64,000 nucleotides of DNA from Yuukianura sp. NJ FZ-2021 (taxonomy: Eukaryota): NCBI GenBank assembly GCA_046563655.1, contig CM102284.1:5146001-5210000 (forward strand), read 5' to 3'. Below are positions 1 through 64,000 of this stretch, one piece after another. The notes beneath the pieces are model-generated. The model saw only the letters and a list, made by a program, of their open reading frames with translations, searched no databases and was not told where the DNA came from. The position numbers and the translations under genes were made by a program. Each line of letters opens with the position of its first letter. The first letter of the stretch is position 1.

Positions 1-446
1 AATTTTTTTTAGCTTCCAGGCCTAAAGAGAACCGGGATCTACTTGACCTTAATTTTCAAAATTCTCGAAGTGAAAATAGCCTCACAAATAGAAAAATTTT
101 GGATTTTTTGTTGATTTTTCGAAAGCGTAGGTTATTAAACCCAGGATAACAAAATATTGACTCAACAGTTTACGTCGTTTCCATTTTACGGCGATTCCGA
201 AGACGCACGTTGACATTCCGTTTTGGATCAATTTGACACGTTCGAAAAGTGTTTCAAAAATAACAGGAGAAAGTTAAGGGCAAAGGTCATAAAGTGAGTA
301 AACTCGGTTTTAAATTCAGATTCAGAAATATTTTTTAAATTCAGATTCTTGTTTTTGATGAAACAAAGTTTGTAGTTCAAAAGGGTAGAAATTCTCTTTC
401 ACTTTTTCTTTGAAAAACGTGTTCAGAAAGAACAAAAGTGACTTAC

Positions 447-3400
447 CTTTTGGTTAGCACATGAGCAGGCCTTGAGAAAGCTCTTTTTGAAATTGTCCGA
501 GAGAAAAGCATAGAGGATTGGATTCATAGCGGAGTTAGAGTAGCTCAAACAACCCATCAAAAGGTACGTGATGATGATGACTTCGGAGTGCACCGATTCC
601 TTGTCCGTAGTCAACAGAAAAAGCTTGAAAGCAAAGGTCAAAGGTCAAACTTTAATTAGTTTTCCGTGGTAAATTGACCAGGGAAAGTGGTCCTTTTGAA
701 ACTATAGTACTTTCCAAAGAATGAACTCTCACTTTACCTGTGAAATCCAATAGGGTGCCCAACATACAAAGTAGACCGTGATGACCTAATAGGCAAGAAC
801 AACAAAGGCGGAGCTAAATTAGTTATTTAGTGGGTTATTCAGGCTAACTTAGATTTCAAACTTTCATAACTTCATTAACGTTAGGTTTTAGACCTCCGCC
901 TACTTTGTAAACTTTGAAGTTCAAAGTTGTGTTTTAATTTCCGATTTCAATTAAGTGCTAATTGTTTTCAAAACTCGGAGTGTTTTGTCTTTTACTTTGG
1001 TTAGGGTAACAAAAATTACATTTACGTTATGCCTAGAGTGTTTGAACTTACAGTGAGGACGAGTTTCGTAACTTTGCGATGAGATCGCCTACGGTCCTTG
1101 GCTCGATTTTGTTGGTTGGTGGAGAGGGAATTGGCCCCGTCCTTGGTGGGTAAAGGTGGGTTTCTCTTGGGCCCCACATGGCGGAGCCGCATGATGACGA
1201 GGATGTAGAAAATGGAAATCAAAGACAGTGGAATGAGGAATCCAAGTAGAAACGAGTAGACCATGAACGTATGCTCGCCATTTCCCCAACCACTTGGCCA
1301 GTAAATGTTGCAACTCACCTAAAATCAAAAGTTTTCAAGGTCAAGGGTCCAAGGACATGACAAGGTGAACAGTAAGGGTCGCAAATCAGGCAGTGTCTCG
1401 TGAAATCCAGATTTTGGATTCTTCCGGATTTTTAGCGCCAAAATCCGGATTTCAGGTAACATGGTTATTCCCATAAGAAAATTTTCGACATCTTCAAGAG
1501 CACGAAAAAGTATGTTGCATAAACCATTATCCAAAAACATTAATTTTAGGTATTCAGTATGCTAAATTGTTTTCAAGAAAAGTAAAAGAAATTCTTTGTG
1601 GAAATCTTTTTTCTTCGTTTACCTTCCTAACCTTTACCATTGCTTTAAACTAGATTGGAAAATAATTTAGCGTGTACCCTACTGCCCCCAATGCCGTCTT
1701 GCCTTCGTCAAATACAACGTTAAGTGCGGATTTAAAATTTAGAAATCCGGATCTCGGATTATCCGAATCCGGAATCTAAACTCCGGATTGCGATTTGGTA
1801 CCCCTAGTCAACAGAAATTCAAAGTAGCGTGAATCGTGAAAGTTACTCCTAACGCATAACTTGTGTGTGTTTTATTTCTTTTTGTTCTCCTACTTGCAAA
1901 AAACTAAACTATATAATAATTTGTGAGCAAAATTTTTGAATTTTGAAATTGTTGACCGGAATTCAAATCACATCGACTTTCAATTTTTGTCGCAACAAAC
2001 TTATCGTCTAGTTTCGAAATTTTTCAAGTTTCTTATGCCGTGTCCAGAACACTTATTTTTTGCGTCAAAATTCATTATTCGAATGGAATTTTTTTCTAAA
2101 ACTGTCTCACCCTGGCCATTTGTGTAGTAGTATTTGTGTACATAAAAATAGGAGTCATGATGATAGCCGACAGAGACCAAGCTGTAAGGGCCACAATCGA
2201 GGCAATGAGGGGTGTTCTGTACTTTGTGGCACTGATAGGATGGCAAACTGCAACGAATCTAAAAAGAAATAGGTCAGTGTTACAATATGTTAGGCTAGGA
2301 AATACAAAATTATGTTAGGCTAGATTTTTATTCTGGACCTATCCAAGCCAAAAAGTTACGATTTTTCATTTTTGTACTACACAATCTAAAAATGGAGTAT
2401 AAAACCGTTTTAGCCGTATCTTTTTTCGCTCCAATAAAAATCCTCGTGTGAATTGTAATTTTATGTGTGTGCTTTAGGATGACAGTCCATTCCCTCTGTT
2501 TTTCTTTTCTCTGTTGACATTAAGGCAGAGGGTTTAAAGGGTCCTCAAGTCCACTTTCCATGATTTATATGAAGATGATATGGAGAGGGAGCCTTGGGGA
2601 AAGTCATTGAATGCAAGCAGAAAGAAAGTTGTGAGCATTAGGCTAAAGAGAGTGGGGTCGTAAAGGAGGGCGTTATGCAGTTGGGAAACGACTCAAAAAG
2701 AAAGTACTTACTCCATTTCCCATATGCAAAGACATCCTTACTTCCGCCATCTCAAACTTCACCAGCAATGACTTTCTCCAACGCTACAAAAATGGATTTA
2801 AGGAAAACGACAAAGTACTATAGTAGTACTTTCAACTTTTACTTCGGAATGTAAAATTCTGCTCAAATTTTTTCAAAGTCGAGTCCAATTTGCTTCATCA
2901 AAAAGGAGAAAGTTAGTTTTCAAATTTTGAATATTCGAAATTCGCAAGCCAGAACAATACGAGGGAAGTATACAACAAAGCTTTGTAGCTTAGGTGTATT
3001 GTGTATTAATGTTAAGTTAGTTAATGCAACTTAACGTCCGGTTTTAAGTCAGTTAAAGTTAGATGTGTGAAGATTAGGTTTAGTTTAAGTTCGTTAACTA
3101 ACCTGTCGGCGGACATGATGAGAAGAAACATGGATGATGTGATTTGATTGATACTTGTGGTTGTAAAGTAGATTTTGCACATGATATTTCCGAATGGCCA
3201 GTACTCCAGGACAGTCGTCACCATCAGAAATGGAATCCCCACCAAGAAACATTCGTCAGCAATGGCCAGATTCACAATGTACAAATTTGTCACTAAAAAA
3301 CAAAATTTCAACCACTTTTCAAAATTCTACATAGTATGGTGAGTAAATGCTAACCTTATAACCTTTGTCAATTTTTACCTGTTTGCATTTTGGAAAACCG

Positions 3401-3646
3401 AAGAACGACGTAGATGACGAGTGTATTTCCGCAGAGACCGACGACACACACGATTCCGAAGAGGACCAAGACAAGGAGGCGTAACCATGGTGACCCTGGT
3501 GGTGACCCTGGACTGGTACAGTAGGGTTCCATGAATCCTTGGATAGTGTCGTTCCAAGTACAATTGATGAGTCCAAGTAAAGTTCCATTCAATGTGGCAT
3601 TGAGAGCAGCAAGCTCCTCCTCATCCAATGCGTCCAGAAGAGACAT
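447..3646 (-). CDS. AstC-R: Allatostatin-C receptor (somatostatin-receptor-like class A GPCR); 3' end not located, probably left of 447 or outside the window
   Basis: Spliced exons 3646-3379, 3292-3103, 2258-2111, 1318-1052, 785-738 and 623-447, all GT-AG and phase-compatible. They give [87 protein letters not shown] and [23 protein letters not shown], which are typical of arthropod AstC receptors. Confidence 0.93.
1373..1806. mobile_element. hAT-like MITE in an AstC-R intron
   Basis: Left end TAAGGGTCGCAAATC versus reverse complement of right end TAGGGGTACCAAATC. Flanked by 8-bp near-direct repeats GTGAACAG (1365-1372) and GTCAACAG (1807-1814), which fit the hAT nTnnnnAn target consensus. 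ATCCGGA-type motifs cluster at both subtermini. Confidence 0.72.
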
Positions 3647-6600
3647 TTTTTTCTGGAAGGGAAAGCAATTGAACATAAGAACCAGAAGGAATTTGTCATG
3701 TTGCGAAGACCGGCATAAACAAGTGTATTCCTGAAAAGCGGTCACAGCAAGACATTTGATTGATCTCTCTCAGAAGACTGTGGCCATACATGGCCCTCTG
3801 ACCTCATAACATTAGGATATGGCTAGAGTGTTCCTGGAACACTCTTGGCGTCTGAATTTTCCCGGGAAAGTTTAATTTTGGATCAAATATTAGAAGGCGG
3901 ACACACAAGGACGTGACGTCCAAGAGTTTTTTTCATGTCCTGACTTTTCTGGAGAAAGTCCGAGTAGTAGTGCCGACAGCCAGAAACTTAATGAACCAGA
4001 TGAGATTGAGAGAGTGAGACTCAACCTTATTTATTTTCTTTACTTGTCAATGGACCTAACCTAACCTTAGCCTGACTTAAGATGCAGCACCAAATTCACT
4101 CCAATTTGGTGCGGTGCATTAGGTTCGTGAGTACTTCAACCCAATATCCTTTTTCCGAAACGATTTTATGCTCTAGTGCCCTTTGGTCTGCCAAAACGAA
4201 AAGAAAAATAGGCTTTGGAGAATCAAATTCATCTTTTTCGGAACAGCTATGTTTAGTGTTTCAGTTAGAACCTAATGGGTGGGCTGGGTTAGCCTAAAAA
4301 CTTAGCCTAACAAATGGATGCTTCAGGGTTATTGATATCCTCATTTTGTAAATGATACTGTTCAAAAAATAGTAAATGAGTGAGAAAGCTTTTCGTGTTG
4401 AAGTAAGCATGCACTTAAGTATCTATTGGTGCAGAATAATTTATATGCGTTCTTCTAATCCAGAAAGACAATAGGATTCATCTATTCCCTTCAGTTTTGG
4501 TAATTCTTAACCTAAATAATAGTTTGTAACACTTGAAATCACGCTTCTAAGGTTGGTTTTTGAACTTCATGTTCTCATTTCCTGGAATTTTGAGTTTTCA
4601 GGTAAACGTAGAAGCAAATTGGTGGATTGTATTACTTATTGAATTGTAAAATTTTGAGTGCAAAACTTCCATTTGTCGTTTTTCGAAAGAAATTTTTATC
4701 TCGTGTTACGATATTCTACGTTTCAACATGCAACTTTCTCCGTTTTATATTATTCATTCCCAGAATCTAGAATTTTCTGAAGAAAAAAAAAGCGCAGGAC
4801 GTGGTTTCACAAAAAAAAAAGTCTCCACATTTTGCCTTTCCGGAGAAAGGAAGTTGTAGTTTTAGGATAAAATTCAATTTGAAAAGCCGGAAATTAAGTG
4901 AAGAATGATCAAAAATGTATATCCAATCTATTCTGTACAGAAATTTCACTTTTTGAAGAGAAAGTCTGATTTCAAAATTTTAGTTTAAAAAAGAGCTGCA
5001 GACTTTAGTAGCTAGCTCGCATGTTCATGATCAGTTGCGTCTCCGGAAATATATGAAGCCGGATGCTCTGAGGATTTTAGAAAACTTTCTCTTTCTTTTG
5101 TACCGAAATCGTAGGAATTCAAATGAGCAGGTTTGAAAAGACGAGTAATTGGAGTTGACTGAAGGCTTAAGAAGGAAACTTTAGATTTTGAAAGGAGCTT
5201 AATTAAAGAAGAAAGTAGTTGAGAAGTGGCTCAATGCCAAAAGTACAAAAAGTCTGTGACTGTTGGTTTCTAGTTTCCTAGAGCTTTCTCTGTGGCTTTC
5301 TCCCTAATACTGCCAGATGCCTTTAGTATAATACCGAGAGACACAAAGAAGAATAAAACCGAAACTTCGGTTTAAAAACTGACATTTGTTACACGACTAT
5401 CCTCACACCAATTACCGGAGTCTGTCGGAAGTTGTCGGCAGATTTTGAAAAGCTTTCGAAACTTTCGGAAGTTTTCGAAACTTGAAGATGAAACAGGCAC
5501 TTGAAGCTTAACAAGTGATTTTTTAACAACAGACTGGAAGTGTTGGAAACCCCATTGTTTTTTGTCTAACATGAAGTGACAAGACCACAAAGTAGACATG
5601 AAGCCCACTCTAGAAGTGCAGTGTCCAACTTTTGGTCAATTCGAATGAAATTGGACAGCATGTTTTCTGGGCATTGAAATTAATTCTAGACGACACCCCT
5701 CCAAGTAATCCAATAACGTCCAAGTTGTCATAGACAGCTCCCTTTCACTTTCGTCTGTTTCTGATTCACTTCTGATGGAAATTGAACCGTCGCGGGGAAA
5801 GTAGAAATGGAAAATGATCTTGAATTCGGCACAACCGCTATCACTTTTTTTTGCATTTTGAACCGCAATGTAAGGATTCCTAGAATTTCGAACCGCCGTC
5901 CACACTGGTTTCCATTAAAACTCGAAAGTTTGACACAAGAGAAACTTTTTGGAAATCAATGCGGTGGTGATAGGGCATTTGAAATAAAGTTTTCAACCAG
6001 ACTCAAAGTCCTAGAAGTTATTCCTATTTAAATCTGACAGGATTTCAAAATGTTGAACAACTTTTTTATATTAAAAAATCCAATTTCAGAATTTGAAAAA
6101 ACTTTTGTTTCAAAACTTTCACTTTTATGGTCCGCAGTGGGAGGCCATAGTTAAAAGAGTTATTTGCGGATTTGATATTTTAAAAAATAGAAAGCCTGGA
6201 TCAACATAAACTGAAAACTTAAAAGCCCAAAAGCTCCGATTGAGCCAAAACAAAAACATTTTAAAAGGTTTTTTCAACAAGACATTTTTCAAATTTCAAA
6301 AACCTTATTTTAAAACCGTGTTTTTTGGACGTTATGAGCGCCCAGACAGAAAGTGATTGATTTAGATGTTCCGTTTGGCCAATCAAATACAGAATTGCAA
6401 ATGGAATATCAATGTAAGTGGAAAAAATTTGAAAACTTTCTCCATCCAAAAAAAAAGTTTGGCTAAACGCTTTTCTGTCTGTTTTTTTATGTCATCAATT
6501 CAAAAGAGAAAAAATTGCCTTTTTCTGAGTAATCGCTAGTTTTTAGTGCGCATATTTTTATTTCTTCAAAAAAGTAAAACTGAAAGTTTAGTCAACGCAA

Positions 6601-7256
6601 TTTCAACCGGAGCTACTCTTCTGGGTGGCGTAGACTTTGGATGTGGAGCCAAAAAATGTTGATGAAAATTTGATCTTAATCGTGTTGTGAAAGTAACTTT
6701 TTGGAAGCTCAACTGTAAATCAAATACCAATTCCTGTCTTATAACATATCTTTCAGCCGCTGATCTTGAAGGAAATACTACCAACTTTTCACATATTTTC
6801 TCCATGAGATCTCACTTGTAATCAATCACTCCGCCAAAAAGTAAAGTTCCGAAGGTAAATTCTTTCGTGTTTTTTTTTCGCTTACTCTCTTCATCTCACA
6901 AGAATCGTTTTTCTACCACATGCGCTGCAGATTGAAGCGGAAAGTTATCCAAGAGTTGTCGATTAAACGAAAAAAAATTGAGACCGTTGAAAACCTGGCG
7001 AAAGTAGGAAGAAAGCAGAATTTCGAAATCTTTCACCAAAAATACTATCTACAAAATTCAAAATCGTCAAATCAAGAAAGAATTCAAAATTGAAATATCG
7101 AACTTGGTGAAATCGAAAATTAATATTAACTGCATGTTTGTTAGAAAAATTTATCTCCGAAAATAGATCTAGAATACAAATTTTTAGATATTTTGATTAA
7201 CAAATTCATTAATAATTAATTAATAAGAAATGGCTACCAGTGATAGCTGTGTTAAT

Positions 7257-7296
7257 AACACGACTTTCACCAATAATTATTTGTGAAAGTCGTGTT
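7257..7296. repeat. 40-bp near-perfect palindrome without a loop
   Basis: AACACGACTTTCAC-C-AATAA|TTATT-T-GTGAAAGTCGTGTT, with one mismatched pair. Confidence 0.9.
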
Positions 7297-10200
7297 TAGT
7301 GTTTTGTTAAAGTGTAAGATTTTTGACAAACATTAATATTAGTTTGGTTGAAAGGGGTTAGTGAATCTGTTTGATGAGTTATTAAATTGATGGAGATGAA
7401 TGAACAACATCACACAGGGAAGAAAGCACTAGCAGTAAGGTTTATTCTTTCATCAGCGTTTCTCCTTGTCGCTTGGCAGTGGAGGCCCACGAGTCTTTTG
7501 AATAGGAAATGTATTCCTTGATTTATGACCCAGAGAGTGAAGATACTTCCGCTGCCAACCTGCTTTCACAACTTTCACCACCGGTCCCACCACACACCGT
7601 GATCCACCACACCACGAGATCCCAGCCCTTTATGATTCTCGTTTCCTTTTAATTCCATTTCATTTCCATACTCTAACAGATAAAACTAACCATACTCTAT
7701 CCAAACCTAACCGAGATTTCGGTGAAACCTAATGGACTAAAACCAAGATTTTGAAGATGAGATATGTTCAGGTTATTTACAGCGAAAGCGTCTGAGCCCG
7801 AGCAAAAGCATAATGGTCTGCTGGAAGATAAAGATTCTCCAGCAATCTCTACATCTAATGAATTCTTCGGTTCAGAACTATTTGGCAATCAACCCCAGGT
7901 CAATGACCTTAATATAAAATTGAGGTCCCCTCACCTAACTCAAAGGTCAATCACAATGATTAGTCAATTCATTCAATGTCGTTCCCCTCTTACGTTTATT
8001 TGGACAGTCGACTACTTTACGCCAAACTTTCACCTTATGCATTTTTTAATAGGAAAATCCAGCCTGATATTGATACTAAACTTTCAGACGTCCTGATCTC
8101 AAAAATCTGTTTAAACTTTAATGCATCGTTTAGAAATTGTAAAAACCTTGGAATAAGTAATTTTCTGAAAATGAGTTAATTTTACCCAAGATTACTAAAA
8201 TTGACCCCAAATTCCAAAATCTCATTTTCCAGAAAGCTTTTCAAATGGTTGTGGTAGCTTCTGTGCTTATGAGAATGAACTCCATTCCCTATCAAGATTT
8301 GGCAGACTAGAGACTTAATCCTGCTGCTCCTCAACCTTAATCCTCCTCAAGTTCTGGAAGTAACCAACCCAAGAATCTTCACAGGGCAAACAAAATTAGC
8401 AGAAATTAACACTTTGACTAGAGAAAGTCTAACCAGAATCCGCCCAGACTCATCTTTTCATGCTCCAGAAAAGCAGGAAACGGCCTTTTGGAGTCAGAAT
8501 TTTAACAAAAGAGCAGTCCCCGTCTGCTGCTCATTTCTAAGGGACCTCGGGACTCAATTTTCTATTGAAGGCAGAGAGTACTTGAGGGTTCATTTAAGAG
8601 TTTCCTGGACTAAAGACATTGAGAGACAAGGAAGAAGATGCTTTAGCCCATGAGGAATCCAGAACTTAAGGGAAAAGCAGAGAAAGTCATAAACTCCTTT
8701 CTTCTGCCTAAGTGAGTCCATTGACTCTGCAGAAAGTTGGGGAAGTTTGAAAGTTCTATTGTACTAAAACCAACACCTGAAACTCAAAGTCATGATGGAA
8801 AACGTAGATTTTCAAGAAAAAAAGAAGTTAACAACAGCGTTAGTGGAATTCGGAGCAACAAAGGCAAAGGTACTACGGCGTAAAAAAAAGTTAGTAACGG
8901 TGGACACGATACTATGCCTTGCAGACTTATTCTGGAGCGTTGTGGAGCGCAAACAACATGGTTCTTCATTATTTTCACTTTAATGGCCACCAAAACTACT
9001 ATGCCATCACAACAAAAGAAGTCAGGAAGAATCAAATTACTATGGAAGAGAAAGTGGAGGTTCCCCGTGGGGTATTAAGGTCATAGGTCACAAAAGGCTT
9101 TCTTTTCACCTCCTTCTAGCTGAAACCTTTCCTCAGGTGCTAAATAAACCAAGACAGTAAAAGTGTCTGGAAGTTCCTTTCAGTGGCATTAGGAAAGAAG
9201 AATGGAAACTTTCACTTCTTTCACTGCTTCCTTCAAAATATTTTTTTAAAGAGAGTAAACCTCGTTTGCGAATATTTTTCCCATAAATTTCAAAAAAGTC
9301 TTCCAGGGAAATGAATCAAAGTTACTCCTACTTGGACTGGGAACAAAAAAAAAGGCTGTAGAGAAAGCCCATCCTGTGAACCAACTGTATAAGAGGAAAT
9401 ATATTTCAAAATTTCTGTTGCGTATGAAAATTTCTCTTCCTTATTCTCTTGCTGTGCATCTCAATTTAACGCTACACTGAACAAGAGCAAAGTTTTTTTT
9501 TCGGAAACGAGAAGAAAAGCAAAAAGAAAGTTGTACGGAGTCCAGACTTTGGATTTCATTATAAAAACAAAATGGGTGAAAAAAAATTGCGAAAAACGAA
9601 AAATGAAGTAACTTTTGGCAAAGGAAACGGCAAGTTTCCAATTTGAGTGACCTTTCGACCTCTAAAATATAAAACTCTAAAATAGACATTTCCAAATGTT
9701 GTTTTTTGTTTCATTTTTTGATTTTTTGTGTTCATTGTAAAAATTGCATCTTTCATCAAATCTACTCATTTTTTAAAATCAAGAGTATTTTCCATAACTG
9801 AGTCAATGCTATGCAAAATTTAGCCTTCTTTAAGCAAAATATTCTGAAAGACACTAAAAAGATGCTATCACTTGTTGTCTACAATTTCAGTTGTTTGTGT
9901 TACTTATGCCTAATGTTACATTTTTACACATTTTGGAAAGTGGAAAACATTTTTCACGGCTGCTCTTTTTGTAATTTAGATTTTCCGATTTCCAAAAAGC
10001 CTCAAAATCTAAGAAGTTGTTCCAAATGGAATTGCGTTTGCAGTATCTATCAAGAAAAAGTTCAAATTTATTACACCTTCTCCCGTGCCAAAAACCATTG
10101 AACAGTCGGCACTGCAGCATAGAAAAAAACGTGATTTTGGGATCGTTATATGCATTTGAGTCATTTTCAAAGATTTCTTCGTCACAGCCAAACTGTCTCT

Positions 10201-13200
10201 TGGTTCCATAAAGTTCAATAACTAAAAAGCATCCTACGTACGACCATATATTCCGGATGGTCGTCGTGTCGTGTCTTGTCAACGGTTGAATTCCCAGTCG
10301 TAGATTACATGTGTTTCCAAAGGAAGCGGTATCAGTGGTGATTTTCGTGCTAAGTGGCTCAGCCGACAAAGTATTTTCACTTTTCAACGCCCCTCAATTT
10401 GGCGACGGTTCCTAACTCGAGTAGTAGTTGCAAAAAAAAAGCTTTTTGAACTTTTAGCGCCATTTCAAAACACTTTTCACCATTTTTTTTTCCTTAATTT
10501 CCAAAAAACACTTGCAATTAGAGTCCAGAACGACAAACCTTTGAACTCAACTCAAAATGAAATTAGTGTTTCCAAATCCAAGTTTTTTGAACTTTACTTT
10601 CAAAAACTAAATTGAAGAGACAGAAATTGAGTAAAAAATTTTCACTTTCGGCGGGTTATGGAGTGAATGATCCCTTGACCTCTACGAGGTCGTGGTGCAG
10701 AATGTACGGTGAACATGGAAGAAAGTTGGAAAAGTGTCTGGACAGAGGAGAAAAGTGTATTTCTATGTTCTTGTAATTGAATTTCCCCCAAATTCTGTTT
10801 TCCAATTCACCAGGTTTTTTGGAGAAAGGAAGCATAAGAAAGGTAAAATGAAGTTAGGACACGGCAGAGTAAATCCATTCCTGTAGGCTATTTTAAAAAA
10901 ACTCAGTTCTCTGTTCAAACAGAACAGCAAAAAATAGTCTTCCGCCGTGAATTTCACAATGAGGTATTTAGAAAATTTTCTGTTGAATTACAAAACAGAG
11001 CGTTGTAGTTGTGCCTGTAGTCAAACTCGTGCTAAACTTCTCTGTCAATTGTGTTTTTCAGCCTTTCGTAACATGTTTCGTAGATTTTCTTTTTCATTTT
11101 CTTGAATTTTGAATTTTTAGAAGATCAAGTGCACGGAAAACTACGAAGATCAAGGTAGTTCAGAAAATTCGCCTGAAAGGAATTTGGGGAAGAACAGATT
11201 TTGTGAATTGGAAGTATAAGACGCCTGTGCATGGCGAGGAGAAAGTTGGAGTGAAAGTAAAGGAAGTAACTATTATTCTCCAGATCTTTTGTGGAGGGGA
11301 TGGGCTCGGAAGACACGCGTTTTGGATCAGAGAACTTTTAGAACATACGGTTAGAACAAACTGTTGTTCAAATAGAAACACATCCCCACCATCCACCAAA
11401 GGCGAAAGAAACGAAACGAAGTTAGCGGAAATAAATAAAGGAAGAAAGAAAAGCTTTCCCTCTCTCTCTGTCGAAGAAAGTTGTTTTCTCAGAAAAGTTC
11501 AGGAAATGGACACAATTGAGTCGGCAATAAACCAAAATCAGTTTGAGAACAAAGAACAAATTAAGATCCATCGATCATACGCCCCTGCTTCGAATTTCGA
11601 AACAGATTTTTTTTGGAAAAAAAAGAGTGATTTTGTTCTATTTTCCATTACCGAGTTCTGAAATTTTCTGAGAAAGAATTTCAGAATCCAAACTGATTAG
11701 AATCCAGCTAAGGTTGAGAATAATCTACGTATTTCTCAACCTTTAAAAATTTCTCCTTGTTTGTTTCCCACAACTCTCAAGTTGTGAACTTCAGATTTTC
11801 TTAAACATATTTTCAAAATTCTAAATTTAGTTGGTGAAGCCTTGAAAACTGAAATTTCGAGCGGAAACTGAATGTTGAACATGTCAATAAGTAGAAAAAA
11901 CGTGCCTATGAAATAATGCGCATCTCAGTTTAGGAGATGAAAACGACGAGACAGGTTTGCAGAAAGCGTGACAAGTGCTTCCGTCAACTTCCATTTTCTC
12001 TTTAAAAAAAACGACACATTTTTCGCTTTTTTTTCTACACTCTTCTGGACGAGTTGTTATTTTTTGAAAACCTAAGTGTTAAAAGTTGGCAAAGTAGTAA
12101 AATACGAAAAGAGACAAAACAAACGTTATTATGACTAAGACTTGGAAGAGCGTGAGAAAAGAGTAGGTTGAGAACTATAAAAATGTGAAAACATGTCAAA
12201 GTCTAACCTAATCCTAAAAACCTAAAGTTGAAGCAACAAAAGGAGGAGGTTAGAGGTTTGGCTTGCCAAGCTGTGGATGTAAATAGGATGAAAGACGGAG
12301 AAAGTTAAGTGTTTTACGTAAAGGTTAGGTTTTAGTTTTTTGCTGGTGCCAGCAGATCTCTCTTTTCCCCAAATTGAATCCGGAGATTCACTTTCTCCAG
12401 CAAAATTCTCAGACTTCCGCTACACACAACTTCCGTTTCCGTTCATGCGAAACCGAGTTCAAATTCCATTTCTACGAATAGTTACTGTGTTCTGTTTATT
12501 ATTTCAGTTTACTTCTGTGGTCTCTCTGCCAGGAAATAACTTTTTCCACAATCCAAAAATTTTCCCAAAAAATTTCAAATTGAAATTTTTGAATTTCCGT
12601 TTTTCTTGGGCGAAAGCAAAGAAACTTTCCTCACAGCAAGAAAAACTGAAAATAAGTGTAAAGGTCAGAAAAAATTAAAGCAAAAATATTTAAAAGTGAT
12701 TTGAGAAGGTTTCAGAAAAAAAAGAAATTCACCTTTGGTTCAAAGTATTCAAAAATTAATTAATTAAAAAACTCATTAGTGAAAGCGATATTGTCCGTGA
12801 GGCTAGGCTCAACAGGCTCTGAACAGGAGGACATTGATCACCCGAATAACGCCCTAGGCTATCGTTGAGGCCTTTGATTAGGTTAGGGTTAATTTAGCCA
12901 AGCGGTTGGTGCAGGTAGGAAGCTGAAGTTAGGTTTTAGGCTAACACATTGTTTGGTTTAAGCCTAACCTACCCATATGTTGTGTTTTGAGTAACTTTAG
13001 GCTAGGAACTGCTGAAAGTATTCTTTGTAGAGAAAATGGAAGGTAGGGGGATCGATAGACTGTTTGTTGGTTGCAGAGAGCATGGGTATTGGGTATGGAA
13101 CATTATTGATAAACTGATAAGCTCACTTTCACCCCCGGATGCCGTTACATCTTCCTTACTTTCACTAACTCCATTCCCACTTTCTTCAGTGAAACCGATC

Positions 13201-15991
13201 CTAACTTTTTTAAGGTCTTTTTTACATTTTCTTTTTTTTTAGTTTCGTTGACGCTTCCATCTTAATCTCTACCCACTTTTGGTTTTTCTGTGTAAGATGC
13301 TGAGTCTTCACCAAACCGCGTCGAAAGTAAAAGCTAAACGAACCACGAAACAAGTACATGGACTAACATAGCCTAACCTGAAGGAGTTCGTTCTCTTTGT
13401 GACCTGGCCAAATTGAAATGTCGCACTCCCCTGGTGGATTTATGTGTGTAATTGAGTAAGGTTTCGAAGAGGAAGGAAGGCTCGTAATTTCTGATGCAGG
13501 GCAGAGAGCCCTACTTTCTCCTACTTTACGATCCGAGGAGAAAGGACCCACTTTCCCACTTTTGAGAATAGTGAACCTAACCTAACTTTCGCCTGAACCA
13601 TAACCTAGCTGGCTCCTTTTAAAGGATGACAGTGGACCCCATACTGGGAAGTGTTCTACAATATTGAGCAATGGAGAACTGATCTGGAACGAAAATAAAG
13701 GATGATTCTACTGCACAAAGCTTTTATTACCCCAGTATCTCCATCTTCTCTGGAAAAAAAACCTACGGGGCATGCCTACCAAAGTCTAATAAACTAACCT
13801 AAAAACCTAATAAAGCAAGCTAGACTTTGACAAATTTCAAAAACGTAGACAATACTATGTTCAATGAATCACAAAAAAGCAGAAAACCATGAAAATTTTA
13901 ATGGTTGAATTTCGCTTGAACTGTTTCGGTCCATTTCAAAATTGCAGGCCTCTAGGCTCGCTTTTACCTTTTTCTATAAAACAAAATGTCACGTTCTTCT
14001 TCCAGAAAAAATTGGACAACTTTGTGTCAAATTAAAGACGGAGGCCTCATGTGGAAATACGCCGAAGGGATATCTTTTTCTGGACAAAATTGAAACAGAA
14101 TTGACTTATGGGATTTGCTGGGAGAAAGGACAGGAATCTCAAATTGACAGTGACGTTTCCTGAGGCATGGAACATGGCCTGAGGGCGGACCATGTCAAAT
14201 GTAACAAATGAAAAGTGATATATGACCTTCCTGACCACTGACCATAGTCAGTGTCAAAGTTGACAGACAGATTTACGCTAAAAAGTGTCAAAAATGAAGC
14301 AATAGTGATTTCGCAACTCTTGAAGAAAAAAAGTTGCGAAACCGAACGCACCTTGTTACTCAACTGTCAATTTTGGAACGTTTGTTGAAAGGAATTTGAA
14401 ATAAAAAATTTCCGTTTTTTTTTCACTTTAGGAGAAAATCACTTTTCACTTTGGAATTTCACTTCTCACTTCATGTTTAAAATAGGCGTTTTGGATTTGC
14501 AAGAAAATTTTTGATATTACTAAAATTTCAAATTCTGCACAGTTGTTGTGTGCGAAATTTTGCACTTTGCTACTCACTCACGTCAATCCTAGTAAGTTAC
14601 TGACTACTGGAAGTTTTTCTCTTTTTTTTCCACTTGTTCCATCGTGAGATGTTCCCATCAAACAATTTTCCTCTTCAGAAGATAAACTTCAGTCAGCCGC
14701 AGTCAGTATCAGTTTTTCTGACATGAGTACATTTAGTGTTGCCGTTCCTTCTGAATACCAAAGTCCATCTGCACCAATTACAATGACATGACATATAGCT
14801 ATTGGGGAGCAGAAAAGCACAGACTTCCTGGAAGGCTACAACTTCAAGAAGAGGTTTTTGGCTTTCAAACTATCAAACACGCCAACTTCCAAACCAATTC
14901 TGAACAAGCGCAATATGATCTACTAGTACCTTAATTTTGATTGATTCCTGGAATTGCTTTTACTTCATTTTCATGTTCAGCTTATCGGCTCGCTAACGGC
15001 TTGAGTTCGCACTAGACCTTTACAATAATTTTCAAAGTTGTTGTGAACACGCATGTCGTGTATAATAACCAGTGATTTTCTTGAGAGCTGCTAATGACAG
15101 AGTTGGCGGAAACGCAAATTTTATCCAGGTTGGGCTAACCAAACCTAACTGTACAGGAAAAGGTGAAAGGTTTGGTAAACAGAGTCAAGGCAGGATGTGA
15201 ACTGCCTAGGGCCAAGTACATGCCCCTCAAATTAAACCTGTTTCAAAGTCTTTAACTTATAATGAAACTAGGTTTTCAAAAAGAAAGTTTTACAAGGAAA
15301 AGTTTTCTGTTATAAAAAGTTCTTTTACTTTTAAGAGGAGGAAAACACAATGAACAAGATTCGGAAACACTTTTGCAAATAAGCCTTTTCTGGATGGAAA
15401 ATGGAGAAGAAAGTTTTGAAGTTTCTTTTTCGGCTCAAAAACTGAAAGCGTCAAAGTAATTGGTTTCCAGATTTCATTCCCTCCAGGAACTTTGCCTGTT
15501 CCTTAACAAAATGCCTGCTGCTTTTCCTTTGTTCTAAGTTTTAGTATGAACTGAATGCCAAACAAGGCTGTAACTTCATAATAACTGGAGGCAACAGAAA
15601 CTCAAACGAAATCTTAAAATATAATTAAATGTTGCTCCACATCAATACGTAATGAAGCAGAAGTAAAAAAAACGACAAGTGAAAGCGCATTGTCAGGCAA
15701 ACTTTCTCTTTGCGGAAATCCGAACAGCCGAAATTTGAAATTATTAAAAAATTTCTTCGCAGAGATTTGTTCGGAGATTATTAAGCAACCTTTGGCCCAC
15801 TACAGTAAAAATGCTGTAAAAGAGAAAACAGTTGTTTCTTTTTCTCAAACCAGTAGAAAACATTTTCCGATTTTCAAAATTCCACTAAAACAGTGAACCT
15901 AACATGTTAATCTATTTTTGGTAATAATTTTAGAACATTTTTAATTAATAATTTAACTAAAATATATAATATTTTATCCAAATAGGCTTAC

Positions 15992-16129
15992 CTCGAAGGA
16001 CGTTGAGAAAGCGTGGCGATGAGACAATAGAAACCACAACAAGGAGAAAGTCCGTGACTATCACATGGTGTCAACCGACGGCTTCTGTCGTAAGAACTTC
16101 AATCACAATTTGTCTCCCAGATGCTTCCT
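15992..16129 (-). other. Candidate non-coding (5'-UTR) exon, probably of AstC-R
   Basis: On the minus strand there is a TTTTACAG acceptor and a GAG|GTAAGC donor around a 138-bp segment that is less AT-rich than its flanks. All three frames contain stops. Confidence 0.45.
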
Positions 16130-19100
16130 CTGTAAAAGTACACAACATTAACCAAGTATAGGCGTTTACTTGGATAGGTTATGTTTGAAATCCTTAACAC
16201 AAAGCTTTTGCAAAAGCACAGCCCTTTATTAGGTTTTGCGGATGTGAGACCACAGGCACTTTCTCTTTCTCTGCCGAAATTTCGGAAAGAAAGGAAGGCT
16301 CAAGCTCCAAAGGAAGACAAATTATTATGACTATGATTATGGTTATTCGATATTTTTAGAAAGGATTTCTTCGGGTAGAACTTATGAGATGCATGGTTTA
16401 GACAGAACAGGCAGATTTGGCCTTTCTCGTTCATAAAGTGACGATCCAATGCGTATTTTCTCGTGCAGAAAATTCCATTCTTTCTTAAATTTTATGAAAA
16501 ATACTAACCTAGTAACTGACAAAGAAAATCTAAAATGGAAACAGAAATTGTGAACTCAGCAGAATTTTCTCCATGAGCTGCCATAATTCCTAACATCAAT
16601 ATCACATCCTTTGATGGTGAAAAGATCTGAAATGCTATGCAGACTTTAGCATATGCTAAGAACAGTGAATTTTATGAACATAAAAGAAAACTATAAAGTC
16701 AATAGATCAAAATCTCAATTTTGAAAAGAGCAAAGTCATAAAACGTATTTTTTTAACAAAAAAAAATCTTTAGAAAACTTTCACCTGCTTTCACATCAAG
16801 TTATTTTCTCTTGAGAATTCACATGCAGTGTGATAGAGATTGCAAATTTTTGACCCTAAGAACTTTAGTTTAGAATTTTGAAATTTTTTTTGCTAAATAA
16901 TTTGGTGGTAAAAAAAGAATCTCCTCTTCTTATATTGTGTGCATCGATTTTGAATTCCTAGAAGCATGGTTTGAAAAAAAAATTCCTTTTCACATCTTGC
17001 TCACTTTGACAAATTGCCAATTTTCGTAAGGTGGAGGTGTTAAGAAAGCCAGTTCCACTTTCACACTCCTGCAAGGATATCACTTTCCCTCTTTCTATTT
17101 TTAAGTTTGTTACGTCTCATCTTTCCTGTCACTTTTACGACTCTTTCCAATTTCAAATTCTTCCTCCAAGTTTCTTTTTTTCACTTTTATAACAGCTTTT
17201 GAGTAAAACGTTTCAACCGCTTCAGGTTTTCTTTGAAAATGTATTTTCAAACACACCCGAAACGGATTCAGATGCAACGACAATTCTAAATCTTTGTTTT
17301 TATATAAATAACGATTTCTATGGTTCAAAATTTTGAACATAAAAAACCAATTTTACTTGTCCTGTCGTAAAGTGCTGTTTATGGTTACGAAAATTTACGC
17401 TTTTACGCATTTACATGCGACAGTTGAAAGTATTTTTTGGTTTTAGTGTTCTGAGAATCCTCTTTTTGCTCAAGAAACCGCTTCAAATTTTTTCCCTGGT
17501 AAAAGCGGACGCGGACTGCCATTTCTCATCTGTTTTCAAAAACAAAAATCTCACCCATTTCAATTTTGAAAAACATGGTTGAAGAAGTGCACCTTCGTTC
17601 CTCTGGGAAAGCAAAAGCTTTCAAAAACTAAACCACCATCAGTGTATGTCATATTTTCAAAAAAAAAAAAATCTAAAAAAACTTAAAACCTGAAAAGCTT
17701 AAAAAGCCTAAAAAGGATGGGAATAAAAGAGTAATGTTAAATTCTGTGAAGCCGTAAAAGGAAAACAAAGTTTCTCTTCTTGTCTCCAAAAGCCAGAAAA
17801 ACAGGCTAAATAAAAGATGAGGCACAAAAATGAAGATTTCCCTCAATTTTTGCTTCATGAAAAAATAAACTTTACCGTTAAAATCTTAGATTGTCGCCGT
17901 TCATCCTCGCCTTTCTTGAAAAGAAAAAGCGAAAGAAAGTAAAGGTGAAAGCAGCCAACTTGAAACCGATGAAGCGAAAAGTAACGAACGTGGAAAGTGA
18001 ATCTGAGACACCTTAAATCTAAGCCTACGTTCACTTTTTCTTTCTGAACTTATGACTTGTCGTTTCAATTTACTTAAACTTTAGTGAACAAAGATGGAGA
18101 TAATCTTTCATCATGGCTACTTTCACTTTACTTTTTTTCACTAAAAGTTGGGTTAGATCTTACTTTAGTAATTCCTAGTGGCCATTTTCACTTACGGTTG
18201 GGTTAGGCCACTTTCACTTAAACTTCCATCACAGCTCTCCTACCTGCTGGCTTAGTAAGAACTTAAGCTCCTCCAAATAAAAGTTATCTCCCAGATTTCT
18301 CTGATTACTTTTGGAAAGGCTTAGGAGAGCATTATCTCTTTCCACTTTTTTCTTCATAGTCTACAAAACTAGGAGATGAGATGCAAGAGCTTATAGTACA
18401 TAAGAGCGTAGCAGCAGCTTGTCAGAGTGTAATCTCTTGTACTTGGAAGCAAATATTAGAAAATAAAAATAGAATACGAAGATTTGCGGAAATTTAATTT
18501 ACCACAACTCAACGCTAGGGATTCAACTTAAACGAGTGCGGGATATGACGAGATTGTTGTAATTTTGAAGTGAAAGCCAAATAAACCTTTCTCTGAAATC
18601 AGAACAATAGAAAAATTAACAGATGCACAGCAGTTTTTCAAATCCTGCGTGTACTTTTAATTAAAACCGAAACCCAGAAATTTAGTTTAACTGGTAATGA
18701 ATAGGACTTTAATTAAAAAAGAGCAAGTTTTCAAATTTCAAATCCAAGGATTAAAATCTTGAATTCATAAAATTCAAGCCTAAACCAACAGAAAAAACGA
18801 AATAATTCAAATTCTTGAAAGAAAACACAAACGAAATATCTCACAATCCTGGAAATTTTGCTACAAGAGTTCAGTTTGACTAAGATACAAACTATTTTTG
18901 ATTCCCAGATTTTTTTTTAAATTCGCACTTTTGACTCTACCGCGAAGGTAGAACACTCAAGATGTTTTAATATTCTAGTGGTAAAAGCACTCAAAGGAAA
19001 TTGGCTTTCCGGCCTAATGTAAATTCCGGAGCATTTGAAGTGCCAAATTTCGCGGTTCCTTTCAAAATTAGTCGTGGAGTATTTAGTATTCCAACGGGTG

Positions 19101-22100
19101 TCAAGCGACAGATGGAAAGTGAGAATTAGTCGGGACGACGAAAAATGCTTTGTTACGGGAAAATCCTGGGCTTTCTCCATTTTCATATTTTGGTGGATTT
19201 TGGAGTTTTTGAGTAGAAAGTAGTTTCAACATCCGATTTTTATGGGTTCCCTGCTCCCATGTCCTCCTTTCACTGAGAATTCAATTTCATTGAAAATTCA
19301 AGACTTTACATCACATAAAATCCTATTTCGACTTTCTCATAATTCAGTTTTCTTTTGCTCTCACTCTGAATTCAAAAACTAATTCTAAAAAAGCGAAAAT
19401 CAAATATAGTACTGTACTGTACACTAAAATATTCAAAAATCTGACAAGCAAGACAAGGATTCTGAGGGGAAAACAAACTTTAACAACCACATTTTGAAGG
19501 TCACAACGGAATAAGGTTTCAGATTTAAGAACACAAATTTTTTTTTTTGCAAATTTCAAAAATTTCAAAAAAAAAAACTAAAAAATTCCAGGAATTTTTA
19601 GTTTCAAATTTCAAACCTAGCAATGAGTGTAAGTATGAATTTGGCTAAAACTTTAAAAAGTCTTCAACCTTAAGAAAAACGAAATTTAGGTTAAGCTTGT
19701 CGTTTATCGTTGAACTTATTTGAACAGTTTTTTTTTTAAAATTCGTGTTTGAAATTCAATACTATTAGCCTCTCAAACTTTTTCAACTACCAACGTGGTT
19801 TTCGATAAAAGTGGATGTCTGTAACATTTCGAAATTTCTTTGAAAATGTGAAGTTTGAAGATCCAAATTAGAAAGAGCTAATTGGCATTGCGCAAAATTA
19901 GAAAGTAAATTGCAGTGAAGTTGGGTTGAAAAAAAAAGTGGAAAACGAAATTGAATTCCATTTCTCTAGGTCTGTCACAGCTTATTTCGAAAATTGGTAG
20001 AATTAAAACGGAAAGTCACAAAATAGACACTCAGAATAATTGAGAAAATGAAATGGAATTTATTCCCTAACCTAGCTTAACCTAATTCCCAAAAGTGAAA
20101 GTGAACTGACGAGAAATTTCACAATGCCAAAATTAGATTTACCAAAATTCATTCAAATTAAACTCAACATGTAGAATTTTCAAAATCTCTTTTGTCGTTT
20201 TCGGATTTCTTCAACAAAATCCTGAAGTTTGAAAAGTTCAACAAACTTTCTGTTCTAAGATTGTTTAAATTGTTTAAGGTTTAAATAGTTTAAAGCATGG
20301 GAGACATGAATCAATCATTTTCCTTTCCTACTGTGCGAATACATTTTTAAAACAAAATTCTGCACAAAATCTGACAGACTGCACAAGAACAGCACGGCTA
20401 TTATTTAGTTTAGTTTATTTTCTTAATTGCTGCAATTATTTACTTTGCCGTCGACGGTAGTACACAATCAGCAAGCCTCATGTCAGTTTTCCGCCAAAAA
20501 ATTTTTGAGCACAAAACAACCCTCTCAAATTTTATGGGTCATAAGTTCCTTTGTCTTTTTTCGGAAGACTCAGACCTTAAGTCATAAACGAAACATTAAC
20601 AAGTGCTAAAGCAGCTTTCGTCCTGAGTAAAGTGCGCACGATTACACCGAATTCCTTAACTTTACTCCCCACCCCTCTCTCCCCCTCTACGTAAACCTAA
20701 AACTGTTTATTATTTTCTATCCCAAATGCCTACACGATACTTAAGATTTACGAGGAGCTTGTAGTCTTTCCAATGTTAGCTCCAATTTCTCTCCATAAAT
20801 TCCAGTCAACTGAACATCATCTTTCCCCTCGACACTTTCGGGGTGCTAAAATTCACACTTTCCCACTTCCGACATTTATCCATTCATTCAGTGCCAAAGT
20901 TTGATCTAGAAATGATAGACAGGAACAAGTGCCTCTCACCACATCGCTCAACCATAAACTGCACTTTACAATTTGACATTAGGTTGCAAAATTTCGCAGC
21001 TTATGTTATACTAACTTAAACTTACGACCTAACTTATACTTCAAAAAGCTTCCCGCGCTATTACTTAAGTTTTGGAATAAACAGAAGTTTGTTACTGCAC
21101 AGGCTACTTAGGTTAGTAGGTTTCTCAAACTTCAAATTTTGACAAGTGAAAGTGAAAACTTAAACAAAGCTAAGTTTCTGACAAGTTCCAAGAAAATGTT
21201 TCCAAAGAGCTTCAGCAGCTGAAAAATCATGTCAAGAGAAGGCTCATTAAAAACAGATTCGAAAATTTAAAGTATCAGAGTTACAGGAATACGTTGGAGA
21301 GCTATTTGCCTAACCTTTTACATTTTATATAAACTATCTCGTTCTAAAACTAAAGCATAGTTAGGCTTCTCCTTCTGAAGTGACATAATAAAAATAATAA
21401 TAATACTAAAACTGAGTTTGTATAAAAAGAAAAGACCACCAAAGCATTTTCCCTTCATCACAAGACTGGTAGATGAAGAGGAAACCATAGGAAAAAGAGT
21501 AGAGAAGAAAAAAGTCTGGGAAATAAAATGAGATGAAACGGAATACCAAAAAGAGAAGAAAAAAGTTCAGATTTCAGAAAATTCGCAAATTTTTTCTTGC
21601 TTTTTTCTTTTTCAGAGAAAGGAAAAAAGTGAACTGAACTGAACAAAAGTCTTCCTCCAAATCCAAAAAGCTCAAAAGGAAGTTTTTTCCCGTTATTTTC
21701 TTTTCTTCAGTGAAAGTCACAAAGGCTTTTTCGGCTTAGCAGTAATGTGGCATGTGGGCATAATGATGAAAACTTGTGTTTCAGATCTGGGCATCTAAAA
21801 TCTAATTAGACTTAGTATAGTATAGTGTAGCCTAATGTTTTTCCATTTCCTTTTTCTTTTTAAAAACAAAAAATAAAAAAAAAGCGTTTCTGAAGCAATC
21901 ATTTTCATTTCGTGTGACGTGCTAGCATGTTCAAAGTAAAAGCAAAAGAGAAAGTTAATGAACGACTTTTTCGGAGAAACATTGAAGGTTTTCAGAAAAT
22001 CAATTAAACTCAAAAGCGGAGAAAATACTAAAAAAAATGAAAGGTTGATTCCTTCGCAGCAGGTCAATAGCGCGAAAACAATAAGTGCGAATTCAGCAAA

Positions 22101-24020
22101 CTGGCAAACGTGGAACTGATCCTTATTGGAGTGTAAGGTTAGGCTTGTTAAAATCCTGAGTTAGGTTTCATCGGAATATAGATTTACTGTTGCCAACTTG
22201 TGGAATTCGCGTTTATTGTTCGTGCGCTTGTGACCTGGAAACGATTCTTCCAGATGGTGATGGAGCGAGCGTTGTTGGTGTGTTAATCAATGCTTTGAAA
22301 AATGTTGCAAAGTAAAACTTTTTCAACAAAATTGTTTTTCAAAACAAGAGAAAATTAATTAGGATAGTTAAATTGTTCCTGTTTTTTTTTCTTTTTTGTG
22401 TAAAAGTTTATTCAATTATTAGAAATCTTCCGTTGTTACTTTCCTTTTGTTTTGTCTACAAATTTGGATCCCTGTCACTAACAGCCGTCTGACCCTAATT
22501 TCTATTAGGAATATCACAAATTCCGAGTAAATCAAGAAGTTAAGAGGTAAACAACATAGTAGTGGCTGGTGTGATGATTGTAATTTCAAAGAAAAAGGCA
22601 CTGAGCCAAATTTCCTTGTTAACTTTGAAGTGAAGTTTAAACAAAGTCTGTCAAAAGAAAATTCTCAAATTAATTTTGAAAGGAAAGTGTCAGTTTCTAA
22701 CTGCGTACTTGAAGTAGTACGAAGAGTGTTGGACGGAAAACGTCTTGCCATTGTAATTTCCTCCACTTTGAAAGTAACCAAACTGGTTCAAATTTTGCCT
22801 CAATTTCAGAAATTTTGTCATTTTTAAAACATATTTCCAAAACACAGATTTTTTTTTCATATGATAAATCCAAAACGACGCTCACGAAACTGAGAAAGTA
22901 AGTTTACTTAACTTGACGAAATGCTCGAATTAAATCTTCAAATTTTGAATCATGAAAATCCTCAATGTTTAAAAGCTACTCGAGTCAACTGCTTTTGTGA
23001 GGAAATCCTCAAATGTGAAAGTGAATCTATTATGCAGTGGCCTTACTTTACTTTAACTTCGTAAGTCGTTACGACAAGTTTTGGAAAATAAACATGCCTG
23101 CTGTGAGTATGTCCAAAATGCCTGTAGTTGTGCTGCATCAATATTACCCCCAAGGGGTTAAACACGACCTTAAAAACCTCCACAGCATCGTACTGATGAA
23201 CTGCATTATCCGACGCTCCGCGAATCGCTGCGTCGAGGTCAATTTGTTTCTAGTTGTAAAACTGAGCGCTTGATTCAAGGTTTCTCAAATTAAAGCTTTA
23301 TCCTAGAAAGTTGATGTTGATGACGGTGGGACTTACAACACTGATTGCAAACAAGTCGTTGTTGCCACACACTAATTGACAACGTAAGTCCAGTGGGAGT
23401 TATCGGACTAGTGGAGCCACTACTAGCATTGGTGGCTCCACTTTCAGTCCCACCAGCACTACGTCCTAACTTCCAACCATATGCCACTCCATAAACAAGA
23501 TGAATGGCTCAACGCGTGTTTTAAACTTCACATTTGAGAAAACATAGATACAAAGTCCAGTTTCCTTTTTAGCAAAAAAATGGCAAAGAGAAAAAAGAAA
23601 ACTAAAAAGCATGGAGTTCAAAAAAAAAAGAATAAAAAAAACTTTCACTTTTTTTGCCAAAGTTAATTTCAGTTTGAGAAATGTTCTTTCAAAATTCTTA
23701 TAGTCGAAAATGAGACCGTAATACCGGAAGATCACATGAAAATTTTGTTCACAAACTAGAATCTGAGGTTCCAATTTTTTTTTCAGAAAAGATGAAAGAA
23801 TTTTTTGAAAAGTAGAAAGATACTCCCAGGATATCCTTTCCTATTCATGCATAGTTAATTTCTAAAAAAAAATTGGAGCTTTTGATACCCTGCTCATACA
23901 ATGTCACCATGAAATTCGAATTCGGTTTACAGCGAACCTTCTTTTCAAAACTTTTTCGTAACAACTTTTGAAAAAGAGAAAGCTGCAGAAATAATAAATG
24001 GGTGGATTAGTTTCTCTTAC

Positions 24021-24166
24021 CTTGCTTCAGGCTATGTTGGTGGGAAGAGGGATGAAGATGCTTCAGAGAACTGGAGATTCTTGATTCTTCTTAATACCCG
24101 GGATTTAAAATGTTTTTACAAAAAATGTCCGAAAGCGAAAAACAGGTTCAGTCACGCTGACGCACT
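24021..24166 (-). other. Candidate first non-coding exon of AstC-R
   Basis: Strong AAG|GTAAGA donor at 24020 and an Inr-like TTAGT near 24166 on the minus strand. The link to AstC-R is inferred only. Confidence 0.3.
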
Positions 24167-25254
24167 AAAAGTTTCAAACAGTTTGATAAAAAAATAAACT
24201 TTGTAGGAATAAATTAAAACTAACCGGAACTACAAATTTAATTACAATGTGAATTAAAATTACTGCTGAAACTAACGGTTGTGGTTGGTGAAAGTTAGGT
24301 GAAAGTTGGCTAGCTTTGGGATACACAAGTTTTTTATCGGCAAATATTTCAAAATTGTGAAACAAAAATTTCAAGACAGACGTCCGAAAATGAAATTGCT
24401 AAATAAAATTTGGTCAAATTTTGAAAATCGAAAGATTCGAATTTGAAAATGAGATGCAATTGGTCGATTACTGCTGTGAGATTTCAATTTTCTGCAGATG
24501 AGTTTTTTAGTTCTTGATTCCTGAGAGTCTAGTCTGCGACTGAGAGATACACAAAGAGTTTTCAAATGTTCAGAAAAGAACCCAAAGGCGGGTAGCATCC
24601 TGGACGCTCTCCGGGAATCAGGCCAATCCGGCAAACTGGGAGCTTTCTCCAGCCATCCGAATTTCGGATGAGAGTTGGAACGTTGGAAAACCACCCGGGA
24701 AAGTGAAATGTTGAAGATAGAGAAAAGGCTGAGCCGAATAGTCCCTATGCGGTCATTTACGTTACGCTGTCACCAACTTGACAAATTAGCGCACTTACCC
24801 CCATTGAATCAGCCAACACTGAAGGAACTGCTGCTGGACCAGTCGACCAAGATTGGAGGCCTAATTTATGGTCCACCTCTTCATCGGCTGAACAGCGCTT
24901 CATTAGGTCCAACTCTCGACAAAATCAAGATGGAACATCCAACATCACAGAACAAAAAAAGTTGTACCAGAGGGAGAAATAATTTCAGAAGAAAAGACAG
25001 TATCGAATCAGAAAAGCGACAGGAAACAGATTATATTCGGAGGGTTTATCATTAGATGAACAAGAAGCTTTGACCTAGACAATTCACAGACGCTGAATTA
25101 AGTCTAGAGGAAACTAAAACAAAAAATTCATGTTATTAAAATAAAGATTTATTTTGGAAACACTGAAAATAAAGTTTTTCTGAGAGTTTTGTAAACCGGT
25201 ACTTTGTAATTTAGATACGGTAAGATGCGTTTAGCGTGCTAGCTTTCACGGTCA

Positions 25255-28200
25255 TCAGTTAATAATCGGATGAGACTTTTCGACAGCATGGATCCCTTCG
25301 TTCCTTAATCTACTGAGCATAGGCCTGTAAATGTCTGGCTTCATCGGGAACACCATCCCTTTAGACTGAATTTCTCCTAAAAAAACGAAATGAACCGATA
25401 AAATATTGAAACTTTCAATTCGATTTGCAATTTCCAGAGTTTCAAATGTACCGTCCAGAATCATCTTGGTGGCAATTGCTGCTGGATAGCCAACAGTCTT
25501 GGACATGGCAGAGTATCCTCCTTCATGTCCATCTCCATAGGTGACCAAATTGATTCCACGGAATTCCTTCTTTCCATCGGGCCATCGAGCGATCACTTCA
25601 TGCCTCAAAACTACCAAGTCACGTTCTTCTTTTTCTGTAGAGAAAAGAGAAATGCAATCAAAAAATGGCCATTGAATGTCAAAAAATGCGAACAAGTTCG
25701 AAAAAATGTTCGGACTACTGTGCACTACTATGTACTTGGTATTCAGTAGGTTATGTCAAGTCAATCAATATTTAATGGCTTACCAAAAGCTAACTTCTTG
25801 GACAGGAAGTGCGACAGCGTATCCAGCGGTGTGTCTAACTTGCAAACTGGCAGGTCTTCTAGAAGTCCAAGCCCTTCAATTGCATCTAATTGATCTGTAT
25901 CTCCATCGAGATGTTTCAGAATCAAGTTCTTCAGATTGTCATAAAAGATGTTTGTATCTGCTTGGCCAAGCATGTGACATGTCAATTGACGCTGCAAAAA
26001 ACACAATCTTTAGAGTTTAGAATTGTCAATCTAATTTTCTACTTCCAGAATGTGACAGTTCCCTTACCCAAGTCATGTCTGGTCCCTTAGGATGCAGGCA
26101 GGGATGTGGATTGGGATCAATAAGATGAAGCTTATGAAGAGCCTTCATGGCTGTTGTAAATCCTTCAAAGCGAAGCGTCCCTCTAAGAATTGTGTGAACT
26201 TCAGGGATTCCATACATCTTCTTGTACATTACACTGTCGCGATTTGGAAATCCTTCGAGTCTGAATCCCGGAAGGAAGGATTTGGGTTGCACTGCATCCA
26301 GTAAGTATCCAGGATCAATTTCTATGATCTATCAAAAGAACAAGGACATTTTTTGAAACGAAACGGTAGTGTAGTTAGTGCAGTGTAGGCGTTTCCACTT
26401 TAAAAGAGAAAGTCCTTTACCTCGTTGTTCTTCAAGTACTTGGCTCCACTTAGAGTGTTGAGTAGGACGCCACGAGGAGACCATGAAAACTTGTACCGAA
26501 GTGGATTGTCCGAACACTTGAAAAATTCAAACACTTCAAATTAAGTTTGTGCCAAGCAAAAGTTTTAGTTTACCGGTTTGGTTCAATTCCGAACTCAAAC
26601 CGGTACTTGTACTGATAGTTTCACGAACCTCTGGAGCTGGAAGACCACCGCAAAACGACACAAAGCTTTCCACTTTTCCACCATGCGAACGAATTTCATC
26701 AAAACATTCCATGGCCAGAAGATGATCAATTCCTGGAAAAAATGGGTGAAAGTTAAACTTTTACTGCGCAACTCATTTCAGAATTTTCTCCAATGGAGTG
26801 ACAAGCACTTTGCAAACTTTACCTGGATCCAATCCCACTTCATTTACAATTGTCACTCCAGCCTCTTCTGCTGCCTTGTGGAGTTTCATCATTTCTGGAG
26901 TACAGTAGCTGGCAGTCACCATGTTCACTTGACGCTGAATACATTCTTGAGCAATCTAGAAAATCAGTCAAGCATAAGTGACCTTTAGTGTCGATGTGGT
27001 CAGAGATTGACCTTTCGGAAAGGTCAGGGAACGAATGAGGTCAAACCTTGGGATGAAGTGAGTATGGTAACAGAGAAACCACAACATCAGACGTTCGAAT
27101 CAAGTTTGTCAGAATGTCAGGTCTTCCAACCACATCCAGCAGTACGGGCTCCACTCCTTCAAACTTCTTGGCCAAAGCGTCAGCTTCATCCTTGAGTGCT
27201 GATGCTGCGGGTTGTTACAAGGACAAAAGTTCATTCATTTTGAACAACTTGAACAAAAGTGTTTTTAGAAAAAGCTTGTTCTAAAAAGCGCGTCTTACCA
27301 ACAGTAACGGTGACATTGGACTCACGGTTGAGATACTCCACCAAAGGAGCACTCACGTATCCTGCACCCAAAACTAAAACATTCTTGCAAACCACGTCGT
27401 TTCCAGTGGCAGCCTTATGACGAGATCTGTCCAAAAAATGATAGCAAAAGTTACTATTAAAATGGTTGCTTAACTTCAAAATTTTGAAATTCTGAAAATG
27501 AATTTCAATTACTTGTTTGTATTTCGAAGTTCCTTGATGTACTCAAAATCTGGGGTCAAATTTCCATTACTTGTTATGAAAGCCTGTTAAAAAAATGAGC
27601 AAAAATTGCTTGAAAATTTCAACTACACAGTTCAGGTTCTACTTTATGATGATGGTTGGGTTTGAAATTTTTTTGTACAAGAAAAAAAAATTATTTTTTT
27701 CAAAGTTTCAAAATTAAAAGTCGAAAAATTCATTACGCCCTTAATTGCTGGTGGGAAATCGTGGTCTTCAAAAGGTTTTGAAGCGTCGGATTGCAAAATG
27801 TCTGGAACGTATGGTAGAAGCAACTCTCCGAAAAAGTCTGTAGCCTCTCTGGGTAGCTGCGTCGGCATGTTGTCAATTGAGCACACAAGTACCCCCGGGC
27901 CCTTAAAACTACTGCGCTCCTTATTCTGCTCAGCATCATACAAACAGAATGGATGATCAATCGTTGTACATTCATTCATGAATTCAATTGATCCTCCTGG
28001 ATCAGCCGAAATGTCACAAATGGCTAAGAGGCGATGTGGCAGCGGTGGTGAGCCGACAGTAGCTTGGAGCCAAGGTGTTGATGCTGGCTGAAGCAAGTAC
28101 TTGGCATCAGGAATTGTCAGTAGTTTGGGAGAATTGACTGCCCAATAGATTCCGTTGATGAGCACAGAGGCGAAGGGAGCAATTTTCTTGCTAAAAGTTG

Positions 28201-29425
28201 ACAAATAGTCGGAAGGATTCTGTTCATAGTCGGCAGCATTGTACTTTCCAGTGTCTTTGTGAATGAGATGGTCGTGTCGAGAGACTTCACAGGCATAAAC
28301 TTTGTTCATCGCTATAAACAGACAGTATCACTCAAGTTTTCGAAGTTTGGCGGTATTTAGTAATGCGTAGGATTCCTACCTCCATGTTCTGCAACTTTGT
28401 GCAGCATGTCCGGTGAAACGTACTCAAACGGCAGTTCTTGGAAGACTTCCTGCGCTCCCTGACTCACATTTCCCGAGCCAGTGAACACAAAGGTCAAAGG
28501 TCCAATTGACTTCGGCATCATTCCTAAGGCAATTTCGTATCCAGCGTCTCTGATTGCCTGTCGAGCCATTCCAGAACTTCGGTAGTTGTGCGCAGGTCCA
28601 ATGTGCTGAAATATTTAAATCGTTTTTCAACTTTTCAGCGATTCAGCGATTTTAAACGGCTTCGCAGTGGGTACCATGAATGGTGTATGGTGTCCAAGTG
28701 CCAGTAGTCGAAGACCCAAACCGTGGAGAATGTTGACCATTCCAGCGACGCCAGCGTACTTTCCAAAAGCAACGAGTCGTTGTCCGTTGTCATCACACAT
28801 TCGCTCATAATCGAAAAGCCGAATGTTCTTGAACACAAATGTAAAAATTCAATAACAATGAGAAATTTTGAAAAAACAAAATTCAAATTCTGCTGGAAAT
28901 TCCAACCTTTTCCAGAATTGCGTCCAGAAGAGGCATGTTCGCTTCCTGGGCTTTGATTGTATGCGAGAAAAAGCAGTACGTTTTTCCATTAATCAGGGAA
29001 TCAATTTCAACCTGTTTCACACCCATGATCACATCGGCGTCAGAAATGTCTTCGACGATTGTTGCTCCTGCGCTTGCGTACGACTGCATTGGATATGCTC
29101 GTCGATTCGACGGTTGAACCAAAACGCGACATCCTGCACGGACCAATTGCTTGACATTGTGTGGTGCCAAAGGCGCTCGCCTTTCCCATACTGACTGCTC
29201 CTCTCTCCGAATTGCCAAAGTCCTTCCACGAATGTCCTTGGAAAACTAAAAACCAAAACCAAATTTTCAAAAACTTGTAAACTTTTAAAAAAATTTGTGA
29301 CGCAAGCTCACCCTAACGTATGACCTTGAACTTTTGAGTTGAGGCGTGAAGCTCTTTGGTTTCAGGAAACCAACAACTCCAGGATGGAACAATCCATGCC
29401 TATGCAGTCCACTGACACGGATCAT
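25255..29425 (-). CDS. AASS: Alpha-aminoadipic semialdehyde synthase (bifunctional lysine-ketoglutarate reductase/saccharopine dehydrogenase), mitochondrial
   Basis: Multi-exon gene. First exon 29425-29312 ([16 protein letters not shown]..., basic and transit-peptide-like). Later motifs: [126 protein letters not shown]. Stop at 25255-25257. Confidence 0.97.
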
Positions 29426-30785
29426 CCGGAAGTCTTTTTAGAACAAAAATTAAAAATGAACTTTTTAAAACAAAAAGGTTGTCACTATACTGTTTGAGCC
29501 GGCCTGGAGAACAAGGAATCGGCAGGAATAGAGATCAAGACAAATGAGATCACCCTATGGCCTTCGTAATGTGAAAGCCAAAAGGAGAAGATGATTTCTT
29601 TATGGAAATTTAATAAGTTACTTAATCCTTATCTCCACCTTCTAAATGTCTTCTGAATTCTAAAATGAAATGTAACTCCTAATACTTCGTCTAACAAAGT
29701 TCTTCTAAAGACCTTCCCACTTAAATGATCCTCCGTCACAGATTAGACAAACTTCAAAAGTAAAAAATCAGCAGCCAAGTACTAGTTTATCATCAGCACC
29801 CACATGGTGAAAAGGCACGCCTATCACAAATCCACTTCAAATTCCAATTCAAATTGCTCTCTCAAAAATTACTAAAAGTACAAACTTGACCTTCAAAATT
29901 TCAATTGGCTTTCCCCATTTCCAAAGACTTACCGAACCACTTGTTGCGCTACGTACTGCTCCAATTATTTTCCGCTAAAAACTACTGTTATTGAGCTAGT
30001 AGGTGAATAAAGATCAGCAAAATCAAAATCCGTTTCACTTTCAAGTGGTTTTTGGTTAGTTTAGGTCATGATGATCTGTTCGTGACACGAGTGTTGATTT
30101 TGGCACAGAATGTGCAATTTGCTAAGTTTTGCGAAAATCGACAACCTATTTTTCCGCCTTCCTTAACCGAAATTTTGTTGATGGCGGTTTTTACAACGCT
30201 ATAACTAATACGAAACAGAGTTTGCAATATCCAAAAGTTATCAATCAACTCTCCGTAGGTCTGAAATTGTAAACCACAAAGTGACTTGTTTACGCTTCGT
30301 ATCAATCTTAAATCCCGTCGCTTGTGGCTTGACAATCAGAGTGCTCGAATGTCTATAATGTCTACTACGCAATTCCCCGGGTTCCTAATGCTAAATTTTG
30401 CGAAAATTTTAAAACAATAATAAAAGAATCATGAAAAAACAAAAGCGAAGGCGTCCAGCTTAGATAAATTCATCCACTTGCCTACTTGAGTGTCTAAGTT
30501 AGTGTTAAATTGACTCAAACTCAAAATTTGAATTAGTTTAGGAAAATTTCCAAAACCAATTTAACTTTTTAGTACAATTATCATTTGGAAAGTACTAAAA
30601 ACGAACAAAGCTTCCGACTATGGTCGAATTCAGTTGTGCCTTTCTCCGCTTTCACTCGGCTTGCGATTCATGCGCTTTCACGTTACCAAGTATTGATGTA
30701 GGTGGAATAAATTGAAAATAAGTTCTTTCCAAGAACTCACCTGAGAAACGTAATTTTTCGGGAATAAAAATTTGAAAAATTACGA

Positions 30786-31469
30786 ATGGATTCGACCAAT
30801 TTTAACATTGTAGTTTTCGAATTTTTGACAGTTACGTTACTCGTAATGCTAACAATATCCAGGGTAAACGCAGAACAGGAAACTACTGCACAGCTACTGT
30901 TAGGCTCCGAATCAGTTCCAACGTTGCCTCCTGTGACCTCTGGGTCACCACCCACAGAACAGGATGATGAGACGTTCTTTTCCTTTCCAGAGTTCGACTA
31001 TGTTGAGTCATCTAAAAACGTAAGAATGATTATTATTCCTTCTGTTAACGATGTATTCAAATTCACTAAATTGCTAAACACTCAACCTGTAATTATTGTT
31101 TGTTAGGAAATAGCTTTCAAGGAATGGGAAGCGGCTTGTACCCAAACTCCGGCATGTCTAGGTCACCAACCGCTTCAGAAACTACGATGCATCCGAAGAT
31201 GCATTTCACCGTCCTGCTACCACGAAATTTATGCTTTTGATGAGGTCAGTTGCATTAGGCACGAATTGAAATTACATAAGTTTTAATTTTATTTCATCAA
31301 AATTGCCACAAAACTTACTAGAAATTGATACTGGATACTACGCTGGAAGAACAAAACTATTTTTTTAACCAACTTTCTCATTTTTTAGCTAGAAGATGGC
31401 GAAATTGACATAAGATTTCAATCGTTCAAGGGATGCTTTGTCCAACGTTTACACAAGAGACGACTCTAA
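30786..31469 (+). CDS. Small secreted Cys-rich protein, DUF4787-like
   Basis: Exons 30786-31019, 31107-31244 and 31389-31469. Hydrophobic N-terminus, then EWEAACTQTPACLGHQPLQKLRCIRRCISPSCYHEIYAFDELEDGEIDIRFQSFKGCF. The RCISPSCY...EGEID..SFKGC pattern is recognised from memory as DUF4787. Confidence 0.8.
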
Positions 31470-31797
31470 GAACATTGCTAAAAACTAAACTAGTAAATTA
31501 TAAAACAAATAATAACTTTTAGTCATAAATAATTTTTAAAAATTTGGAAAGTAGAACAATTAAAAAGAACTGCTCACAAAATCAACGTGCCTAATTTAAT
31601 TATGACGCAAACGTGACGCTCCCCGCCAATAAGCGTCAATCTCTGCAATAAAATCACATATAACAATACATCTCGAAATTAGTTAATTGTCCTTGTAAAA
31701 TTTCAATGTCAAGCGTGCCTAAATTTGACACAAAAATTTCAATCTTAAAACCATATTCGTTTCTACATTTTCCATTTCCTGTACATCGCTTTCTAAA

Positions 31798-32244
31798 ATG
31801 TGGAATAATCTGATCAAAGCTTTTTCGCTGGCGCTAATTGTCTTGCTGTTCCAATCCGAATTCGGTAAGTCCGCATACTTAGAAAAAAATTTCGAAATTT
31901 GAACTGAAAATTCAAAACTAATTTTAGCTAGCGGATACCCAAGTGGATTTGGTTCCAAGAAGAAGTCCACCACACCCAAACCAGTTTACAAATGGCGACC
32001 AAAGGAAGACACTCGTAAAGAACTGGCCAAGCAAAAAGACATTCCCGTTGACAAAATTCCAGAAAAAGATCCAGAATTTGAATTCCTGTGGCCAGATGAC
32101 TACTATGATGACTACGATTTTGAGCATCAGCGAAACATGATTCAGCATGGAACTTGGGAAGCCAAGAGACTCAAGTACCATGAAGCTCAGCTTCAAGCAG
32201 CTCGGGATGAAGCAAAGAAACAAAAAGAAGGTGCACTTGCCTAA
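31798..32244 (+). CDS. Uncharacterised 127-aa predicted secreted protein (two exons, absent from the ORF track)
   Basis: ATG at 31798. Exon 1 31798-31864 (G|GTAAGT), intron 31865-31927 (ATTTTAG), exon 2 31928-32244. The frame is open for 384 nt: MWNNLIKAFSLALIVLLFQSEFASGYPSGFGSKKK...PEFEFLWPDDYYDDYDFEHQ...KEGALA*. AATAAA at 32275-32280. Confidence 0.72.
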
Positions 32245-32977
32245 AAAATTGCAACAAATTTTAAAACTTTCTGCAATAAACGAATTTTTTCAACTCGCTA
32301 TAAGAATTCATGTTAAACTGAATGTTATTTCAATGACAAAAGCGAAATCCCATCCATAAGTCTTCTTCCTCAACTCTAAATTCCACTCTGGATACACAGA
32401 ACATCAAACTTAATTAAATTGTATACCGGACTACATTAATCTGAAACTTTACAAATTTTCAGAAAACCAATTTCAAAATCTATTTCCAAATTTCGAACAT
32501 TTTGAAATGTAATATCCACTATTTAACTACACTCGACTGTAGTAAGGTACGAATTAAAAGAACTAAAATCGTTCAAATTGTAAGGTTTTTGCAATTACTT
32601 CGTTTTCTTTGAAAGACAAATTCTAAAAGAGAAAACAGGTTCGTCGATTCACAGTTCAAAATTTCGATAAATGCCTTTCGATTTTAAGTAAAATTCCAAT
32701 TTGCAAAATACATTTTGAGTATGATTAAAATAGTTTACGAATTAATTTCGTGATTAACCACCTAAATTTCTTGGTTAAAATTACCACGTCAGAGTCAAAG
32801 TCAATTAACTTTCGGCAGGAATTTTTACAGCTAAACAACAATGGACGTCAATGAGAACGAAGTTAATTTAGAAGTTACGTAAACGGGGTTTTTGGAAGAA
32901 GAGAAGTGTGCTGATCTACTAATGTCATGTTCTGTACCCCTCTTCATCTTCGGGTCATCCAAATCTTCAATTGCTTC

Positions 32978-35900
32978 TTACTTCTTCTTGCCTTTGCGCT
33001 TTCGTCCTGGAGCAGCAGCCGAGTTCATTCCGTTGTTCATTCCAGCACTGGAACCTTTAGAACAGCCTTTTGTTGCATTAGAGAAACTGTTAGTTGCATT
33101 GCCTGTTCGATACAAATTGCTGAACAAAGAGTCCCAGTCTTCCATTTCTGGATCCAGCAAATCATCTTCTGCTTGCGGAGGGGAATTAGCCGACGCACTT
33201 CCTCCAGAAGATGAACAAGTTCGTCCTCTTCCGCCGTTTTCTTGTCCACTTGACACGAGACGATAAATAACACTATGAGCATTTGGTTTCAAGTGTTTTA
33301 AACTGGAACGTTGACATCGGCCCCATTCGTTGATCTCCCACACTTGATTTCCCATACAAGCGTAGAACTGCCACGTAAAAGAAAACATTCCGATCTTTTC
33401 AGCCCATAACTCGCCCTGAGAGGAGAAATTATGTCTTATTACATAATATAATATCAAACAGTAAATTCGAATTGGAATTAATTGTGAATGTTGGGAGTAT
33501 GGAAGAACTCTGAACAAGAAATTTTCACAGTTATTTAGTACAACCGTTACTTTTGTCCAAGGCGAAACGGACACGCCATGAAGTAGATGTGCCAGTATTA
33601 GATTGGACTCATGGAAACGATTTAGAATTATTCAAAAAAAAACTTACTTCTCGTCCTGCATGATGAATCCGACATTGGTCACAGTAGCGGGCAGCAAATA
33701 TTGGACGATCAGTTTTATTCTTCTTATGGCGCCCTTTGCATTTCGTGCAGCTAGAAAGAAAGAAACAACAATTTACAACACAAATTCAAAATTCAATACT
33801 ACCTCAATTTTGTTTCTTACCGAATAGTACTGCAAACAGTCTCCATTTTCTTCCGTAACTCTTCAAACAATTCGCCAAATTCTCCAATAAACCTTTCCTT
33901 TGCGTGGGCTTCCAGTAGCTGCTGGTGATACATGAGACGATGTTCTGGCTCGCCAACCATCTCCTGTAAAATCATAAACAAAATCCAAAATCTTCATTAG
34001 TATCTTGAAAAGTCAAAAAAATCCAATTCCTGCAACTTACAAATGCTTTGGCGAGTATTTTAAATGCTTCCTCAGCTCCAGGCGTCAAATTTTTATCAGG
34101 GTGGACGAGAACTGCTTGCTTCTTATAGTAGCGTCGAATCGTTTCGTCTGAACTATTACTCTTCACTCCTAAAATGCTGTCCAAAACAACAAGCAAAATT
34201 CAATCTTCCAAAGCAACAACATCATTGTCAATTTCGACTAAATTGCAAAGCTTACCTATAAGGATCTTGACCTCTGACACTCAGTAATCTTCTCAGTGCT
34301 TCATCTCCAGTGCCAGGCAACACAATATTTCGTTCTGGTCCTAAAACAGATAAAAATTCGTCGTACGTTGAAGGCTGCTTCGGTGGAGGTACTTGTTCTT
34401 TTCGTCGTCGGAAATTCATCATCCTCTTCCAAGCAGAACAGGCTTTGTGTTTAGCCGTTTTTAATTTCTTTTGGAAGCTCGGCAGAGCTGTAGCTTTCCA
34501 CCGAATCAAGAGATCCTCCATTCTACAAAAAATCAAAACAGAAACAATTTTGATATAAGTTTGATCCATAGTTCCAATGGGATGAATCGTGGTTGTGTGT
34601 TTCCAGTTCCAATGTTCAACAAATGAATTTCAGTGAACATCACTACCGAAAAACAAATTGATTTTGTCCAATAGCGAAACTGTAAAACGGAATTATTACT
34701 CCAAATACAGCATTAGAATGGACTACAGCTATTCAGTTCAAAATATCATAAAAATACATAAAAATCTCATTAACTGTGCTAGGTTTATATAAAAAAATCC
34801 AAATGTACATGTCTAAGTCTAATCCTCGACCATGAATCGTAGTAGTTCTACAAATGAGAGCCTCATTTGCTACTAATGTTATTTTTAAAGCTAGGTTAGT
34901 TTACTGATTTAGGTTTAAAGCTAGCTTAGTACTAAATCAGAATTAAAATCTCTTGACGTTGCAGAGATCTAGGTCATCCTAAAATGTACAATGACCTCTC
35001 AGTTGCAACAGTTTACTAGTCATAAACTAACTTAAGACGATTAGAAACTTTAAATTGTGCAACTTACACTCTGTATCCCAAAGATGCTGACAGTACAGTA
35101 ACGTTCATAAGAAGCATCCACAGCCAAGTTAGAGCTTTCATCAAATGCAGAATCCATTGCTCAGAGTAAATGCGGAGTCTTCGGACGGCACAATTGGGTC
35201 CTAAAAAAGTAAAAACAAATTCAATCAATACAAAACCATAACTAATTATTATAGCTACTGTTGAATATGTAATAACTAAAACACAAAATCAGCTACTAAA
35301 ATGTTTGATTTTCGCAAATATTTAGCAGTGAGCAATGGTCTAACTCATAAAAGTATGGAAATGGTCATGGGCCTCGCTACTGTGTACTGTAGTGTAAGCT
35401 ATAAAATACATAGATTGATGTAACTTAAACGGCAATCTTTTTGTATACTTCCTGATAAGAAAGAACAAAACTGCGGAAGTACTTTTGAATTTGTTTATAA
35501 CTGTGAGAAAGATGCAAGAAATCATTAGTTTATACAAACAATTGCACAAATGAGGTCAGAGGTCAACAATGCCAAAATTGAATTTTAACAAAACGTTCTC
35601 ATCCCATTGCAGTTTTGTGCAGTTCTTTTATGACAACAAAGTAATGAACGGAAATTGTACAGAGTTCAGGAATTGGATTATGAATTGTCACACCAATTTA
35701 AATTTTCCGTTATGTTCACACACTTCAAAAGCTGTCATTGTCATTCACATCCCAATCCCACGCCATAAACACACAAACAGAAAGCGTTCATCTTAAAGCA
35801 ACTAAAAATGAATTTACCGTCTTTCCGTCCTCGGACTTTTTCGGGTTTATCTTTTGCGGCATTTCTTCTAGCAAACATATTGGCAGCAGAATTGTTAGCA

Positions 35901-37586
35901 GAAGTTGGCTTGTTTTCGCTTCCACTTGACCTTCTATCCATGCCAGTTGCATTGTTATGACTTCCAGTCTCGGAACTCACAGATCCATTCGTGCTAAACC
36001 TTCTTTTCACTTTCTTCCTGTTGTTAGATCCAGATCCGCCATTCTTGTCATCAGCGCCAGGCTGCTGTTTCTGACTCCCATCGAAATCGCCATCTCCATC
36101 GGCATCCAAATCTTCTACGTCAAATTCAAACTGCAAAGAGCCTTGAGCAGAACCATTCTTCAAAGCTGAATTGGATTTCTCGTTACTTCGAGCGCTGGCG
36201 GTGGCTTTTCCAGAAAGTTTAGTCATCCAAGAATTAGAAGATCCATTTACATGTCCTTTTTTAGATGCAGTATCTCCAGTATTACTAGAACTTGATTGGT
36301 GGACAGGCGTAACAGTCGGAGTATTTTTCCTCGTTGAAGATCTGGAGCTACCAGAGGCTGATGAAGTATTTCCGGAAGCATTCAAGTTCTCTTTTCCCTT
36401 CTGTTGTCCGCGAGGTTTTGTGATGGGACTGGAAGAAGCCGTTGACGGATTGGAACCTGGTGGAGATGAAGAAGCGAGAAGTGTAAATCCATCTAAGGAT
36501 TTACGCTGATGCTGATTTTGGTACTGGAGAGTGGACGCGGCAGATCCCTTTCCAGATTCAGTTGAATCTCCTGATTGGTTCATTGTGGGCGAAACGTTGC
36601 TCTTGGGGCAATTCTTCGTCAGCATTTCCAAATATGATGGCTTCTGCAGAAAACAAACAGAGTTATAAACTCAAACCATGACATTTCTTGTGATAATTTA
36701 AAAAAAAACGTTTGCTTACCGCCGGTGTTTCAATACGAGCTGGTTGGGGGATAATCTTTTCAGCAACTTTTGGTGGCTGATTCGATGAAACTGCTGGCGC
36801 TTGTTGTGAAACGTTTCGGCCTTTGTTTTCACCAAATGGAACAGTAGCTGTGGCCTGCGCAGTAGCCATTTGCTGTTGCTTTTGAAGTTGCTTCTGACGA
36901 ATTCTGCTTTCCATTTTTCGTTGGAATTCCCATTCTTGAGAAGAATTAAACGGATCACTGTTGATCATCAGCGGATCTGCTACGACGGGGGCAGTGGTTG
37001 GCAAGTTTGGACTTTGCCGGGATAAAATGTTTGCATTATCCGATTGCCCATGGCCAAATGGTAAGCCCTTTAGAAGTGGGTTGTTTGTAGGGCCAAAGTG
37101 ACTGTACGTTCCGTCCGAAGCTCCAATAGATCCCATAAGATTTTCAATAATGGGTTCAATAACCCCGGAACGCGTTCGTACTCTTTGACTTGATGCTGAT
37201 TCAGAGTTAAGTTCTAGATGATCCTGTTGGTTTTGGCAGTAGTTTCCGTAATTGTTATTCCCACTGTCAACAAACCCAGCTAGGTCGTGAGCTCCTTCTA
37301 GAGTATTCCCTCCGTAGTACGTGAAAGGCTCAGGTTGGGGTGCCTGGAAGAATTGATGGTGCAATGGATGCGCAGGGAAGAACACGTTGTTGTTACAAGG
37401 TTGAACAATCGGATATTGAAAAGAAGTTGTCCCAACTCCTGGTGATGGCGACGACGGTCCACTGCCTTGCTTGAAAGTACTGTATCCAATGTCACCTATT
37501 AATCCTGGTGGAGGTCGTCCGAAACCATTGTCAAACAGAAGCGCATGGTTCCCGTCGCTGGCTTGTTGCCCATTGTCGTTGTCCAT
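32978..37586 (-). CDS. DNAJC14: DnaJ homolog subfamily C member 14 (J domain plus Jiv domain)
   Basis: Long low-complexity N-terminal exons (37586-36720, ~36645-35818) and a TM-like exon 35200-35068 (WILHLMKALTWLWMLLMNV). J domain RRYYKKQAVLVHPDKNLTPGAEEAFKIL, Cys-rich Jiv region, GELWAEKIGMFSFTWQFYACMGNQVWEINEWGRCQ and a basic tail RKRKGKKK*. The start codon is inferred. Confidence 0.9.
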
Positions 37587-38468
37587 TCCTTCAAAATAGA
37601 TTCGTAATCTCGTATCGGTTTCAGCATTTGAGAACCCATGCAACCACCTAAAATAGTAAGAAAACATTGCACAACAGAACTTCTTAACTTTGGTGGTAGA
37701 TCATTTAAACTAGTTTTTCGTAGGTATATTTACTTCACCTTATCTAGGCAGCCCCAACAGCAGTTCAAGGTTGGTCAATACTCGGTAAGTCAAACTGTTT
37801 CATCCGCTTTCACGAACAATTGTGCTGCAAATAACAAACCTTATTGGATCTCTAACAAAAGAAGTGTACTAGCAATTCTTCTTTCTTGATCCGAATCCGA
37901 TTCTGATCTTCTCTGCTTCCACTTCCCTCTCAAAGGAACAAGGGGTGACTCGAGGGGTTCTGGCGATGAGGACACACGGACGAGCGAGGTACGGAAAGGA
38001 GGACCTTTAGCTTTTGTTGCCCTCCTCAGTTTGCAGATCTCACGGTATGAATTGAATCACAAGCAGCAGTAGGATGGAATGTATCACAACCGTAGGTGTC
38101 TAATGAAATGTGATTGATTGATCTTACACTTGCAATTAATTTGAAAATTTTAGTCGCAGATTCCAACTTTAAAATTAAAACCAGCAGATGAATTCGCAGC
38201 ACGTGAAATTGAATTTGAAAGTGTGAAAACTAAAAAACAGTTTTTTTTTCTTTGAAAACATTTTCTGAGCGCGGGAAGTTCAAATCAACTGACAGTCAAA
38301 CAGCTGCTTTGGATTTGGTGAGCGATCAGCTGAGCTGGATTTACGAATACGTTTTGGTGATTAATTAATTAACTCAATCAAGATTTAAGAGAATATTATC
38401 TTTGGTAATTACATAGATTATCAACTCAAACCCACTACGAGGCAGATTCTACATACGCTTTGCTCAGA

Positions 38469-40741
38469 ATGACGCAGGTATGTTAGAAATTCCAAGTCGA
38501 AAAGTATTAATTTGTTTTTGATTTGATTGAATTTGATTTCGTGTCTTGATTTGATTGATGAGATGGGACCGATGGGAGTGGTTCACATTATGCATTAATC
38601 AATTAGCCAATTACTTAGAGAGGTCAGATTCCGTGAAGTCTGTGGGACGAACACGAAGAGACTAACCGGATTTTGGCATCGAAGGAATGAGAATGAATGG
38701 AAAAATACTGTAATGATAATGAAATACGCTAATTGTGCATTTTTTGTTTCTTGTAGGATTTAAGCTCAATTCCCATTGACATCACTGCAAATAAGCTGCT
38801 GGATTGGCTAATTAGTCGACGACATTGTAATAAAGATTGGCCCGAAAAGATTGCCGTGGTGCGACAGAAAATCAATGATGCTTTGCAAGATATGCCACAA
38901 AATGAAACGTTGGCCAAGATTCTGCTCGAGGCGTCGCGTAAGCTACTGCTGTAATTAGGAAGTTGAGTTCTATAACGGAGTGGAATGCTTACTTTCTTTT
39001 CAATTGCAGCCATGAATTACTACCACTGTGTCAAGATTGTGGACGTGTTGAAAGAAACGGAAGCAGATTCTAAGAATATATTTGGGATGTACGGTTCCAG
39101 GAGGATGAAGGACTGGCAGGAAATTATCAAATTGTACCAAAAGGACAATCTAAACTTGGCAGAAGGTGCAAGTATTCTTGGAAGGACTGTCACTTACGAA
39201 ATTCCAGCGTTGAAACGGCTAAGTACCAAACTGGAACAAAGGCAAACCGAGTGTACTAAACAAGAAGCCGTTTCCAAGAAGCAAGCTCACGATTACCGAG
39301 AAAAGTTCCTTCACAGTTGCCACCAATTGGGACTCAAGTTCGAAAATTTTGATCCAAAAGACAGCAATAGCAGTTTTTCACCAACTGAAAATGCTATTGG
39401 ACGTCAACTGGTTGCTCAAATGAGTCAAAAACTTCCAGAAATTTTTGACAATATCTCTAAAAAGGCCAAGCTTGTTCAGCCGGCAGTTATCTTCTATCGG
39501 AAGTTTCTGAAAGCCACAGCTGGACTTACCGATGAACAATTGACCAATTGTTGTCCGCTTATCAACATCGTGATTGGTAACAATTTTGGAAGTCTTTTCA
39601 TCACTTTCCAGTAAACAGTGACCAATATTTGTTTGTACTATTTCAGAAAAAGGAAACGTAACCACATACGAATGGAAGCACGGCGAACCGCCTTTAAAAA
39701 TCGAAGTTCCAGAAATGGATTACTCGTTTGCAGATGAAGAGAAACTCGACGGAGAGTTGAACCTGGACTTGGAGGTGGACGCAATCGATTTCGGCGACAT
39801 TACTGAAGTTGATGGTGGAAACGATGCCCAACTGGAGACCGGTGAGATAATTTTTTAAACAAAAACTTTACACTCATGAAGAAGAGCAAAGATACAAACA
39901 AATCGCATTTCGTCCGATTCTATTCCAGGAGAGATTGATTGGGGAAATTTAGCAGTGGATTCTGACGCTGCGGGTGAAATTGACTTTTCACTGGATGATG
40001 CAGCTGAAGTCGATGTTTCTGGAATTGTTTTGGAAGATGCTGGAGTTGATGGTGGAGTCGCTCGTAACGATGAAGCTTTGACAATTCTTGAGAATGCTGA
40101 AACAAGGAATCAACTTCTGGATGACCTTTTTGAGGCAAGGAAATCATATACAACATTATCAATTCACCAATTGAAAAAACTGTGCAATTAAATGTTCACG
40201 ATTATTTTATCGATTTTAGTTGCAAGGATTTTTGAGCCAAAGATTGGACGAAACCAAAAATGAAAAGAACAATGACATGATGTTCTCCGACGACGACGAT
40301 TCCATACGCGTCGACAATTTAGAAGACTTGGTGACCCAGGTCAACCAAGTTCTGTCCATTTTCAATGAAATGACCACCAAGCAGTATCTTCTAATTCGAG
40401 AATCCAAGAGGTACACCAAAACGTCTAAAGTTCAAAGCATACAAGCTTATAGAATCTAAGTCTTTCAAAAGATTTGATCTTGACATTCGCGTTTTCCTAA
40501 TATTTTCAGATACATCACACGTTTGGCGGAATCTCTGCTCCAGAATTTGAAACTCGCCAAGAAATTGGACTATGTCGCCGAGGATTGTGCAATGAAACAA
40601 GTTCAGCAAGCTGATGAGATTAAGCAGATCAGTCCAAAAGTCCATCTCCTCACGAAACAATGCAGAGAGCTCCAATCCGAATTGGCCAAAGAGATATCCA
40701 AGAAATACGACAATCGAAAAGTTTTTATCACTGGGCTGTGA
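38469..40741 (+). CDS. CDK5RAP3: CDK5 regulatory subunit-associated protein 3 (C53/LZAP; UFMylation and ER-phagy adaptor)
   Basis: Micro first exon ATG ACG CAG (38469-38477). Then IPIDITANKLLDWLISRRHC, NYYHCVKIVDVLKETEADSKNIFGMYGSRRMKDWQEI, YEIPALKR, KGNVTTYEW, acidic IDFG/IDWG/IDFS motifs, and ISKKYDNRKVFITGL*. Confidence 0.95.
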
Positions 40742-40998
40742 GGTGAACTCAAACATGGAATTACACTTCAAAAGGTGAACTTTTACAAGTAAATATTTGC
40801 AAGTATCAGTGTATAGTTCAGCAATTTCCAATTTTAATCACTTTAAACTTGTGACATTTAATTTTCTATTGAATCCAGGTACACTGATTGTAAAAGAATT
40901 TTGTATTTCTCATAAATTCGACCCCTCCATGTTATATTTTTCTTACATCTCGGACATTGTTGACTCATCAGATGACCAAACCCCTCTATAGAGATTCG

Positions 40999-41308
40999 GG
41001 TTGAAGTAAACTTTGAGGGCCTCCGTTGTACCCCCCAAATTGCATTGTATTGTACCCCCACATTATAATCCGTGGCGGCAATTTCAAAAAAGCAACAAAT
41101 CGCCCCCTCTATTGTTGGTTAGGTTAGGTTAGGTTAACCTAACCTAACTAAGGACGGGGGGTACAGTTCATAAATCTATGCGCAACTGAACAAATCAACA
41201 GTAGAGGGGGCGATTTGTTGTTTTTTTGAATTTGCGGATTATAATGTGGGGGTACAATACAATGGAATTTGGGGGGTACAACGGAGGACCTCAAAGTTTA
41301 CTTCGACC
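40999..41308. mobile_element. 310-bp fold-back MITE with GG...CC termini and 8-bp TSD (Merlin- or MULE-like)
   Basis: Inverted arms of ~110-120 bp, GGTTGAAGTAAACTTTGAGG... and ...CCTCAAAGTTTACTTCGACC. Perfect direct repeat GAGATTCG at 40991-40998 and 41309-41316. Confidence 0.9.
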
Positions 41309-41449
41309 GAGATTCGAGTTAATCAACAAATAGAATCCCTTCAGTAATCGCTAATTTGTGATTTGATTAATCAACACCAAAGTTAATTGATTCCAAAACC
41401 TAAAAACTTTCAAGAATTAACTATGATTTGTGTAAAAGCTCTTGTCTTT

Positions 41450-44400
41450 TTAGAAACTATTCGTCTCATCTCTGGGTGACATGCTTTTTCTTTGTCGTTT
41501 TGGAATTGGACTGGCCCCGTTCCGTTGCAATTTCACGCCAGGATTTCCGTATGTCTTTGATATATCAAATTTTTCACCTTTGACTAAATGCATAACTTCG
41601 TCAGTTCCTGATTTGTAGCTGAGGTCATTGGGGTCATCCGTTGAGACTCCTGTTACTCCTTGATTGTCTCTCCAACACTGATATCCTGACAGTGAAGATG
41701 AGGAAGGAGATTGACGAGAGTCTAAATGTCTTTTTCTGGCAGGTCGCGTGAGGTCATTTGGCTGGAGGTTTTGGGCATAGATTTGTCTACTGTGAAGGTC
41801 ATAAGGCAGAAATAACAGTGGCGAGGACTTATCGGAGGAACTTGGATCTCGACCATTTAGGGCTGGAAATGACTCTCTGTCGGATTCAGAAGTATCTCCA
41901 GCATCGCTTGGGCAGTGTCGCTGGAATCGCTGATTTCCGAATACTGGAGGGACTGAATTCGGTGAAATCCGTAACGACTCGGTGACTGGAGGCGGAGCGT
42001 AGGATAATTTGGACAAATTGAGAGCTTCAAATGAGCTTCCGCGCTGAACTGTAGTGAGATCAGGTAATTTGACGGGTGCTGGATGAGACTGTCCGCGTAA
42101 CGCAGAACTTCCAGCGTCTTTCATTTGAAAACAAACGGAAATGGTGATAGGATGAAGTGGTGGATTGGGTGTACCGGAATCCAATGGCTGGCTATAGGGT
42201 GACACAAATTCACGGTCAAGAGTCAACGGAACATAGAATAATCCGGATTCATGCAGCGCAAACGCTGGAACGCCTCGTCGTGGCTCTACATTCCATTCCT
42301 GATGGTGAGTTTTTCGAAATTTTGTGTCCATTTCGTGTTTATCGCGATGTCCAGGAAGTGACGCTTGACCTTTGCCATTGACAATTCCTTTGTCAATTTG
42401 TGAGAAATCGTTAGTAATGGACAGCCATTTTTGACCTTGAATTTGAGCCAATCTGGACAAATCTGGTTTTTGGTCGTCAATTGGCGACGCGCCTCTGCAG
42501 CCTTCTGGATCGTCGTCCATGTGAAGCTCTTCAGATGGACTTTCTTCATCTTGTGTAGCTTTTGGCGGTGAAAAATGAGTTGGACATCGCTGATGCTTGT
42601 GTCGTACTGCTGTTTCGGGTGCCGTTTCCAAATCGGCTGTAAATCGCTGTTTTATGGTGCTTTTGAACTTGTAGCGATTACTTGAGGCTGATACAGAGCG
42701 TTCATCAGAACTTCGGCCGTTTGAGTAACTCAGCATCGCTGGACTGCCGCTACAAAATAAATTCAAACCAAATTAGGGCAGATCCTCTAAATAGTTCAGT
42801 TTGGTGGAAGCTTGTGTTTCAATTAACCTGGAAGAATGACCTCCAATGACCGTCGGAACTGGCGGTTTGACATTTGACCCTGTGTGGGTCTTGCCATCAC
42901 ATGAAACAGCATCGGACATGTCCAAAGAAAGCGGAGTTGATGAGCAACTGTTGTTGTCTCCCTCAAACTCATCTCGGCTTGAAAAGTGACAATGACTTTC
43001 TCCCGGAATGTCATGCAGATCCGACCGCCGTCTGCTCCCAACATGACCTCCAATCACCGGCATTTTGTACAAAACATCTTCATTCTCTGGAATTTTCAAA
43101 AACACTCCGTAAAGTAACTTTGTTCTAAATCTAAACTTTTGTAGAACAAAATCCCATTCAATCTCACCTCTGCCGTCATTGTTCTTTTTGGAATTGTGTG
43201 AATCACTTTCTCCATCTGAGCAACCGTCTTCCTGAGAAATTGGAATTGGATCTCTACTGTAGGCACGTGCCACCTTGTCATTCTAAAAGTAAGATTAAAA
43301 TTTAACATGCGTAGACTTTCGTCACTTTCTCACTTTCCATTTGACCTTGGCCGAAGTCTTACCACTAATAATGCAGTTCTGTTCAAATGCTCCACAAGCT
43401 GAAGATAAAAGGTGTCTCCAGGAAGCGTCCCTTTGCGCTGGAGGAGAAAGTGCATCGTCTCCTGGAGGCTGCAAAACGAAAAAAAAAGTCCAATTACTAC
43501 AATACATAGTGCACACAATTAGCACAAAAAACGGTATGGCAGTTTCTCAGCACGGGGAAAAACTTTCTTCAACAAAAATACGACTGGGGACGCGGTGGGT
43601 GAATACAGAAGTTGTATTTGTATGAAATCGCTTGGAATGGTCTATAGCATCACAAAATGTGAAAGTATTTAGCAAACTAATTTGAAAAATCAATACAACA
43701 TTACCATTCTTGATATCCGAGTTTGTATTGTTCCAGTTCGTCTGATTTGTTTGAAAGGTGTCGTGGCGCTTGACCTTCGGCCTCTCCTGGAACTGATGAT
43801 GGCTGAGGGGATGATGATGACGCAGGTTGGTGAAGTGGGGTGTAGCTATCCAGTGGTCTAGCCAATGGCCTAAATTCACAGTTCTCTGAAAATTGACAAA
43901 AGGAATGATGACACATGACATGTGAACGAGAGCCATTGATTCTCAAAATAACTTTGTTTTTGGAAAAAGTACTTTTTAGAAATTAGGTAGCATACCTCCA
44001 AGTGGACATGGATGATGCTGGAGGTGTTTGAGATGCTTAATTGCCAATTCCACTATTTCTGTTTTCTCTATTCTCCCACGACCTTTACGGAGAGATGCTT
44101 GTGGAAGGAGGCGGGCAAGGTCAGCGAGACAATTATTCATCCGATCTCTCCGCCTCTTTTCAATGATCCGGTGCGAGAGTGGATCCTAAAAACATAAGGA
44201 AAAGTTGAATTTGAAAAAATAAACTTTCTCTCGTTTTCAAAATGTCATGCATTGTGTACTTACTCTAGCAGACTTCTTCTTGTGGAACCCATACTCGTTG
44301 TCCTCGACAGTAACAGTAGCGAAATTCAAATTCCTGAAAAACAGAAAGACGAATCGGTTTTTTAAAATCCTGTAATTTAAAAAAAATGAAAAAAGTTAAT

Positions 44401-47400
44401 TTTAGCTCGCATGAATTTTGGATAGGAACGAACAGCGTCAAGCAGTTTTTGACAACTTTCTCTTTCTCCGAAACTTTCGAATTGTTCAACTTTCGTAAAA
44501 ACAAATTTAATATTCCACGTAGAAAGCCACCGCATTTGCTCACCTCAACTCCTACACATTTGTCAAGGTCTTTCGAACAACCCACATTTTTAGCTTTCTC
44601 CGAACAAAGTTTAAAAAGGTCAAAGGTTGAATTCGGAAAAACTCAAAATGCAGCAGCACAGTTTTAGCATTCTGCAAAACAAAAAAAAAAGCAAAGTCGA
44701 CTAACTTTCTCCACATACTCTGATTTTAGCTTACGTTTTTAAAACTTATTTCAAAAAAGTGCATTTCTTAAAACAAAAGAATTTAAAAGAGGCAACAGCA
44801 TTCTGTCAGAGATCGACATAATTTATCGCACGATCATTTTTCGTTTTCCGAAGGTCAACTTTTGAGTGTGACTAAAGTCATTACGCAGTCGCAGTCCATT
44901 ACTAACTTCCTAGCACGTTTTCCTTTTAGTACGTTCTCACGCGTGCTGACGACTGCTAATGACAGGGAATGAATCAGACAAAGTTAATCAGCAAGTTAGG
45001 ACCAAAATTCAATTGAAAAGTGCACCACCGCTGTGACAATGCTGCATTAGCTTTCATCAGCGTGGCTGAGCAACTTTTTGTGTCTGGGTGCTTATGACGC
45101 TCGTCATCAGTTACTGATGATACAAAATGGGTGGGGCATGGTGGGACTTTTAGCATTGAATAACAGGGCAAAGGAAGCTTTTAACTGCAAAAGCACTATA
45201 ACATTAGCCACGTAACCATAACGCATAAGCTAATAACAAGGGGGAAGTTTAGCAAAGAGTTAGACTAGGAAAAGCACAATTTTTTTGTGCAAAATCTAAG
45301 CAGTTACCACAGGACTTGGTCATTAGCTATAAGCACGGTCGGGAGTCGTGCGGAGTTTTTGTACAGAAAATGATCAGTTCAAGTACTAATGACATAATCC
45401 AGTGCCACACGTGTGGTACCATCAGCAAAGTCTTTAGTACTATTAGGAGTGAGTACTCTATACTTCAATTCCATGCTATTTCTGAACGATAACTGATGCA
45501 CCAGTGTTATGGACGCTTAGAACCCAATCGAACCTAGGAAGTGTGCAAAGTGCACAGTCTATAAGTGCATTGTCCATAAGTCACTGGACGTAAGAATGCT
45601 GGTCGGTGAGTTACCGTACATAAGTGTCTGGTTATGACTGTACTACCTCGACCAGATTAAATTGGTACTCCCCTGTCGTTACTTTTTACACAGCACACAA
45701 CCACAAAAAGTTACACAAAAATACAGTAATGCCGTGACCGGACGCGTGAACTTTAGCGAGAGCTTTAAAAAGCACTTAACTTTCCTTAGGTAAAAACTTC
45801 TGAAGTTATTTGATAACTTTTTCAAAAAAGGAGACACGAGAAATTTTACGCAGAAAACGACACCAATTTTGGTGAAAAGCTTTCTTATAACTACTTATGT
45901 AGTTATGTATGTAACCAAAACTTAACTTTTACAGATCAAAATTTTGAAAATGGAGAAATATTTTCTCCCACTTTGTAGAAAAAAAAACACTAGCATTAAG
46001 TGTCAAAGCATGTTATGGGTGTAAGCTTGTTGCGTCAATTTCTGAGAAAAAAATGTTTCAGCGTGATTTTGAAATTGAAACGCCCGGACTTTCTCCAGTG
46101 CGGGCAATTAAAATAAGTTTTAAATTGTTCGGGTCTAAACTTTCCTTGCGGATACTTTCTCTAAATCTGAATTTTTTTTATCAAATTTCACCTACAGTGC
46201 TTTTGGGTTTAAGTTTTTCTAGAAAAACAGTTCCAGGAATGGACTATAAGTAAAGGAGCAACCTGCGAGTACAACCGGTTTTCGGTGTGCCAAAAACTAG
46301 GAAAAAGCGGACACAAAAGCCCATGCACTTGAAAACGTGACTGTAGTGAAAAGAGGTCGTGTTTCGGCACATGAGTCTAAATAAAGTATTAAGGCCAAAC
46401 CACGAGCAGCGTCTGCTGTATCCATTCCTATGGCTTCTGGGCAAAATGCTAGTGGCGATGAATGTTCGTTCTCGTGCAAATGTGTAACTGCGAAGTGGAA
46501 TTACAATTTAAAAACGTTCCAAATGTCGAATGTTTGAACAAAAAGAAGAGAAAAAAGTAAGATGAAACTGAAACCCAAACCAGTTGCAGTAAAAAACTTA
46601 AAAAATCAAATGAAAAAAGAAAAAAAAACGAAGAAGGAAAAAACATAAGAGGAGAAAAAAGTGAAAGCACTTTCACCAACTTGTTCAAAAGTGAAAGTTA
46701 TAAGTCCGTAATTCCGAATTTTAAATTTGTGAATGGCGTTTAAGCATATCAATAACTTCGAAACATTTTTCAAAATTTTTGTTCATATCCAATCCTCTGG
46801 TGGGAGTGAATTCTTATTTTGTTTTCATTTTTAAAATGTCGAGGTCATTCGAGTATCGATTCTAGCTATTGTTGCCATTTTCTTTCTCCAGCCGCCTCCG
46901 CACCTTCTTCCAAGCCGATTAGCTCTGGCTTTCCAAAATGACGGACAATTTTGAAAAAGTAGAACAAATCCAAGGTAAAAGTAGGAGTAAAAGTAGTGAG
47001 TAGTCATAGGTAATTGGGTTAGGCCAAAATGAAATGCTGGAAGAAAAGAGCCAAGACTTTCTCCAGCTTAAACTTTAGCTGATACGCTTTAGCCGGTGAA
47101 CTCTGACAAAAGCGGAGGAGGTAAAAAGAGTAGGCGGGCTAAAGTTGTCAGTTCCTCGAGCTAGTCTAAAGTAAACCTCCAACATAACATGATTGCAGAA
47201 ACGTGTAGGACATTGATTTTTTTAGCCGCATTTTGAAAAGTAAAAGCAAATGTACAAAATAGTTCTTATAACGTGAGTTGTGGGTTACTGGTGAATGCTA
47301 TGCTAAGTTTAGGCAGTACGGTGAAAGCAGGAGACTGTGTAGTGAAAGAGGGAGAAAACGTTGGTGTTATTGATTCTTTCGAGACACGCTTTTACTCGGC

Positions 47401-48146
47401 AGAGTCAGGAGCAGCAATACTCAGCAGTCACAAGGAGGGAGGCTAAAAGACAGAGCTTTAGCACGTGTCAGGCCTATATAATCTCACTTCAAGGATTTCG
47501 CACACGTTCTGCAAATAGGGGGCAGGGAAAATGTGTGAAGGGAACACACGAGGACAGGGAGGGGGGAGGGACTGCTTTTAAGTAGAAATATTTGCAAAAA
47601 CAAGGCCAAGTACAGAAAAAAGAGAAAAATAAAACACGAACATTCACACAACTTTTCACCCTTGACCTTTAATTCCACCTTCAAAATTTTGAAACTTTTG
47701 TTTCTCCAACCAAATCCAAACCTTTGGAAATTTTGATGTTGAATGTTTTCCAAATTTTGAAACTTAGGTTTCAAACTTAACGTAAACGTATGCTAAACCC
47801 TCTCCAAATACAAAACTAAGTTTGAATCTGAAATCTTATCTTTTTGACCAAATCTATAAACTTTATGTCAGGAAGAATTCTGAAATGATTCATTTTTTAA
47901 ACTTGAATGAATGAGGATTTTACTGTAATCAAAATCAGTAGTTTTCGATTTCAAAAACAAAAATTTTTAAATAAAAAATCAAAATTTTTTGGATTACCTT
48001 TCATAGTGTAGATGCGAAGTACTGTTAGCAGTATGACTCGGTGATGACTGAGTCATGCCAACTAATGACCCACCACCATTGCCACTAGAGTGAGTCAAAT
48101 GCGGTGATTCTTCCCAAAACGATTCCAGTTTCGTTACGCCTTCCAT
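41450..48146 (-). CDS. cwo: Clockwork orange, bHLH-Orange circadian transcriptional repressor
   Basis: Exon 48146-47998 ([14 protein letters not shown]...HYER) and exon 44333-44264 (NLNFA...KKKSAR). bHLH exon [55 protein letters not shown], Orange domain [13 protein letters not shown]...LVEHL, and C-terminal CWO motifs [18 protein letters not shown]...FYVPL and LHPITISV. Confidence 0.93.
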
Positions 48147-48478
48147 GATTCTAAGTACGGACCTCTTGTCGTCGTCACTTTCACTTTTTCAAAAATTCAA
48201 TTTCAAAAATTATTGTAAATTCCAAAAACTCCCCAAAAAACTTTTTACTTTTGTTCGGTACAGTGTGAACGATGATCACAAATTTAACTTCAGCGGCGTC
48301 CAGGATCAATGCTTTCTCCAATAACTATTTCTAAACTTTGTATTTCTAAAAAGTGAGTCTGTTGCTAAAAATTTGGTGCGATGACAATCTCTTTTCCTCC
48401 ACGTCTTCTGGAAATCCTAAGTTCAAGGATTGTGTCGCATCACTTCCGCTGTCCGCTGCGTTCCTGTTCCAATGTGAG

Positions 48479-48904
48479 ACTGAGACACGAGTCGTCACTC
48501 TGCTCTGGCCTTATACTTCACCAGACTTCTCTTTCAAGTGGGATTTGAGCATTATAATCAAAATAAAGTTTGCTCCTCTTTCTTTCCTACATATCAAATC
48601 CAAATGGTGCTCCGAGGTGGTTGGGGTTTGCATTTTGAAGAGTCAGAGACACGCACAAGCTCCACTAACATGCCTCAGCTCACGTGCAGAAACACACAAA
48701 AGGAGAGTCATTACAGAAATGAATAGTTGCCATCCTCCCAGCTAAAGTTGTAAGCTCCTCCTAAAACCTCGCCCCTGCAATTCCAAATCAACTTTTAATC
48801 AATTAATACAACACTAGAGAACCGAAAGTACAAAAAACCACTTACCACCAACAACATTAGTCGATCCAACAAAAAAGCATGACCAGAACACAAAAGCTCA
48901 CGTG
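48479..48904 (-). promoter_or_regulatory. Putative cwo core promoter with upstream E-boxes
   Basis: Minus-strand Inr TCAGT (48483-48479), TATAA about 30 bp upstream (48515-48511), and CACGTG at 48681-48686 and 48899-48904, both in a GCTCACGTG context. Confidence 0.55.
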
Positions 48905-49208
48905 GGACTAGAATGTGAGCAGAACGAATCTAAAAAGACAAAAAAAAACATTTACGTTTTAGCATAAAATTAAAAAGTGGATCACATATTTTTTAGTTTT
49001 CTTGCAAAACTTACCAAACTTTCACCACAACTTTCGCTCTTGCCTCTTCACATTTTCCAAATGAAATGAAATTTTCACGTTTTCATGTAGTCCTCCTGGA
49101 CTTGCTAAAGATCTTATTCAACTTTTTTTAAATAAATAAAATTTTTGATTTTTCCAAAAATCAATACTAATTATAGCAACGTCAGACTTTGGAGACTTGC
49201 AATGCTCG

Positions 49209-52200
49209 TCACGGACGATCGTCTCCACGGGCTCTCATTCTTTCTACGAATGCCTGTCCTTTAGTTTTTCGATAACTCTCAAACGGATCGTGTAAGTTGA
49301 CACCCACTCCCTTGTACTGATCCACTCGGTCACGTAATTCTCCGCCTTTGATCGGTGCCTCAATTCCTTAAATAATTCAAAAACATCAGCATTCCCATTG
49401 ACTTTGAAATTGTTTGACAGAGACAGCAGAGACATAAGTTCAAAAGCATAACAAAATCCAACAAAAATACTAAAAATTACTTACCCTGCTCGTTTACTCC
49501 TAGCCCACTGCCGCCCCATCCCATTTTCTTCAGGAGTTGATGGCCCTTGTTGCTTTCATCCAAACTTTTCTCCATTCCAAGTCCCATTGTTCTATTTTTG
49601 AAAAAACCACAACATTTTTTAAACAACTGATTCAAATTGGTCACATACAAGTAAAAAAAACGAACCCAAAACTCGGCGGAGTGGGTGAGCGTCGCTGTGG
49701 ACTTCTGGATCTGCTGCGAGACCTGCGCTTACGATCTCTGTCTCTTGAGCGTCTTGGTGATCTGGACCTGGATCGACGTCGATCACGTTTTGGAGAAGGT
49801 GACGGAGACTTGCTAGAGTTCAAAACAAATATTTTTTAAACTAAAATCCTTCAGATGTTGAAAAAGCTTAAAAGCAAACCTCCGGTAACGTCTTCTGGGA
49901 GGAGGCGAGCGACCACTGGGTGACAATTCTCTTCTGATTGGCGTCGGAGATCGACTTTTCTGACGACGCCCTTCACGAATGTCATCTTCCTTTTGTTTTC
50001 TCGCTAAGTTCTTCGTCTTGTAGTATTCGTAAAGCCCTAAGCGCTCCCATCCCTCACTGACAAGAAACATGAACAAAAAAAAATTCAAAAACTCTTGTAA
50101 TTTTTAATTTGTCTTGCTAAATTGCTATGATTGTTTACCTATCCCTTGGATTATCATGACTCGGAGGACCGTAGAACGCTTCGATTGCTTGAATCAAACG
50201 CTCACTCGGAGGACAAGGTGGAGGGAGACGAATCAAAGATGGATCAATGGGACGATAACTATCATCTTCTGGCTAAAAATACAACAAAAAACTTAGCATT
50301 CCATGATTACTAATTAAGTGTACAAAACAATTCAAAAGTTTGCTCTTACTCTGACAAGTGGAACCATAAGACCAGCCGGGAGTTCGAAGTAAGGGAGCCT
50401 CGGAATCTCTGGAACCAGCACTGGAGGAGGCGGATTATTGAAAAGTGGTGGCGGTCGGCTCAAGTCTGGAATTCCAGAATTTGCCGAATCGTTAATCAAT
50501 CCAGTAGGAGTTGCATACCCAGTTGGTAAAAGATGACCTTGGAAATTTTGTTGACCTGGATGCAGCATGCCCATGCCTTGAATCTGCGGATTGACGAGTT
50601 GAGGAGGCTGTTGTCCAGATCTCATCAGTTGCTCCTGTTGCACTCGGAGTTCTTCTTGTTTCTTCCTCATTTCATCCTGTTGACGAAGTTGTTCTTGTTG
50701 AATTCGCTCTTGCTGTAGCCTCATTTCTTCCATTTGGATTTTCTGCTTCTGTTGCTGAATCCGTGCATCCTCAATTTTTTGATCCAGTTGCTTTAACCAA
50801 TAATAAGCTAATATAAAACTTTTACTTTACAAATTGCGAGGTCTAAACCAGTGGCTCTAAAGTCTTCTAACTAAAAAATCCGAAACGCTTACTTTGATAG
50901 ACTGGTTGATGTGATGAACAAAGACGAGGTGCTGATTTTGATAGCCTTCAAAGGTCTTTTGAACAGAAGCTGCAATTTGAGTTACCACAACGGCATATTT
51001 GGCGACTAGCTCATTTTTGTATTCCGACCAAGTTTGAGTAAAATTCTGCAACTTCTCGGCAGCAGTTTTAGTAATGTAATTCGGTTTGGACAACCACAAG
51101 GATAACAATTTGTTAAGTTTGGCTACAGTTTCTTCAGTTTCACCTTCGGTACATTTTGCAAAGCAAAACATTGGAATCACCATGTTCTCAAGGGCAACTT
51201 GCATATCCTCTGCTCCTTTTCGAACACTGGAAAACATTTAAATGAAATACTGAACTCCCGGTTTCGGTTTTTTAATTAACAGAGCTGTTTGGTAAAAAGT
51301 GAAATACCAGTGATGGAGAGTGTCATTGACCAAGTAGATGATATGAAGGCGTTGAAGAAATGTCGTAGCAGGATCTGTTACTCTGAAAAATTATTGTAAA
51401 AATTGAAAATTAACCTGAACGAAGAACATTTTGTCTTGCAAAAAATACCTCCTGAGTAAGTACAAGCTGATGAGCTCGTAATGCCTTTTGGTTGATGAAT
51501 TGAGAAAAATCCAAGCCTTTCCATTGGCAATCGACTCCTTTGTACAACTATCCATGACACTTTGAAGTAAAGTGGAAAATTCAACAATATCGACATTCAG
51601 TTCAGCAGCGAGGTCTTTAATTTCTGTATCTTGAACTTTTCTTAGAGCTTCCTCAACTTGTGACTGCTGCTGCGTGAGCAATACCTACAAAACGGAAGTT
51701 ATTTTCACAAAAGAACTTACAAAAGAACCAAATAATTTTTTTACATTACTTTTTTTCTGCATACCTGTTGTTGTCCAGCTAGATTTTTTTCACTTTGTTG
51801 AATCTGTTCCTCCATGGCTTTCCGCTGTGCGAGTAATGCGTCGATGTTTATCGGAGGAGAAAGTGGAACTTGAACTTGAGGTTGCTGCGGAATTTGAAGT
51901 TTTTGTGGATCGAAATTAGGATTGACGTATACCGATGTATTCCGTTCAAGTCCTCCAGGTCCAGGTCCTGGTGCCCGTTCGAAGTCCCCACCCATAGGCC
52001 TGTCAAATCTCGAAGGGCTGCCAGGGAGATTCTCAAACTGTGGTCTCATTCTAGGCGGCCCTTGTCCCATCATAGGCTGAAAATCTGGACGCGGTGGTCC
52101 ATCAAATCTTAATCCTGGACGAGGACTGGGAAAACGTTCGAAATTAGTTGGTTGATTTCGATCAAATCCTTGCATATGAGCATTCTGTCCTTGTCCACCG

Positions 52201-53007
52201 CCATAACTTGCAGGAGGTTCCCAAGTTGGAGTGTGCTGTGGCGCCCTTTGGAAATTTCCCCCTCCTCCAGCATGTCCTGGTGCTCTTTCAAAGTTAATTT
52301 GTGAAAAACTACCTTGCTGAAACGGAGGGCGCTCGAAACGTTGTCCTTGGCCAACTTGAGGCATAGAAGCACCAGCGTTTGGATCTGCTTGGCGGTCAAA
52401 TTGTTGAGAGGGCATGCTGAATCGATTTAGAGGCGAGCTGCTTCGTTGTGCAGTCCCAAACGGAGAGTTGCTTAACATACTTTGCGGTGCCATCTGATTC
52501 TGTTGTTGGATCTGAAGTTGCTGCTGCTGGAACTGTTGTTGTTGTTGCTGTTGTTGCCTCATACTCTGATGTTTTAGAATGGCTTGCTCAGTGGTGACAC
52601 GATATGTGTAATACCCATAGTACTCTCCACCAAACAGAAATTGAAACTTCGGATTCTCACGCTGTTTTTGTTTTGTCATGTTTTCAAAATCTTGCCCTGC
52701 AATTTAGTCAAAATAATATTACGGTTTAGTACTAAGGAATGAAGCCGAGAACAGCTAAAATTCTAAAATTAAGTGAACAGGAATGAAGAAATCTCGACTT
52801 AATTACCATTTCTTGCAACGAAGTTAGCCAGTCTGTCGATGATGTTCCTCGTTTCTTCGTCTATTACACAAAGATTATCAATCAGTTTATCTTTATATTT
52901 ATTAATATGCAAATTGTATTGGACGGACACGGAACCAAGAAGATTGAAATCAATTGCCTCTTCAAATTTCAATTACTACCTGGAGGTGGTTGCGGTACAT
53001 CCATCAT
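49209..53007 (-). CDS. CHERP: Calcium homeostasis ER protein (SURP, CID, RS and G-patch domains; U2-associated splicing factor)
   Basis: MMDVPQPPPDEETRNIIDRLANFVARNGQDFENMTKQKQRENPKFQFLFGGEYY (SURP), DSCTKESIANGKAWI (CID), PYFELPAGLMVPLV, EGWERLGLYEYY, RS repeats, NKGHQLLKKMGWGGSGLG (G-patch) and DQYKGVGVNLHDPFESYRK...DDRP*. Confidence 0.95.
52517..52556 (-). repeat. CAA/CAG poly-Gln microsatellite in a CHERP exon
   Basis: The plus strand shows (TGT/TGC)n, which translates to QQQQQQQQFQQQQ. Confidence 0.85.
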
Positions 53008-53682
53008 GGTTATAGCAGTTTCCTCCGATGTGACAAGAAACAATTAATTAACTGTCAAGAGTAAAGTGTTCCAGAGCTCCAGGATAATTAGACAATGAAA
53101 ATTTTAACAAAGACGACTAATTAAATTTATGCAATTTATTTCAACAATTTGAAAATGAATTGTATTTGCATTTGGAAATTGCAAATTGCAAAACTGGCAA
53201 ATGAAACTTGCTTTTCATTGTCCCAAATCTGGTTATGCAATGGCAAAATACAAACATTGCAGATTTTGCCAGTGCAATTGCAATTGCAATTGCCTTTTTC
53301 AAAGTGAACATTTTGTAGTTTTGCCATGTTTACCTTTATGACCGGCAGAAACTCGAAATTGCGGGAACTTTAAATTTTGGGTTTGACTAAAAGCTCCTCC
53401 GTCACTGTTTGTGAAAATAACGGGATCCGAGTTGAAAATTATCTAAGGCGGGAGAATCCCGGTTGACAGATATCGCAGAGAGAGAATGGTAAACAGCTGA
53501 CTGCTAAAACAACACTGAAAATTAAAGGTAAGGATTGAAAATTTGTTATTTCTCTTAAGTTAGTTTTCATTGTCTCTCACACTTTATCGGAGAAGCACTT
53601 CCAGTGAACCTTCTAAGCTTCACTGTTGCGTTAATTGATCTGAAAATCAAGTGTCGATAGTGTTTAGTACGACATTTCAAAA

Positions 53683-54775
53683 ATGGCAAGTTTAGCTATC
53701 AAGAGTACGTTGTCACTTCTCGGTCACCGACTGAATTCATCATCACTGAGGACCTCATCGGTATGTGATTAACTTAACTTGTATCAATCAGTGTTTTAGA
53801 GAAGAAGTGATGTGATGAATTGATAAATAGGGCTATCTTCGCCAAGCAGCTTTACAAGTCACTTCCGACCGCCATTTTCAGACGATTCCAATAGTGGTGG
53901 AACAAAGTGGACGAGGAGAGAGAGCCTATGACATTTACTCACGGCTCCTCAAAGACAGAATTGTGTGCCTAATGGGTCCGGTAAGCAAGTATCCTATCCA
54001 TAATCAATCATACGAGACACTACTACTATGATGAGCCAATTTGACGTTCATGATTTCAAAATTTGTGGTTTCAGATAAATGATGCGACGGCATCTGTTAT
54101 TATTGCTCAACTTTTGTTTCTTCAATCCGAATCTAGCAAGAAACCGATTCACATTTACATAAACAGTCCAGGAGGCAGTGTGACAGGTAAATTCACTTAG
54201 CTAAGTGTAAATTCAGTGTTTGATTTTCATAAACGCAGCTGGCCTTGGCATTTACGACACAATGCAGTACGTCCTTCCGCCTGTTGCTACATGGTGCGTA
54301 GGACAAGCGTGTAGTATGGGCTCTCTTCTTCTTGCTGCTGGTAAACAAATTACAAAACCAGCATCCTTAACAAATCACTTATTATATTGCGTACTGCGTT
54401 CATCGAAGGTACCCCCGGAATGCGCCACTCTCTTCCGAATGCAAGAATTATGATTCACCAACCCTCAGGCGGTGCTCAGGGCCAAGCGACAGATATTCAA
54501 ATCCAAGCCGAAGAAATTCTGAAGTTGAAGAAGCAAATCAACGGGATTTATGTCAAGCACACAGGACAGGACATCCAAATCATTGGTTAGTATCAGGTTA
54601 TTACAAAAATTCTTCTAAAATCAATGTTAATTTAATCACGACAGAGGCCATCATGGAAAGAGACAAATTCATGAGTCCATCGGAGGCCAAAATCTTCGGA
54701 CTCATTGACACCGTCCTGGAGCATCCACCTAAGTACAATCAGGACGAAGCTGACAGGGAAAGCGTAAGTCAGTGA
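53683..54775 (+). CDS. ClpP: ATP-dependent Clp protease proteolytic subunit, mitochondrial
   Basis: Transit-like [26 protein letters not shown], then [59 protein letters not shown] (catalytic Ser), [18 protein letters not shown] and [11 protein letters not shown] at 54773-54775. Confidence 0.97.
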
Positions 54776-55529
54776 AGGCTTCTAATATTGAAATATGAAT
54801 ATTTCAATGTAAACCCATGCAACATTTAAATGAAATCCCAACTTAAATTAAATTGTGTAATTTCTACATTTAATTACGCAAGTTGGTGATTTAATAGCAC
54901 AATGTAAGGATTTAATATTTTGAGTTGTGGTGCCCATCTGTGATGAGGGTGATGCCAAGGGCGGTGTGCGTAGCCCTTTGTCAGACCACACAAATCTCAT
55001 ATGTGGACATTGGAAAGGGGCAGTAACAAAGTTTGACTTTTGTTTTCCGGTTACTAACCACAACCAGCTGCTGGCTACTGAAAAGAAAAAGATTTTCGTC
55101 AGTACTGTCCACAGTGTAGACTAAATTTGTGAAGACTGAATCATCATCATACAGTTTTTGTTAGTAGTCCTGCGTCAGGTAGTTCAAAACTGCGAACTTA
55201 CACGTTCGGATACCTCCGGGACAGATCAATCAATTATTAATCGGAATAGCGAAAATCTGCGATTACTCCAGCCTACACGAGTTGACTCGGAAAGACTCGC
55301 CCCTTGTTTTAGTACGCTGCAGTGCTGTAGAAGCTACCTTTGGTCTTTAGCTCAACTCTCTCCAGGGCGTAGTCAGAAAGACGGTGGGCACACAGACGGA
55401 CCAACTGTCATCGTTCTGTGTCTGTCATTCTCCAGGAAACGAGTGCTCCAGAAGCATCTCGTCAACACAACGTAATTTTGGGCAAAGTGATCTGACAATT
55501 AGTAAACAGTAAAGTTAAATTGGTTAGCT

Positions 55530-60706
<5,177 letters not shown>

Positions 60707-60769
60707 GAATTCGGTGGGCCCCCTATCCTGCCTCCAGTACCACCAAGGAGAGTCCGACGACGTCGTAGT

Positions 60770-61093
60770 ATGTTTTGGTCTTCATGTGTGAAAAGGCTAG
60801 AGGATTCGGTCTGCGGCTGTATTCGAAATTGTTGGATCTTTTCTGGAATTGTCTCTGGAGTGTTGTCAGGGTTGGGGGCCGGAGGGGCCGTTGCTTATGT
60901 CATTTCCTCATTTTCCTTAGGAGTCTTGGTAGGAAGTTGTGTCGGATTTTCTTTTGGAATAATTTTTGCTCTTATTGCTGGAGAAGTGACAAATGGAAAA
61001 CAAAAGCAACGGCCCAAGAAAACAAAGCAAGAAAAAGAGGATGAGGAGTGGTTGACCTGGATTTTGGCTACACAGCCCCCACCTGATGTATGA
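60770..61093 (+). CDS. 107-aa membrane-protein ORF, in frame with and directly downstream of the NSF stop (independent ORF or NSF C-terminal extension)
   Basis: ATG-initiated ORF with a ~50-residue Gly-rich hydrophobic stretch (WIFSGIVSGVLSGLGAGGAVAYVISSFSLGVLVGSCVGFSFGIIFALIAG) followed by KQKQRPKKTKQEKEDEE. Its composition is coding-like against very AT-rich flanking DNA. Confidence 0.6.
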   Translation: MFWSSCVKRLEDSVCGCIRNCWIFSGIVSGVLSGLGAGGAVAYVISSFSLGVLVGSCVGFSFGIIFALIAGEVTNGKQKQRPKKTKQEKEDEEWLTWILATQPPPDV

Positions 61094-63535
61094 TTTCCAA
61101 AAACGTTTAAAATTTATGAGTTAATTATAAGAAATCAAAAAATTCAAGTTTTTTTCAAGTAATTGTTCAATTTTCTTTAATGTGCAGTAATTGCCTAATT
61201 TCCGAATTTACAATTTTTCGTTCCGTCAGAGACATTTCCTTCTATAGTTTTCCGGCTTTCGATTAAAGTCGAAAAACTTTGGATTTCTTTTCATCTTACA
61301 AAGTTTCTGTAATTAACTTCATTGTTTTTTGGGTTTTAACAAATTTTTCACTTTTTGGAGTACTTTTTCTGATATTTTTTGGTACTTATCTGGTTAAATC
61401 TACTTTATGTTTTTGTGTCCCACTCCCTCAACCTCTTTTTCTGCTTTGAACTGGGGAGAGAAGACGTGTTTTAAAAAGTACTAGACTTAGCAGGGCTGGA
61501 AGCGATGGAAGTGAAGTTCACTTGCGTAATTCCAGAGATATTCTTTAGGACTTTTAACTGTTATTCAATTCACATCTTCCAGACAAGATGTGAATTTACT
61601 TGCTCCAGAGAAGATAAAGGATTTGGAAATTGAGAATAAGGCAAAGGTTGAACTTAAATGCACTCGCAATTGTTGAATCTAGCTTTAACTGCATGAAGAT
61701 GATCGTGTATGTCTCTTTAGAAAGTTGAATGTGTAGGGTGTTATCTGTATCATCCCTTCACAAGATTTACAATTAAGTAATTTTTGATAAAGGTGACAAT
61801 GAGGCTTCTTGTTCTTAGAGAACAAGCTGGCTTTGTGTCTGAAAAGTCAAAGTCATGTTTTAATTCATCCACTTTCTGACACTTGTTTGCTGAAGTTGGT
61901 GATTACAAGTTAATCATCACTTTTCAGTCAATGTCAATTTGACATTGTCAAATTAACGTTTAGACGGTTGAAAGTTAACGAAGTGTGGGCATTGTCACCT
62001 TGAAATTAATACTTGTACAACACAAACTCAAAAAACTCGAACAGCAATATTTCCTGCACTTTTCGAATTCCATAAAAGTTAATGTGATTTCCAAAATGTA
62101 GAATGTACTATTTACAGCTAAAAAGTAATTTAAACCGAACAATTTAGTTAAACGAGTAACCAATACTAGCACCTAATCATGATTTTAATTACTAGCAAAG
62201 GTAGCACTCTGGGCAAGCAAACAGCAGCATTAATAATTCAAAGCAAAATCAAAGCTCATTTACAAATTTAGTAAGTTGTCATTAGAATTAACTGTTAAAT
62301 TAAACTTAACTCTAACTGAAAACAGATCTTTGGTCTCAGTAGATCTAGTTTTAGGTGCTTGAGTCACAAGGTTCATAATTTCTAAATTAACAATCTAAAA
62401 TTAACAAAGCACTTTCATTTTTTCAAAAAGTGTGTGAACGTTTCATGGACGCATGGAACTGGACATTGGGATTATTGGAGGTGCTAAGTGATGTACATAA
62501 ATTTCGGTGTGTTTGTTCTAAAAAACATTGTTAATCATAACCTCTTTAGCATTTTGTCTCACTAGACGTGTGATTTTAGCACCTCTAAAAACTAATTGTT
62601 TAGAAAGTACGTTAAAAACCGCACTCATTATTAACCAAATACCAAAATGCGTGTGACAAATTTCAAACCAGTTGATCTGAAATATTGTTCATTCGTCTTA
62701 GAACTGTTTAGTATCTTTAAAAAACGTGTTGGGTTTGTTTGGAATTGGGTACCCTTGAAGGGTACATGTGGTAAAACGTAAACTTTGTGTTAGTTGTTAC
62801 GTTTAGCAAGGTTAAGGAGTCTCCTGATGGGTCAACGCGACTAAAGCATTCCAAAAACTTAACAAAAGTTAAATAATTAAATAAAGACGTTCATTTCAAG
62901 TCCTTCAAAATTTTATTTTGAATTTTGAAATTTTGAAACTGAACTTAATAGTTTTGAAGGCGTCGTTCGATTTTCCACGAATTTTTGTGCCAAAAGTTTT
63001 CTTGTAAGAATCAGTTCTTGAAATATTTGAAACCGAATTTGGGTAATTCTTTTAGGAAGGATGGTTTTTTCAAATTCAAAATTTTCAAAGTTTTTTCAAA
63101 AATCAAATTCGCTGGTTTTTATCTTGCAGAATTTTTTTTTGATCAATTGATCAATATTTTTTGTTTTATCTTCTAACCTCGATTTTTTTTCTTGTAAGAT
63201 CGGTGTTTTAGATTATAAAATTTGTTTTTTAAAAATCTTTTAAGTCGATTCGTCTGAATTTTAGACATTTTAATTTTGAAATTGTTTAAATCGAAATGAC
63301 TTTTGGAATTAGGTTAGCGATAAGTTAATATATTTACTTGTTTGCCTGTTTTAGTCGCCTAGAGAGAGTGCTGAGCTGACGATGTGTCATAGGTACTTCG
63401 GGGAAATTACCCAATACGCTTTATATGTTTTGCGTTTGTAGAGGTCATGACCTGAACATAGGGAAATCCAGGATTAGTCTCAATGAAAGTCAAAGTGCAA
63501 CTTTTGTTATTTCCTGTTTTTATTATTTTCTACAG

Positions 63536-64000
63536 GATTGGGACAACTTGTCACCTAAAATCTTGGAAGATGTAATGCTTAGCTCAGGACATTCTGGAAG
63601 AACAGAGACGATGGTGGACCAACGTCATCTCTTCGTATCTCGTAAGTTCTGGAGTGTCAAGTGATATGAAGTGTTGATCCCTTGGGTTTTTTAATTGATT
63701 GTTGACAGCTTATTTGATGGTTTGTTAGTATGTAGGTTTTGGGTGATCATGAATGATGGAGTAATCACAATTTCCACAGCTTCCAGTGTCAACTGCTGAA
63801 AGATGTACTGGAGGACGACGCTTCTTTGGGCACAAGGTTGGAGCATGGGTGGTGGACTGGGGAAGTGACGATAACCAGTGGATTGATGATAAAAGGCACG
63901 AAGATCTGGACATCTTGAACGAGTTTCCTTCGGTCGCTTGAAGAATGGAGTCAGCGAAGATGTCTGGACATCGCTGGAAACCGATCAACCGTTTCTGTGC
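63536..64000 (+). other. Possible 5' exons of a gene continuing beyond the window
   Basis: Acceptor TTTTCTACAG at 63535, donor GTAAGT at 63642, a GC-richer block 63770-64000, and an ATG at 63946 open to the window edge. Frame and product are unresolved. Confidence 0.3.

Follow-up and report, generated by a model that had tools for sequence, protein, structure and literature searches.

The NSF gene and the frame behind its stop codon

The window, that is the whole stretch of 64,000 nt of Yuukianura sp. DNA that was analysed, carries on its forward strand a gene for the vesicle-fusing ATPase NSF and, behind the stop codon of this gene and in the same frame, a small open reading frame (ORF). The positions of the features are collected in Table 1.

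Upon joining of the exons, an NSF product of 751 aa was read, with MEEDGEIEAR as its C-terminus followed by TAG. Residues 1-746 of P0016, the closest named orthologue, were covered by the window in tblastn. The N domain, the D1 and D2 AAA+ domains and the lid are collinear with those of orthologues, and the lid was matched by Pfam NSF_ATPase_lid at 60404-60505 (E 5e-16). Compared with NSF/comatose, the gene counts as a full-length orthologue and falls into the same length class; its D1 exon is 93% identical to Orchesella dallaii NSF.

Table 1. Features of the NSF locus and of its downstream region in the window.
Feature	Position	Strand	Basis or remark
NSF coding region	55530-60706	+	tblastn with P0016, GT/AG boundaries, one terminal stop
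Eight NSF coding exons	55530-56344, 56424-57021, 57677-57871, 57953-58132, 58211-58395, 60145-60303, 60403-60506, 60687-60706	+	
Last NSF intron, 180 nt	60507-60686	+	GTGAGG donor, T-rich tract, CAG acceptor
NSF stop codon TAG, next base G	60704-60706	+	TAG-G kept in L001
Spacer, 63 nt (21 codons)	60707-60769	+	NSF frame open throughout, ATG absent from all frames
Nucleotide-constrained block (spacer and first 22 ORF codons)	60707-60835	+	onset right at the stop codon
Candidate alternative 3' splice site (C-rich pyrimidine tract and AG 60736-60737, exon start 60738)	60716-60737	+	conserved in L001
Small ORF, 107 codons and TGA	60770-61093	+	database relatives, coding signature against L001, AlphaFold2 model
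Predicted hydrophobic hairpin, ORF residues ~23-67	60836-60970	+	Kyte-Doolittle 19-residue windows > 1.4
Predicted tail helix, ORF residues 86-101	61025-61072	+	AlphaFold2 helix and invariant columns (9 sequences)
ATTAAA, another possible poly(A) signal	61262-61267	+	pattern scan
Conserved block, presumed shared 3' UTR, 77% identical to L001 over 112 nt	61589-61700	+	blastn
Second conserved 3' UTR block	62026-62089	+	blastn, L001 against window
ATTAAA, possible poly(A) signal past the second conserved block	62299-62304	+	pattern scan

The comparison DNA was one locus on a related metagenome contig (L001), and all the codon-change counts given here refer to these two species. The metagenome scan yielded only this locus, and no further one was found in prokaryote genome contigs or in viral contigs.

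The initial annotation had spliced 60506 to 60687 and ended NSF as EEDGEIEAR before the TAG. The junction was confirmed by its donor (G/GTGAGG at 60506/60507) and its acceptor (TTTTTACAG/G at 60686/60687); the C-terminus was supported independently by the C-termini of orthologues and by silent changes in L001. The last intron could not be aligned with L001. The codons that follow it are conserved as protein: the GEIEAR codons differ at three positions, all of them third positions, and one further silent change lies in the split Gly codon. An unspliced ending was rejected because these silent changes and the orthologue C-termini fit the spliced form. In the two full-length NSF orthologues that are closest, the C-termini read AIEIRG and AIELRG, and the stop comes one codon later than in the window.

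Past the TAG, the frame described earlier was found again: it is open from 60707 to the TGA at 61091-61093 (128 codons), with an ATG at 60770. The reported PPVPPRR codons lie at 60731-60751, and behind them come a hydrophobic stretch rich in Gly and then a charged tail. L001 has the same layout, in which the TAG, the open in-frame spacer, the PPVPPRR codons and the ATG are all kept. Conservation of the frame and of the TAG at an orthologous NSF 3' end, to which the initial annotation had pointed, was thereby found in one other species.

The small ORF and its protein family

When the distal 84 ORF codons were compared with L001, the changes were distributed 17:11:51 over the three codon positions, and every indel was a multiple of three. 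The pN/pS values were 0.20/0.75 for the hairpin and 0.12/0.71 for the tail. Judged by this pattern of substitution, the downstream frame is truly coding, and its product would be a protein of ~100 residues with a predicted membrane hairpin. The comparison of the two sequences is enough to show that the ORF is conserved and located behind NSF in both species.

The relatives of the ORF form a family of small, unnamed proteins of 58-103 aa with an invariant tail. Among 60 candidates, four had E <= 0.01 (82-102 aa). A HMMER profile run against 1.84 billion representatives gave seven matches, four of which were short proteins with the same tail. Another match, P0007, was rejected, as only its Gly-rich part was matched and Pfam identifies it as an Ig-repeat protein; P0010, a short Val/Gly-rich protein devoid of the tail, was counted as spurious. 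In the long profile match P0009, similarity was limited to the Gly-rich part. Across nine aligned family sequences, 15 columns are invariant. All the true database relatives are short stand-alone predictions. In these, a Met lies at the beginning of the conserved core or close to it; their starts are gene-caller calls and are no evidence of real ones. NCBI and UniRef name no family member, and all the members come from JGI, Logan or ENA gene calls. This absence from annotated proteomes fits an ORF concealed in a 3' UTR, and it follows that standard eukaryotic annotation misses the family.

The protein starts with a Cys-rich N-terminus, continues with a Gly-rich hydrophobic hairpin of two helices and finishes with a basic-acidic tail whose last part is a conserved EDEEWL.WI helix. 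In the AlphaFold2 model, the hairpin helices span residues 2-34 and 39-77, at moderate confidence (mean pLDDT 66). The tail residues invariant in the family are E90, D91, E93, W94, L95, W97 and I98. The prediction of a complex between the NSF N domain and the ORF tail scored 0.01 against a mark of 0.34, in a run made without controls, which speaks neither for nor against binding.

Among known families, Romo1 and DUF5862 are likewise short hairpin proteins with two Gly-rich helices. Their profile similarity to the ORF is weak (15.4-16.5 bits against cut-offs of 27.6 and 33.3; 14.1-16.5 bits against 27.6-33.3 when DUF5316 is included), and the Cys-rich head and EDEEWL.WI tail of the ORF have no counterpart in them. 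The best score of a protein atlas search was 0.77, below the useful level, and a PDB sequence search with the family profile returned only chance-level transmembrane matches (best E 0.025).

A constrained block that begins at the stop codon

The spacer is 93% identical to that of L001. Over its 20 aligned codons, two synonymous and two non-synonymous changes and one 3-nt indel were counted; the changes fall 1:1:2 by codon position and show no 3-nt periodicity in these two species. The chance that such an ORF is in frame (1 in 3) and that the 63 nt before it are open (51% of 20,000 spacer shuffles) amounts to ~0.17, so in-frame openness alone is unremarkable. PPVPPRR, which L001 keeps, fits PxxPxR, the class II SH3-ligand consensus, and would be a candidate ligand if these codons are translated. 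PxxPx[RK] occurred in 2.1% of the spacer shuffles.

The low divergence of the spacer extends past the ATG. In the 42 aligned codons of the constrained block the changes are distributed 3:3:4 by codon position, in contrast to the pattern of the remaining 84. The synonymous-site difference is 0.9 before the stop, 0.115 and 0.198 within the block and ~0.74 downstream. At ATG 60770 the pattern of conservation does not shift, the first 22 ORF codons evolving in the same manner as the spacer. The ~130 nt that follow the stop are, in the aligned pair, under strong constraint at the nucleotide level, which is explained by none of the readings considered below.

RNA structure as the cause of this conservation was unsupported. 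Six folds of 51-147 nt after the stop, computed in both species, gave z-scores from -0.32 to +0.72 and were no better than shuffles; none of 40 predicted pairs showed compensatory changes, and no Rfam match was obtained.

Transcript evidence and probable translation from a separate start

A pattern scan of 60700-62400 and of L001 gave neither AATAAA nor ATTAAA in the part from the NSF stop to the end of the ORF. As no poly(A) signal separates them, the ORF was placed inside the NSF transcript. In the conserved block at 61589-61700 no fold on either strand beat the shuffles, and there was no Rfam match. One 185-nt contig of an RNA library is collinear with the window over 60693-60877 and spans both the TAG and the ATG; it contains no junction, and DNA carry-over is a possible source of it. 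The RNA data come from one run (0.16 share of words), which gave no cover of the NSF exons within 59900-61500, an absence that counts as no finding.

If the ORF lies within the NSF transcript, NSF and the small protein form a dicistronic pair. This is the reading that we consider most likely, at about an even chance: the ORF product would be translated on its own, with its start at ATG 60770. The start, the common transcript and the way in which initiation occurs are all inferred. The stretch 60770-61093 would then be a gene of its own for a predicted small membrane protein, whose Cys-rich N-terminus looks palmitoylation-like, whose Gly-rich two-helix hairpin would leave both protein ends on one face of the membrane, and whose charged tail helix is conserved. 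This stretch would represent a conserved downstream ORF within what annotators take as the NSF 3' UTR. Ribosomes would reach ATG 60770 either by internal entry or by re-initiation after the TAG; the latter is proposed because this ATG, conserved in L001, is the first one past the NSF stop. The conserved ~130 nt from the stop codon may act as a cis element for initiation at the ORF.

Known pairs of this kind support such an arrangement. In the part of the FlyBase account available (PMC4528330), 159 dicistronic gene pairs are given for D. melanogaster, most of them requiring internal initiation, and many such loci also yield monocistronic transcripts. As described there, and as found here, two conserved ORFs share one strand without overlapping, no poly(A) signal separates them, the second is small and begins with a conserved ATG, and behind a long upstream ORF internal initiation or re-initiation is invoked. 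Unlike the pairs described in that part, the ORF here is in frame with the upstream stop behind an open spacer, the spacer has changed far less than the synonymous sites around it, and the shared transcript is presumed.

Several points count against dicistronic translation. Re-initiation after an ORF of 751 codons is inefficient. Neither a promoter nor an internal-entry element was shown for the ORF. The ORF lies in the NSF frame behind a spacer open in both species, for which the chance calculated above is ~0.17, and the sole spacer indel is of 3 nt. The conservation pattern, moreover, runs unbroken through the ATG.

Possible read-through of the NSF stop codon

The first alternative is a programmed read-through of the TAG, by which a fraction of the ribosomes would append 128 residues to NSF. 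The product would be NSF followed by a Pro-rich and basic linker with PxxPxR, the membrane hairpin and the conserved tail, and the sequence after the stop would stimulate the read-through. We consider this rather unlikely, in spite of a number of features that it would account for. Both species have the ORF in frame behind an open spacer, keep TAG as the stop codon and differ in the spacer by no indel other than one of 3 nt. The constraint starts exactly at the stop, where the synonymous-site difference falls from 0.9 to 0.115, and PPVPPRR is kept in L001, a motif of rare occurrence in the shuffles. Furthermore, the same-side topology suggested by the hairpin model is the one that a C-terminal addition to a cytosolic protein would need.

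The insect genes with read-through offer a close comparison. In the excerpts available of PMC5100048, PMC3840789 and PMC13278127, conserved in-frame coding sequence comes directly past a conserved stop and nucleotide conservation is raised after it, as is the case here; NSF is also a synaptic gene, like those in the available parts of the Jungreis and Dunn catalogues. For programmed read-through in Drosophila, the portion of PMC13278127 at hand describes raised post-stop conservation (~75 nt in the top tier) with 3-nt periodicity, an enrichment of C at +4 and further context preferences for A at +5 and G at +9. The A at +5 of the top-tier genes is present in the window. On the other hand, the leaky context is absent: G follows the TAG in both species in place of TGA-C or the enriched C at +4, and there is no G at +9. 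The 1:1:2 changes of the spacer, half of them non-synonymous, lack periodicity in the two species. No stable structure was predicted, neither a covarying pair nor an Rfam match was obtained, and a conserved in-frame ATG stands before the conserved core. In the accessible text on these insect genes, extensions are typically disordered tails; here a folded membrane hairpin would be appended.

In annotation, read-through is commoner than dicistronic pairs, with 328 D. melanogaster genes against the 159 pairs, and it is thought to be abundant in insects and crustaceans, according to the same available part of PMC4528330. The rules of a read-through screen, in the section of PMC5100048 available, class a locus as dicistronic when a conserved in-frame ATG is preceded by no coding signal, and, more generally, accept read-through over a dicistronic or alternatively spliced reading only if a coding signature is seen from the stop to the ATG or splice site.

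The databases also bear on any fused form. Among the 120 NSF orthologues listed, none carries such a tail, and 106 end 4-12 residues after the EE[ED] motif. A search for longer relatives of the ORF, all of whose known relatives stand alone, gave no fused form either; this is weak evidence, because a fused isoform might sit inside NSF clusters. In addition, the two closest orthologues stop one codon later, at a position that differs from the TAG at issue.

NSF is regarded as a soluble enzyme that is recruited to the membrane only through SNAPs, and no listed orthologue has a membrane segment such as the hypothetical fusion would have. A C-terminal anchor would be awkward, since the D2 end of NSF faces away from the membrane in the 20S complex. 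In a full-text literature search no report of NSF read-through or of membrane-anchored NSF was found, nor any under comt/Nsf in the main text available of PMC13278127, supplementary gene lists being outside the scope of both. A parallel in principle is the dual targeting of cytosolic enzymes through read-through or alternative splicing, with peroxisomal lactate dehydrogenase as an example, described in the part of PMC4359377 available: there a C-terminally extended minor isoform relocates a soluble enzyme, as an NSF fusion would if it exists. Such extensions are, in that part, a few residues with a targeting signal after a leaky UGA, whereas here 128 residues with a hairpin would follow TAG-G.

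Other possible routes to the downstream frame

In a variant of separate translation, the small protein would have a longer N-terminus, from a non-AUG start in the spacer, or would be made from its own mRNA starting in or near the last NSF intron. We hold this to be improbable. The non-AUG start would be the in-frame CTG at 60728-60730, which has an A at -3, so that PPVPPRR and the basic run would become part of the small protein itself. L001 has the same CTG in the same context, and in the second half of the spacer all changes are synonymous apart from one codon indel. As for an own mRNA, the RNA contig starts at 60693, 6 nt past the acceptor, but the end of a low-depth contig says nothing on the start of a transcript. 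The monocistronic transcripts of many dicistronic loci, mentioned above from the available part of PMC4528330, would offer a precedent. The intron, not being alignable with L001, shows no conserved promoter motif, and a separate gene of 107 codons would be expected in some annotated springtail proteomes, where no named relative appears.

The initial annotation had held that no nearby AG brings the donor past the TAG into the ORF frame. This did not hold: two of the 16 AGs in 60600-60800, with exon starts at 60738 and 60753, are in frame. As an in-frame candidate acceptor exists, read-through would not be the sole route to an NSF fusion. From donor 60506 to exon start 60738, splicing would skip GEIEAR-TAG and the first 10 spacer codons, and NSF would be fused directly to the basic stretch and the ORF, without an intact PxxPxR. 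The junction is in frame, its split codon giving Val. The tract has 15 pyrimidines in 20 positions, and it is kept in L001 together with its AG. Of the four spacer changes, the two upstream of 60738 alter an amino acid, and one of these is a C-to-T in the tract; the two downstream are silent, and the indel there comprises a single codon. In the section available of PMC5100048, read-through screens favour a predicted 3' splice site in the second ORF whenever non-coding sequence precedes it.

Nevertheless, use of this acceptor appears very improbable. Its tract holds 11 C and 4 T in 20 positions with T at +1, while all seven real NSF acceptors have 9-13 T and 2-4 C with G or A at +1. Four further AGs lie between the main acceptor and this site, and by inspection alone no branch-point-like sequence was evident. 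The sole RNA contig is collinear across the site, the database searches for fused NSF described above were negative, and the counts involved are tiny.

Possible consequences for NSF

That some springtail NSF molecules bear a membrane hairpin of their own, either by read-through of the TAG or by the in-frame acceptor at 60738, is rather unlikely. If it were so, the ORF would be at once a stand-alone small protein and a module tethering the SNARE-disassembly ATPase to the membrane; an SH3-type docking motif would be present as well in the read-through form, and the hyper-conserved 130 nt would set the ratio of the two products. The membrane-protein frame joined to the NSF stop would mean either an unannotated partner gene on the same mRNA or a tethered NSF isoform. 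The locus is a compact test case for separating read-through, alternative splicing and dicistronic translation, all three being formally possible.

Other frames over the region

In both species the +1 frame stays open over ~90 codons; dual coding was rejected, as this frame has a stop inside the spacer and its products diverge strongly outside the conserved nucleotides. ORFs of the minus strand over the region were rejected because the periodicity matches the + frame.

NSF gene and last splice junction

A full NSF gene is present on the forward strand of the window. Alignment of the window with P0016 from Orchesella dallaii, the nearest named orthologue (93% identical over the D1 exon), gave eight coding exons, whose joined reading frame has 751 codons and a single stop, at its end. 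The last junction and the C-terminus ...MEEDGEIEAR-stop were recovered as described in the initial annotation. The exon preceding this junction matched the end of the Pfam NSF lid domain (E 5e-16), and the two closest full-length orthologues, P0016 and P0017, terminate in ...AIEIRG and ...AIELRG; since these endings agree with the spliced and not with the unspliced ending, the splice is supported. Further support came from L001, a related metagenome contig of 1,572 nt and the sole second locus in the DNA-level comparison, in which an unalignable intron is followed by a CAG acceptor, the GEIEAR codons, TAG-G, an open spacer of 60 nt, an ATG and the ORF. The mini-exon after its acceptor is the same as in the window, and its GEIEAR codons differ from those of the window by silent changes only (three at third positions of five codons and a fourth in the split Gly codon). 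No further such locus turned up when prokaryote and viral contigs were scanned.

P0016 and P0017 end in R-G-stop, one residue later than the R-stop of the window and L001, so the NSF stop has shifted by one codon among close relatives.

Coordinates of the features in the window and in L001
Feature	Window	L001
ClpP-like open frames (+)	54211-54772	
NSF, eight coding exons (+)	55530-60706	
Inverted repeat, NSF intron 2	57079-57626	
Open frames, NSF intron 5	58489-59210	
Last NSF donor, G/GTGAGG	60506/60507	
Last NSF acceptor, TTTTTACAG/G	60686/60687	
RNA-library contig match	60693-60877	
NSF stop, TAG	60704-60706	
Spacer	60707-60769	
Constrained block	60707-60835	
In-frame alternative exon starts	60738; 60753	
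ORF (+), from ATG	60770-61093	
ORF stop, TGA	61091-61093	
ATTAAA sites	61262; 62299	1485
Conserved island 1	61589-61700	1037-1139
Conserved island 2	62026-62089	1412-1465

A small gene downstream of the NSF stop

The initial annotation had proposed that read-through of the TAG yields a membrane-tethered NSF carrying a PPVPPRR SH3-ligand motif. As the NSF-TAG splice, a frame open for 128 codons past the TAG and an ATG inside it are all present, the underlying sequence observation was confirmed. The downstream ORF is a real gene. The GC content is 0.45-0.49 across 60500-61099 and drops to 0.26-0.33 beyond. Compared with L001, the distal ORF shows the pattern of coding sequence under purifying selection: pS and pN are 0.75 and 0.20 in the hydrophobic region and 0.71 and 0.12 in the tail, changes in the distal 84 codons are distributed 17:11:51 by codon position, and every indel in the ORF is a multiple of three.

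Four relatives of 82-102 aa were found among 60 candidates by word-indexed search. A HMMER profile search of 1.84 billion representatives gave seven matches, four of which (P0002, P0005, P0006 and P0008) are short proteins sharing the ORF tail. Of the others, P0010 is short, of low complexity and without the tail and was counted as spurious; P0007, an Ig-repeat protein, and P0009 are long proteins with similarity confined to the Gly-rich part. Across nine family members 15 columns are invariant, mostly in ...EVTNG..., PKK and EDEEWL.WI. The small protein falls outside all described families. The ORF matched zero Pfam families at cut-off, its family had zero related entries among solved structures and protein atlas clusters, and no member bears an NCBI or UniRef name, all being JGI, Logan or ENA gene calls. 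The AlphaFold2 model (mean pLDDT 66) contains helices 2-34 and 39-77 separated by a four-residue turn, followed by disordered residues and, in the tail, a helix at 86-101; the product is thus predicted to be a hairpin with both ends on the same membrane side.

The more distant member P0005 has a 13-residue insertion inside the first hydrophobic stretch, which looks like a translated intron; the gene, intronless in the window and L001, is possibly split in some lineages.

Constraint after the stop codon

The ~130 nt after the stop are constrained by something besides protein. Acting at the nucleotide level and lacking codon periodicity, this constraint sets in precisely at the NSF stop and reaches 22 codons into the ORF. 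Between the stop codon and ~60835 silent sites are almost frozen: pS is 0.115 for the spacer, at 93% nucleotide identity to L001, and 0.198 for ORF codons 1-23, at 87%. On either side they are saturated, with pS of 0.9 in EIEAR before the stop and 0.71-0.75 over the distal ORF. Over the 42 codons of the block, changes are 3:3:4 by codon position, and, assuming the rate of the remaining ORF, P is ~1.5e-7 for at most two changes in 17 silent sites. The constraint may stem from an element that stimulates read-through, one for re-initiation or internal entry near the ATG, signals for splicing a terminal exon that has just 20 nt of NSF coding sequence, or a site where the NSF mRNA is bound; all are candidates. 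A thermodynamically stable fold is not supported (z from -0.32 to +0.72, six folds, two species); none of 40 predicted pairs showed compensatory changes, and the block had no Rfam match.

In the spacer, the 20 codons aligned between these two species only show two synonymous and two non-synonymous changes (1:1:2 by codon position) and one 3-nt indel inside a CGA/CGT run. The PPVPPRR codons are identical in L001; a PxxPx[RK] motif occurs by chance in 2.1% of spacer shuffles, and the chance of a spacer both in frame and open is ~0.17 (1/3 for frame, 51% of shuffles open).

Expression of the small protein

Separate initiation of the small protein on the NSF transcript is the leading reading, to which we give an even chance. 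The closest match to how the arrangement works is the insect dicistronic pair or a conserved downstream ORF. Such pairs are of the same order as read-through genes in D. melanogaster (159 against 328; PMC4528330).

Read-through of the NSF TAG, which we consider unlikely, is favoured by the ORF lying in the NSF frame behind an open spacer, by retention of the TAG in L001 and by conservation beginning sharply at the stop. Top-tier read-through genes have elevated conservation for ~75 nt past the stop, though with periodicity (PMC13278127). An A stands at +5, but +4 is G instead of C and G at +9 is absent; the leaky stop context was sought and not found, no structure is predicted, and the locus is not demonstrably in the read-through class. 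Moreover, the ATG is conserved, being the first past the stop in the window and L001, and the folded hairpin with its highly specific conserved tail resembles an independent protein. None of the 120 listed NSF orthologues has such a tail (in 106 the end could be recognised, 4-12 residues past EE[ED]), and a search for longer ORF relatives returned none. In the 20S complex the D2 end of NSF faces away from the membrane, which also argues against read-through. The read-through screen of PMC5100048 has explicit rules: a conserved in-frame ATG with no coding signal ahead of it leads to the dicistronic class, and a predicted acceptor in the stretch to the alternatively spliced class; the ATG and predicted-acceptor features they address both occur here.

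A tethered NSF isoform, if true, would be a surprising result, and its existence is doubtful. In the full-text literature as available, supplementary gene lists aside, there was no report of NSF read-through or membrane-anchored NSF, nor any such report under comt or Nsf in the available text of a 2026 Drosophila read-through survey, with the same exception.

A small protein with a longer N-terminus or its own mRNA is improbable. Both non-synonymous spacer changes fall in the first ten codons, and both synonymous changes and the indel in the last ten; an upstream non-AUG start, an alternative acceptor or chance fits this split equally well.

According to the initial annotation, none of the nearby AG acceptors it had tried bypasses the TAG into the frame. 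Of the 16 AG positions in 60600-60800, each tested with the last donor, two give exon starts that do so in frame, and an NSF-ORF fusion through the one at 60738 would therefore not depend on read-through. This site is kept in L001, and 15 of the 20 nt upstream of its AG are pyrimidines, but with 4 T, 11 C and a following T it departs from all seven real NSF acceptors (9-13 T, 2-4 C, then G or A), which makes such a fusion very improbable. Other readings share the little that remains.

Transcript and other features of the window

A pattern scan found no AATAAA or ATTAAA between the NSF stop and the ORF end. The single public run matching the stretch provided one 185-nt RNA-library contig, identical to the window and collinear through TAG and ATG; it contains no splice junction, and DNA carry-over is possible. 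Two islands, ~77-78% identical to L001, stand in otherwise unalignable sequence 0.5-1 kb past the ORF, with no predicted structure or Rfam match. Their conservation suggests a long shared 3' UTR, in which they may be regulatory sites.

Directly upstream of NSF, open frames resemble, by eye in translation, a ClpP-type protease subunit. A 238-nt inverted repeat lies in NSF intron 2; its arms, separated by 72 nt, are 98% complementary, and internally it consists of short tandem units containing GACATCGAAA. It looks like a foldback-type element. In the 1.7-kb intron 5, open frames on both strands encode similar short peptide strings (e.g. ...GKGP...), which suggests repeated elements.
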